From positions 1 to 49,675 of IMG/VR virus record IMGVR_UViG_3300043447_000138: a DNA stretch of 49,675 nt, one strand, 5' to 3'. The notes beneath the pieces are model-generated. The model searched no databases. It saw only the letters and a list, made by a program, of their open reading frames with translations, and was not told the origin of the DNA. The position numbers and the translations under genes were made by a program. Below, one piece after another: positions 1-49,675 of the stretch. Each line of letters begins with the position of its first letter. The stretch's first letter is position 1. Source of the stretch: a virus (taxonomy: Duplodnaviria; Caudoviricetes).

Positions 1-1
1 A

Positions 2-151
2 ATGATGTTCGGTGCTGACAAGACTCCTGAACTCAAAAAGATGAGCAACAAAGCTATGAAGGCTCTTCACAAGATGGAAGCTGACTACGAAAAAGAAGAT
101 GAGGCTATGATGATTCGCCTTATCAAAGTGAGAAACGCTCTGTGGACTTAA
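2..151 (+). CDS. Partial conserved phage protein (3' end, ...EDEAMMIRLIKVRNALWT)
   Basis: Open frame from window edge to TAA at 149-151, translated by hand; not in ORF track. Confidence 0.7.
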   Translation: MMFGADKTPELKKMSNKAMKALHKMEADYEKEDEAMMIRLIKVRNALWT

Positions 152-363
152 AAGAAAAATTAAAAAAAGAACGCCTAAAAAACATCGCCATCAGTATTCT
201 ATTAGTGATGGCGGTGTTGTACCTCTTATCACTAGAGGATGACTATGAGTATGTATCGTGTATCGATGTGTTATCAAATCCAGAAAGTTTCGAGGAAGAT
301 GACGTTGAGGACTGTCGTAAAGAAATCCAAAAATTACCTAACTCTCACCGCATAAACATTTGA
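142..363 (+). CDS. Hypothetical membrane protein
   Basis: GTG overlaps upstream stop; one hydrophobic segment. Confidence 0.6.
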   Translation: MDLKEKLKKERLKNIAISILLVMAVLYLLSLEDDYEYVSCIDVLSNPESFEEDDVEDCRKEIQKLPNSHRINI

Positions 364-388
364 CAATAAATGGCAATCCTGCTACAAT
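360..388 (+). promoter_or_regulatory. Early sigma70-type phage promoter (repeat family)
   Basis: TTGACA-ATAAATGGCAATCCTGC-TACAAT, 17-bp spacer. Confidence 0.85.
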
Positions 389-419
389 ACTCCTATTGAA
401 ACTTAAACGGAGCGACAAA

Positions 420-950
420 ATGGGTTGGACATACACACATAAGCCTTCATACATTAGTTCTAAAGAATACATTGAGAAGAATTGCCTTACCTGGACTTCT
501 GACACCCATGACTATCGTGTGCTTGACGGTGGCGTAAAGAACTTCCGCACCTACTATGGCGCCGTTGAGAAGGTTGCTAAAGACACTGGTGAACGCACCG
601 TCTTCGCTGTTATCTTTATGCTTAACTTTTGTAAGGATCATTACAACTTTGGTTACAAAGATATGGACGAGTCTTGCGGCCCGTATCAAGCCGACTGCCC
701 TGAGCGTATCCTGAAGTTGTTGACTCCCACCACTAGTCAATACGCCCAACAGTGGCGTGATGCTTGCTGGGCTAAAATCAAGGCCAAGACCTCGAGGAAA
801 GCCGTAAAAGTCGGTTCCACGCTGAAATATGCTGGTACTGAGTACACAGTACTAGAATCCCTTGGCCGTCGCGGATTCCGCGTTTCCAGCCCTTCTGGAG
901 CCATCTATCGCCTCAAGTCTACGCAGGCTGCTAAGGCAGAGTTGGTGTAA
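420..950 (+). CDS. Conserved hypothetical protein (DUF6927-like)
   Basis: GGAG RBS then MGW start; FGYKDMDESCGP..CP..IL..LTP....A..WR motif; track start at 360 lies inside the promoter. Confidence 0.7.
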   Translation: MGWTYTHKPSYISSKEYIEKNCLTWTSDTHDYRVLDGGVKNFRTYYGAVEKVAKDTGERTVFAVIFMLNFCKDHYNFGYKDMDESCGPYQADCPERILKLLTPTTSQYAQQWRDACWAKIKAKTSRKAVKVGSTLKYAGTEYTVLESLGRRGFRVSSPSGAIYRLKSTQAAKAELV

Positions 951-998
951 TACTCAAGTACTACTCTGGAGTGTCGTCGAAATACAACACAAAAATTG

Positions 999-1027
999 TT
1001 GACAATAAATGGCAATCCTGCTACAAT
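999..1027 (+). promoter_or_regulatory. Early promoter repeat
   Basis: Identical to 360-388. Confidence 0.85.
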
Positions 1028-1057
1028 AATCCTATTGAAACTGATACGGAGAAGTAA

Positions 1058-1351
1058 ATGTCTATTGAAGCCCTGATGTTGGACACCGGTATGAACCCTA
1101 GCATGACTGAGTTTGAACAAAAGTGTTATGGTATGTCTGAACAAGATATCCGCGACCAGTACATCAAAAGTATTACATCGGAACTCTGCGGTATCGAAAT
1201 GGTGGTAATGAGCATCCTGAGCGACTGCCAAGAAATGATGGCAATGAAGAATCCTACCATTCCTTCTCCCAATACCGATGAGCGTATTCGTAAACAGTTG
1301 AACGTTGCCAAGTTCATTCTGTCCGAAATGATGGAAGCCAAGCGCAAATAA
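1058..1351 (+). CDS. Hypothetical early protein
   Basis: GGAG RBS, ATG, downstream of promoter. Confidence 0.75.
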   Translation: MSIEALMLDTGMNPSMTEFEQKCYGMSEQDIRDQYIKSITSELCGIEMVVMSILSDCQEMMAMKNPTIPSPNTDERIRKQLNVAKFILSEMMEAKRK

Positions 1352-1352
1352 T

Positions 1353-1381
1353 TTGACAATAAATGGCAGTCCTGTTACAAT
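1353..1381 (+). promoter_or_regulatory. Early promoter repeat
   Basis: TTGACA-ATAAATGGCAGTCCTGT-TACAAT. Confidence 0.85.
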
Positions 1382-1411
1382 ACTTGTATTGACACTTAAA
1401 CGGAGCATCAA

Positions 1412-1711
1412 ATGTCAGCACTCACAGAATACACCCTCGAAGTTTACAAAGCCGATAAGCGTATCAAGCGTGACGAGCGTTTCGGTCGCAATCGTGTAGG
1501 TATGCGTTTTGTTGAAGTCATCGACTTTGCTCCCAGCACCAAAGACTACATCGAGACTCTTGCCGAAGCTAAGCGCAAGCAGGGCTTCATTGTTAAAGTG
1601 TTCGAGACTTTTGTAACTCGCACCAACTATATGTCAAAGAAACAATTCCAAGAGCGTTACGACACACCGTACACCTGCTCTGCCTCTTCTGAATCTTACT
1701 GGAGTAACTAA
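1412..1711 (+). CDS. Hypothetical early protein (C-terminal DTPY.CS.SSE.YWS)
   Basis: GGAG RBS; ORF. Confidence 0.75.
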   Translation: MSALTEYTLEVYKADKRIKRDERFGRNRVGMRFVEVIDFAPSTKDYIETLAEAKRKQGFIVKVFETFVTRTNYMSKKQFQERYDTPYTCSASSESYWSN

Positions 1712-1932
1712 TGAACGAACAAATCACTTCTACTGGCGGCCGAATCATCCAAACTAAAACTGGTCTGATTCATTATGGTAACACAGATAAGTTTATTGAC
1801 GAATACGAAAACGTCACTGGCGTTAACGGTCGTCCTGCCAAAGATGCTGACAAGTTGACTTACGACTTCTCGGCCTTCCTTCAACCTGTTGCTCCTACCT
1901 GGAGCGGCCCCGTTCGTGTGGTGTCGTTCTGA
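1711..1932 (+). CDS. Hypothetical protein
   Basis: TAATG coupling. Confidence 0.65.
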   Translation: MNEQITSTGGRIIQTKTGLIHYGNTDKFIDEYENVTGVNGRPAKDADKLTYDFSAFLQPVAPTWSGPVRVVSF

Positions 1933-2150
1933 TGCTTACTAAACTGTTTGCTTCCTCAATCGCTTATGCGGTCATGCTTGGCTTTATCAAGCTGGTATGG
2001 ACACCGCCTGCGTTTGATCGTCTTATGAATCTAATGCTTAACGAAGGCATTGGTGGTTTCTTACTAGCACAAGTAGTAGTTGCTATTGGTAGTATGATGA
2101 CCTTGATGTTCGTTCTTTTCATTCAACTTCCCGTTGCTATTCTTAAATAA
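1932..2150 (+). CDS. Hypothetical membrane protein
   Basis: TGATG coupling; two hydrophobic segments. Confidence 0.65.
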   Translation: MLTKLFASSIAYAVMLGFIKLVWTPPAFDRLMNLMLNEGIGGFLLAQVVVAIGSMMTLMFVLFIQLPVAILK

Positions 2151-2161
2151 GGAGACTCTAA

Positions 2162-2662
2162 ATGCCTAATTGGTGTATGAACAACTTGACCCTCAGCCAC
2201 GAAGATCCTGAAATGATTGCTCGTGCTGAACGAGCCTTCAACGAAGGTAAATTATTGGAAGAATTTATTCCTAACAAAGGTGATCCTGATGACTGGTATA
2301 ACCACAATATCGCAAACTGGGGTACCAAGTGGGACGTTGGTGGCGATGATGCTTATTGTGAGCGTGACGGTAACACCCTACAACTAGGCTTCGACAGCGC
2401 ATGGTCGCCTCCTACTGCGGCATATACTGTTCTTGAAGAACTTGGTTTCACAGTCAAAGCAACCTACTGGGAACCTGGCATGGCATTCTGCGGCATCTAC
2501 GAAGATGGCGATGATGACTACTATGAGTACGGCAATATGAGTGCCGGCGAAATTGAGGATTTCTTGCCCGCTGAATTGCTAGACTTAGGCATTGCCGATG
2601 ACGTTCGTTCTTGGCAAGACGAGCAGGACGAATTGCGTGAGGATGACGAGGGAGACGAATAA
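2162..2662 (+). CDS. DUF1281/YubB-like ferredoxin-fold protein
   Basis: MPNWCxN start; WY..NI.NWGTKWD, FDSAWSPP, Y.EPG..F.G motifs. Confidence 0.75.
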   Translation: MPNWCMNNLTLSHEDPEMIARAERAFNEGKLLEEFIPNKGDPDDWYNHNIANWGTKWDVGGDDAYCERDGNTLQLGFDSAWSPPTAAYTVLEELGFTVKATYWEPGMAFCGIYEDGDDDYYEYGNMSAGEIEDFLPAELLDLGIADDVRSWQDEQDELREDDEGDE

Positions 2663-3243
2663 TGGGACGAATGAAAGACATTGCTACGGGACTAGAACTG
2701 GAAACTCCTGATGACGTTCAGTTGGCAGTTCAATACATGACTATCAACGAAGATAACGAAGCCGCGTTTATCGAAGATAACATTGACGAAATCAATTTAC
2801 GCCTTCAAATGGCGGCTGACGAAGCCAGAGCACAATTCGAACCAGTACTTGAGGATGTAATGCCAGCTGGTACCTACTATGTTGGTGACCTCTGCTACGT
2901 TATTGATGACGACGAAGTATGGAGTGAGGTGTGTGATTTTATGTTTGATGGTAAAGGCGACAACGAGGGCCAATTCACACTCAAAGATGGTCGCACCATT
3001 GTTATCTATGGCACTCTCTGGGGTGACGGCACGTATAAGTCTAACTTGGGCACCCGACACTCAGTTGATGCTGGCGTGATTGGCGCCATGCTTGAGTCCG
3101 ACTGTGATAAGAAGTATGAACACATTGCCGAGCTAGGCGCCTTCATTGACTTTCTCGAACCATGGACCCATAGTGGCAGTGGTGGTGACCGTAAGAACTG
3201 GGACGGGGTTATTCGCTTGGGCCACGTTGAAATTCAAACTTAA
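2662..3243 (+). CDS. Conserved phage hypothetical protein
   Basis: YYVGDLCYV, T.WGDG.Y, VDAGVIG motifs. Confidence 0.7.
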   Translation: MGRMKDIATGLELETPDDVQLAVQYMTINEDNEAAFIEDNIDEINLRLQMAADEARAQFEPVLEDVMPAGTYYVGDLCYVIDDDEVWSEVCDFMFDGKGDNEGQFTLKDGRTIVIYGTLWGDGTYKSNLGTRHSVDAGVIGAMLESDCDKKYEHIAELGAFIDFLEPWTHSGSGGDRKNWDGVIRLGHVEIQT

Positions 3244-3255
3244 AAGGAATACTAA

Positions 3256-3450
3256 ATGCTTACACCCAAAACGCTCCAGGAAGCTCTCCAGGACCCCACC
3301 ACCGAGTACTGTGATATCCATGATACGTACTACAATCCCGTCTTGGACGAGTGGCTGGAGTCTACCTGTAGCGACCCCACGTGTGTCTACTGTGTCGGTC
3401 GGCCAGCCAAGCCCTCAGAGGTTGTAAGGAATGTAAGGAAACCGTTGTAA
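3256..3450 (+). CDS. Small Cys-rich putative metal-binding protein
   Basis: AAGGA RBS; C..HD and C.DP.C.YC. Confidence 0.65.
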   Translation: MLTPKTLQEALQDPTTEYCDIHDTYYNPVLDEWLESTCSDPTCVYCVGRPAKPSEVVRNVRKPL

Positions 3451-3469
3451 AAATACAACACGGTGGGAC

Positions 3470-3498
3470 TTGACAATAAATCGGAAACCTGATACAAT
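3470..3498 (+). promoter_or_regulatory. Early promoter repeat
   Basis: TTGACA-ATAAATCGGAAACCTGA-TACAAT. Confidence 0.8.
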
Positions 3499-3529
3499 AC
3501 TTGTATTGACACTGAGAAAGGCACTCCAA

Positions 3530-3688
3530 ATGACTAAAGCGGACTTGATCCAAGAACTGGTTCGAATCAATATTGAATCTATGGATTACGAGGACTTGGT
3601 TGAACTTGCCTCTGAGAAAATGATGCTCGATATGTCTAAATTGTCAAAGGCAGAATTGGAAGACCAATACGAATATATCGCTGGCTAA
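3530..3688 (+). CDS. Hypothetical acidic protein
   Basis: ATG after promoter; track start at 3470 is the -35 box. Confidence 0.65.
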   Translation: MTKADLIQELVRINIESMDYEDLVELASEKMMLDMSKLSKAELEDQYEYIAG

Positions 3689-3715
3689 AATGGATCATCT
3701 CGGTAGTCAAAATAC

Positions 3716-3744
3716 TTGACAACAAATCCCAAACCTGCTACAAT
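3716..3744 (+). promoter_or_regulatory. Early promoter repeat
   Basis: TTGACA-ACAAATCCCAAACCTGC-TACAAT. Confidence 0.8.
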
Positions 3745-3827
3745 AACCATATAAACAATCGAGTTGGATGTCCCGGCTCTAATTCGATTCTCAATCTTCC
3801 CGGGTATTTTCTTAAAGGAAATTTCAA

Positions 3828-4301
3828 ATGGCTAAAGTTGACACCCTGTTCACCGTTGCTGGCATTACTACTCACACTGGTACCGCTCCTAACGGCACTG
3901 TATCCACTCGCACCAAAGTTCGCTATGGTACCGATCTCGTTCGTGTTACCAAGATGCTGAATAACCCCAAAAAGATCGAGGATAAAACCCTCGGTATCTG
4001 TCTCGCTCCCGTTCGTGTTGAGTTCGTCACTCTTCCTAAAGGCATGGTCAAAGCCGACGTTCTCCAGTTCCTGTTGACCGCTCCTGAGTTCCAATCTGCC
4101 GAGGACCAAGCAGTCATTCAAGAGGAAATTAGCGCACGTGCTCCTAAAACTCCTCGCACTCCCAAAACCCCCAAAGCACCTAAAGTCAAGGCTACAAAAG
4201 CTAAGCCTTCTATCGACTCTATCAAGTCACGCGGTAAAAAGTCTGTGACTGCCGAGCAGGTAGTTGCCGCCGCCCTTGCCGCTGAAGCTACTGCTGAGTA
4301 A
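3828..4301 (+). CDS. Hypothetical protein with basic PKTP/K-A-rich tail (possible DNA binding)
   Basis: AAGGA RBS; low-complexity basic C-terminus. Confidence 0.75.
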   Translation: MAKVDTLFTVAGITTHTGTAPNGTVSTRTKVRYGTDLVRVTKMLNNPKKIEDKTLGICLAPVRVEFVTLPKGMVKADVLQFLLTAPEFQSAEDQAVIQEEISARAPKTPRTPKTPKAPKVKATKAKPSIDSIKSRGKKSVTAEQVVAAALAAEATAE

Positions 4302-4306
4302 ACGCC

Positions 4307-4531
4307 ATGAGCCTTCTCGCTTATCACGGAAGGCCATGGGCAAAGTTTGACGCCCATGACAAGAACCATCGTAGATGGTTTGCCGAATTCAATGCTAATC
4401 GCACATGGAAAGATTGTCCTGTTAGATTCATTGTAGACGATGATCAGGGCGATTTGATTACGATGATTCAACGTAAACTTATTCAATACTACGTTGATTC
4501 TGAATTCAAGTCTCGGCGTAGACAAAAATAA
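4307..4531 (+). CDS. Conserved phage hypothetical protein
   Basis: FD..DK.HR...W..CP.RF motif. Confidence 0.7.
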   Translation: MSLLAYHGRPWAKFDAHDKNHRRWFAEFNANRTWKDCPVRFIVDDDQGDLITMIQRKLIQYYVDSEFKSRRRQK

Positions 4532-4557
4532 AAAAGGCTCCTTCGGGAGCCTTTTTT
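4530..4557. terminator. Bidirectional intrinsic terminator
   Basis: A6-GGCTCC-TTCG-GGAGCC-T6 between convergent genes. Confidence 0.9.
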
Positions 4558-5149
4558 ATGCCTGCTTGATAGCAGTCCAGTTTCTTATATATGTTCTTGA
4601 GCCGTCCTTGTTACACAAGTAGCGTTTGCCGTTCTTGAATTGAACTATGAATACACTCTCTTCTGGCATATTCTTTACATTTGACTGTGGACTCTTAGGG
4701 TCGGTACCATAGATATCTGTTGTAGTGTATGTATTTAAGCGATAGCCTAGTTGTTTTTGTATGCTCATCAACTTCACCTCATCTACGGCTCGGTCACCAT
4801 AAGCACCACCATCTTCTAGGTCTTCCCAGTAACTTGGCTTCTCAGCAAAACGAACACCCATATCTTCTATGCTATTAGCCATTTCTGAGCCGAATGCTTG
4901 ACGAATTGAAACTGCTTGTGGCACCACCTTCTTACCGGTCTTTAGTGATACTACATCGCCTTCTTTTACGTGCTTGAAGTACTGAACTTCACCCTCGTGC
5001 TTTTTTGCGGCGGCTAGTGAATCAAATGTACCTAGATTCTTGCCTTTGCCTGAGTATAAACGCCACTTCTTAGCACCTACCTTGCGAATTGTCTCAATCA
5101 CGGAAGTGTCAATGTCTGCTGTTTTTCTGTTGAATTCGTTGTAGCGCAT
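4556..5149 (-). CDS. Late hypothetical protein, probable internal head protein
   Basis: TATAAATA box just upstream; MRYNEF N-terminus; GKNLGTF.S...AKKHE..VQYFK motif. Confidence 0.7.
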   Translation of the reverse strand: MRYNEFNRKTADIDTSVIETIRKVGAKKWRLYSGKGKNLGTFDSLAAAKKHEGEVQYFKHVKEGDVVSLKTGKKVVPQAVSIRQAFGSEMANSIEDMGVRFAEKPSYWEDLEDGGAYGDRAVDEVKLMSIQKQLGYRLNTYTTTDIYGTDPKSPQSNVKNMPEESVFIVQFKNGKRYLCNKDGSRTYIRNWTAIKQA

Positions 5150-5153
5150 AGGG

Positions 5154-5161
5154 TATTTATA
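5154..5161 (-). promoter_or_regulatory. T4-type late promoter
   Basis: TATAAATA 4 nt upstream of ATG. Confidence 0.75.
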
Positions 5162-5166
5162 CGCAC

Positions 5167-5193
5167 AAAAGAAAAGGCACCCTAGAGTGCCTT
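5167..5193 (-). terminator. Intrinsic terminator after infA
   Basis: AAGGCAC/GTGCCTT stem with T-rich tract on the minus strand. Confidence 0.75.
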
Positions 5194-5214
5194 GTGTGCT
5201 ACTATGACTGACGC

Positions 5215-5433
5215 TTATCTACGTCGGGAGATACGTCCTCTACTCATGTCGTATGGTGACATTTCAACTTCAACTGTATCACCAAGCAAGACCTTGATGT
5301 TGTTCTTCCGCATCTTGCCGGAAATCGTAGCCAGAATCGGCTGCTCAAAATTAGGTAGTTTGACTCTAAACATTGTATTAGGCAAGACTTCAACAATCTC
5401 ACCATCAATACTAATGATATCTTCTTTAGCCAT
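5215..5433 (-). CDS. infA: Translation initiation factor IF-1
   Basis: MAKED.I..G...E.LPN.MF.V.L...[23 protein letters not shown] signature, 72 aa. Confidence 0.97.
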
Positions 5434-5439
5434 GTTAGG

Positions 5440-5823
5440 TTATCTTCTCATAGTAGCAATGTCGATAGCCTCCTCTTCGGAGAAAATTGGCACACCATTC
5501 GACTTATGGAGTGTGCCAATGCCCAGCATTTTGGTGCCGGTGTAAACTTTGTGGACTGGTGCTGGAGCAACGCCCATGCCATTACCAAGACTGGGATAGC
5601 GGACGGTCTCACGACCAGCAGGTGCTGATAGTTTGTATGTAAGTGCTTCACGCTTGGGAGCTGGTTTGACTGGATTGGAAAGTTTCTTCCATTCCTCTTG
5701 CTTCTTGTCCCATTCGGCGGCAAGCGCACGTGCTTGTTGAGCATGTGCGGCAGATTTGAACTTTTGTTTGCCTTTGCGGCGGCCAGTAGTTGTCAGCGAT
5801 GGATGAACGAGTCCCATAGTCAT
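5440..5823 (-). CDS. Conserved T4-like phage protein
   Basis: C-terminal YTG...LGI.TLHKSN.VPIF...A.DI..MRR motif. Confidence 0.75.
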   Translation of the reverse strand: MTMGLVHPSLTTTGRRKGKQKFKSAAHAQQARALAAEWDKKQEEWKKLSNPVKPAPKREALTYKLSAPAGRETVRYPSLGNGMGVAPAPVHKVYTGTKMLGIGTLHKSNGVPIFSEEEAIDIATMRR

Positions 5824-5870
5824 GAATTTAGTTTACAATAACAACAGTATACTACAGGCATAGGTTTAAG

Positions 5871-6236
5871 TCAATATCTTTTGGACAGGAGTTTAACCGT
5901 TTCCAATTGATCCAACATTTCTTTTTCTAGCTGACGATACTTCTCGCCTAGCAGTCTGAGTTCTTCCCATTCTGCTTCCAATTTGTGATTTGGTGTTAAG
6001 ATGTTGAGTCTGGCTTCAATACGTTCTAAGGCTTCAGCAATATTCTTGCCTCCAATAGTAACGTCACCATCAAAGCGAGAATCGCCACGAACGTGAAGTT
6101 GTGCTTGACTACTATCACCAATGGTTATTGTGCTACCATTGGTGCCATTGAACCCGGCTGTAGTAGTGAGTGCTGACGCGGCTACTGTTATTGATGCGGT
6201 TGATGGTGTTGAAGTCGTGGTGTACAAATATGACAT
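5871..6236 (-). CDS. Hypothetical protein, Thr-rich N-terminus and coiled-coil C-terminus
   Basis: ORF; LERIEARLNIL.PN..LE..W..L. Confidence 0.7.
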   Translation of the reverse strand: MSYLYTTTSTPSTASITVAASALTTTAGFNGTNGSTITIGDSSQAQLHVRGDSRFDGDVTIGGKNIAEALERIEARLNILTPNHKLEAEWEELRLLGEKYRQLEKEMLDQLETVKLLSKRY

Positions 6237-6412
6237 TATTGGTTCTTACTAATGATCCAACGCCCTTGACTATCCAGATCAAACTTCAACTCATCACCTT
6301 CGACCCAGCCCATCTCTCTAAGTAGTTCTGGTGGTAGCGGTAGGATAAGGTCGCCAGTTTCGGGATCCTCTTGTACTATGACTTCATAGTTGAATTCAGG
6401 TGCGTTAGACAT
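6236..6412 (-). CDS. AbrB/MazE/SpoVT-like small DNA-binding protein
   Basis: Hand-translated 58 aa MSNAPEFNYEVIVQEDPETGDLILPLPPELLREMGWVEGDELKF...; below track cutoff. Confidence 0.7.
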   Translation of the reverse strand: MSNAPEFNYEVIVQEDPETGDLILPLPPELLREMGWVEGDELKFDLDSQGRWIISKNQ

Positions 6413-6458
6413 AGTAATAGTATAACATTCGTTTTTGTGAAGTCAATAGATTTTGGAG

Positions 6459-8636
6459 TTATTGATTGCCCATTACCGGTAGTACATCAATCTCTCTAGC
6501 ATCGATATGGTGGCCACGCTCTCGTTGATTGTTGACCCACTGTTGTGCTATCCGGTTAGCATCTGCTTGACTGTTGCCTACGCCGCCAAATCTGTAAAGT
6601 TCACGACCATTGTTGTCGATTACCTTCCATTCACCAGTGAAACCGCCACGTGCTTGTGTTGCTGGCGTCACATCGTCAGTAGGCTCCACACGATTTACTC
6701 GACGTAAGGTGTAGTTTAGTGGGTTATGACCATGACGCTCAACATAGGCAGCTAACTTTTGCTTAGCTTCCTCTTCGCTGTTTACTAAGAACTCAGCGGC
6801 AACTGTATCAGATGAACGATTGACGATTTGCCAGTGTTCTGTGCCCACTCTATCATTAGCACGACCGATTGGTTCAGGTTCGCCAGAGGTAGCTTTGATT
6901 GGTGGCTCTTCGTATGGCTTGATTACTTCTGCGGTGGCGTTGTGCACACGACTCTCATGATATTCAAGTTCTTTAACTGCTTTCTCTTTAGCTTCTTGTT
7001 CTGTAGCGGCAACAAGTTCGATACGTGAACCGCCTGGGAACTTAACATTCCACCAGTACTTCTTACCAGTAACTCCTTGACGCTTTACATTACGAGTGAC
7101 TAGCTTCTGACGTAGTTCATCTTTAGATAACGCACCACTTGCTAGTTGTGAGAATAAGGCAATAGCATCAGCCTCACCACTCTTGCTTAACATCTTGTAT
7201 AACTTCTTAGCATACTCTTCTCGGTGTAGGTCAGGGCGTGAAGCAATGTACATAGCATAAGCATAACGTTTGACTGTGTTTAGAATCTCTGGCACTTTAT
7301 TGTGGTACTCGTCACCCATTGAGCGGAACTCTACATAGTCGTTCTTTAAGTTGATTGAAGTATACTTACCGTGGCCGCCCTGTTGCTTGAGTGTTTTAGA
7401 AGCAAGTTCGATTAGACCCTTGCGCATTACTTCGTAAGCATCTGGGATTTTTTCACTGTTGACACCATCTCTAATTTTATCGAAGGCACTCTTACAGTAG
7501 TAGTTGCCCATACGGTCGAACGTTTCTAGTACGTGCTTGTCGCCTAGGAACAGGGCTAACTTAACATAGTCGATACGACCATCAACGTGAGGTAATGATA
7601 CGCCTACGTGAAAGCCGGTTGAGTTGTTAGTATAAGAATCTTCTTCTGCGGCCCATTGAAAGAATAATTCAATCTTAGATAAACACTCTTTGAGTGGCAT
7701 TGGTGGTGAAATAATTTCAACTGGCATATCGCCATCGTCTGCTTCTAGACTTGAATCCGGTTCGAAGATCCAGCGTGTTGCTGTTCGTGTGGCACCATGA
7801 TAGCCGCCACTAGCATAAGTCTCAACATCTAGCGCATCACTTAGGGAATCTGCCAATCTGCCTGCTTCGTGCTCATTGTAGCCACTCTCGCTCTGTGGGT
7901 ACTCGTAGTATGGCCAACTAACGTGGCCACGGAACTCGCCTAGAACATCACTCATATAACGAATGCCGATATCACGTAGCCATTGGTGTTCATCATAATC
8001 GCCATCATCAATTACATATTCTTCCCATTCTTCACGAGCGTTATCATATGAGTCGTTTCGTTCAGATAGTGCTTGTTCTACGAGTTCAGTTAGGACATTT
8101 TCCGCATATTCAACTGCTTCTTTGTATAGGGCATACGCATCTGGATTGCCTTCCTTATCATCACTGCTGTCAATAACTGCTTGCGCTTGTTCACTGTCTA
8201 AGTCTAAGTGATCGCTTAGATAGTTGAAAATTTCTTCATCACGGTCGTAATCATTCTCTGCAATATATTCGCCGACTTTTTCTTCAGCAACTTCATCCCA
8301 CTCTTCACTCAACTTTTCGCTACGCCACTCTAGGTACTGTTCTTCCATCTCACTACGTAGGTCTTGAATATCTCTTCGGCCGTTGTAGTCGCCGTCGTGA
8401 TAGAAATTACAAACATCATCGATACTGGTAGCAGTTTCGTCCATGCTCATATCCTCTTCAGGATTGTCATAGTCGGTGTCACCGCCGCCGCGGCCGACAA
8501 AGCACATTTCTGCTTCGAAGCCTGCTTTAATGCCGTCTGCTTCTGGGGACTCAATAAATAGGTCTAGGTCAGACATACCCATGCGGACTTCGTCTAACTG
8601 TTCTTTAGGTTGTGGTTGGAATTGTTCGAACTTCAT
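6459..8636 (-). CDS. Putative amidoligase (COOH-NH2 ligase superfamily) with long acidic insertion
   Basis: GFEAE, EPDSSL, VEIISPP, N.STGFHV, KY.SINL, VEFR motifs. Confidence 0.75.
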   Translation of the reverse strand: MKFEQFQPQPKEQLDEVRMGMSDLDLFIESPEADGIKAGFEAEMCFVGRGGGDTDYDNPEEDMSMDETATSIDDVCNFYHDGDYNGRRDIQDLRSEMEEQYLEWRSEKLSEEWDEVAEEKVGEYIAENDYDRDEEIFNYLSDHLDLDSEQAQAVIDSSDDKEGNPDAYALYKEAVEYAENVLTELVEQALSERNDSYDNAREEWEEYVIDDGDYDEHQWLRDIGIRYMSDVLGEFRGHVSWPYYEYPQSESGYNEHEAGRLADSLSDALDVETYASGGYHGATRTATRWIFEPDSSLEADDGDMPVEIISPPMPLKECLSKIELFFQWAAEEDSYTNNSTGFHVGVSLPHVDGRIDYVKLALFLGDKHVLETFDRMGNYYCKSAFDKIRDGVNSEKIPDAYEVMRKGLIELASKTLKQQGGHGKYTSINLKNDYVEFRSMGDEYHNKVPEILNTVKRYAYAMYIASRPDLHREEYAKKLYKMLSKSGEADAIALFSQLASGALSKDELRQKLVTRNVKRQGVTGKKYWWNVKFPGGSRIELVAATEQEAKEKAVKELEYHESRVHNATAEVIKPYEEPPIKATSGEPEPIGRANDRVGTEHWQIVNRSSDTVAAEFLVNSEEEAKQKLAAYVERHGHNPLNYTLRRVNRVEPTDDVTPATQARGGFTGEWKVIDNNGRELYRFGGVGNSQADANRIAQQWVNNQRERGHHIDAREIDVLPVMGNQ

Positions 8637-8643
8637 AATGTAG

Positions 8644-8650
8644 TATTTAT
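8644..8650 (-). promoter_or_regulatory. Late promoter
   Basis: ATAAATA 7 nt upstream of ATG. Confidence 0.7.
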
Positions 8651-9540
8651 CTAGGTTTTGCCCACTTAGACTTTAGCATATCTATCAGTTCGGGGAAGTC
8701 CATATTCTTTTTGTTCATATAGTCGCCTAACTTGACGACTAGTGGGTACTCTGGAGAGTCTGGCTTTTTAGCATTGAACATATCATTCTTTAGTTGTCCA
8801 CTCATATCACCATAGTACTGAATATTGTAGCGTATCTTATCAGCACCTTTAGATAGCGGCTGACCTGGTTGCTTCATAATTAGTTCGATCCACATTAAGA
8901 GGCTACTACGACCATACGCATCTTGACCTCGACCTTGGCCACGATTAGGACGGCGCATGAATGGAGCATCTTTGCGATGACCTTTGAGTAAATCACGGGC
9001 TTCACTAGGCTTGAGAGATTTACGTGTATCTTGTAGGCGCCATGCCTTAGCATCACTGTATAGGTGGGCTGGGATACCTTGTGTCTTAGCAGTGATGAGT
9101 AGTTGACGAACAATCTCGCTATGACGCTCATCTTGTTCTTGAAGTAGGACATGAATAGCAGTGATACTATCAGTGGGCATTGTGTTTGTTCGGCCAAAGA
9201 TACGATCTTCACTTTCACGTGTGCGATCAGGTGAGTGTTGCCAACTGCGCTCCCAGTAATCTACAGGTTTGACTTTGTAGTTTTGAGCAATCACATTTCC
9301 GTCTAGTACAAACATTACTGCCGAACTGCCGACCCAACGATGATAGTCGCCTACCTTAGTACGAGTTGCGCTTAGATAATACGGATAGCCCCGAGGTGCT
9401 AAGTCTGATTCTGACTTGTTGCCCATCACAGAACTCATATTGAAGTTGCCGTCTTTTAGAATAGCAAGTGCGGCATGAATGCCTGTCTTGTGATATAAGA
9501 CAGGTGTTGCGCCTTCTGCGATAAACTGTAGTGCTCTCAT
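8647..9540 (-). CDS. Late hypothetical protein, possible ADP-ribosyltransferase-like fold
   Basis: MRALQFIAE start; LYH.T, YLS.TR and ESEDR elements loosely match ART H-S-E spacing (inference). Confidence 0.55.
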   Translation of the reverse strand: MRALQFIAEGATPVLYHKTGIHAALAILKDGNFNMSSVMGNKSESDLAPRGYPYYLSATRTKVGDYHRWVGSSAVMFVLDGNVIAQNYKVKPVDYWERSWQHSPDRTRESEDRIFGRTNTMPTDSITAIHVLLQEQDERHSEIVRQLLITAKTQGIPAHLYSDAKAWRLQDTRKSLKPSEARDLLKGHRKDAPFMRRPNRGQGRGQDAYGRSSLLMWIELIMKQPGQPLSKGADKIRYNIQYYGDMSGQLKNDMFNAKKPDSPEYPLVVKLGDYMNKKNMDFPELIDMLKSKWAKPR

Positions 9541-10970
9541 TATCTGCCTCTAAACTCTCGCACTAAGCCAACTGTGTATTCGCCTACTTTACCTAAGATA
9601 CGGCCGCCATCTCGCTTGTGTTGTTCTGCACCATTGAAGTTACTTCTGACCCAGATTTTAGCGTTAATCTGTTCTGCGATGAGGTCAGCATAATCCCTCG
9701 CCTCTGATTCAACAGCGGCCGCAAACATTTCATCTAAGTCTGTTAAGGTAGGAGTGCCGTCAAGGTAATTACCCTCATCCATGCGTTGTACGAACTCTCT
9801 AATCTCAAAATACTTCCACTGAGAGATTTTATAAACATCACCCAACATTCGCTGAGCATCATCATTATATTGATCGTAGCCAAAGTGAGCATCGTCGTGT
9901 ACTTTGTCCCAGTCAACATCACCATCTGGTGTCATGTAGCCTTTTTCTTTGGCATACTCCATTTGCCATCTGTGGAAGCCATCATCGTTTGCTTCCCATT
10001 CGCTGTAAATTTCATTCGTGTATTCATTAGCATATTCGCCGACCAAGTGCCATAAGCCTTCGAGTGTTTTATCATCAGCGAACATGATAAACGAAGCCAT
10101 AGAAGGCTCTTGCTTCTTAAAGAACTCCTCGAGGGAGGGGAATCGAGTTAGCACTAAGTATGCTAAGTCTATTGGGCTATCACCTTCGTCCATGAATTGT
10201 TCACTGCTAAAGTGTAGTTGATACTTCTCGCCTTCGTACTTAGGCTGCTTAGGTAAGACAATGTATAAGTGTCCGTCATCATTGTAGTGATTGAACATAT
10301 TGTTGCCGCGAGTCGATGCTGTGCACCAACGTGTGCCTCGGCCATAGTAGCAGGCTGCTTCTTCGTCTTCAGGTAGAATAACTCTGACTTCGCTATTGTC
10401 TAGTAAGGTTGACGCTGTACCACGAGCACGTTGTTCTGCTTCTGGTGGTTGATACTCGGTCATGACTGTTTCAAAGTCATGAGCAGTAAGACGCATAATG
10501 TCTTTAGCCTGCGCCGGGAAGTCCTTTTTATTCTTATAAGCGATAAAGTCTTGCATCAGTGGGCGTAAGCGACTACCGATATCCTCGAATCGCTTGATGT
10601 TGCCGTTAGACCACTCACGTGCTAACCACGGCACGAATACTTTGTTGGGTGTAGGGTCACCGCGCTCTAATAACTCTAGTACTGTGTTGATAATCGACGG
10701 CGTGATTTGTTGTAAGACTTCCTTAGCGTTATCTACGCCAACTGATACCCATTGACCACCGTATTGCATCTTTTTGCGGCCGATGCCCCAGTGTGAGAAT
10801 GATTGTGGGTCGTATGCTAACTGAATGATTGTTTTTGCTGTCATCAAATCATCACCTAGGTCGTGACCAGCAGATGTTCTGACACGGGTGATGATTTTAG
10901 GGCCGAATGAGCGGGCAGTTGGCTCTCGCTTGTACTCTAGGATGACTGACTTGATTTCATTATAGCGCAT
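9540..10970 (-). CDS. Late hypothetical protein, probable internal head protein
   Basis: MRYNEIKSVILE start; AAC.YG.GT.WCT and K.QLHF...QFMD motifs seen in large-phage proteins. Confidence 0.75.
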   Translation of the reverse strand: MRYNEIKSVILEYKREPTARSFGPKIITRVRTSAGHDLGDDLMTAKTIIQLAYDPQSFSHWGIGRKKMQYGGQWVSVGVDNAKEVLQQITPSIINTVLELLERGDPTPNKVFVPWLAREWSNGNIKRFEDIGSRLRPLMQDFIAYKNKKDFPAQAKDIMRLTAHDFETVMTEYQPPEAEQRARGTASTLLDNSEVRVILPEDEEAACYYGRGTRWCTASTRGNNMFNHYNDDGHLYIVLPKQPKYEGEKYQLHFSSEQFMDEGDSPIDLAYLVLTRFPSLEEFFKKQEPSMASFIMFADDKTLEGLWHLVGEYANEYTNEIYSEWEANDDGFHRWQMEYAKEKGYMTPDGDVDWDKVHDDAHFGYDQYNDDAQRMLGDVYKISQWKYFEIREFVQRMDEGNYLDGTPTLTDLDEMFAAAVESEARDYADLIAEQINAKIWVRSNFNGAEQHKRDGGRILGKVGEYTVGLVREFRGR

Positions 10971-10977
10971 AGTCTAG

Positions 10978-10984
10978 TATTTAT
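10978..10984 (-). promoter_or_regulatory. Late promoter
   Basis: ATAAATA 7 nt upstream of ATG. Confidence 0.7.
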
Positions 10985-11001
10985 CACTAGACTGGCTACA
11001 G

Positions 11002-11331
11002 TCAGAACAAGGACTGAGGTTTGCGTTTGGATTTAGAGGCGGACATTGCTTGTAAGACAGCAATATCTGTTCTAGCAGTATGAATTTCTTCGTGGATAGT
11101 CTTAGTCGTATCTTCTAGAGTAGATAAACGATCACCCATAGCTTCAATCTTACCGTGTAGCTCTGATAAAGATAGATTCTGCGCTCCGTTTTGAGTACCT
11201 ACCTTCTCAAGAGTTTCATTGAGTTTCTTGAACCATGCTTTACCTTGCCACCAAGCGCCGCCAAGCGTAAACACAAACGCTAACAGCGGCCAGTCTTCTT
11301 TGATGGTCTGTAAGATTTCAAGTATGTCCAT
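11002..11331 (-). CDS. Membrane-anchored coiled-coil protein
   Basis: N-terminal TM then heptads; late box upstream. Confidence 0.7.
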   Translation of the reverse strand: MDILEILQTIKEDWPLLAFVFTLGGAWWQGKAWFKKLNETLEKVGTQNGAQNLSLSELHGKIEAMGDRLSTLEDTTKTIHEEIHTARTDIAVLQAMSASKSKRKPQSLF

Positions 11332-11335
11332 ACTG

Positions 11336-11342
11336 TATTTAT
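11336..11342 (-). promoter_or_regulatory. Late promoter
   Basis: ATAAATA 4 nt upstream of ATG. Confidence 0.7.
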
Positions 11343-11908
11343 CATCTATTAGCTAGAGGATTGTCTAAGGCTCGTTGAATCTTCTTGTCTACGTTAGCGT
11401 TAGTTTCTTTGATAGCAGAGTCTAAGTCACGGCGCATAGAGTTTTGCTCACCCTGAACTTGCTTTAAGGTTTGTCTAACCTCAGTTTGTGCTTCCTTTAC
11501 TGCTAAGTCAGTCTCACGCTGATTCTGTTTGACACTGCGCTCGACACCCTCTACTACTGACTCAAGACGACGAATATCATTCTTCAAATCGTTCTTGATA
11601 TCTTGAGTGTACTGTACAGACTTCTCACTATTTTGCATAGTGATCTCCATCTTCTTGTTTAGTTCACTCAAGTCTGGTGCTACATACTCGTTGATGCGCT
11701 TTTTCATGCCTTGATAGTCTTTGTATACTTCGAAGGCGCCGTAAAGGCCACCTAAGAGTGATGATACTAAAGTAAAAGCTACCATCATCTTAGCCGGCGT
11801 GAATTCATATCCACCGATACTGATAACAGTATCTTTACTGGCGTACTTCTTTACTGCTTCTTCGGCAGCGTCAATTTTAGCATTGACATCTTTGATTTCT
11901 TCACTCAT
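11342..11908 (-). CDS. Membrane-anchored coiled-coil protein
   Basis: GAGGAG RBS; single TM; ends ALDNPLA. Confidence 0.75.
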   Translation of the reverse strand: MSEEIKDVNAKIDAAEEAVKKYASKDTVISIGGYEFTPAKMMVAFTLVSSLLGGLYGAFEVYKDYQGMKKRINEYVAPDLSELNKKMEITMQNSEKSVQYTQDIKNDLKNDIRRLESVVEGVERSVKQNQRETDLAVKEAQTEVRQTLKQVQGEQNSMRRDLDSAIKETNANVDKKIQRALDNPLANR

Positions 11909-12037
11909 TTTTTCTCCTCTTGTTTTTGCTCAATTTTAGGAGGATCAATTATCTTGTCAACCTCCTTTGTTATTTTCCCAGCCGTCCAGAATCCAAACGC
12001 TGTGAAAAATCCTACGATAAATGCTGTAGCAGCCATA

Positions 12038-13807
12038 TTATTTGTATTGTTGTTCGACCATCTCGGTCCATTTTCTTTCACTGCCTTGGCCCATCAATCG
12101 CTGACCTCTGCTATTATCTATGACTGCCTGATTCTCATAAACTGACTTTACTTTGTAGAATGGTGCATCAATGTATGAACGATTCACATACAATGCTACC
12201 TTCGCACCGCTCTCAACAATAACATTCACGTTACGTTGCTCAATAAGGTCTTCCATCGTTACTTCATAGACGGGTAGAGGAGGACCCTTACTTGCCTGCT
12301 GTGGCTTCCTATCTTCTACTTCACCTCTACTCACCGGCTCAGGAGCAACTTCAACGATTTTATTTACGCCCGGTAAGAATTGACCAGAGCCAATCATAGC
12401 TAATGATTGCGGAGCAGCCGATACTGGAGTTGCTTGTGTCGTCTGCTCTGCCTTGAATGTACCGGACACATCTGTTGAGTTTGATACTGATGAAATATTT
12501 ACTACCTCGTTGTCAAACTTAGTGATGCCATAGTCGACCTTTTCTGTAAACTGTTGTGTTTGACTGCCGTTCATCTGACTACTACCTACCATAGAGATTG
12601 CGCCCATTCTGTATGAACTGTCCATGCTTCTAGTTGATAATCCCATTGACGGTTGATATGATTGACTAGATGTTACTTGTAAGCCAGTAGCATTAGTAGA
12701 GGGTATACCCATGTCACTAGTGCTCAATGCTACAGGCGCTGGCGGGTAGCCGATGTTTTCGCTATTAGTATTAGTATTAGTATTTGTTTGTGGCGAGACA
12801 TACGCTGTCGGTGCTGGTGGCAATGCCGCTGTAGTAGGTGTAGGAGTGTAAACAACTCTAGGTTGAGCGCCAGTGTTAGCAGTTGATGTTGCGGCCGTAG
12901 CAGTTGATGCTTGTGATTGTCCACCACCTTGATATGTTTGCGTTGTCGATACTGTTGACACTGAACTAGTGGTGTTAGTGGTATCAGTGACGCTAGTGAC
13001 AGGAGTTGGCGCAACTTCAACATTTGATGACGCGCTTGGAATTCTAGCAGTAGTCATCGGTGCTATCACAGAAGGAGCACTATAAGTAGTAGTCACGGGT
13101 GCCACACTCAAACGCTTGAGAGCATCTAAGTAGCCGCTACAGTTAGAACGAGCAAGTGGGTTGATTGAACACTCATCCATAGAGTACTTGAGTCTGAATG
13201 AGATAGAGCCTACTTCAGGGCCGTAGTAACCCCACCAGTTGCCGTTATAGTCTTGACCAGTGAAGCCAAACTTAGCAGTTGATAACAGTGATGATTCGTA
13301 TGGTGTTGTGAATGTCTTATTGACACCGAACCAGCGCCATCCACTAGAGTTCCATGCTAAGTTGTAGTTGTCTTGTACGATTGCGCGGTTATTCTTGTCG
13401 TAGATGTTGACATAAGCAGTTAGCCAATCAGTAGCGGCATTGTCCCAGTGGTTACCGTTCTTCCAGTTGAAGCCGTATTCATAGCCAGTTACTTGAACGT
13501 TAGGTAGTGCTCGAGGAATATTGACCGTCTGTGATACGTTTGTGTATTGTACACCAAAGTTCAATTCACTAGAGCCGTTCACAGCGACACCCGGAGCATA
13601 AGCACCGTAGTTACCGTTACTCAAAGATGGATAGAAGTTTGTACCAGTAGGACTTTGCCAACCAGTATTGTAGCTATTAGACCCAGCACCATACACAGAC
13701 AAGTCACCAGTATAACTAGTGACTGGCTGAGCATTAGAAACCGAAGAGCTTATAGATAGCAATACCAAGCAGAGTGCCCGCGCCAACTTTCTTGTAGGTA
13801 TCATCAT
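12038..13807 (-). CDS. Secreted Ser/Thr-rich protein with N-terminal beta-rich domain
   Basis: Signal-peptide-like start; S/T/P low-complexity linker; overlaps upstream gene by 74 bp. Confidence 0.7.
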   Translation of the reverse strand: MMIPTRKLARALCLVLLSISSSVSNAQPVTSYTGDLSVYGAGSNSYNTGWQSPTGTNFYPSLSNGNYGAYAPGVAVNGSSELNFGVQYTNVSQTVNIPRALPNVQVTGYEYGFNWKNGNHWDNAATDWLTAYVNIYDKNNRAIVQDNYNLAWNSSGWRWFGVNKTFTTPYESSLLSTAKFGFTGQDYNGNWWGYYGPEVGSISFRLKYSMDECSINPLARSNCSGYLDALKRLSVAPVTTTYSAPSVIAPMTTARIPSASSNVEVAPTPVTSVTDTTNTTSSVSTVSTTQTYQGGGQSQASTATAATSTANTGAQPRVVYTPTPTTAALPPAPTAYVSPQTNTNTNTNSENIGYPPAPVALSTSDMGIPSTNATGLQVTSSQSYQPSMGLSTRSMDSSYRMGAISMVGSSQMNGSQTQQFTEKVDYGITKFDNEVVNISSVSNSTDVSGTFKAEQTTQATPVSAAPQSLAMIGSGQFLPGVNKIVEVAPEPVSRGEVEDRKPQQASKGPPLPVYEVTMEDLIEQRNVNVIVESGAKVALYVNRSYIDAPFYKVKSVYENQAVIDNSRGQRLMGQGSERKWTEMVEQQYK

Positions 13808-14873
13808 CTTTTACTTCCTCAATTTTAGGAATCTTGTGTGGGTTAGCATCCCATTGTGCTTTAGCTTGAGCACCGATAACACCATCATAAGGGCATGGTG
13901 TGCCAGCTGCCATCATAGCGTCAAACACACGACGATCTTGACACATTGTAGAGATAGCGGCTACCTTCATACCCATATCGTAAAGTGTCTTACTCAACTT
14001 CAAGCGTTCGCAATTCATATCACGAACTGTGCCGCCGCTACTTACACCTAGAATCTGAGTTTGAACAGCGCCACTAGTACCTGTTGTACATAGGTCGTTA
14101 TTGCCGCCACTCATCATAGCAGGAGCAACAGCAGTTGGCGGTGGCTGAATCACACGCTGAGTAATATCAGAAGTATTGATATTACGGTTAGTCATCTCGC
14201 CTGATTGAATATTCTGATTCACGTTGTTAGATGTACTAGTGTTAGTGTTGACGTTATTATTAGCATTGGTGTTGTTGCTAGTAGTAGCGTTGTTATTGTT
14301 GTACGTCATGGTGCCACTGTTGACGTTGTTGTTATTGAACGTCTGAGTACCACTATTGATGTTAGTGTTTGTATTGTTAGTAGTAGCCGTACTAGTATTC
14401 ACATTATTGTTCGTGTTCGTATTGGTACTAGTGCTAGTATTCAAATTCGTATTGTTGTTGGTATTTGTATTAGTACTTGTACTAGTGTTTAGATTAGTAT
14501 TGTTGTTGGTATTGGTGTTAGTACTTGTACTGGTGTTTAAGTTAGTGTTGTTGTTGGTATTTGTATTTGTATTTGTATTAACATTCGTATTTGTGTTAGT
14601 ACTGGTACTGGTGTTCAAGTTAGTATTTGTGTTGGTATTCGTACTAGTGGCTGTGCTAGTAGAAGTGTTGGTATTTGTGTTGGTATTGGTATTTGTGGTC
14701 GTACCAGTGCTAACCACGTTATTATTGATGGTGGATGTGCCGCTGTTGATGTTATTGACGGTACTAGTGCTGGTGGAGTTAGTGTCCACGAGACTCTTTG
14801 TGTCATAGACAGTTTGCGCTTGGATGCTGCCAAGCACAGACACCAAAGCGCCTGCTAAGATTAGCTTTTTCAT
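13734..14873 (-). CDS. Secreted Asn/Thr-repeat protein with conserved Cys-containing C-terminal domain
   Basis: MKKLIL signal peptide; PP.A.AP...DLC...D.NCERLKL.K.LYD.GMKVAA...CQD.RV..AM..AGTPCP. Confidence 0.8.
   Translation of the reverse strand: MKKLILAGALVSVLGSIQAQTVYDTKSLVDTNSTSTSTVNNINSGTSTINNNVVSTGTTTNTNTNTNTNTSTSTATSTNTNTNTNLNTSTSTNTNTNVNTNTNTNTNNNTNLNTSTSTNTNTNNNTNLNTSTSTNTNTNNNTNLNTSTSTNTNTNNNVNTSTATTNNTNTNINSGTQTFNNNNVNSGTMTYNNNNATTSNNTNANNNVNTNTSTSNNVNQNIQSGEMTNRNINTSDITQRVIQPPPTAVAPAMMSGGNNDLCTTGTSGAVQTQILGVSSGGTVRDMNCERLKLSKTLYDMGMKVAAISTMCQDRRVFDAMMAAGTPCPYDGVIGAQAKAQWDANPHKIPKIEEVKDDDTYKKVGAGTLLGIAIYKLFGF
14230..14780 (-). repeat. Coding Asn/Thr tandem repeats (TNTNTNNNTNLNTSTS units)
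   Basis: Three exact 16-aa units plus degenerate copies; synonymous codons vary. Confidence 0.85.
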
Positions 14874-15040
14874 TGTTTCCCCTTTTTTATTATTGTTATA
14901 CTATATGAATCGTCACATGGAGGTTTTTCTTTAGTTTTTGGACCATGATCCCACTCTAGTCGTATTTAGCACAAGGTTCAAAATTTTGATCCAGATCAAC
15001 TAAATACTAAAAAAGATAATAACAATTTAGGGGGAAAAGG

Positions 15041-15823
15041 GTGGATCCATTAACGCTATTTGCGTTGGCCAATGGCGCCGTAAATGCGGTCAAGGCTGGC
15101 TGTAAGCTCTACAAGGATATCAAGGGCGCCGCTGGGGAAGTGAAAGAAGTTCTCAAGGATCTGGACGACCAGTTCAAAAAGCTACACCCACCAGACAAGC
15201 CTGCCACCCCTGAACAAAAGAAGCAGTTTATAGAAGAAAAAGAACGTGTCAAGGAGCTAAACCGCAAGGCTAACGAAGGCACACATACTGACGTATACGC
15301 TCAAATCGGCGAAGAGTTGGGCAAGTACTATGACAACTATTACAAGTGTGTTGCTATCTTCGAGGAAGAAGAGAAACGTGCTCATACTGAAGTCTACACC
15401 GGTGACTCCTCTCTAGGCAAACGTGCTCTACAGCGTGTCTTAATGAAGAAACAGCTAGAGCAGATGGGCAAGGAACTGCGTGAGTTGATGATTTATCAAA
15501 GTCCACCTGAACTGGGTGCTCTCTATACGGAAGTTGATGATATGATGAAGGAGATGGGCGCCGAGCAGAAGGTGCTTATTGCCCGTAAGATGGCTAACGA
15601 GGACCGTGAGCGTGAACGCCGTAAGAAGCGCCTTCAACGACTATATGTAGAAATTACTATCGGCGTATGCGGCATATTCCTGGCAGCGACTGTAGGCTTA
15701 GCTATGGTCTGGGTAGTACACGACCGTATTGAGAAGTACCCACACCTGGGCACAGGCTGGATACCTAAAACAGAAGAACAGCGTAGACTAGATGCTCTAC
15801 CAAAGGAATGGATAGGCAGATGA
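15041..15823 (+). CDS. Hypothetical coiled-coil protein with C-terminal TM
   Basis: MDPLTL start; CTAAATA box at 15000-15006. Confidence 0.75.
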   Translation: MDPLTLFALANGAVNAVKAGCKLYKDIKGAAGEVKEVLKDLDDQFKKLHPPDKPATPEQKKQFIEEKERVKELNRKANEGTHTDVYAQIGEELGKYYDNYYKCVAIFEEEEKRAHTEVYTGDSSLGKRALQRVLMKKQLEQMGKELRELMIYQSPPELGALYTEVDDMMKEMGAEQKVLIARKMANEDRERERRKKRLQRLYVEITIGVCGIFLAATVGLAMVWVVHDRIEKYPHLGTGWIPKTEEQRRLDALPKEWIGR

Positions 15824-15963
15824 CAACTGATGAATTGATATACTGGCTCAATAGGCTAGAAGATCGTGGATTTTTTAGAGCATGTTTAATAATCATATTT
15901 TGCTTGGGAGCTATTTTCGGCTTTTCAATGCTGGCGCTATGGTTCTTGTTTAGACATCATTGA
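15820..15963 (+). CDS. Small membrane protein (47 aa)
   Basis: ATGA coupling; hand-translated MTTDELIYWLNRLEDRGFFRACLIIIF... Confidence 0.5.
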   Translation: MTTDELIYWLNRLEDRGFFRACLIIIFCLGAIFGFSMLALWFLFRHH

Positions 15964-16005
15964 TTGATAAATACAATATAACCATTAACTTGAAGGATAT
16001 TAACA

Positions 16006-16569
16006 ATGGCACTAACAGATCAAATCTTAGGATTAATCAACAAACAACCAAAAGACCCTAACGCAGTTGCAGCACCAAAGGGCAGTCGCAGTGAGCGTGA
16101 AGCGGCTCTAAAAGACAAAGCAGGTATGGTCATTTCCATCTTTGCTCTACTCCTAGCAGTCAATAGTTGGTACGGCGGCAAGCTATCTAGCACCGTATTA
16201 AACAACACACTAGGTGCGAATAATAAGTGGGCACAGTATCAGGCAAAAGCTGGTCGTGGCGTTGACTATGAAATTGCCGCTAAGATGACCACTGACCCTA
16301 AACTAAAAGCAGAATTTCATGCTGAGGCAGAGCGCATGGAGAGTGATAAGAAGGCAATCGCTGTTGATGCTCGTGCTATGGAAGCTACCCGTGAAGAAGC
16401 TAAGAAGTCATCACCATGGATTGGATATGCTAGTACAGCGTATCAGTTAGCTATCGTAGTTCTATCAGCAAGTATCTTGGCTGTTAGTATGGCTATGTTC
16501 TGGGGCAGTTTTGCTGTTGCTGGTGTTGGCATACTACTAAGTCTAAACGGTATCTACTTGTGGTTCTAA
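16006..16569 (+). CDS. DUF4337-like membrane protein
   Basis: TM - A.N.WA.YQAK - coiled coil - Q.AIVV.S.S.L TM pattern; ATAAATA at 15967-15973. Confidence 0.75.
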   Translation: MALTDQILGLINKQPKDPNAVAAPKGSRSEREAALKDKAGMVISIFALLLAVNSWYGGKLSSTVLNNTLGANNKWAQYQAKAGRGVDYEIAAKMTTDPKLKAEFHAEAERMESDKKAIAVDARAMEATREEAKKSSPWIGYASTAYQLAIVVLSASILAVSMAMFWGSFAVAGVGILLSLNGIYLWF

Positions 16570-16583
16570 ACACCGGATGATCC

Positions 16584-16611
16584 AAAAAGGCACTCTGGGG
16601 GTGCCTTTTTT
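16584..16611. terminator. Bidirectional intrinsic terminator
   Basis: A5-GGCAC...GTGCC-T6. Confidence 0.8.
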
Positions 16612-16967
16612 ATTGCCTCCTGTCAACGCTTTCGTGGGCTGTGGCGTTGTATATGTATAGGAGGCAATATGCCAACAGTACAACCAAAATCATGTGAAGC
16701 TGACGATAAGCCAGGTAAGAATGAAGTGGAATACCATTCCAGAGTGTGGATGTTTCACAAGGAATGTCCAGATTGTGATACCAAACGTTCAGCACCTTGT
16801 CAAAACTGTTCATCCAAATAAGTTGACTTCTTAGTTGTACGCTGTCATAATAAGATAAAATTAAAAGTCAACGTGAGAACGGTGACTAAATAAATTTGAA
16901 GGGATGGTCTCTTCAAACCTACAGACTTTAACTAATGCTCTTAGTCTGTGAGCAGTAAAAGGAAAAT

Positions 16968-17882
16968 ATGATGTATCAATCAAAACTCGTGGCGAGTCTA
17001 AAAGCCAATGGCCGCATTCTACGTGAATTCAAAGACACTGTTTACATTCCATTCGGAAGCGAATACAGTATTCTACTCAAGAACCTAAACACCCAACGAG
17101 CAATAGTAAACGTCTTCATTGACGGCACTAACATTGTAGAAGGTGGCTTAGTTCTCAACGCCGGACAAGAGGTAGACCTAGAACGTTCAATCGTTGGTGG
17201 CAACTTATCAGCGGGCAACAAACTCAAGTTCATTGAACGAATCAAAGCAATCGAAGATGGTCCTCGTGGCATCAAACTAGAGGATGGCATAATCAGAGTG
17301 GAGTTTCAGTACGAAGTACCTCGTCCAGTCATCAATATGAATGATTCGTGGTGGAAGAACAGTATCGTTGGTCAAGGCACTGGTATACCTCGTGATATGT
17401 TCTATGCTACTAACGGCACCTCTGCTAGTGGTGTGAGTGGTAGCACAGGCACTGACCGTTTCACACTAACAGCAAGCGGCAGTATTAGTCAGATGAATGT
17501 CAATGGTGTTCTACGTGGTGTTGACTATTCTAATGGTGAAGCTACTAAAGCGGCGGCCGCTAGTGCTATCAATAACGTAGTGCCACAGAGTGCTACTCAC
17601 GATGGCCAGGCTACCATGGACTGGATGCCCGCTAACGATATTGGTATTACTGTACCTGGTAGCCGGAGTGACCAGAAGTTCGTCACTACTACAATCGGTG
17701 CTCTTGACCCAGAGAAGCATACAATCGTGTTGAAGATTCTCGGTGAGACTCCTGACAACCGGCCAGTGACCGAAGCAGTCACGGTAAAGAAGAAGCCCAA
17801 ATGTGTCACGTGTGGTAAGCAGAACAAAGCTACTGCTAAGTTTTGTTCGGAATGCGGAACCGCGTTAGAAATCTTCGCTTAA
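16968..17882 (+). CDS. Conserved phage protein with C-terminal zinc ribbon
   Basis: AAGGA RBS; CVTCG...FCSECG. Confidence 0.8.
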   Translation: MMYQSKLVASLKANGRILREFKDTVYIPFGSEYSILLKNLNTQRAIVNVFIDGTNIVEGGLVLNAGQEVDLERSIVGGNLSAGNKLKFIERIKAIEDGPRGIKLEDGIIRVEFQYEVPRPVINMNDSWWKNSIVGQGTGIPRDMFYATNGTSASGVSGSTGTDRFTLTASGSISQMNVNGVLRGVDYSNGEATKAAAASAINNVVPQSATHDGQATMDWMPANDIGITVPGSRSDQKFVTTTIGALDPEKHTIVLKILGETPDNRPVTEAVTVKKKPKCVTCGKQNKATAKFCSECGTALEIFA

Positions 17883-17888
17883 CAATCG

Positions 17889-17906
17889 GGGGACCCTACG
17901 GTCCCT
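17889..17906 (+). terminator. GC hairpin, likely terminator
   Basis: GGGACC-CTAC-GGTCCC just after stop; weak U tract. Confidence 0.5.
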
Positions 17907-17907
17907 C

Positions 17908-17955
17908 ATAAGTTTTAGCTATCACGCCGATTGAAATATATTAGCGAAAAACTAT
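17908..17955 (+). promoter_or_regulatory. OxyR-type (LysR) operator upstream of ahpC
   Basis: ATAA-N7-CTAT-N7-ATTG-N7-TTAG-N7-CTAT, next to TTGATT-17-TACAAT promoter at 17965-17993. Confidence 0.65.
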
Positions 17956-18049
17956 CGAAAATCGTTGATTTATAGAGTAAATAAATGTACAATAGAAACA
18001 CGGAACAAAGTGTTCTAGACAATTTTCATTTTACATTAAGGAGAAAAAT

Positions 18050-18589
18050 ATGAAAACAGTAGGCGATAAACTAGCACCATTTGCTATCACCGGCGTTAAG
18101 CCAGGACAACCAGAAGATGCTTTCTTCACTATTACCGATCAAAGTTTTGAAGGTAAGTGGAAAGTTATTGTGTACTATCCAAAGGACTTTACATTCGTAT
18201 GTCCAACTGAAATCGTAGCATACGATAAGTTAGCAGGCGATTTTGCTGACCGTGATGCTGTCTTACTAACAGGTAGTACAGACAATGAGTTCTGTAAAGT
18301 AGCGTGGCAAAAAGCACACCCTGATCTACAGAAGATTACTCACACTCAATTCGCTGACACACAACGCGGTGAGTTGTCACTAATTGAACAGCTAGGTGTA
18401 TTCTATGCTCCAGCAGGCGCGGCTCTACGTGCTACATTCATCGTTGACCCTAACAATGAAATTCAACACGTTACTGTTAACAACCTAAACGTTGGTCGTT
18501 CACCAGAAGAAACCTTACGAGTACTAGACGCCCTACAAACCGGCGAACTATGTGCCTGTAACCGTACCGTCGGCGGCGAGACACTATAA
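18050..18589 (+). CDS. ahpC: Peroxiredoxin (alkyl hydroperoxide reductase C)
   Basis: YPKDFTFVCPTEI, RATFIVDP, GR...E.LR..DALQT.ELC. Confidence 0.95.
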   Translation: MKTVGDKLAPFAITGVKPGQPEDAFFTITDQSFEGKWKVIVYYPKDFTFVCPTEIVAYDKLAGDFADRDAVLLTGSTDNEFCKVAWQKAHPDLQKITHTQFADTQRGELSLIEQLGVFYAPAGAALRATFIVDPNNEIQHVTVNNLNVGRSPEETLRVLDALQTGELCACNRTVGGETL

Positions 18590-19242
18590 TGTTAGAGACC
18601 ATCTGCGAAACTCTAGTCGAAGCATACAGGCGAAACTGGATAACCAGCCGCGATGGTAATGTTAGCATACGACACCATGATCGTGATCATTTCTATATCA
18701 CGCCGTCGGGTGTCCGTAAGCAGACCTTACAGCCTGATCAATTTAAAAAGATCAAATTAGTTAGTCATATAAACCCGGCACCACCTTTTTTAACAAAATC
18801 ATGGCAAGAGGATTTCTATACTGATATCAGTGCTAATCTAAAGCCTAGTGGTGAGATACCTCTACACTTTGGATTACAGCGAGAGATGGGACAACACCGA
18901 AATGAAGTACGAGTAGTGGTTCATGTTCATCCCACATACTGTATCGCGGCAATGCATGCTGGTATTGACCTGAGTACAATCAGTGATTCTTTTCCTGAAC
19001 TCAATCGTTACACTCGTGTAGCACCTAACGTTGGTGATGTTCCGCCTATTTCTCAAGAGCTTGCTGATCGTTGTCATGAAAATCTAAAGTTAGATAAAGA
19101 AGGCAATATCGCTTATGACATTGTTGGTATCAAAGGTCACGGTGTGGTAGCTATCGACACTAGTCCATGGCGGGCATTTGAGCATATCGAACGACTCGAA
19201 CATATTTGTAAAATCGTACTAGCTAGTGGAGCATATCGATGA
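18589..19242 (+). CDS. Class II aldolase/adducin family protein
   Basis: DGNVS, ITPSG, PS.E..LH, VVHVHP, GHGV. Confidence 0.9.
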   Translation: MLETICETLVEAYRRNWITSRDGNVSIRHHDRDHFYITPSGVRKQTLQPDQFKKIKLVSHINPAPPFLTKSWQEDFYTDISANLKPSGEIPLHFGLQREMGQHRNEVRVVVHVHPTYCIAAMHAGIDLSTISDSFPELNRYTRVAPNVGDVPPISQELADRCHENLKLDKEGNIAYDIVGIKGHGVVAIDTSPWRAFEHIERLEHICKIVLASGAYR

Positions 19243-19652
19243 TAGAGTGTCTTATCGTAGGTGACAGCATTGCTGTGGGTACCGCACGGGCAAGACCCGA
19301 ATGTATTGCTTATGCTCGGGGCGGCTGGAATAGTTGGCAATGGAACAAAGACTATCTAGCCTCCGCGATTCAGCACAATGCTAAAACCGTAATCATCAGT
19401 TTAGGTGCTAATGATCACCGCGGTGTGAAGACAGAACAGGAACTACGCCGTATGCGTCAGGCTATACAGGGCACTCGTGTGTTTTGGATAGATCCAGGCG
19501 CCCATCGTAAACCTATTCCGCACGATGCTATAGTTCGTATTGCCGCTGAATATGGAGATACAATTCTGCCACGACCGGCTGGTCATATGAGTGCCGATGG
19601 GGTACACCCAACAGGACGTGGTTATAAAATATTAGGAGAACAAACAAAATGA
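19239..19652 (+). CDS. SGNH/GDSL hydrolase
   Basis: GDSI, SLGAND, DGVHP..GY. Confidence 0.85.
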   Translation: MIECLIVGDSIAVGTARARPECIAYARGGWNSWQWNKDYLASAIQHNAKTVIISLGANDHRGVKTEQELRRMRQAIQGTRVFWIDPGAHRKPIPHDAIVRIAAEYGDTILPRPAGHMSADGVHPTGRGYKILGEQTK

Positions 19653-20167
19653 CACAATGGGTTGACGCTCTAAAAGAGCAAAGTATTCCAGACTACGCAA
19701 AAGATACCAGACTCAATATCGATGCTGTCATCAAGCGTAGTACACTACCTGTCGAAGAGGCAGAGGCAGTTGCTTTAGCGGCTGCTTTTGCTACGGGCAA
19801 CAGTAAACTATGGACATGGATTCATAGTCAACTAGTGGATCGTAAGGAAGCAGATGCGGCACTCACAGCGGCATCAATCATGGCACAAAACAACACGTGG
19901 TATCCATACGTTGAGATGGCCGATGACGAGCAACTAAAGGGTTTACCAGCACAACTACGTATGAACGCTATCGCTACTCACGGTGGTACTACCAAGGCAC
20001 GTTTTGAAGCATACTCACTAGCTGCCTCTATTGTTGGTAAGTGTCACTTCTGCGTGAAAGCTCACTACGAGACCCTCAAGAAGGAAGGCTATAGTGTAGA
20101 GCAACTACGTGATATCGGTCGCATTGCGGCAGTTATGACTAGTGTAGCTAGAGTAGTAGCTAACTAA
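19649..20167 (+). CDS. ahpD: Alkyl hydroperoxide reductase D (CMD family)
   Basis: PDYAKD..LN, MAQNN.WY, E...LA.S..GKCHFCV..H. Confidence 0.92.
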   Translation: MTQWVDALKEQSIPDYAKDTRLNIDAVIKRSTLPVEEAEAVALAAAFATGNSKLWTWIHSQLVDRKEADAALTAASIMAQNNTWYPYVEMADDEQLKGLPAQLRMNAIATHGGTTKARFEAYSLAASIVGKCHFCVKAHYETLKKEGYSVEQLRDIGRIAAVMTSVARVVAN

Positions 20168-20202
20168 TTTTCCTAGACCTGCTATCCGTGCTAAGTAAGC
20201 GC

Positions 20203-20325
20203 ATGATAGCAGAAGTCTTTTTATACGGGTTCATAACAGCGTTTGGTTGGTGGTCAGCCAATCACTATGTTATTGAACCCTATTTTCCGCCTCCAATTGA
20301 GCGCAAGGTAGATGACCACAAATGA
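20203..20325 (+). CDS. Small hypothetical protein (40 aa)
   Basis: Hand-translated MIAEVFLYGFITAFGWW...; ATGA coupling to next gene. Confidence 0.5.
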   Translation: MIAEVFLYGFITAFGWWSANHYVIEPYFPPPIERKVDDHK

Positions 20326-20570
20326 TGTCTTGGGTATCTACATTCGCAGCCATCTTCCTACTTGATATTGTCTATACCTATTACCTACGCTGTATAGCAA
20401 ACAATCAAGTGATGGGCGCTAGCCTATGGAGTGTTGCTTGCTATATGTTAGGTAGCTACGCTGTCATCGAATACACATCAAATAATCTACTAATGATTCC
20501 CGCTATGCTTGGTGCGTTTTGTGGCACCTATGTCGGCATGAAACTCAAGACTACAAATGAATCTAACTGA
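20322..20570 (+). CDS. Small membrane protein
   Basis: Three hydrophobic segments; GAF.GTY.G. Confidence 0.7.
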   Translation: MMSWVSTFAAIFLLDIVYTYYLRCIANNQVMGASLWSVACYMLGSYAVIEYTSNNLLMIPAMLGAFCGTYVGMKLKTTNESN

Positions 20571-21369
20571 TATCACCACTAAGGGCTATGTTGTTCTGCG
20601 CAACTTCCTAGATGAAGGCGATGTAAATTGCTTGATTGGTGGTTATAAACAGTCCATAGATAATAGAGGCTTTAATAAAAACTATGGCGTAGTGTCTAGC
20701 AAAACAGACCACAATCTAGAATATAAAATACACCCGTTGCTTTCAAACATTAGAGAGGTAAGCGACCTAACAGTTGATATGTGCTACAAAGGAGGTATGT
20801 ACTTTCGTTCAGAAAGTATAGACTTCAAATGGCATCAAGACCACGAGACTTACTATCTAACTCAACAAGCAACAAACGCAATAAATTTATGGCTACCGTT
20901 AATCAAACCTGATAGAAGTAATACAGGACTGTCGATTGTTCCATTTGATAAGTTAGGCACTAGTCTAAAACATTTCTTGGGTTTTGGAGCAAGAAACATT
21001 AGCATCATCGATTCTAGTACTATTACTGTAGAGGATTGTGAGAACGGCGACAACTTTGAACTAAGTTGTGATATTGAATCCCTAGCAGTTAATCCTGAAA
21101 TTGGACCTCGTGATGTTCTTATCATGAGAGGTGATACCTTACATAGAACACAAGATACCAAGAATGATCGATTAGCTATGTCTATCAGATGCTTTGATAG
21201 TCGTGATGTTATTAGTAGAGACAAATTCTACAGTGGATGTCAGCACAAGCATACAATGATAAGCAACAATCCCAGACTGTATCAATCACTAATTGACAAA
21301 TTCACTCTGACTGAATCAGTATTTGTTGGTGATATCTTACCTCATCATAAGTTCGTTAGTAAACTCTAA
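20557..21369 (+). CDS. PhyH-like 2OG-Fe(II) dioxygenase
   Basis: GYVVL.NFL, WHQD, NLW.PL, D.LHR, R...SIR. Confidence 0.8.
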   Translation: MNLTDITTKGYVVLRNFLDEGDVNCLIGGYKQSIDNRGFNKNYGVVSSKTDHNLEYKIHPLLSNIREVSDLTVDMCYKGGMYFRSESIDFKWHQDHETYYLTQQATNAINLWLPLIKPDRSNTGLSIVPFDKLGTSLKHFLGFGARNISIIDSSTITVEDCENGDNFELSCDIESLAVNPEIGPRDVLIMRGDTLHRTQDTKNDRLAMSIRCFDSRDVISRDKFYSGCQHKHTMISNNPRLYQSLIDKFTLTESVFVGDILPHHKFVSKL

Positions 21370-21972
21370 GAGTAAGTTGCCCTGTGGTCGATACTTGCCC
21401 TTCAACCAACTATAACTGTCATACCAAAATTGTTCGCTCTCGGGGTGACAGCCGATCAAGCCTATTCTGTCCTGAAATATAGCCATTGAATCGCCGTTAG
21501 CGTATCTGGCGACTGTCTCATAGTTACCAGGACCGACTAGAGCACAACCATCATAGAAGAACATCCTGTCTTTGGTGCCGCGCCATTCGATATCAATGTT
21601 CTTGGCGTGTGGTCTGCGAGTATCAGTATTGGGTTGTTTGATATATTGGACAGCGTCTACACCTCTAAGTATGTTGAAGTAGTGACTGCCTGCCCAGTAA
21701 GCGCCCATACAGATGCCTAAGTACCTGCCACCACGCATTAGGAAGCTCTCCACTGCGTTTTTATTAGACTTTAGTAGGGTGCCAAAGCTATCACTGTCTC
21801 CGATGCCTCCAGGGAAGGCCACGATGTCCACATCATCAAAGAATCCGTCTTCCATTTCGTTTTTTGAGAATAGTCTGAAGTCATAGTGATCGGACAATGC
21901 CGCAATCATCCCGTTCGCACATTGAACCGAGCACTTTGGGTCATAGATGAATAAGGCTATCTTTGGTTTCAC
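21337..21972 (-). CDS. BPL_N-like class I glutamine amidotransferase domain protein
   Basis: FPGG.G, GGRYLGICMGAY, G.HPE. Confidence 0.8.
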   Translation of the reverse strand: MKPKIALFIYDPKCSVQCANGMIAALSDHYDFRLFSKNEMEDGFFDDVDIVAFPGGIGDSDSFGTLLKSNKNAVESFLMRGGRYLGICMGAYWAGSHYFNILRGVDAVQYIKQPNTDTRRPHAKNIDIEWRGTKDRMFFYDGCALVGPGNYETVARYANGDSMAIFQDRIGLIGCHPESEQFWYDSYSWLKGKYRPQGNLLLEFTNELMMR

Positions 21973-21997
21973 GTGGGTATTTAGTTGTCCAAAAAAG

Positions 21998-22026
21998 TTG
22001 ACTTACGATAGTTTGAGATATATAAT
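21998..22026 (+). promoter_or_regulatory. Sigma70-type promoter for tRNA and downstream genes
   Basis: TTGACT-17-TATAAT, 8 nt before tRNA 5' end. Confidence 0.8.
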
Positions 22027-22034
22027 AGTGACAT

Positions 22035-22110
22035 GCGCTAGATTCTCAATGGCTGAGTAGGCGATTCTAAACCGCTGTTTGTGTGGGTTCGATTCCCACC
22101 TAGCGCACCA
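22035..22110 (+). tRNA. tRNA with CUA anticodon (amber suppressor)
   Basis: Acceptor GCGCTAG/CTAGCGC, T arm GTGGG-TTCGATT-CCCAC, encoded CCA; anticodon arm GGCGA-TTCTAAA-CCGCT centres CTA at 22067-22069. Confidence 0.85.
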
Positions 22111-22131
22111 TTTAACTTAAAGGAAATTAAA

Positions 22132-22695
22132 ATGTCAATGTAGATCCAGTATCAATGTAAAGAGCTAGTGTTTCACTTCAACAAGAAACATCTAGAAGAC
22201 CCCCAAATCCCTATGTGGGTAATCAAGACACACGGAGTAACCTTCTACGTCAATCACGTATCAGCGGACATTCCATGGTCAACAAAAGAAACGCCTGACA
22301 ATACGCATACTAAGGGAAGTATCAAGTTCAAGCGATGTAAACTGATTCTCGACCCAGAGAATAACGCAACAGTTACAAGTCTCGGTCTATTAGACAAAAC
22401 CCTACCATCACCTAAAGGTAAGCATACACGATTGCTTATGAGAGAAGGCTCGACCTTGTTAGAAGCCCTGCGAAACAATGAGTTCAAACACACCGAGTTC
22501 AAGGAAGTTGTTGGTGCTTGCCACACTGAGTTTGTCATCTGTGATATGACGGATGAACTTGAGGTTACTATTGCTCTACTCAAGTACAGCGGCGGATATC
22601 GTATCCTTTCTCCTAACGAACACTACTATCAAGTGTACGACACAAAGCAGTCATGGATCGATGCTATTTTTGAGGATGACGAGGATGACGAATAA
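22132..22695 (+). CDS. Hypothetical protein with in-frame TAG at codon 4 (amber readthrough candidate)
   Basis: AAGGA RBS, ATG TCA ATG TAG ATC CAG TAT CAA TGT AAA GAG CTA GTG, in frame with track ORF 22168..22695. Confidence 0.7.
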
Positions 22696-22719
22696 ATAAA
22701 CTCACTAAGGAGAATTTAT

Positions 22720-22947
22720 ATGGATATGGATCAAGCAGCCGTCTTTTTGGCAGGCAGTATTTTAACAGCAATGGGTATGATTGTGTTTGTGATTGCTATG
22801 GTAGTCATCAACAATATCATTCACAAATACTGGAAGCCACTAGGTTGGTTCAAATGGAGCGAAAGTATGTTCGGCCCAGTACACTATGTTGAACAAGAAA
22901 AAGTACCTCCTAGTTTAGAGCCAGAGGATACAAAGAAGAAGCGTTAA
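22720..22947 (+). CDS. Small membrane protein
   Basis: AAGGAG RBS; one TM. Confidence 0.7.
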   Translation: MDMDQAAVFLAGSILTAMGMIVFVIAMVVINNIIHKYWKPLGWFKWSESMFGPVHYVEQEKVPPSLEPEDTKKKR

Positions 22948-23144
22948 CGCTTTCGAGTGGGGGTGTCGGGCTTAGACCACTCCCACTCCATAATGTACAT
23001 AGTCTCAAGCGTATCGTTTCTAAATTCTATTTCGATACCCTTGAGACCACCTGTAAAATCCCAATCACGACCGCGTTCACCGTGAGCACGAAGCCACTTC
23101 AATACAGTAACGTTATCTGTTGCTCTAAACTTTCTTGTTCTCAT
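22944..23144 (-). CDS. LRW-family small protein (divergent)
   Basis: W....G..G..W...F.N....Y...W; coupled start in junction motif. Confidence 0.65.
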   Translation of the reverse strand: MRTRKFRATDNVTVLKWLRAHGERGRDWDFTGGLKGIEIEFRNDTLETMYIMEWEWSKPDTPTRKR

Positions 23145-23563
23145 AACCACCTCAATGCGAATAAGGTATTGTCAATGTCATTAGTAAATGCTACTACAAT
23201 ATAGTCACCGCCGCCCAGTTCATCTATTTGCCACCCATCATCTCTTCGCCACTCTTCATCTTTCTTTGACATTCTGTGCCAGTCTAAGCGATAGTGACCT
23301 GTTAGATTTGCTTCACACCATTTGTCTAATACGTAAACTCCATCAACACCTATGTCCCAGAAATACGCTTCGTGCTTGTGGTTCGTAATCACGTGATACG
23401 ACTTGTAGCCATGATAGAATGATGGCAGTGTACTAGCACTCCATCTTATACGCTTGTCGAAGTTTCTGTTATACTCTTTCCAACTGTCACACAGGTGCTT
23501 AGCGAGAAAACGCTTAGACTTGTACATACGCCACGCGGCTCTAATTCTTCCCAGTAACATCAT
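23141..23563 (-). CDS. LRW-family protein
   Basis: WC..N..G...FTNDIDNTLFALRWL. Confidence 0.75.
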   Translation of the reverse strand: MMLLGRIRAAWRMYKSKRFLAKHLCDSWKEYNRNFDKRIRWSASTLPSFYHGYKSYHVITNHKHEAYFWDIGVDGVYVLDKWCEANLTGHYRLDWHRMSKKDEEWRRDDGWQIDELGGGDYIVVAFTNDIDNTLFALRWL

Positions 23564-23777
23564 ACTTCAATCTGAACCAAGTTGCCCATTCTTCTGAGTA
23601 GAATGTGTACTCGCAATAGCCGCTACGTTGACGCAACCAGTCCATCTCATCAGTCTCAGGTCTGTGCCACTTAAAGTCAAAGTCAATACCTTGAACAAGT
23701 CCTTGATCTCTAAGGTCATAGATGACTGTTAGCGCATCATTAACATTATCATAGTCTATTAGTACTGTATCTAACAT
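23541..23777 (-). CDS. LRW-family protein (FRLKY variant, TAG stop)
   Basis: FYSEEWATWFRLKY. Confidence 0.7.
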   Translation of the reverse strand: MLDTVLIDYDNVNDALTVIYDLRDQGLVQGIDFDFKWHRPETDEMDWLRQRSGYCEYTFYSEEWATWFRLKYDVTGKN

Positions 23778-23998
23778 GCCCACATCAATCTAAAAAGGGT
23801 TGCGTCTGTGTCTTGCTCAAACAACCAGTACTGACCAGTGCCTATCCAATCACTACCGATATTAGTATCGACCCACTCATATAAGATTTCATTGACCGCG
23901 CTTTCGACTGAAATTGACACTTCCTGCCATCCTTGCGCTCTGCGTTTATAATACGTTTCCCAGAATTCTGGCGCATATGATAAGCCTTCGTATCTCAT
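23771..23998 (-). CDS. LRW-family protein (TAG stop)
   Basis: FEQDTDATLFRLMWA. Confidence 0.75.
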   Translation of the reverse strand: MRYEGLSYAPEFWETYYKRRAQGWQEVSISVESAVNEILYEWVDTNIGSDWIGTGQYWLFEQDTDATLFRLMWAC

Positions 23999-24009
23999 GC
24001 CCACCTCAA
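23995..24009 (-). repeat. 15-bp gene-junction repeat TTGAGGTGGGCATGA
   Basis: Exact copies also at 24201, 39368, 40073, 40321. Confidence 0.9.
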
Positions 24010-24204
24010 AGCAAATAGCACTAAGTCTTGTTCTTTTTTGAAGTGAAATTCACTTTCACCAAATTGAGTAGTGATATACCACTTAGAGTTGCCTGTTATT
24101 AGATAGCCGCCGTCACCCAGGTTGTCTCTACACCAACGTTGAATATCAGATAGCTCATGATATCTGCGTTTTGAAATGTGTGCTATGTGTTGAAATGTTT
24201 TCAT
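23995..24204 (-). CDS. LRW-family protein
   Basis: WCRDNLG...FKKEQDLVLFALRWA. Confidence 0.75.
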   Translation of the reverse strand: MKTFQHIAHISKRRYHELSDIQRWCRDNLGDGGYLITGNSKWYITTQFGESEFHFKKEQDLVLFALRWA

Positions 24205-24446
24205 GCCCACCTCAAAATGAATAAGGTCAAATCACTTTCGTTTTTGAATCGGTACACGCTACGAGAAAAGTAGTGCTCAACTGCCCATATGTCTCGTTTG
24301 AGTGTGTCTTTACACCATTCGTGTGCGTCGATAGTTCTATCGTCGAATCTTATCCAGTTATCGTCATCTTCTCGTCTTGTGAGTTCTATTGTATGAATAA
24401 GCGTGGCTTGTCTTCTGTTTTCTCGTCTGCGTTGTTTACTGTTCAT
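24201..24446 (-). CDS. LRW-family protein
   Basis: WCKD...FKNESDLTLFILRWA. Confidence 0.75.
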   Translation of the reverse strand: MNSKQRRRENRRQATLIHTIELTRREDDDNWIRFDDRTIDAHEWCKDTLKRDIWAVEHYFSRSVYRFKNESDLTLFILRWA

Positions 24447-24658
24447 AGCCATCTCAACATGAATAGGAGTAGTTGCTCTTCCGTTTCAAAAATAAATTCA
24501 TAACCTTCCTTGTGTCCTCGCCAGAAACATGCCCAACTGCCGTTACGTTCAATAGCTGACCATCTCTCACCAAATGTTTCTTCACACCAATGAGTGATTT
24601 CGACTCCCATTCGCTTGGTGTAGTAAACTGAGTGATTGAGGTCTCGCCTTATGCCCAT
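24443..24658 (-). CDS. LRW-family protein
   Basis: WCEETFG...FETEEQLLLFMLRWL. Confidence 0.7.
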   Translation of the reverse strand: MGIRRDLNHSVYYTKRMGVEITHWCEETFGERWSAIERNGSWACFWRGHKEGYEFIFETEEQLLLFMLRWL

Positions 24659-24876
24659 TGTAAAATGAATAGGGTTAGCGTGTCGTCATCAGGAATGTTT
24701 ACAGTCATACCTAATACCTCACTGCGATTGTCTCGGCACCATGCCACGAGGTCCTCGTAGCGACTGTTCCAATAAGCGATATCTGATAAAAGAACAAGAT
24801 GATCAAAACTATCTTCATAGTCGTTTTCCGTTACAATAAATCTTTTCTGGTTCCAATTGTCCATTACAACCGACAT
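24649..24876 (-). CDS. LRW-family protein
   Basis: WCRDN...DDDTLTLFILQWA. Confidence 0.7.
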   Translation of the reverse strand: MSVVMDNWNQKRFIVTENDYEDSFDHLVLLSDIAYWNSRYEDLVAWCRDNRSEVLGMTVNIPDDDTLTLFILQWA

Positions 24877-24877
24877 A

Positions 24878-25081
24878 CTAGCCCCAACGTAACTCAAAGT
24901 GTGTTACGTCACGCTCGTCGTCAAACTCAAACTCATACACGCCAGCACTGTAGCCAGCTTGCTCTTGTACGGTTACTAAGTCCCAGTTACCGACGCAGAA
25001 TTCACCGCACCAGTCTAAGACTTCATCTAGACCGCCGTACTTGACAAAGACAGTGACCTTATGGTCAGACTTGATTGCCAA
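24878..25081 (-). CDS. LRW-family protein (TAG stop)
   Basis: WCGEFCVGNW...FDDERDVTHFELRWG. Confidence 0.75.
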   Translation of the reverse strand: MAIKSDHKVTVFVKYGGLDEVLDWCGEFCVGNWDLVTVQEQAGYSAGVYEFEFDDERDVTHFELRWG

Positions 25082-25514
25082 TTTTGTTTACCTCAACGCC
25101 GCTGGTTTGGAGAAATTTAACTCCATAATCATCACGATATTGAGTGCCATAATACACACGGCGAATACCTGACTGAAGGATAAGTTTGGCACAGTCGATA
25201 CAAGGTGCGTGAGTGATAAAAATATCAGCGTTAAGACCGCTGTTGCTACTCTTAGCCAATTTACTAACCGCGTTGCTTTCTGCATGGAGGACCTCCGGTT
25301 TTGTTTTTAGAGTCTTGACGAATTTCTCGTCCATCTCTACTGTGATTTCATCTTCACAGTTATTGTCCCAGCCACTGGGCATACCATTGTAACCATAGCT
25401 GATGACAGTATCATCTTTAACGATGACCGCGCCTACTTGAAGGCGTCTAGCATGGCTGAGTTTCGCTAAGCGTAGTGCCCAGTCCATATAAAGGTCGATG
25501 AATTTTTGTTTCAT
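25065..25514 (-). CDS. dCMP deaminase
   Basis: VGAVIV, GYNG.P.G, HAE.NA, PC..C. Confidence 0.93.
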   Translation of the reverse strand: MKQKFIDLYMDWALRLAKLSHARRLQVGAVIVKDDTVISYGYNGMPSGWDNNCEDEITVEMDEKFVKTLKTKPEVLHAESNAVSKLAKSSNSGLNADIFITHAPCIDCAKLILQSGIRRVYYGTQYRDDYGVKFLQTSGVEVNKIGNQV

Positions 25515-25753
25515 GTCAATCCGTAGTTATCTCTTATCCATCGTTCCGAAATATTTTTATCTTTGAAATAGTAGAGTGAAGTTGGTGCTAATATTCCAAA
25601 GTGATCACAGAACGCTTCGCCGTATCTTTTGTTTTGTAAGATTGCTAGTGTCCAGTGTACTTCTTTGAACTCGTCATACTCCTCTTGAGTAATCACATTC
25701 ATTTTTCTGCTAAGTTCGGCAGATGTAAGTATGTTCACCATTTGATCAAACAT
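25511..25753 (-). CDS. Hypothetical protein
   Basis: RYG.AFC..F motif; coupled ORF. Confidence 0.65.
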   Translation of the reverse strand: MFDQMVNILTSAELSRKMNVITQEEYDEFKEVHWTLAILQNKRYGEAFCDHFGILAPTSLYYFKDKNISERWIRDNYGLT

Positions 25754-26187
25754 TATAGAGACTCTTTGATTACACCATCAATCACATATAGTTTTTGTTT
25801 TTCTGGTGTAATGATACAGCAGTCTTTTTTGTTCTTTGCTAGAAAGTTTTGAACCGCTTCCTGTCTAGATGTTCCTTGACACAAGAACTCACCTTTGTGA
25901 GTATAGAAGTAGTGTGAGCCATTCTCAATATGCTCGTCTATGATTTCAAACTTTAACTTGCGCAGGGCGTCATCAATCATAGCATCTGCCTTAGCATCGT
26001 CTTTAGGATCTAGTTGCTCAAGTTGAGTTTGTAGTTTGTACATTTCTTCAACTTCTTCATCTGTCAACAAGTCCATCATGCGACGAATCATCTTGTTCTC
26101 AGCGTAACGCATACCAGCATAGAATACGATTGCGTATCCCACAAGCATTGCTAATGTGTCCCACATTGTCCATTCAGTCATGTTCAA
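25753..26187 (-). CDS. Hypothetical protein with N-terminal TM
   Basis: Coupled ORF; FLCQG motif. Confidence 0.7.
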   Translation of the reverse strand: MNMTEWTMWDTLAMLVGYAIVFYAGMRYAENKMIRRMMDLLTDEEVEEMYKLQTQLEQLDPKDDAKADAMIDDALRKLKFEIIDEHIENGSHYFYTHKGEFLCQGTSRQEAVQNFLAKNKKDCCIITPEKQKLYVIDGVIKESL

Positions 26188-26459
26188 TCCTTGAAAATGT
26201 TAGACCACTGCTTGAGTTTTGCGATCTTGTTATCAGCGTGTGCTGTAATTTCATTAGGATTAACAATACCAAAGTCGATACACAAATCGATCATTGCTTG
26301 TAAGTCGCCTAGTTCTTCTTCTAAGTGTTCACGATTAGTTTTAGGTTTGCCAGGCTTAACATTGTCGATGCCAAAGCGACTAATCTTACTGATTGCTACT
26401 ACGACCTCAGCACACTCTTCCTGAGTAATATCGAGAATTTCTTTTGTTTTATTATCCAT
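26184..26459 (-). CDS. MazG-like NTP pyrophosphohydrolase
   Basis: EECAEV...SK..RFG...LEEE.GDL. Confidence 0.8.
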   Translation of the reverse strand: MDNKTKEILDITQEECAEVVVAISKISRFGIDNVKPGKPKTNREHLEEELGDLQAMIDLCIDFGIVNPNEITAHADNKIAKLKQWSNIFKD

Positions 26460-26688
26460 TTTTGTACGCCATTAAAATTGTTTTAATTTGCTGTAAATAC
26501 TCATTAGTAGAATTCTCAGTTGGGAATTCTGACATTGCGGCATCTACGTCCTCGAGAACTTCATCAACAATGATTGCCTTTACGTTATCATCGTTTGTAA
26601 TAGTGAATAACTTAAATAGATAATCAATTTTTACGACTGGGTGTTCTTTCCACTGTCTTACGTTTTCCAAAAGTTCAACTATTTTCAA
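26452..26688 (-). CDS. Hypothetical protein
   Basis: Coupled ORF, AT-rich. Confidence 0.55.
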   Translation of the reverse strand: MKIVELLENVRQWKEHPVVKIDYLFKLFTITNDDNVKAIIVDEVLEDVDAAMSEFPTENSTNEYLQQIKTILMAYKNG

Positions 26689-26848
26689 TGCTATTCACCC
26701 ATTTGATTAAGTTGGTCTTCTCCTCACTATCTGGTAAAGTCAGAATCCGTTCTTTTGTGTGTTTAAGCCACTTGTCTAGCTTAGCGTCCAGTCTTTGATC
26801 CAGCTCTTGAAGACTAGTTTCTTTATACTCATTTAAATCTTTATCCAC
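26675..26848 (-). CDS. Hypothetical protein
   Basis: Probable GTG start overlapping upstream small ORF; track start 26935 less likely. Confidence 0.5.
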   Translation of the reverse strand: MDKDLNEYKETSLQELDQRLDAKLDKWLKHTKERILTLPDSEEKTNLIKWVNSIENS

Positions 26849-26975
26849 GTTTCTTCCAATCTTTAAATGGTTCAATGTATGTACCGTCGTTGAATGTACA
26901 GTTGCGCAAAGTGCGATACACATTCTGAATGCCATTTACTAAGTTCTCCATGTCAATCATTACATCTGTATTCAT
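26841..26975 (-). CDS. Small hypothetical protein (44 aa, MNTDVMIDMENL...)
   Basis: Hand-translated; first ATG after promoter at 27004-27033. Confidence 0.45.
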   Translation of the reverse strand: MNTDVMIDMENLVNGIQNVYRTLRNCTFNDGTYIEPFKDWKKRG

Positions 26976-26988
26976 ATATTATTAAATT

Positions 26989-27033
26989 AAAAAGGTCAGT
27001 ATGATTATACATCACACTGACCCTTGTAGTCAA
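26989..27033 (-). terminator. Terminator hairpin overlapping a promoter
   Basis: GGTCAGTGTGAT/ATCATACTGACC stem plus T5; TTGACT-18-TATAAT overlaps it. Confidence 0.7.
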
Positions 27034-27047
27034 CCTAAATGGTTGAT

Positions 27048-27314
27048 TTAGGCAACTAGGCCCATTGCCAAGGCGCGATAGCCTGCGGCAACAACATGGC
27101 GTGGTGCCTTGCCTGTGCGATACACAGTGATCTTTGTGCCGTCTGCTTTAGTAGCAGTGTTAGCAAAGACTGGGATACCGTCGGTCAAACGGATATCAGA
27201 GATAGTCGCTGTTGGGTTAGCGATCTTGAAACGAGCCTTGATTTGGCCCGCAGTGAAGTCTTGACCAGCCAATAGGGCTTGGATTAGACGTTGCTTTTTG
27301 CTTGCTTTTTGCAT
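27048..27314 (-). CDS. Conserved phage winged-HTH-like protein
   Basis: L..G..FT..QI..RF.IANP.A.IS.IR; AAGGA RBS. Confidence 0.7.
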   Translation of the reverse strand: MQKASKKQRLIQALLAGQDFTAGQIKARFKIANPTATISDIRLTDGIPVFANTATKADGTKITVYRTGKAPRHVVAAGYRALAMGLVA

Positions 27315-27428
27315 TTTAGTTTCCTTTAAGTTAAGTATGCTCTTTCGAACATATAATTATTGTAGCACTAACGCGGCTACAAGTCAACGACAATTGGACA
27401 ACTCAATCGCTTGAGTCATCCATTTGTT

Positions 27429-28247
27429 TCATACTTCAAAGCTCCTAACTTCAAAGTGGTCAGCGATGTGCTCGTGTCCTAAGTATCCGCGAGGATTTGC
27501 CACTACCCGTGTTTCGCCGATAACGTAATCGTGGGTAGAATGGACATGACCGTGAACCCAGGTCTTGATTTGAGGGTGATCCAGAATGAATTCCGACAGG
27601 TCACTAGCGTAACCGCCGTTCATGTGATGGTCACCAGGCGTACGGTACTGTTCCGAGATACTCATAAACGATGGTGCGTGATGGGTAATCACCACTACCG
27701 GCTTATCAGTATGCTTAACAATTTCCTCACGGAAGAAATTCATAGCCTTGATGTGGTCACGGAACGTGTACTCAGGCGTCAACTTGAAGTACAAGTTCTT
27801 GTCCTCGTAGAAGTTCTGAATAACACGGTAGTCATTCATACCTGCTTTGAGAGTGTAAGTAGTCAAGGAGTCGCCGTTGTTACAGTTAGTCCATAGTGTA
27901 GCACCCATGAACACAACGCCTTCAAACTCAAGGGCCTCTTTTTCGAGGATAGTCACGTTCTCTGGCACGATGCCTCTCAACACTTCTAAGGTCTTGTGAA
28001 ACTTGCCGTGATAGTGTTCGTGGTTACCCATGACCATGAATACCTTGCGATACTTCGAGCACTCACGCTCAAAGAAGTCAGTGTAACGGTAAGCACCGTC
28101 ATCATGGTCAATTAACTTAGTGTCATGGAACTGTTTACGTAGACTGCGTTCTTCACAGATATCACCAGCGAGTACCAACACATCACCGCCGGGAAGGGTA
28201 ACGTAGCCAAACTCTAAGTGTAAATCTGAACAGTAATCAATCCTCAT
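27429..28247 (-). CDS. Calcineurin-like metallophosphoesterase
   Basis: SDLHLE, LAGDI, GNHE, THHAP, HGH.H, NPRGY. Confidence 0.92.
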   Translation of the reverse strand: MRIDYCSDLHLEFGYVTLPGGDVLVLAGDICEERSLRKQFHDTKLIDHDDGAYRYTDFFERECSKYRKVFMVMGNHEHYHGKFHKTLEVLRGIVPENVTILEKEALEFEGVVFMGATLWTNCNNGDSLTTYTLKAGMNDYRVIQNFYEDKNLYFKLTPEYTFRDHIKAMNFFREEIVKHTDKPVVVITHHAPSFMSISEQYRTPGDHHMNGGYASDLSEFILDHPQIKTWVHGHVHSTHDYVIGETRVVANPRGYLGHEHIADHFEVRSFEV

Positions 28248-28617
28248 TTTGCTTTCTCTTTTCTCTCTCCTGGTGATGTTCATCACACAGTACTTTTAAC
28301 CAACCGCCTTGACGCAACTGTCCTCGTGCGCCACAGCGTTCACAAGTAATCTCGCTCATAGCTTCTGCCATACTAGCAAGACCTCTAATGTATTCATCAC
28401 CGCCGTCATAGTAGAAGCGGAGTTCACCAAACTTCTCTTTGATTTGTGCTACTACAACTTGCGGCACTTCGGGCTTCCAATCTAGGTACGATTGAATGTT
28501 GCGACACAGCATTGTTAGAATAGGGAACCAGCCCTCGTCACAATAAATGTCTCGTGCGCCCTCAGGGAAAATCTTAGGGTACACGGTTCTCAAATAGTTT
28601 TCTTGTTCATCTGTCAT
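28237..28617 (-). CDS. Conserved phage protein with Zn finger
   Basis: QIKEKFG.LRFY; C..CG...LC..H. Confidence 0.75.
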   Translation of the reverse strand: MTDEQENYLRTVYPKIFPEGARDIYCDEGWFPILTMLCRNIQSYLDWKPEVPQVVVAQIKEKFGELRFYYDGGDEYIRGLASMAEAMSEITCERCGARGQLRQGGWLKVLCDEHHQEREKRKQNED

Positions 28618-28621
28618 TCGT

Positions 28622-28972
28622 TTATATCCATTGCAAAATAAAAAGAGTCATATCTGATTCTAACTCAAACGCTATCTCTCTGATTGCTCTAAAGTATCGT
28701 CCTTGACAATTTTCTTTTAACCAAGTGTCAATGTTCTTCAAATCATATGCTGGTCTATCTATTCCCAAGGTTATTTTGTGCCATTTACTGCCAATGATTT
28801 CCATCATAAGCGTAGAGTCAATAGCTCTGGCTAATTGTCTTGCCGATTCATCTAAGGCTGCCTCAACTGTGGCGTTCAATGGCTCGACGGAAAATGATTT
28901 CTTGTTTTTGGAATGCTTCGACTTCCCATGGTCTGCTAAGATAGGGAGTTGAGGCTTTGTAACTTTTGCCAT
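28622..28972 (-). CDS. Orphan LRW-family protein
   Basis: WLKENCQG...FELESDMTLFILQWI; start uncertain, overlaps upstream gene. Confidence 0.65.
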   Translation of the reverse strand: MAKVTKPQLPILADHGKSKHSKNKKSFSVEPLNATVEAALDESARQLARAIDSTLMMEIIGSKWHKITLGIDRPAYDLKNIDTWLKENCQGRYFRAIREIAFELESDMTLFILQWI

Positions 28973-29282
28973 TCCAAACAATCTTTCTATTTGTTGTTTT
29001 TAGCTTACCACTGGCAATTTGCTTGACATGAACCATTTCATGGGCAATAGTGGCGCCTAGTTTAGCAAAGTCACGGGTAGAGCGTAGGGCAACTACGATA
29101 GCGTTAATGCCTGGTAGTGCTACTGTTATGCCTTCACTGTTTTCACCATCAACATCTTTTTCTACTCTGACCAGCAATGCTTTATTATATCTGGCTAGAC
29201 CCAATTGTTCAATCATTTCTGGAATCATATGCTCCAAAAACTCTTTAGTTCGTTTAGAGCGAGTTTCAACTGCGAATTCCAT
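28863..29282 (-). CDS. Putative zinc metallopeptidase
   Basis: AHEMVHVKQ and Y...PWEVEA. Confidence 0.8.
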   Translation of the reverse strand: MEFAVETRSKRTKEFLEHMIPEMIEQLGLARYNKALLVRVEKDVDGENSEGITVALPGINAIVVALRSTRDFAKLGATIAHEMVHVKQIASGKLKTTNRKIVWNGKSYKASTPYLSRPWEVEAFQKQEIIFRRAIERHS

Positions 29283-29283
29283 A

Positions 29284-29646
29284 TTATGCCTTATAGTCTT
29301 TGATTGTTAGTGCGGGTTCGTCTTTGAGAATTCTCAGCAACTGGTCGTCGCGGACGTGCTGTTCTTTTTTGGCACGTTTTGTTTCGTCGGATACTTTGAG
29401 CATCTTATCGTAAGAACGGGCCCACTCTACGCCACGGAGCCATTGCTCAAGTTGAAGTATAGTGCCCGTGAAGATTTCAGCATCACGGCTGTAGATAGGC
29501 AGGCTATCAGCGTCCTTAGGTTTGATCGATAGAACGTCACCGTAGTCACCATCAAAGCGGTGACGAGAGTGAGCCATAATGAACCCGAGTTCGTCAAGCT
29601 CACGCTCAAGTCGTTTGATTCTAATTACCGTATCATAGCCTGACAT
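29284..29646 (-). CDS. Hypothetical protein
   Basis: AAGGAG RBS after early promoter. Confidence 0.75.
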   Translation of the reverse strand: MSGYDTVIRIKRLERELDELGFIMAHSRHRFDGDYGDVLSIKPKDADSLPIYSRDAEIFTGTILQLEQWLRGVEWARSYDKMLKVSDETKRAKKEQHVRDDQLLRILKDEPALTIKDYKA

Positions 29647-29676
29647 TCGGACTCCTTTTAATCATTCAATACAAGT

Positions 29677-29705
29677 ATTATAGCAGGAGGCCGAATTATT
29701 GTCAA
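29677..29705 (-). promoter_or_regulatory. Early promoter repeat
   Basis: TTGACA-ATAATTCGGCCTCCTGC-TATAAT. Confidence 0.8.
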
Positions 29706-29725
29706 GTACTACTAAAGTATTACAT

Positions 29726-30169
29726 TTACCAGCTAGAGTGGTACTCAAAGTACCAGCCCTTGAGAGTGTCACCGGCATCTAATAGCCGCTTGATAATATC
29801 ACGAGTGTACTCAAGGTCACTAAAGTAGTATTCATCATACTTAGTGTCACCGAAGAAGAAGCCGCTTGTTGTGGGCAAGAGTTTGGCGGCGAGTTTGCGT
29901 TTTGCTAAGACCTCTTCAACGACCTTCAACAACTCGGCCAGCTTGTCCTTGCTTACTTCGTAGTTGCCGCAGTCATCAACACCATTCTGAACGTTGTCAA
30001 CGAACCATTTGTGAATGGCGTTTGCTTTGCGCCAGTAGCCATACTCAGCGGTGACTTCTTTTACTTTGGCAGTGCCCAGCTCAGGGAAGTTTTCCGTGAG
30101 TTTGTTGGCAAGTTCGTCCTCAGCATGCCACAGATAACGCTTAGCGTTCAGGTACATATCTAAACCCAT
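29726..30169 (-). CDS. Conserved phage protein
   Basis: GGAGG RBS; MGLDMYL, YWRKANAIH.WF, GFFFG...YD..Y, Y.SSW. Confidence 0.8.
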   Translation of the reverse strand: MGLDMYLNAKRYLWHAEDELANKLTENFPELGTAKVKEVTAEYGYWRKANAIHKWFVDNVQNGVDDCGNYEVSKDKLAELLKVVEEVLAKRKLAAKLLPTTSGFFFGDTKYDEYYFSDLEYTRDIIKRLLDAGDTLKGWYFEYHSSW

Positions 30170-30198
30170 TTTATCCTCCAGTTGTATACGTTTGAATT

Positions 30199-30327
30199 TC
30201 ACTTGGCAGTTTCAACTGCGATTGATTTGGTCTTCTCGAGGCCGTTGTCGAGAATACGAGCGATGCCACTAAAGCCTACCGTAGCAACTACGATACCAAA
30301 GATGGTACCAACGATAAAGTTTTTCAT
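30199..30327 (-). CDS. Small membrane protein (42 aa)
   Basis: Hand-translated MKNFIVGTIFGIVVATVGFSGIARILD...; ATGA coupling. Confidence 0.6.
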   Translation of the reverse strand: MKNFIVGTIFGIVVATVGFSGIARILDNGLEKTKSIAVETAK

Positions 30328-30707
30328 ACGATTTTTTCCTTTACAGATTCAACGTGTTTACATTTACGACGGAACTGGAAGCCCGTACAACTACAGGACA
30401 GACTAGAACCATTCACCGTGACAAAGTATTTTGATTTGCCATCGGAGCTACTCACTTCGATAACATTAGCGCCTTTGTCGGTGCGCTCTTCCACTTTGGC
30501 AAAGTAGACCGAATCTGCTTCGCCATTACGCACCAATCTAAACTTGCGACCTTTGGTCGAAATTGATATGGGACGCTTGAACTTGAATAGACTGGTAGTG
30601 CCATTCTTGATGTAACCAACCATCTTAGACTTGTCATCAGACAGATAGTAGATATGGTTTACAGCATTAGGCTCTGCCCATGCGGTTACTTCCTCAAAGA
30701 ATTTCAT
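30324..30707 (-). CDS. SWIM zinc-finger protein
   Basis: CSC.GF.FR.KCKH. Confidence 0.8.
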   Translation of the reverse strand: MKFFEEVTAWAEPNAVNHIYYLSDDKSKMVGYIKNGTTSLFKFKRPISISTKGRKFRLVRNGEADSVYFAKVEERTDKGANVIEVSSSDGKSKYFVTVNGSSLSCSCTGFQFRRKCKHVESVKEKIV

Positions 30708-30928
30708 TTCATTGCCTTGATATGATTGATTACAGCATTTGCTTCGGTGAAGTCGGTAATGTCATCCATGATGTCCATAGCTTCTGAATTCAACTCAGCG
30801 CGGCGTAGTTGGATCAACTCGATAGCATAGCTAATGTCATCGTCACCGATTGTCATCATCCATTCGTCAAACTCATCGTCAGTGAGTGACATGATGTAGT
30901 TGAGATTGTTGAGGTCATACGGATTCAT
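30704..30928 (-). CDS. Hypothetical acidic protein
   Basis: Coupled ORF. Confidence 0.7.
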   Translation of the reverse strand: MNPYDLNNLNYIMSLTDDEFDEWMMTIGDDDISYAIELIQLRRAELNSEAMDIMDDITDFTEANAVINHIKAMK

Positions 30929-31200
30929 TACACTGCCTCCAGCATAGAAGCAGGGACTCGCCAGCGACCTTGAGCGGTAGTGACGGTAGCAAACTTGAGT
31001 GCCATCTTATCGATGGTGCCAGTCATAGTTTGGCCAGTCTTGGTGTTGTTGAACTTTACTTTAGTGCCGATTACCAATGAACGGCGGTTTTGTTGCGTTA
31101 GTTGACTGCGGGCAAAGCGAATTGCGTCGGCAATCTGATTGAGTTCATCGTTAGACAGAGAACCAGTCACGATTTCACGAGTGATGTTAGCAACAGACAT
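30928..31200 (-). CDS. Hypothetical protein, SH3-like C-terminus
   Basis: G.KV.F...G...K...V...WRVPA.ML; AAGGAG RBS. Confidence 0.7.
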   Translation of the reverse strand: MSVANITREIVTGSLSNDELNQIADAIRFARSQLTQQNRRSLVIGTKVKFNNTKTGQTMTGTIDKMALKFATVTTAQGRWRVPASMLEAV

Positions 31201-31230
31201 TTACTACTCCTTTAAAGTTTCAATACAAGT

Positions 31231-31259
31231 ATTGTAGCAGGATTGGGATTTATTGTCAA
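31231..31259 (-). promoter_or_regulatory. Early promoter repeat
   Basis: TTGACA-ATAAATCCCAATCCTGC-TACAAT. Confidence 0.85.
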
Positions 31260-31444
31260 ACGTTATTGAGTTTTCTGGCTTCCATTATGAAGGTACACAC
31301 GGCTTCGTTGTATTCACCGTCAAAATTGAATACTTTATAATTAGTTTTATGAATAGTCTCAATTTGATAACGGTCGTTGCCTAGATGCCAAAGTATGATT
31401 TTGGTGTCACCTACTTGCTGACTTTCCAGATGTTGAACTGCCAT
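31256..31444 (-). CDS. Hypothetical protein
   Basis: AAGGAG RBS. Confidence 0.7.
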   Translation of the reverse strand: MAVQHLESQQVGDTKIILWHLGNDRYQIETIHKTNYKVFNFDGEYNEAVCTFIMEARKLNNV

Positions 31445-31471
31445 GATTCAATCTCCTTCTAAGAATTCACT

Positions 31472-31500
31472 ATTATAGCAGGAATGAAATTTATTGTCAA
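31472..31500 (-). promoter_or_regulatory. Early promoter repeat
   Basis: TTGACA-ATAAATTTCATTCCTGC-TATAAT. Confidence 0.85.
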
Positions 31501-31503
31501 GTA

Positions 31504-31791
31504 CTACTGGAGTATTAGTTTTATGAGGGCGATTGTGTCTACGGTCACAATGAATCCGTAGTTGGCTAAGCCACCGATGCTGCCTCTGGTCCATAGTGCC
31601 CATGCGAAGATAGCACTAGAGGTGACTGTTAGAGCAAGATACGCTAGGAAGGGTACATGGGGGACCGTGAGCATAAACATTACGTTAGCGCCTACGCTCA
31701 TGGCCCATGCTAAGATTTCGAGGACACAACGGAGTGGACTACTTGACCAATCGTCTTTAATCCATGCTATTGTGTCATCTACTAGTTTCAT
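31504..31791 (-). CDS. Membrane protein (TAG stop)
   Basis: Three hydrophobic segments. Confidence 0.7.
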   Translation of the reverse strand: MKLVDDTIAWIKDDWSSSPLRCVLEILAWAMSVGANVMFMLTVPHVPFLAYLALTVTSSAIFAWALWTRGSIGGLANYGFIVTVDTIALIKLILQ

Positions 31792-32054
31792 TACTTCTTG
31801 GTGCCTGCGTTGACGAAGCCGTACATCTTCTCAGCAGTTTCAAGAATCTTATCCATACCTGGGAATTCAGGCATTGCTACTGTGCTGACGAGTTGGCCGT
31901 CAACTTTTTTGGCTGACATTTCCCAACCAGCGAACTTGACTTGGTACTCTTGCATAACAACGTCTTTAGCCATAGCTAGAACGTCGGCACGAATTTCATA
32001 GCCGTTCTTGTTGAATTTAACTTCTGGTAGTTTTGGTGTTTCGAATTTTGACAT
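31791..32054 (-). CDS. Conserved phage protein
   Basis: AAGGAG RBS; KNGYEIR..L.MAK...P....IL..A..MY.FV. Confidence 0.75.
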   Translation of the reverse strand: MSKFETPKLPEVKFNKNGYEIRADVLAMAKDVVMQEYQVKFAGWEMSAKKVDGQLVSTVAMPEFPGMDKILETAEKMYGFVNAGTKK

Positions 32055-32269
32055 TTTAATCTCCTTATGTGTGTATGTCTGTGTATTCATTGTATAATGA
32101 ATGTTACTGTTTGTCAACAGGTTTTGGATGCTTAGGGAAGTTTAATTGTTCCCATTCTTCGTCGGTTACTGGCCACCACTGGTTCATGGTCTGTACCCCT
32201 TGATGTGACGCTGAGCCTGATAACGCTTAGCTTCTTGAATGCCTTCTAGTAAGGCTAATAGAAATTTCA

Positions 32270-32449
32270 TCATACTCTGCCCTCTTTAGCTTTCATGTTG
32301 TACTCGACAGTTAGGCGCTCTACGTCACCGCCGTTTTGTGGGTTGCGCTCACTGATATACTGCTCAAGACTTGAGCCGTATGTCCTTTCTTCACGAGCGA
32401 ATTTGATGCCTAGCACTAAGAGTGCTACCATAATGATAAAGACCACCAT
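32270..32449 (-). CDS. Small hypothetical protein (59 aa)
   Basis: Hand-translated; LEQYI..RNPQ...DVE. Confidence 0.5.
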   Translation of the reverse strand: MVVFIIMVALLVLGIKFAREERTYGSSLEQYISERNPQNGGDVERLTVEYNMKAKEGRV

Positions 32450-32451
32450 GA

Positions 32452-32730
32452 TTACTTGGCCTTCTTGTTTGTAGTAGCGCAGAATGGTGCTAGGAATTCA
32501 CTGACTTTCTTTGTTGCTTCAACATAAGGTGTACGGTCAGTAAAGACTTCGGTAACTTTAGTTGCGGCAACACTACCAGCAGTGATAGCGTCTTTTGTGT
32601 ATTCAGCTTGAGCGTCGATGAAACCGATTAGGGCTGATTTGATTTGTTCGTGTTGTACGAATGTATTGACGAATTGCTTTTTAGCAGATTGAATGGCGTC
32701 TACGCCTTGAAATGCGAAAGTGTTAAACAT
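32452..32730 (-). CDS. Hypothetical helical protein (phasin-like character)
   Basis: AGGAG RBS; Ala-rich amphipathic; family call is weak. Confidence 0.6.
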   Translation of the reverse strand: MFNTFAFQGVDAIQSAKKQFVNTFVQHEQIKSALIGFIDAQAEYTKDAITAGSVAATKVTEVFTDRTPYVEATKKVSEFLAPFCATTNKKAK

Positions 32731-32788
32731 ATTTTTCTCCTGTGTATGTGTATGTTTGAGAGTGTTTAGACAGAACTCTCAACTGTAT

Positions 32789-33076
32789 TTATGCTAGTTG
32801 ACCATGAGTCTCACGATATTTCTCTAGAGCCTTGGCTCTAATATCGGCAAGTCTGTCCATGATTTCATCTGATAGATCATCAGTGTCATCATCGCGGATG
32901 TCAACTCTAACTAGTCTGAATCTACCTGCTACCGGTGTTGCGATATCATCGTCATCAGGCAAGTCAACTGGGTCAGCGCCCTGGACAATCAGGGATTTCC
33001 TGTAAGGATTACTTCTTAGTATCTTTACTCTTGGAATTGCTTTTGGGATCTGCCTTGGCTTGTTTAGCCGCGGCAG
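32789..33076 (-). CDS. Probable unannotated acidic protein, start uncertain
   Basis: 95-codon open frame ...NPYRKSL...DDLSDEIMDRLADIRAKALEKYRE; possible CTG start after AAGGA. Confidence 0.45.
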   Translation of the reverse strand: MPRLNKPRQIPKAIPRVKILRSNPYRKSLIVQGADPVDLPDDDDIATPVAGRFRLVRVDIRDDDTDDLSDEIMDRLADIRAKALEKYRETHGQLA

Positions 33077-33197
33077 GTTTATCCTTCTTCTTTTTTGCTA
33101 GTTTCATTGGCTTTTCATTTGCGGCAGCTGGCGCTGGATCAGCCGCTAGTACTGACAAGCTAAATGCTACCATGATGATTGCTAATAGATGTTTCAT
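33009..33197 (-). CDS. Small secreted Lys/Ala-rich protein
   Basis: Signal peptide; basic low-complexity tail. Confidence 0.7.
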   Translation of the reverse strand: MKHLLAIIMVAFSLSVLAADPAPAAANEKPMKLAKKKKDKPAAAKQAKADPKSNSKSKDTKK

Positions 33198-33207
33198 TTT
33201 GTTTCCT

Positions 33208-33498
33208 TTAATTTTGAATTAGAACTAACTTGTAACAGTTACAGTCAGCAAAGAACATATATTCTTGGCGATAACCGTATGGTATTACTTGTGGCTGTTG
33301 AACTACAACTGGTGGTTGCTGAACAACTACAGGCTGCGGTCTTGTTAGAGCGTATGTTACTATGCCACCAATGATTAGTGGTGCCATCCAATCGCCACCA
33401 TGATGCCCGTGTCTGTGTCCATGACCGTGATGACCATGATGTTGAGCTTGTGCTACTGTAGCAACACAAAGCGTTAATAGTATAAACAGCTTTTTCAT
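33208..33498 (-). CDS. Secreted His/Gly-rich protein
   Basis: Signal peptide, HHGHHGHGH, W.AP...GG, PVVVQQP. Confidence 0.7.
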   Translation of the reverse strand: MKKLFILLTLCVATVAQAQHHGHHGHGHRHGHHGGDWMAPLIIGGIVTYALTRPQPVVVQQPPVVVQQPQVIPYGYRQEYMFFADCNCYKLVLIQN

Positions 33499-33549
33499 TT
33501 TTGTTCCCTCTATAATATAACGCCGCAGCCTCTTGTTTCGTTGACTTGC

Positions 33550-33927
33550 TTACAGAGTATTTATGAATTGTTCTACCGTTTCAGTGAGGTGAATCATTGT
33601 AGAGATACTGCTATCGTATACTACCACGTATAGTCGAGTCTTTTGATACATGAGCATATACGGACAAGGCATCTTGCGATCAAGTTTCAGCACATCTTGT
33701 GTCCAACTGGTAATGCTTACTTCGCCCTGAAATGGATGAGCGAATGATTCTATGTCGGCTAAGTCAAATTGTTCAGCACCATAGATAGTCAAGCCAAGGC
33801 CGCCGTTTGGCCTGATGTTCTTCCACCATGTTTTCATGGCGTTGTCAAAGTCAGCATCAGTGAACTGGGGGTTCAGGATACCTAGAACCGCCTTTGTGAT
33901 TTTTGCTTTGTCTTTGACGAATGGCAT
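33550..33927 (-). CDS. Conserved phage protein
   Basis: WW.N.R..GG..LT..G...LD....PY. Confidence 0.7.
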   Translation of the reverse strand: MPFVKDKAKITKAVLGILNPQFTDADFDNAMKTWWKNIRPNGGLGLTIYGAEQFDLADIESFAHPFQGEVSITSWTQDVLKLDRKMPCPYMLMYQKTRLYVVVYDSSISTMIHLTETVEQFINTL

Positions 33928-34217
33928 CAGTCTGGATAAACTTTAGTGCCAGTTGTTAGAAACACAACTGAAAACTTATCCGTATTGAACTGCTTGTTTA
34001 ATTTACGGCACAAGTTTCTCGCATGGCCTGGATTTGAGAACGAAGTCTTTTTGTATTTTGGCACAACTGAACTGTCCAAGTAGTGTTGGTTCTTTAAGTT
34101 GATAGGTTGATTATCGTAGTAGACCGCCCAGATGCCGCTTGCTTCGACAATCTGATCGACCTTATACGTTTTCTTATCAACTAATTCAAGCAACACTTTG
34201 CTTGGTGTTCTGCTCAT
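33927..34217 (-). CDS. Conserved phage protein
   Basis: WAV.Y...PINL, PKYKK.SFSNPGHA.NL..KLN..F....F.V. Confidence 0.75.
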   Translation of the reverse strand: MSRTPSKVLLELVDKKTYKVDQIVEASGIWAVYYDNQPINLKNQHYLDSSVVPKYKKTSFSNPGHARNLCRKLNKQFNTDKFSVVFLTTGTKVYPD

Positions 34218-34690
34218 TTACTCGCTTCTTTCATTACTGTATTTAGTGCCTGTTTGCACTCGGCTGCCGTATTGTACGGGCCTTGATATTCGTAGCGTTG
34301 TACAAAGATGTACTTAGGGCAGAACTGGTGTTCCCACTCGCCATTCATTTTGATGTTGAAGTGACCTGCTACATAATAACACTTGCTGTCGGCTGTCTTT
34401 GTGTACACGTGCAGCTTGCGTTGTACGTCATAGAAGTTGTTGTGGGTCTTACCGTCAGTTGGCCAATGAGCATAGGTTAGCTCAGTTGACTTCTTTGTTT
34501 TTTGTGGTTTCTCAAATACCAAGTGAATGTTCTTTTCAATACTCTTGGTAGTTGAGAATGTGTGAGTAGTACCACCGATCTTTACGCTATAGCCCTGCGT
34601 GTTGGCTTCAATGTTGCCAACTTTTGTAGTACCATCTGTGATAACCCACAATTGGTTCTTTACGATAGGTTTAGCGACTAAGTTTGTCAT
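34214..34690 (-). CDS. Conserved phage protein
   Basis: TK...SK..Y.AG...FCPK....QRY.Y.GP. Confidence 0.75.
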   Translation of the reverse strand: MTNLVAKPIVKNQLWVITDGTTKVGNIEANTQGYSVKIGGTTHTFSTTKSIEKNIHLVFEKPQKTKKSTELTYAHWPTDGKTHNNFYDVQRKLHVYTKTADSKCYYVAGHFNIKMNGEWEHQFCPKYIFVQRYEYQGPYNTAAECKQALNTVMKEASK

Positions 34691-35250
34691 TGGTGTTCTT
34701 CTTTCCATTTTTGAGCACGAGCTAACACTGCTTCAGGATCACGCTTATGTTCTTCGATGGCCTCACGTAGTGCCTCTTCGATAAGCTGATTGAATGTCAT
34801 GTCACGCTCGTGAGCAATCTTCATGTATTTTAACAATTCTTGGTCTGTAAAGTCAACAGGAATGGATACACGAGTATCGTAGTCACGACCCTCACGAATA
34901 GCGGTTGCTTTTTCGATCCAGTCTTCCTTGATTTCTAAGTCAACATAGTTAACATCGTCCCATGCTTCATTTACACTACAGCCACGTTCCTCTGATTCTG
35001 CTTCGTAGTCAACAAGGTAGTCAGGGTTAATCATACGATATGCGCGGTCGTTTGCGTAGTCGTGTGCTTGAGCTTCATACACTACTTGAGTCTTGGTATC
35101 AAAGATAATAGTGAATGAGTAGCCATCGTTATCGCCACTCCAACTGTCAAGTGTGTGAGCGTGTGGGCCATAGCAAGACCAAGTGAAGTTACTACCCTCA
35201 GTGATCTTATATTCAACTGTTTCTAACCATTCTTTAAGCGTAATCATCAT
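34687..35250 (-). CDS. Hypothetical protein, possible C-terminal ribbon-helix-helix
   Basis: AHERDMTFNQLIEEALRE. Confidence 0.7.
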   Translation of the reverse strand: MMITLKEWLETVEYKITEGSNFTWSCYGPHAHTLDSWSGDNDGYSFTIIFDTKTQVVYEAQAHDYANDRAYRMINPDYLVDYEAESEERGCSVNEAWDDVNYVDLEIKEDWIEKATAIREGRDYDTRVSIPVDFTDQELLKYMKIAHERDMTFNQLIEEALREAIEEHKRDPEAVLARAQKWKEEHQ

Positions 35251-35480
35251 TTGCCTCCTCGTTGTAAAATGTAAAGTAAGCCTAAGTTTTCATCTACCTT
35301 AACGCAATCTTGTGGATATTTGTTTCGGCGCCATTTTGAGTTAACTCGTTTTAGACCAATCATCTTTGGGTTTAGTTTGTCAACAATACCCATAGCGAGT
35401 GAGTTGTGGTCAGCATAAGCAATGATATCGCCAACGGCAAGTACATTACCTAATACATCTTTGTGTTCGATATCACTCAT
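35247..35480 (-). CDS. Hypothetical protein
   Basis: D.LG..L.VGD. Confidence 0.7.
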   Translation of the reverse strand: MSDIEHKDVLGNVLAVGDIIAYADHNSLAMGIVDKLNPKMIGLKRVNSKWRRNKYPQDCVKVDENLGLLYILQRGGK

Positions 35481-35616
35481 GTAATTCTTTCTTCATTCTT
35501 TCTCGCCATTGAATGGCATCTTCCTCGTAATCAAAGTGTGGCGATAGTTCAATGTTTTCATCGTAGTCATCGACCCATACATAAATTTGATCCAAGTCAT
35601 CACATAGTAGTTTCAT
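35473..35616 (-). CDS. Small acidic protein (47 aa)
   Basis: Hand-translated MKLLCDDLDQIYVWVD...ELSPHFDYEEDA. Confidence 0.55.
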   Translation of the reverse strand: MKLLCDDLDQIYVWVDDYDENIELSPHFDYEEDAIQWRERMKKELHE

Positions 35617-35915
35617 AGCCACACCCACTTATTGCGTCTTGTTAAGTATCGATACGAAGCATTTTTTGGCACATACTTGTCCAGAAACTGCCGCTCTACT
35701 TTATGCCATTTTGCTCTGATCGGCGCTGGGGCATGACTACCTAGATAATGTAGTTGGTCGAACATTCTAATCAGGTGCTTGTGATTTCTGTCACAGTCAC
35801 GATAGTATCGGGTGCGACTTTGCCAGTTGTATTCACCCATAGTGTGACCAGTCTGACGAAAGTGCTTGATGGCCCAACGCTTGTTGTAATCTTGCGGTCT
35901 AAACTTAGTGTTCAT
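35613..35915 (-). CDS. Hypothetical basic protein
   Basis: Coupled ORF. Confidence 0.65.
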   Translation of the reverse strand: MNTKFRPQDYNKRWAIKHFRQTGHTMGEYNWQSRTRYYRDCDRNHKHLIRMFDQLHYLGSHAPAPIRAKWHKVERQFLDKYVPKNASYRYLTRRNKWVWL

Positions 35916-36118
35916 TACCAGTTCTCCACGCCAGTGACGGGGATACGAATAGTTGCCTGGCGGCCGTTTACCTCGGTATCAAACTCTACATCAAGTGTAC
36001 TACCGATACCACTACCATCATTGTAGATTAGTTTGACCGCATACTTGATATCATTCTCTTCCATGATCCGTTGAATGATAGCTAGTTCTTCTGGGTTTAG
36101 ATAAATTTCTTTTGTCAT
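35915..36118 (-). CDS. Hypothetical protein
   Basis: SGIG motif; ends ENW. Confidence 0.7.
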   Translation of the reverse strand: MTKEIYLNPEELAIIQRIMEENDIKYAVKLIYNDGSGIGSTLDVEFDTEVNGRQATIRIPVTGVENW

Positions 36119-37119
36119 TTTAATGCTCCTTTGTATGCTTCGTTCAACCACTTAGCATAGAATTGTGCTTGTTCGCTAACTTTATTCAATTCGTACTTGG
36201 AACAGAACTTCATAAAGTGAAAGCCCACGTTGCTAATGTGTTCTGTGCGCAAGCCCTCACGAATACACTCGTCAACTGCTTGCTTGACTTCATCAGGCTG
36301 TGCGGTCAAATCGACCAGTGTCACATTGCGATTGTAGTCGTCAAGCACACGATGCTCCACACCATCTGGGTCTGTCCAGCGATGCAACATCATATTGTTC
36401 CAGTTGAAGCCACGCTTCTCACGATCAGCATACGCTTCGATGAGACCAACAGTCTTCTTAGTTGACTTGGTACGAACGCCAGGATATGCCGAGAACACGT
36501 TGTCGGATGTGTCGCCGCGCATACACTTCTCGAAAAGCACAAACTTAGGGTCACCAAGTGTTTTGTGCTCACCAGTCTTTTTATCTTTGATGGGCTTATC
36601 ACGACCATCAAAGTAGCCTTCGACTGTGATAAACTGATCGTTGATGCCGTTGAACTGCTTGACATTGGGTGCGATCAACTGGGCAAAGTCTGTGTCCGAA
36701 CTGATAATGTAGTGTTCGTCTTCGGGATGTAAATGGATGAAACGTGCGATAATGTCATCCGCTTCTGCTGTAGGGCAACGTAGCACACTAACGTTAGTCT
36801 TGGTCTTGAGGTACTCGACCAGAGCCTCATATGTCTCCCAGTACATCTTGTCTAGTGCTAGTTCTTCATCAGTCAAACCTTGACGCTTGACAGCACGATT
36901 AGCTTTGTAAGGTTTGTAAAAGTCTTTGCGCCATGAGCGGCCCTCAGTACAGAACACAACGTGGCAGTTATCGCCGCCGAAGCGACGAACAACGCTTTGT
37001 ACACTTGTGAATGTAAGGTGTAGACTCATGCCTACTTTTTCTTCGTCAGTACTCATACGACCCGCAACATAGCGAGATTTGAAGAACATATTGGCAGAGT
37101 CGATTAGAATGTAACGCAT
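36115..37119 (-). CDS. rnh: 5'-3' exonuclease / T4-type RNase H
   Basis: LID..N, SWRK..Y..YK.NR, EADD.IA, ISSD.DF.QL, GD.SDNV. Confidence 0.88.
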   Translation of the reverse strand: MRYILIDSANMFFKSRYVAGRMSTDEEKVGMSLHLTFTSVQSVVRRFGGDNCHVVFCTEGRSWRKDFYKPYKANRAVKRQGLTDEELALDKMYWETYEALVEYLKTKTNVSVLRCPTAEADDIIARFIHLHPEDEHYIISSDTDFAQLIAPNVKQFNGINDQFITVEGYFDGRDKPIKDKKTGEHKTLGDPKFVLFEKCMRGDTSDNVFSAYPGVRTKSTKKTVGLIEAYADREKRGFNWNNMMLHRWTDPDGVEHRVLDDYNRNVTLVDLTAQPDEVKQAVDECIREGLRTEHISNVGFHFMKFCSKYELNKVSEQAQFYAKWLNEAYKGALK

Positions 37120-37127
37120 GATTAGAA

Positions 37128-37177
37128 AGGTGCTGTAAATATATGACTATTATACAGCACCTCTAGGTTGTTGTCAA
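37128..37177 (-). promoter_or_regulatory. Promoter overlapped by a 10-bp inverted repeat
   Basis: TTGACA-17-TATAAT; AGGTGCTGTA/TACAGCACCT arms. Confidence 0.7.
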
Positions 37178-37188
37178 TTCAAAATGGA

Positions 37189-37602
37189 TCAACTGAATTC
37201 GGATCGGCCGCTGTCAAGTGGTCTGCGATTTGAGGGCGGGCGTACATCATCATAGGCTCGGGCGGTAAGGTCGGCATTTTGTTGTTCGTAGACCTCAAGT
37301 GCGATATTGCGGCAAACGGTTTGGAACCATCTGTCCACGATAGTGCTATCCTCTTCGTCAGGCTTGATTTGATATCCTGCTCGGACTAGGTTTGCCACGA
37401 ACTTGTCATTCCAATCCAATTCAAATGAGCCACTGTTGATATTGTTTGGATCAACATCTACCTTTAGAATCGAGATATACGGCTCACCTGCGGCGGTTGC
37501 TTTTTCCTTCTCAGTTAGCTCTGCCTTTTTCTCACGCTTCTTAGGCGCTTCTTGCTTTGGTTGTTCTTTCTTCTTGAACAAGTTTTTTAGTTTATCAAAC
37601 AT
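37189..37602 (-). CDS. Conserved phage protein
   Basis: EP...G.FELDWN..F...L...GY...IVD.WF...C. Confidence 0.75.
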   Translation of the reverse strand: MFDKLKNLFKKKEQPKQEAPKKREKKAELTEKEKATAAGEPYISILKVDVDPNNINSGSFELDWNDKFVANLVRAGYQIKPDEEDSTIVDRWFQTVCRNIALEVYEQQNADLTARAYDDVRPPSNRRPLDSGRSEFS

Positions 37603-38059
37603 CTTTTACCTCTATCCATGTGTAATCACCAAGCCATTGAACTTGTGTGATGTATTCGTAACTCTCTGGCTTACCCGTGAACCAATCATTAGGTCCATGT
37701 ATTGCCAGTCTTGTGCCGTTAATCTTTGTGTCGTATAAGAGCCAGTATTTATTGCCAGGATACAACTTGAAATCATATTTCGCGGCGTGTACTTGGTCAG
37801 TGATATCAAGACGGTGTTTTATTTCTTGTGCTTGCTTTTGTAGCACCGCCACTAAGTCCATGATTCTGTTGTACTCTTGCTGAGCATGGAGTCTGGCGGC
37901 ATTAATCATCAAGTCTTTTTGCTGAGTAACAGGCACTAAGTCAAACTTAACGCCTTGCTCAGTCGGATACTCACTGACGTTTCTGTTAAAGAAGTGAATC
38001 AGTGAGCCTGTTGATGTGCTGTCGTAACTGTTTACGCCGTTTGCTGAGTTAGTAGACAT
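37595..38059 (-). CDS. DUF2452-like protein
   Basis: L..QA..I..R......V..A...F....G..YWL...GP..W...L.D.TW. Confidence 0.7.
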   Translation of the reverse strand: MSTNSANGVNSYDSTSTGSLIHFFNRNVSEYPTEQGVKFDLVPVTQQKDLMINAARLHAQQEYNRIMDLVAVLQKQAQEIKHRLDITDQVHAAKYDFKLYPGNKYWLLYDTKINGTRLAIHGPNDWFTGKPESYEYITQVQWLGDYTWIEVKDV

Positions 38060-38288
38060 TTTTGCTCTTTAGTGACTTGCGAACCTTGCTAGTTCTGCGT
38101 CTTGATTCTGTTACAAGATAGTTAGTCAGTTTCTCTGGCCATCTAGCAAATAAGAAGGGCAAGATAGCGTGAATTGTGCCCATGACTGCTAGTAAAAATT
38201 GTATGCCGGCAACCCATAACCCGAACCGTAAGTGTTCGATGTAGCCTTCGCCTACTTCTTGTAAGTGTTTAAAATTTAGTATGTTCAT
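38049..38288 (-). CDS. DUF6356-like small membrane protein
   Basis: HL..VGE.Y..H..F...IHA..PFLF. Confidence 0.75.
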   Translation of the reverse strand: MNILNFKHLQEVGEGYIEHLRFGLWVAGIQFLLAVMGTIHAILPFLFARWPEKLTNYLVTESRRRTSKVRKSLKSKNVY

Positions 38289-38529
38289 AAGTTATTAGCC
38301 ATAGTAAGTGATATTTGGGGTGATGATACTTATGCTCGACAACAGGATCACCAGGACCTGTCCATATAGCGGTACCACGCTCCGCCCATTGTAACCACAG
38401 CCGCTTGCCAGTTAGATTACATCGCTTGGGTAGTATGACGAATACTGTTTCCCAATGCGCTCTGCCGTAGAAACTAGCGAAGTGAATTATGTCACCGCTA
38501 GCCTTGTATTGTTCATACCAATATGTCAT
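38269..38529 (-). CDS. Trp-rich hypothetical protein (second array family)
   Basis: W...F...P.RC..TG..LWL..A. Confidence 0.7.
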   Translation of the reverse strand: MTYWYEQYKASGDIIHFASFYGRAHWETVFVILPKRCNLTGKRLWLQWAERGTAIWTGPGDPVVEHKYHHPKYHLLWLITYEHTKF

Positions 38530-38732
38530 GCCCACCTTAATGCGAATAGTGTTGCTTCAAACTCATGCTTGAACACATATCTATCGCCTATTATAACATA
38601 GTCCTTCTCGCTTTGGCAATTTTCTTTTAACCATTTTCTACGGGCTTTGAATGTTTCCATCTCGTTGGCCTTGTCTAGTTTAGGCAACTCGATTTCATAC
38701 GGCCAGTATCGCTTGTTTAGTATTCTAGGCAT
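38526..38732 (-). CDS. LRW-family protein
   Basis: WLKENC...FKHEFEATLFALRWA. Confidence 0.75.
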   Translation of the reverse strand: MPRILNKRYWPYEIELPKLDKANEMETFKARRKWLKENCQSEKDYVIIGDRYVFKHEFEATLFALRWA

Positions 38733-38938
38733 TATGACCACCTCAATACTAACAGTGTGTAAAGTTCTTCACTCATATCGAATACGTTAAAGTTGACCAT
38801 CCAGTTTTGATCTATGTTTTGATGCCAATCGATATCTTCTAGCTCAGCAAATTGCTGTCTGAACCAGATACTAGCCTGCCGAGTACAACTGACAGTGTGC
38901 CACTTTGTGCCGTCTACAATTGCACTTTCTAATATCAT
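38732..38938 (-). CDS. LRW-family protein
   Basis: DMSEELYTLLVLRWS. Confidence 0.7.
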   Translation of the reverse strand: MILESAIVDGTKWHTVSCTRQASIWFRQQFAELEDIDWHQNIDQNWMVNFNVFDMSEELYTLLVLRWS

Positions 38939-39201
38939 TACGTCCATCTTAATATGAATAAGGTTCTGTGTGCTTCATCTTTTACTCGCCATAAGTTGAC
39001 ATTGAATAGTCGTTGTGCCATAGCATCACTAGCGTCACGAGCATATACTTCTACTACTATGCCGTTCTCTGCGCACCAGCGTAGCACTTCACTCTGATAC
39101 TTGTTAGGTACCATAATATCACGAGCATCACCGACTAGTTTCAAGCCATGCCGCTCAGCAAAAACTTTTGTGCCTGGTAGCGGTGTCAACGGCGACCCCA
39201 C
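38938..39201 (-). CDS. LRW-family protein
   Basis: WCAENG...VKDEAHRTLFILRWT. Confidence 0.7.
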   Translation of the reverse strand: MGSPLTPLPGTKVFAERHGLKLVGDARDIMVPNKYQSEVLRWCAENGIVVEVYARDASDAMAQRLFNVNLWRVKDEAHRTLFILRWT

Positions 39202-39371
39202 ATACCTACACGTGAGTAACCTAACTCACGCTTGATTTCTTTTCTGTCATCGCCATCGAACTCAGCAAGATCAGGATAAGGTCGACTGCGCTCACGCTTG
39301 TAGCGTTTTGCTTCACGCTCTAGGCGTTCCATGTCTTCTGGTGTTGCTCTTGGAATTTTATGCTTTTTCAT
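39186..39371 (-). CDS. Hypothetical basic protein within LRW array
   Basis: Starts in exact junction repeat. Confidence 0.65.
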   Translation of the reverse strand: MKKHKIPRATPEDMERLEREAKRYKRERSRPYPDLAEFDGDDRKEIKRELGYSRVGMWGRR

Positions 39372-39550
39372 GCCCACCTCAAATAATAAATCGTTGCGTC
39401 ACATTCACGGACGTTGTATATTATATCATCTTGACCTAGTTGCCACAAGTCCCAATTCGTCCAATCTTGAGCATCAGGACAGTTTGCTTTGATCCATTCA
39501 CAGCGTTCCCACCATGTGATGCGGTCAGTGATAACAAGTGTTTCTCTCAC
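39368..39550 (-). CDS. LRW-family protein
   Basis: WIKANC...ECDATIYYLRWA. Confidence 0.7.
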   Translation of the reverse strand: MRETLVITDRITWWERCEWIKANCPDAQDWTNWDLWQLGQDDIIYNVRECDATIYYLRWA

Positions 39551-39552
39551 TG

Positions 39553-39837
39553 CTATCTCAACGTCTTTGATTGATACACTAACAAGTCAAAAGCAGTAGC
39601 ATACTGTACATGTGGCTCCATGTGAAAGCCTGTGCCCCACATGATCCACACTCTACGCTTATATGCTTTTACCCAGAACAATGGCGTACCCATGACCGAC
39701 TTTGTTGGCCACCATATGAACGTTTCAGTCCATGGGTAACAGTCGGCGCCGTCTTCGATGATTGTGTATTCCACGTTGTCTTTCAACTTTCTGTACCTCT
39801 TGTTGTCACCAATGCTTCTGTTCCAAAGTATCTTCAT
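39553..39837 (-). CDS. Trp-rich hypothetical protein (second array family; TAG stop)
   Basis: W...F.WWP.KS..G..LFW..AY. Confidence 0.7.
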   Translation of the reverse strand: MKILWNRSIGDNKRYRKLKDNVEYTIIEDGADCYPWTETFIWWPTKSVMGTPLFWVKAYKRRVWIMWGTGFHMEPHVQYATAFDLLVYQSKTLR

Positions 39838-40076
39838 GACCACTTGAGTAAGAAGATGGTATATAAGTTATCATCAATGATTTCGTATCGTTCAATCTGG
39901 CCGTAATCGTGACTCAAGTGTACACGCAAGCCGTAATTGGTTTCTAGGTAATGTAAGTGTGAGTCGATTTTTGGATTGCCAGAAACATAACGCTCAGTAC
40001 CCGTTAAGAACCCCGTATCAGGGCCCTCATGGCGATACTGTTTCTGTACCATTTTTATTACTGCTTGTAAGTTCAT
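39834..40076 (-). CDS. LRW-family protein
   Basis: IIDDNLYTIFLLKWS. Confidence 0.7.
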   Translation of the reverse strand: MNLQAVIKMVQKQYRHEGPDTGFLTGTERYVSGNPKIDSHLHYLETNYGLRVHLSHDYGQIERYEIIDDNLYTIFLLKWS

Positions 40077-40324
40077 GCCCACCTCAATGCGAATAATACA
40101 GCGACCGTTTCATCTCTAAAGAAGTAGATGCTTCTATGATTAGCGTCCATCAACGAATCACCAGCATACACATAAGCATCATAATCATCATCAGCACCAG
40201 GGCAATGCTCGGACAACCAAGACGGCAAATAAATAATCTTATCATAGAAATCTTTAGGAGACTGGATAACAACCGCATGCCAATCTTCAACAGTCTCGTA
40301 TAGATGACCTTTGTATCGCTTCAT
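40073..40324 (-). CDS. LRW-family protein
   Basis: WLSEHC...FRDETVAVLFALRWA. Confidence 0.75.
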   Translation of the reverse strand: MKRYKGHLYETVEDWHAVVIQSPKDFYDKIIYLPSWLSEHCPGADDDYDAYVYAGDSLMDANHRSIYFFRDETVAVLFALRWA

Positions 40325-40575
40325 GCCCACCTCAATAAAAATAAATTCAAGTCGCCATCGTTTCTGAACCAGAACTTAGCATTGTTTACATACCATCGCA
40401 TATTGGGTGTCCATACACCATCAGGTGCGGTAGCGCCAAATGTTTCTACACACCAACCAATCATCTTGTCCCACTCTTGATTATGACCAAAGTAATGAAT
40501 AGAGGGGTCGAATACAGGCTTGGCACAATAGTACCTACTGCCATATACTCTGCCCTCATCAATATCTACAGTCAT
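40321..40575 (-). CDS. LRW-family protein
   Basis: WCVETFG...RW...FRNDGDLNLFLLRWA. Confidence 0.75.
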   Translation of the reverse strand: MTVDIDEGRVYGSRYYCAKPVFDPSIHYFGHNQEWDKMIGWCVETFGATAPDGVWTPNMRWYVNNAKFWFRNDGDLNLFLLRWA

Positions 40576-40660
40576 TCAACCATCAAGATAAGAAACGATA
40601 GAAACAATGCCCAGCCAAGGTGACCCAGAAATACCAATAGTATCACGCCAATCCATGCCA

Positions 40661-41695
40661 TCATTTTACTCCTAAACTTTCATACAATGCTTGTGAGGCA
40701 AGGTTCTTGCCTTTTGACTCGCACATGATATCGCTATGTTCTAAGAATGATAGAGCATAGTCGTTGGCTGCCTTGTTAGGGTAGAAGTCAGAGTGAGCAC
40801 GTAGCTTCTGCTTCTTGTGACCACTTTCAAGAAGGGTCTTCATATCAGGTAGAGCATCATGCTTGAAGTCAACAGGCAGATGTTCATCACGACTGTATGA
40901 GTAGTGTAGCACAGGACGAACGCCGCGCCATGAATCAATCACACGCTTATATCTATCGTCGGTGGGCTGAATGTATGTACCTTCACGGCACCAGTGATGG
41001 TGTATGTCGAGTACAATGGCACAATGGTCTGCGAGTTCGATTGCTGAGTCAATGCCCCAGGCGTTTTCTTCGTTCTCGATTGTGATTGTGTTTCGTGCTT
41101 CTGGTGACATGCGAGATAAAGCTCGGATAACACCTTGCGGACCTTGTTTACCTGAGATATGAACATTGATTTTGAAATCCTGAAATGTTTTACCATAGCC
41201 CATCATACGAGCCATGTCTACGTGATACTCGAACTCTTCTATAGAATTAGCAACGATACCAGGATTATCGCTAGCCAACACACAAAACTGCCCAGGGTGA
41301 AAAGACAGGCGTACTTGCTTGTTACGTCCAATATCACCCACTCTCGCAAAGTTAGCTCCGAGGAAAGCTCGAACGTCAGAACGCTGATAAAAATAACTCC
41401 AGTCCCGATGAGTGTACACAGGAAGAATATCACTGCTAAGTCTAAGCATACGTTGAGCAAGGGGGAGGTCTCCTACACGATCTACAAGCATACGCACTGC
41501 TTCTAAGTTGGTCTTCATAATTGACCATAGCTTTTCTTCAGCGATATCTTTGCTTTGTCTATTTAGCCAGGCAACTGTAGTAGTACCCGTGTTGTATTTT
41601 TTAGCATCGTCTTTAGCACCGATGCCATCCACCTGATGGGGATGGTCGATCCATTTACAAGCGAAGCCAATTTTGGGTGTAGTATGTGTAGTCAT
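40661..41695 (-). CDS. uvsE: UV-damage endonuclease (UvsE/UVDE)
   Basis: IGFAC, RLSSD.LP, RLSFHPGQF..LAS, N.H, IEN.E, LD.HHH, H.S, AHSD, M.E.K.K. Confidence 0.92.
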   Translation of the reverse strand: MTTHTTPKIGFACKWIDHPHQVDGIGAKDDAKKYNTGTTTVAWLNRQSKDIAEEKLWSIMKTNLEAVRMLVDRVGDLPLAQRMLRLSSDILPVYTHRDWSYFYQRSDVRAFLGANFARVGDIGRNKQVRLSFHPGQFCVLASDNPGIVANSIEEFEYHVDMARMMGYGKTFQDFKINVHISGKQGPQGVIRALSRMSPEARNTITIENEENAWGIDSAIELADHCAIVLDIHHHWCREGTYIQPTDDRYKRVIDSWRGVRPVLHYSYSRDEHLPVDFKHDALPDMKTLLESGHKKQKLRAHSDFYPNKAANDYALSFLEHSDIMCESKGKNLASQALYESLGVK

Positions 41696-41728
41696 AGTTG
41701 GTATTATACTACCTCCCATAGGTTTAGG

Positions 41729-42205
41729 TCAAGTGGTTTTGGTTTTCTTGCTGAGTTCAGCTTCGGCCACTCGTTTCCTGAGGCTGGAGCTAGAGAATGA
41801 ATGGTCACGACTGTTGAAGATACACTTGATATTACGATCGGTACACTCTTTACGACCAGAGAAATCTTGACTCTGATACTCTACACCTAGGATGCGAACA
41901 TCTAACGGTAGAATAAGAATCAAGTCTCTGAGGTCTTGCTCAGTTTGATAAACAACGATTTCATCAACAAATCGGCAAGCACTTAGTTGAATCTGGCGCT
42001 CTACTACCGACTGAATAGGTTTGTTCTTAGTATCAGGACGATCAATCGTTGGGTCTGTTTGTAAGCCAGCGATCAAGTAGTCACAATGATTTTTAGCTTC
42101 ACTCAACATAGCGATATGACCAGCGTGTAGCATATCGAATGTAGAGAATGTAATGCCAATGGTCTTGCCTTGGTCTTTTAGTTCTTTAATTTTATTGAAA
42201 ATCAT
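41729..42205 (-). CDS. Cytidylyltransferase (TagD-like)
   Basis: FDMLHAGH (HxGH), KP......ER, VDE, R.H..SSS.LR. Confidence 0.88.
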   Translation of the reverse strand: MIFNKIKELKDQGKTIGITFSTFDMLHAGHIAMLSEAKNHCDYLIAGLQTDPTIDRPDTKNKPIQSVVERQIQLSACRFVDEIVVYQTEQDLRDLILILPLDVRILGVEYQSQDFSGRKECTDRNIKCIFNSRDHSFSSSSLRKRVAEAELSKKTKTT

Positions 42206-42423
42206 ACAGGGTATTCGATGTGAAAAATCTCTACTTTGTTACCTTTGAGTAACTGTACTGTTTGTTCTTCTTGTGCGTCATCTAAGGTAGAGTATACGCC
42301 CGTACCTAACAAAGTCCCGTTGATAGTCGCACCAGGACCAGCTAGAGAGAATAACCCTGTAGATGATTTCTGTACTACGAAATATAAGTCGTAGTATGTT
42401 GGACGATCAACGGGCTTGGTCAT
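42202..42423 (-). CDS. Hypothetical protein
   Basis: Coupled ORF. Confidence 0.6.
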   Translation of the reverse strand: MTKPVDRPTYYDLYFVVQKSSTGLFSLAGPGATINGTLLGTGVYSTLDDAQEEQTVQLLKGNKVEIFHIEYPV

Positions 42424-42644
42424 TAGATGTTACATCCTAGCTTACGAGCGTCATCAGCCCATTGATCCTTGAAGTTCTTACCTGCGGAGTACTTCGAGAA
42501 TTGTTGAAATGCGTAACTACGCATATCATAGAGTGATGATTCATCGAACTTGTAACCATAGTCGATACAGAATTCACGATAGAGTTCTAAGTCGTTTAGA
42601 ATCTGACGGACTTTAGGGTTAGGAGCGAATGTAGGTTTTGCCAT
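42423..42644 (-). CDS. Conserved phage protein
   Basis: DLE.YR.FC...GY.FDE..LY. Confidence 0.7.
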   Translation of the reverse strand: MAKPTFAPNPKVRQILNDLELYREFCIDYGYKFDESSLYDMRSYAFQQFSKYSAGKNFKDQWADDARKLGCNI

Positions 42645-42656
42645 TTTGATTTCCTT

Positions 42657-43016
42657 TTAAATAGCGATTGTTAAGTTAGGTTTGTATAGATAGTAATTTT
42701 TCGTGAAGCTAATGCCAGTGTCACGATTGTAAGCACTGATAGTAATATCACGCTCTGAGTGTACTCTGCCAATGACAAGATAAATGCCATCACAGAGTTC
42801 CTCAAAGGAGGGCGTAGTTTCTTTATCTAGTGAGTCCAGATAATTAACTACAGATTCGCGGACTGTTTGAAAGTCAATAGTGTCGCCGGTCTTGGCTGCT
42901 AAGTCAAACATAAATTCGATACCTGAAAAGTCCATAGTGATGCCATAGAACTTCTCGGCTGCGGTGATTACACGGGCTCGTTGCTCTGCTAGAGCCATCT
43001 CACGTTGTTCACTCAT
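42657..43016 (-). CDS. Hypothetical protein
   Basis: Coupled ORF. Confidence 0.6.
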   Translation of the reverse strand: MSEQREMALAEQRARVITAAEKFYGITMDFSGIEFMFDLAAKTGDTIDFQTVRESVVNYLDSLDKETTPSFEELCDGIYLVIGRVHSERDITISAYNRDTGISFTKNYYLYKPNLTIAI

Positions 43017-43396
43017 TGTTGTTCCTTTGTTTTGTGTGCTTTTGCTAGGGTGACTAATAGTTCAAACTCTTCAATCTTTTCGGCTAGACTCTTACTAGCA
43101 TCCTCTAATTGAGGATACTGTTCAACAATCTTAGAACGTGCGTGTTCTTCGTCACGCTTTTGTCTTGCCCAGTTGAGTAAGGATTCTGCTTCGTAAGATA
43201 GATTGATAGTAGCATGAGAACCATGTAAGACGATCCAGCTTTGACCATCATAGACTTTGATACATTGTGCTTCTAGGTCATACATCATAGCGCCTTGCAT
43301 ATGATTAGATAAGCCGTAGTTTCTAGCGAGACCGCCTGTTGAGCCGCCGCCCATAACTTCAATGTATCTGCCATTACTGTTGATCGTCTTAATCAT
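43013..43396 (-). CDS. Hypothetical protein
   Basis: VYDG..W...LL.WA..K. Confidence 0.7.
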   Translation of the reverse strand: MIKTINSNGRYIEVMGGGSTGGLARNYGLSNHMQGAMMYDLEAQCIKVYDGQSWIVLHGSHATINLSYEAESLLNWARQKRDEEHARSKIVEQYPQLEDASKSLAEKIEEFELLVTLAKAHKTKEQQ

Positions 43397-43399
43397 TGC

Positions 43400-44131
43400 T
43401 TAGCGTTGTTGTGCTGGTAGTAAGTATTCGTATTCAGCAATACCGCTGTCAACGGTAATCTTCATAGCGCCTTGGTCACTGATGTAAACCTTCTTGTCGC
43501 CTTGTAGATCCATGATTGATAGGAACTGCTTAACTGGCCATGCCCAGCCTTTTGATAGGGTGCCTTGAACTGCTGGTTCGAAAATAAAGTTACCACTGTG
43601 TGATGATACGTCACCGAAGTAAACTTTTAGGTCGCCCTTCTCAGTCTTAGTAACGAATGTTGTTTCTTCGTTGTTAGCAGTAGCTTGACGCTTCATACGC
43701 TGAATGTTAGCAACTTGCGGTGCGAACTCTACGTTCCAGGTAGCGCCAGCGAACTTGACTGCCTTGACTTTTTCTTCTACGATGCCTTGACTCATTAAGC
43801 GATAGTCGTTAACGAAGTCGCCCTTCTTAGTAGCAAAGTGAATGTAGCTAGGTACTTGCTCACCGTCACGATCTTGTGTTTTCATTTCAACAACTGCGTC
43901 GGTCTCATAGTCTTCGAAACTTAGAATCGTGCGCAACTTGCTTAGGTTAGGCAAGCCGTATGTGCCGATGAATTCGGCGTGTGGTGTTTTGAACTTACCG
44001 CTAACGATGACTGTACGGTCATCAGCGATAGCATTGATTTTAGTCTCATTGCTGTCGCCTGTTACTTTGATAAGGTCAACGAAGCCCATTTGATTAGTAT
44101 GGGCGATAAGGTCTTGTAAGTGATCTTTCAT
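43400..44131 (-). CDS. Probable DNA polymerase sliding clamp (gp45-like)
   Basis: 243 aa next to DNA polymerase; ends IS..G.M.I.VDSG...Y.Y.LPA; call rests on size, context and clamp-like C-terminus. Confidence 0.65.
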   Translation of the reverse strand: MKDHLQDLIAHTNQMGFVDLIKVTGDSNETKINAIADDRTVIVSGKFKTPHAEFIGTYGLPNLSKLRTILSFEDYETDAVVEMKTQDRDGEQVPSYIHFATKKGDFVNDYRLMSQGIVEEKVKAVKFAGATWNVEFAPQVANIQRMKRQATANNEETTFVTKTEKGDLKVYFGDVSSHSGNFIFEPAVQGTLSKGWAWPVKQFLSIMDLQGDKKVYISDQGAMKITVDSGIAEYEYLLPAQQR

Positions 44132-44197
44132 TTGAATTTCCTTTAATAGTATTAATTATACATGAGTTGATAGATTAGTCAACATTTTTTGGATGAA

Positions 44198-46912
44198 TTA
44201 CTCAAAACTGAATAAGTCTTGGAATGTGCTACGAATGTTGGTAGTCTCTCGTAGATTCCAGTTGAGTACACCGATAATGTTCTCAATCTTTTCATCAACA
44301 AGTGCTTGTTCCATAGCGGCGTCATCGAACGGTAGTTCTTTGAACCAATCTGGTAGGCGAATCTCGTCAACGGGATAAGCGATTGATGTGATACCAAGTG
44401 GATTGTCTTTGAGTTTACAGACCACAATCTTCATACCATCGACAATCTTCATTGAGTAGTTGTCGCCGTTCATTCTACGTAGATAATTCCAGTTGATAGA
44501 GGCACGAGTGTGACCAGGCATGTTGATCTTCTCTGCGAGTTTGCCGAATTGAGAACTTGCCGACTTTGCCACCTTTTCCTCATACGAAGTCAGCTTCTTA
44601 ATGCCCTTAGGTGAGCCTTTCTCCCAAGGTTGTAGCGTTTGTAAGTACTCTTTAAACTCACGAATAGCGGCCACAACTTCTTCTCGCTCACGACCCGCTA
44701 ATACAAGCGTTAGGATCTTCATCAAGAATTCTTGAATGAATTTAGGAGTATCACTGCGCTTGATATCAAGACCAGTAACTTTTACATCACCCATCTTGCC
44801 TTCTTTGTCTTTGCGCTTACCTTCTTTGTCATACACGTTTACTGCGTACTTCTTCTTGGTCACAAATATGCCACGATCTGCTACGATTTCTCGACCGGCT
44901 TTGATAATCTCACCATTCTTACGTGGGCAATGGAAAGCACGTTCCATAAACTCAGGGAAAGAACTGTTGACTGATTCGCCTAGTTGATCGTAAATCTCAA
45001 TAGCGGTATCTTTGTTCCAGTTCTTTGCCATGTCCTTATCTTTACGTAGAACTGGCCAAGCTGAGAAGTAGGCGGAGTCAGTATCGTTATAGATGATTGA
45101 TTCACCCGTGTGGTCATACTCACCAGCAATCGCTTCATTTAGATACGCTGACATATGCTTAACAATCTGACGACCTGTTAGAGTTGTTGACTGACCGATG
45201 CGCTTATCATAGAAACGACAATGCTTGTTCAAGAGAGCGCCGTAGGCTGAGTTCAATAGAATCTTACGAACTAGCTGGCGCTTGTCATAGTATTCAAACT
45301 CTTCTTTGTCTGTAGCGTTCTTGGCTTTCTTCTGTAGCTCTTTACGCTCCGAGTACCACTTTGTTAATAGACCAGGGATAACACCCTCAGTCTTGTAACT
45401 AAAGATAGTACCGTTAGCACTTAGCATCCATGGTTGATTGCTGTTAAAGATTAGTTGCCATGCTTCTGCGGCTGATAGTTCATCACTACCGCCGGCTTCC
45501 CAATCAATAGTTAAGATAGTACCGCGCTCTTGATTCATTACTGCTGTGTATTCTAGGGCGCCGAATACGCCTTCCCACGCAGCCGCAAATGAAACTTTCG
45601 GGTTCTTCATCTTTTCGGCAATATACCTGTCAGTAAGTACGGGACGGATCTGCCCGACAATGGTTTCTGGTGCCATGTTGAGGGCACGGATTGTTGAAGG
45701 GTAGAGTGAGTTAAGGTCGACTGCGGCGATCCACTCGTGCATTCCCTTTTTGGGATAAGCAACATAGGCACCGACCGCCCCATCATCGTTCTGTTCTTCG
45801 TCATCGCTGTCGAAATCATTTGTATCTCTCTGTTTATTAGGAACCATTAATCCACGTTCGTGGGCTTCGTTGATTACTGCCTGCTCGATTAGAGCTACAG
45901 AACCCATTGCTGTTTGTAGCAACACTGTGTTCTGATGGGCAATACTACATGCCAAGTCTAAGAACTTTAGCTTGTCATGAATCTTGAATAGCAACATCGT
46001 ATCTTGTCTGTTGTATTCTAAGAATGTCTTCCAGTCTTTGTTGTAAAGCTGGTCTAGGGTACCTTCATACTGAGTCTTGGTCTCACCAACTTCCATCTCG
46101 CCAATGAAGTCGAGTTTGTAGGAGTGACGAGATTCATAGTTGTACTTCTTGTAGAGTTCAAGATAGTCCATATGAACACGGCCGATCAAGTCGTATGTTT
46201 CTTCTTCTTGGTCGAACTTCATGTACTTGCGTTTCTTAGGAAGTTGTTTCCACAAGCAGAAGCGACGAGTATCGTCTTTACTCATAACTCTGGTGATACG
46301 ATTGACCATGTAGGGAATATCGAAGCCGCTTGAGTTCCAGCCAGTAAGTACATCCGCATCTTCAATAATGTCAAAGAACATATTGAACATTTCTGTTTCG
46401 TTAGCGACTAGATAGGTGTTTTCGAATTGTGCTACAATGCCCTCGGCAGTCTCAGGACTCATATGCTTAGGTGGAATACACAGGGTGACCAGTGTTTCTG
46501 CCCAGTCTAAGTACATAGTGATAGCAGTGATTTGGTTGAACGGATCATCTGGTGGTGCGAAGCCACGCTCAGGGTCAAAGTCAACCTCAATGTCAAAGAA
46601 ACAAGTGTGTAGTTTAGGTACGTCTGAGTTAAGATAGTTATCTTCTAAACAACGAAATACAGGACTGATATCAGCCTCATACAACTTCTTACGGCTGTTG
46701 AGTCTGACTTCTTTCTGAAATTCGTCACGCTTGTTGGTCGATACTTTGGTTAGCGACTGACCATCCACACCACGAAACTTGCCGCGAGGATCGGCATAGT
46801 AAAAGGTATAGTTAGGAGCGAATTGTTGAAAGATTCTGCGACCATTTTTATCACGTTCTACAACGTGAATGATATCTTTACTTCGCTCGTGAAATGCGTC
46901 CACGTATGACAT
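44198..46912 (-). CDS. Family B DNA polymerase
   Basis: Exo FFDIE, GWN...FD, YN..D; Pol DLNSLYPS, K..LNS.YG, YNDTDS, KKKYA. Confidence 0.97.
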   Translation of the reverse strand: MSYVDAFHERSKDIIHVVERDKNGRRIFQQFAPNYTFYYADPRGKFRGVDGQSLTKVSTNKRDEFQKEVRLNSRKKLYEADISPVFRCLEDNYLNSDVPKLHTCFFDIEVDFDPERGFAPPDDPFNQITAITMYLDWAETLVTLCIPPKHMSPETAEGIVAQFENTYLVANETEMFNMFFDIIEDADVLTGWNSSGFDIPYMVNRITRVMSKDDTRRFCLWKQLPKKRKYMKFDQEEETYDLIGRVHMDYLELYKKYNYESRHSYKLDFIGEMEVGETKTQYEGTLDQLYNKDWKTFLEYNRQDTMLLFKIHDKLKFLDLACSIAHQNTVLLQTAMGSVALIEQAVINEAHERGLMVPNKQRDTNDFDSDDEEQNDDGAVGAYVAYPKKGMHEWIAAVDLNSLYPSTIRALNMAPETIVGQIRPVLTDRYIAEKMKNPKVSFAAAWEGVFGALEYTAVMNQERGTILTIDWEAGGSDELSAAEAWQLIFNSNQPWMLSANGTIFSYKTEGVIPGLLTKWYSERKELQKKAKNATDKEEFEYYDKRQLVRKILLNSAYGALLNKHCRFYDKRIGQSTTLTGRQIVKHMSAYLNEAIAGEYDHTGESIIYNDTDSAYFSAWPVLRKDKDMAKNWNKDTAIEIYDQLGESVNSSFPEFMERAFHCPRKNGEIIKAGREIVADRGIFVTKKKYAVNVYDKEGKRKDKEGKMGDVKVTGLDIKRSDTPKFIQEFLMKILTLVLAGREREEVVAAIREFKEYLQTLQPWEKGSPKGIKKLTSYEEKVAKSASSQFGKLAEKINMPGHTRASINWNYLRRMNGDNYSMKIVDGMKIVVCKLKDNPLGITSIAYPVDEIRLPDWFKELPFDDAAMEQALVDEKIENIIGVLNWNLRETTNIRSTFQDLFSFE

Positions 46913-47211
46913 TAGAGAGTCTTACCTGTTGCTTCTAGAATGGTTTCGAGTACTGAGTGGTCACGTTGAGTCTGACCGAATTCTGCTTTGTGGGCAATTT
47001 TGATGGCTTTCTTGAGGATAGCTGGTTTGATGTTTAGCTCTTCGGCGACAGCTTTGATAGTGTCGTTCAAGCCTTCTGTTAGTGTATCAACTTCATGAAG
47101 GATCTGCATACCTTCTTTCATGACTTGATTGAGTTTGATTTTTTGGTCACCAGAAAAAGTTACGTTTTCTTCTTGGTAGTTACCGTGTTGATCTAGCGCA
47201 TCGTTTGACAT
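46912..47211 (-). CDS. DsbA/GapR-like dsDNA-binding protein
   Basis: L...I..VAEE..I.P..L.KAI..A helical pattern; AAGGAG RBS. Confidence 0.55.
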   Translation of the reverse strand: MSNDALDQHGNYQEENVTFSGDQKIKLNQVMKEGMQILHEVDTLTEGLNDTIKAVAEELNIKPAILKKAIKIAHKAEFGQTQRDHSVLETILEATGKTL

Positions 47212-47351
47212 ATAATTCTCCTTGTAAATGAATAGATATCTCTATTCTATACGAAAAATAGCATAAGTCAATGCGTATTGGATAAATAAAAGTGTAGTTC
47301 GCGGAGCCGCAATTCCCCCAACTACTCTAACGCTTATAGGAGCATCAGCAA

Positions 47352-47999
47352 ATGTATTTAGACAACAAATACACTCGTATATACTATTCTATCGTAAATA
47401 GGGCCAGAGGTAGAACATTGGTCGGTTATATCGAAAAACATCATATCATCCCAAAATCATTGGGAGGCAATGACTCATCGGAAAACTTAGTTAAACTCAC
47501 CGCAAGAGAACATTTTATATGTCATAGATTATTGACAAAAATGACGGAGGGTGAGTCTAAGTCAAAAATGCATCAAGCCGTATGGATGATGACAGTAACG
47601 AACAGTGACAACCAAAATAGACACAAAGTAACAAACCGCATCTATGAAACACTAAAATTAAATATGTCTTTGATGAAGAGGGGGAAATCTACATGGAATA
47701 AGGGAATTTCCCCATCATATGAAACTAAAATGTTATTAAGAAATAGGACTTTGAAATACAATCACTCAATTGGCAAAATATCAGATGATGAGCTTAAATT
47801 GGCGATTAAACTACCTCTAGGAGAAAAACTGCCTAGAAGAAAAACTAAAACTAAATCGATGCCTAGAAAAACTGGATATAAGTTCACCAAATCAATACCA
47901 GCCAATAGAATATGTTGTATTCATTGTCGTAAAGATATCCCCGTAGCGAATTTCGCTAATAGTCACGGCGATAAATGCAGATTAAAGAATACTCTTTAA
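47352..47999 (+). CDS. HNH homing endonuclease
   Basis: EKHHIIPKSLGG.D...NLV.LTAREHF..H; C..C..N...HG..C tail; AT-rich, opposite strand to neighbours. Confidence 0.9.
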   Translation: MYLDNKYTRIYYSIVNRARGRTLVGYIEKHHIIPKSLGGNDSSENLVKLTAREHFICHRLLTKMTEGESKSKMHQAVWMMTVTNSDNQNRHKVTNRIYETLKLNMSLMKRGKSTWNKGISPSYETKMLLRNRTLKYNHSIGKISDDELKLAIKLPLGEKLPRRKTKTKSMPRKTGYKFTKSIPANRICCIHCRKDIPVANFANSHGDKCRLKNTL

Positions 48000-48005
48000 A
48001 ATATC

Positions 48006-48089
48006 TTTCCGGCACGACTCGGATCAATTTAAGGTGAGTATAAGACCTTGTCACCCGGAGTACCGTAAAGGTCCTAAGGTAGGGTGTTC
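48006..48089 (-). ncRNA. Candidate structured RNA
   Basis: Several overlapping complementary segments in a GC-richer intergenic stretch; unverified. Confidence 0.3.
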
Positions 48090-48464
48090 CTATTTGGCGA
48101 TTTGTAGCCTAGACCAACTTGGATCTCGACTCACGTAATCGAGGGTTGGAAGACCCGTGTCAACTGGATCTAGCGTTAGCCAAACTTCGTTCGGCATATT
48201 AGGATCGAAATCGCCCATTGATAGTTCATATCCATAGTCCAAGAATTGTCGCTGTAAGTTAGGCCACATTTGCTGTGCGTTTTTTCTGTCTTTGTGATAT
48301 GAGGCATTGAATTTATCCAACTGCGCTTTGAATCTGCTCATCATCTCTTGTGAAATTCCTTGTTGCTGAGCATCTGGTATACGCGGCTCTTTAATCATTC
48401 TACTCATCATAGAGTCGAACTTGGCATCACCGGTCGCTTCGTTTATAATTTCACTGATACGCAT
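48090..48464 (-). CDS. Late hypothetical protein (TAG stop)
   Basis: MRISEIINE start. Confidence 0.7.
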   Translation of the reverse strand: MRISEIINEATGDAKFDSMMSRMIKEPRIPDAQQQGISQEMMSRFKAQLDKFNASYHKDRKNAQQMWPNLQRQFLDYGYELSMGDFDPNMPNEVWLTLDPVDTGLPTLDYVSRDPSWSRLQIAK

Positions 48465-48465
48465 A

Positions 48466-48909
48466 TTATTCTCTTTCAGTTTTTAAGACTGATCGTAAGA
48501 ACCATCCGTGTTTGCCGTGAGCATCGATGCGCTCAGCGATAAAGTTAGCGATGCCTTGTTCGTTTGCTTCTTCAGCAATAGTAAATGCTTCTTTGAGCAT
48601 AGCAGACATTTTCTCATTGTCAGCATATAGCTCAGCAATCATTAGCTCGGCACGTGGTACTTTAGTTTGGTCTTCAATGATAGATAATTCTCTCATACGG
48701 AGTAAGCTACCAGGTGCGTATTGATTGAGTACACGAACAAACTCGGCCGCTCTGTCTACTGTGTTGTCAAATACTTCGTCTGCGATTTCGTCAAAGAGAC
48801 CATGATACTCGCGGAAGTTCTTGCCTTCTACGTTCCAGTGAAAGTTCTTAGCTTTCAAATAGAAAGAGACTGCGCTTGCTTGAATGATTTTAAGTTGTTC
48901 TGCTAACAT
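48466..48909 (-). CDS. dps: Dps/ferritin-like DNA protection protein
   Basis: FHWNVEG..F...H..F...D..AE..R, H.K..W.LRS. Confidence 0.92.
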   Translation of the reverse strand: MLAEQLKIIQASAVSFYLKAKNFHWNVEGKNFREYHGLFDEIADEVFDNTVDRAAEFVRVLNQYAPGSLLRMRELSIIEDQTKVPRAELMIAELYADNEKMSAMLKEAFTIAEEANEQGIANFIAERIDAHGKHGWFLRSVLKTERE

Positions 48910-48910
48910 A

Positions 48911-49108
48911 TTATTCCCAACGTTTCTTATCAAAAGGTCTTGTTTGTTTTAGCGGCGGTTTAGCTACCGCATCTAGCCAGTCTCCAGTCTTGCCTCGTTT
49001 ACTTAGGTCTCTGGTGTCTGCCTGCTTCTTGGTAACGACAGAACTAGATGGCTTGCGTTGATTAGCAGGCACAAAACGTTCCTCTGGTAGTATGTCTTTT
49101 ATTCTCAT
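48911..49108 (-). CDS. Late small protein
   Basis: MRIKDILPE start; ATAAATA at 49116-49122. Confidence 0.65.
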   Translation of the reverse strand: MRIKDILPEERFVPANQRKPSSSVVTKKQADTRDLSKRGKTGDWLDAVAKPPLKQTRPFDKKRWE

Positions 49109-49137
49109 AATAATGTATTTATCAGTTTAGGTCAGGC

Positions 49138-49164
49138 AAAAGAAAACAGGGCCTGGGCCCTGTT
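49138..49164 (-). terminator. Intrinsic terminator
   Basis: AACAGGGC/GCCCTGTT stem plus T tract on minus strand. Confidence 0.8.
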
Positions 49165-49181
49165 ATTCTTGGTAGTGTAGA

Positions 49182-49673
49182 TTAGAACGGTGAAGCGTGT
49201 GCTAGTTCGGTTCTGATCCACTGGTTGGTAGCTACGCAGATGTATACATCAACTGTGCTGTTGCCAGCGTTGTTGAACATTCTGATCTCGCCTTGTACGC
49301 CGGTATCTGCGGCCGAGGTAGGTACTGACTGACCAAATGCGCCGGTTAGAACTACTGCGCCGTTCAAGGTTGTAGTTTGTGCCGTGATTAGTGCGCCTAG
49401 AATGTTTGTCGTATTACCTGAGCTACTTATGTTCACTGTAGCGGCACCGCCTAGGTTGACTGTTGTAGCTACTGTGTTAGCGATATTGATAGTAGTAGCA
49501 GTAGTTGTAATATCGCCGCCGTTGACGCCTAGATCGCCTGTTACAGTGGCGTTCTGTGCTACTGTTAGTGCGCCTAGCATTGCTACTGTGTTACCACTAG
49601 CGCCTACGTTTAGTGTAGCACTTGTTGAAGTGATATCACCGCCGTTGACTGCTAGATCGCCTGCTGTGCTGAA
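49182..49673 (-). CDS. Partial tail-fibre-like structural protein (3' end)
   Basis: Frame open to window edge; repeated GDL.VNGGDIT; C-terminal P.S..D.G..GE...YICVATN.W.R. Confidence 0.7.
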   Translation of the reverse strand, partial: FSTAGDLAVNGGDITSTSATLNVGASGNTVAMLGALTVAQNATVTGDLGVNGGDITTTATTINIANTVATTVNLGGAATVNISSSGNTTNILGALITAQTTTLNGAVVLTGAFGQSVPTSAADTGVQGEIRMFNNAGNSTVDVYICVATNQWIRTELAHASPF

Positions 49674-49675
49674 GT

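Follow-up and report, generated by a model that had tools for sequence, protein, structure and literature searches.

The window, which is the whole 49.7-kb stretch of DNA analysed here, is a fragment of a large freshwater phage (CheckV completeness 14%) encoding a family B polymerase, and the datasets carrying its DNA are freshwater metagenomes, with no RNA dataset among them. The locus of interest, on the plus strand, begins with a predicted sigma70-type promoter (TTGACT-17-TATAAT, 21998–22026; 11 of 12 matches), the best of 23 promoter-like sites in the interval 19000–26000, and both hexamers are unchanged in L001, a relative 96% identical to the window. The promoter is predicted to drive both a 76-nt tRNA gene of the amber-suppressor type (22035–22110; ARAGORN, and Rfam RF00005 with 40.1 bits) and the protein-coding gene behind it. 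The tRNA, the only one within the window, belongs to class I and has the anticodon CUA, an encoded CCA, G1-C72, A73 and an A31.C39 mismatch. A Shine-Dalgarno (SD) sequence AAGGA (22120–22124) is placed 7 nt ahead of an ATG at 22132, itself 21 nt past the CCA of the tRNA, and the fourth codon of this frame is a TAG (22141–22143) followed by ATC, together referred to as the gate (22141–22146). Beyond the TAG the frame is open to a TAA at 22693–22695, resulting in a gene of 187 codons if the TAG is read (22132–22695), which belongs to a family, here called FHFNK, with 1259 database relatives. The promoter, the tRNA with its anticodon and the placement of SD, ATG and in-frame TAG had all been proposed in a sequence-only reading of the same DNA, and each was borne out.

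The gated gene is followed by a gene for a small predicted membrane protein (22720–22947), possibly co-transcribed with it; this family is found in 13 of 97 neighbourhoods and is not a fixed partner of the gated gene. Two hairpins past the membrane protein gene, between convergent genes (22940–22992), mark a possible terminator region. Further on, the minus strand carries several short genes in succession whose C-terminal motifs are alike (…F….D..LF.L.W; 23141–25081), probably a paralog array. Genes for a peroxiredoxin and for class II aldolase-like, GDSL-like and AhpD/CMD proteins are found at 18050–20167, and the peroxiredoxin family is the commonest neighbour of gated loci (28 of 97). A secreted-looking protein with a long Thr/Asn repeat, encoded on the minus strand at 13734–14873, matches phrog_20531.

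Authenticity and conservation of the early TAG

Contigs from four of four runs (from four studies, one of them possibly the source of the window) cross positions 22141–22143 and show no other letter there, and L001 retains both the tRNA and the TAG. An assembly error as the source of the TAG is thereby ruled out; the check on reads that had been proposed for this position was made on assembly contigs rather than raw reads, and all four runs agree on TAG.

Relatives of the gated gene within reach of word-based searches were fetched from IMG/VR, metagenomes, genomes and cultured phages, as the best 80 of 392 and the best 80 of 554 matches; they are 44–98% identical to the window and include close kin, so the counts given below do not represent independent events. 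Each of the first 20 loci had an ATG followed by an early in-frame TAG, and the pattern is much too frequent, there and in the widest set, to be due to chance. Among the best matches fetched there were 186 distinct gene variants, of which 171 were called gated by script, 13 ungated and two at a contig edge. When resolved by hand, the 13 comprised one gated gene (L401, ML(TAG)ML), six genes behind a gated Pth2 or Pth2-like gene, five behind a leader and one, L242, in which no gate was visible, so that of the 184 genes that could be classified 172 have a TAG in frame near their own start, 11 follow an upstream gene or leader that carries the stop, and one is ungated. TAA or TGA at the gate position was absent from all 13 rows. 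On a quick tree with weak support (176 core domains, 76 columns) the script's ungated label needs seven changes, and the ungated state may have one origin. The three matches in cellular genome contigs all lie on short contigs from MAGs, carry the gate as well and are probably phage DNA.

In 165 of the 171 gated relatives the ATG was SD-backed (with a spacing of 6–8 nt in 147) and the TAG was codon 2–10, mostly 3–5. Nearby synonymous sites are split among the same relatives (TTT/TTC 94/77, CAC/CAT 91/80), and TAG is the terminal stop in only one of 161 genes of the gated family. The residue ahead of the TAG takes ten different values, and the TAG lies 7–14 codons from the FHFN motif, occupying a Tyr position in eight genes; because its position shifts in this way, no fixed residue appears to be needed there. 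The base after the gate TAG is A in 168 and the next two bases are AT in 158 of the 171, compared to 23 and five of the 81 TAG codons that really end genes in the window and four genomes; the 158 genes have ATT, ATC or ATA after the TAG, and the other 13 have AAT, AAC, GTA or CAA. A 3' A favours amber suppression. A study of the +4 context did not, in the text available from it, show a 3' A favouring suppression of bacterial UAG (PMC5289835). The comparison among relatives indicates that selection acts on the UAG itself.

The homologs align upstream of VFHFNK, as had been anticipated, with Tyr7 and Cys9 conserved in at least 90%. Two database proteins show Gln at position 4 (P0002 and P0134). 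P0134 is the DNA of L001 read with its TAG as Q, and both are therefore probably gene-caller output (P0134 was matched to its DNA, P0002 was compared as a protein); a sense codon in close relatives was accordingly rejected.

The window uses code 11, with six of 92 codon-scored genes ending in TAG, and in four complete relatives TAG ends 10–24 of the 402–500 genes per genome, with 81–87% coding in code 11. We collected 386 read-through extensions from these four genomes and the window, 258 of which have a homolog in another record; for genes with homologs among the five records, a conserved in-frame TAG was convincing only for the FHFNK family, and a conserved extension past a terminal TAG was found for none of 19 TAG-ending genes. 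One other aligned TAG pair (G001 119278 / G003 121271) resembles a shadow frame. A separate scan for an SD, an ATG and an early TAG returned 28 rows, with the FHFNK gene having the clearest SD in each genome. Among genes with homologs in these records, in-frame TAGs across many genes of a genome or block were not seen in the four relatives or the window, and the view that the genome is not globally recoded thus held, TAG still being a true stop in 10–24 genes per genome.

The suppressor tRNA and the spread of the gate

A CUA tRNA is found in the locus of 140 of the 171 gated genes, and of 101 of the 107 with at least 2.9 kb of upstream sequence, in line with the earlier prediction that homologs keep the early TAG (171 of 186 gated) and adjoin such a tRNA. 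In the reverse direction, a pattern scan gave at least 119 tRNA loci (about 300 exist); 99 of those listed were CUA, 83 of them distinct. Among the listed CUA tRNAs flanked by 3.5 kb on both sides, the gene was found within 4 kb in 28 of 45 and was not nearby in 17 of 45. Three of 20 CUA records without the gene nearby carry the family further off, including two of five near-complete ones; because the remaining three of the five near-complete CUA-tRNA genomes tested are without the gated family, the tRNA does not appear to be dedicated to it. Four complete genomes of 352–374 kb have one CUA tRNA each, outside the main tRNA cluster and 36 nt, 133 nt, 1.65 kb or 4.7 kb from the gene, and in Atu_ph07 the tRNA is more than 200 kb away. 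The idea of a local two-part switch thus stands in that gate and tRNA are linked, but not in its strict locality, as the tRNA may sit kilobases from the gene.

The CUA tRNAs share a YUCUAAA loop (75 of 81), A73 (74 of 81) and a 31.39 mismatch (58 of 81; the 81 include one false regex hit), as well as G1-C72 (78 of 79). Phosso carries two CUA tRNAs and Atu_ph07 a UCA tRNA; the latter phage has a gene resembling tRNA-Tyr whose anticodon arm carries an insert (L183, ~1400–1560), and for which ARAGORN makes no call. Genes for tmRNA are often near gated loci. Profile searches with the synthetase families PF01409, PF00749 and PF00152 gave no match in any of five complete genomes, the GlnRS family included, a control for the PF01409 search having matched in 14 of 14. 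As the three tested families are missing from the phage genomes, the suppressor tRNA is likely charged by a host enzyme; going by tRNA identity rules, Lys or Gln would be a tentative guess for the residue and synthetase.

ARAGORN labels the tRNA as tRNA-Pyl from the anticodon alone. A tRNA-Pyl has a short D-loop without GG, no T-psi-C and a 6-pair anticodon stem; here an ordinary GG D-loop, a GTTCG T-loop and a 5-pair anticodon stem are found, and the assignment was rejected. In the cultured Rhizobium phage RHph_I1_18 the gated gene (L178, 2478–2726; MSEFM(TAG)NES…) is unannotated and ends 11 nt before an annotated CUA tRNA, which is labelled tRNA-Pyl in GenBank.

The gate is also found on other genes. 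At L041, L397, L439 and L271 it heads a Pth2-like gene upstream of the FHFNK family gene, in the forms ML(TAG)I, MS(TAG)I and MK(TAG)I, and at three of these loci a gene for a helical protein sits between the two. In Phosso and Atu_ph07 the core domain of the family is fused behind a helical protein, two genes after a gated Pth2. GenBank begins the Pth2 of these phages at an internal Met (Phosso, L179 1384–1878; Atu_ph07, L180 1432–1881), and SD-backed starts precede an early TAG in Phosso (MKY(TAG)) and an early TGA in Atu_ph07 (MIGEHF(TGA)). A helical family of ~95 aa ('EY.AWR..WK..Y') without a Pfam name adjoins gated Pth2-like genes (L041 3721–4005, L178 3453–3836, L290, L301 and L270) and is also found fused to the core domain.

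The gated proteins of L290, Phosso and Atu_ph07 score above the PTH2 cut-off of Pfam, and those of L041 (E 0.024), L397 (E 0.0015) and L297 fall below it; the Pth2-like proteins of L041 and L397 may not be hydrolases. An alignment-based scan for Pth2-like genes gave 20 rows, corresponding to 18 distinct loci once one duplicate and one non-hit were dropped, of which 16 have a TAG near the start, with a CUA tRNA no more than 3 kb away in 11 of them, one has an early TGA and one is ungated; single-sequence scans for Pth2 relatives gave two and one loci. Gated Pth2 or Pth2-like genes are likewise borne by CUA loci without the FHFNK family (L290, L297, L268 and L270). No PF01981 (PTH2) was found in the window, and a PTH2 Pfam match is absent from six near-complete genomes carrying the gated gene, which may reflect replacement; in G010, however, a divergent Pth2-like gene escaped the PTH2 profile, and the gated gene and Pth2 occur together in RHph_I1_18.

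In five relatives from three lineages (L227, L239, L236, L258 and L283) an ATG-x-TAG leader is followed by a terminator-like hairpin with a U-rich tail. The leader hairpins have z values of -1.8 to -3.8 against mononucleotide shuffles, and the leaders have weak SD sites. Immediately behind the CUA tRNA of L273, L275, L286, L295, L298 and L307 there are short leaders ending in TAG followed by IRPP, and these (TAG)IRPP leaders precede a conserved helical gene (MSIELKIKAKHLALE…).

Stop and anticodon were found to be switched together twice. L487 has a TGA gate on a Pth2-like gene and a UCA tRNA 196 nt upstream, and in Atu_ph07 the TGA gate is paired with the UCA tRNA, described as an opal suppressor (PMC6102473). 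Of the comparative evidence, this joint switch speaks most clearly for the gate being read by the tRNA. As far as the sequences tell, the gate is modular, being placed in the gene itself, on Pth2 or Pth2-like genes, or in attenuator-like leaders, and it is the regulation that appears to be kept.

Domains and predicted role of the FHFNK protein

The AlphaFold model of the gated protein comprises two domains (pLDDT 85.7, pTM 0.60). The N-terminal one is a beta-rich conserved core (about residues 5–90; 22144–22401; pLDDT 94.6 alone) with the invariant motifs F-H-F-N-K, P-x-W, T-K-E-T and N-x-x-T-K-G, in which many invariant polar residues (His, Lys, Asn and Thr) are found, and it also occurs alone, e.g. 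in RHph_I1_18. The C-terminal domain (22417–22653), which is dispensable and missing in L020 and RHph_I1_18, is ferredoxin-like (ACT/RRM-type) with a G-x-C motif; its fold comparison reached Z values up to 5.4 and is not discriminating, with ACT, RRM and ribosome-factor domains tied.

The protein was found to have no Pfam family, no PHROG, no PDB sequence match and no match to the PTH2 sequence profile, and Foldseek returned nothing from the PDB at E ≤ 0.001 for either the whole model or the core. The core matched no known fold (best row Z 3.3, rmsd 3.9, 59 aligned), which is not proof of a new fold, and rows for ADP-ribosyltransferases scored Z 2.1–3.0, below that best row. Matches in a viral structure library were an uncharacterised relative and small unnamed proteins. 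Since neither sequence nor fold gave an informative match, a role can be drawn from the neighbourhood of the gene, and by this association we give slightly less than an even chance to the protein binding tRNA or the ribosome and acting in a rescue pathway. In three database proteins (P0137–P0139) a DUF723 endonuclease-like ORF is inserted in a core motif, between TPDN…T and KGSIKFK, with the core resuming at the C-terminal end; the insert is possibly a homing element, an intron or a bypass insert.

A possible sensor of termination

The comparative tests (TAG kept, CUA tRNA linked) support the earlier view of an amber gate opened by a nearby tRNA, without recoding of the genome as a whole, and in-frame readthrough of the gate by the phage tRNA is highly probable. 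A ribosome starting at 22132 would reach the UAG after three codons, where RF1 would release the tripeptide MSM or the phage tRNA would let translation continue, the ratio of the two outcomes being set by charged suppressor versus active RF1. Somewhat better than even, in our estimate, is the chance that the tRNA is charged by a host synthetase and acts as a calibrated rival of RF1, with output rising when RF1 is scarce, sequestered or inhibited. Weak termination at UAG would then yield more FHFNK protein as stalled ribosomes and peptidyl-tRNA drop-off accumulate, and the protein would help to rescue or recycle stalled translation. The polarity of the attenuator leaders would equal that of the in-gene gate, and an SD-like motif before a Val/Met codon nine codons downstream (64 of 171 relatives) could permit a bypass start.

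Pth2 recycles peptidyl-tRNA from jammed ribosomes, according to the available text of PMC7824862. As the same gate stands before the FHFNK gene or before Pth2 genes in relatives, it is likely to be a switch for predicted rescue proteins. Damage to tRNAs would close the gate and a shortage of RF1 would open it, and since Pth2 is needed in the latter case, we lean towards the conserved TAG gate being a termination sensor that controls rescue factors, in preference to a timer and then to feedback on the tRNA. We know of no RF1 shortage shown during infection by these phages.

The gate might alternatively be a timer or dose limiter without any sensing, tRNA and gene forming a coherent feed-forward loop through which a protein harmful in excess would be made late and low, after processing and charging of the tRNA. 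Such a design is compatible with all conservation data and with the predicted promoter common to tRNA and gene in the window, and an engineered E. coli circuit built in the same way cuts leaky expression of toxic genes (PMC7969014). However, a weaker promoter or ribosome site would limit the dose more simply, yet the strong SD is kept; the attenuator-type leaders and the bias of the cargo to peptidyl-tRNA hydrolases suggest response to a signal; and the tRNA is often kilobases from the gene. We consider a timer unlikely.

Less probable again is a feedback in which the protein acts on the suppressor tRNA, by modifying, charging, protecting or inactivating it, and in this way sets its own readthrough. 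A CUA tRNA is indeed near ten of the 13 family genes classed as without their own TAG, the invariant His, Lys, Asn and Thr of the core resemble those of an active site or of a site that binds RNA, the C-terminal domain is similar to RRM and ACT domains, and no phage synthetase of the three families was found. Against this, like CUA tRNAs occur without the gene (17 of 45 listed loci; three of five near-complete genomes), the protein has no likeness to synthetases or modifying enzymes, and Atu_ph07 pairs the domain with a UCA tRNA instead. Because this gate is also placed on leaders and on Pth2 genes, which are unrelated, the purpose suggested earlier, that the protein matures or charges the tRNA, is not favoured.

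Nor are the two other purposes suggested in the sequence-only reading, a sensor of tRNA integrity and a lock on a toxic product, according to which the protein would be made only with intact tRNAs or only in cells containing the phage tRNA. Both follow from the anatomy of the locus, and host anticodon nucleases are described as a pressure on jumbo phages in the available text of PMC7824862, but an integrity sensor would shut the rescue genes off when tRNAs are damaged, which is the wrong polarity for a Pth2 cargo, and no toxin fold was matched (ADP-ribosyltransferase rows, Z ≤ 3.0); we regard them as quite improbable. It is very unlikely that there is no readthrough, the short ORF being a minigene with a restart at AUU/AUC after the stop or at a downstream GTG. 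The ATT, ATC or ATA after the TAG in 158 of 171 genes, the ATG directly after it in L401 and L495 and the SD-like motif before the Val codon in 64 of 171 would fit such a restart, but a codon used as a genuine stop would be expected to change to TAA or TGA over time, and the only such change goes along with a UCA tRNA; 13 genes have AAT, AAC, GTA or CAA after the TAG, the GTG of the window (22168) is without an SD, a start there removes the first strand with the conserved Tyr and Cys, and the tRNA link is left unexplained. A special, pyrrolysine-like amino acid or an early stage of genome-wide TAG recoding is scarcely credible: the Pyl label given by ARAGORN and the proposal that phages acquire a suppressor before they become recoded (Borges et al., bioRxiv 10.1101/2021.08.26.457843) are countered by the ordinary cloverleaf, by a PF01409 synthetase in none of five genomes, by a TAG that sits in a variable N-terminal tail and moves, and by TAG being a true stop in 10–24 genes per genome with no conserved extension. 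Quadruplet (UAGA) decoding was rejected, as it would shift the frame.

A termination sensor of the kind favoured here can be compared to several known systems. The prfB gene of RF2 relies on a +1 frameshift and an internal SD without a special tRNA, and its product is a release factor; in leader-peptide attenuation the sensed signal is a run of sense codons. Five relatives have an amber leader before a terminator-like hairpin, the sensed codon in contrast being a stop, and the window itself is without a leader of the attenuator type. An early in-frame stop ties expression to weak termination in prfB (at CUU-UGA-C; motif from the available text of PMC5289835) as at the gate, whereas the gate keeps the frame (window and 171 relatives), uses a dedicated tRNA as the rival and has a product that is not a release factor. 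Recoded phages (crAss-like, Lak, Agate and others; code 15/4) likewise use a phage suppressor tRNA in a standard-code host, and it has been proposed that their in-frame stops delay expression up to the point at which the tRNA becomes active, as the gate would (bioRxiv 10.1101/2021.08.26.457843, accessible part). There, many codons across late genes with structural and lysis cargo are involved, in contrast to one 5' codon of one gene or leader per genome, a translation-related or uncharacterised cargo and a TAG that is still a working stop. The engineered 'leak dampener' (PMC7969014, available text) places an amber codon just after the start together with a co-regulated suppressor tRNA, as here, but is synthetic and inducer-driven, whereas the gate is natural and conserved in many phages. 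Judged by its sequence features, the gate resembles regulated readthrough and prfB control, but does not show what defines a recoded phage, a pyrrolysine system or a prfB-type frameshift. In the full-text literature, with few subscription journals covered, no account was found of a standard-code phage in which a single gene is naturally gated by an amber codon, and this stop-codon-based regulation may well be a sensor of a new type.

Suppressor tRNAs have been reported from cultured standard-code jumbo phages, as orphan amber suppressors in XacN1 (PMC5852040) and RsoM2USA (PMC8504454) and as an opal suppressor in Atu_ph07 (PMC6102473). The available text of these reports names no target for them; the authors of XacN1 tested terminal amber stops and found no target of the amber tRNAs (PMC5852040). 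Unlike those terminal stops, the targets proposed here are stops that lie close to the start of a gene, where gene callers conceal them. The FHFNK family had no match in XacN1 or RsoM2USA in a search of the phage collection. The presence of suppressor tRNAs in standard-code jumbo phages, for which no reason is given in the text available on XacN1 (PMC5852040), is thereby provided with a concrete explanation that can be tested, and the gate points to a hidden class of genes that callers truncate or miss, such as the unannotated gated gene of RHph_I1_18 and the mis-started Pth2 of Phosso and Atu_ph07; these three cultured phages make the gate testable.

More tentatively, the suppressor tRNAs of standard-code jumbo phages may be gauges of host release-factor activity, with a portable SD-ATG-x-TAG-AT gate wiring a translation-rescue regulon in three ways (gene, operon head and attenuator leader) and with an FHFNK protein of novel fold that works in rescue or anti-defence and counters an unrecognised host attack on termination. 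Should the sensor reading be true, it would point to host defences acting on termination, offer a natural readthrough biosensor and represent a plausible adaptive first step to whole-genome stop-codon recoding. A separate observation concerns three RF-1-domain genes (L462, L463 and L461, from G003, G004 and G016), which have an in-frame TGA at the same place (…KG(TGA)TSR…, …LG(TGA)TTR… and …LG(TGA)KYQ…), presumably a Trp position. The TGA in these RF-like genes may be a matching device for RF2, making it a possible parallel sensor based on UGA readthrough.
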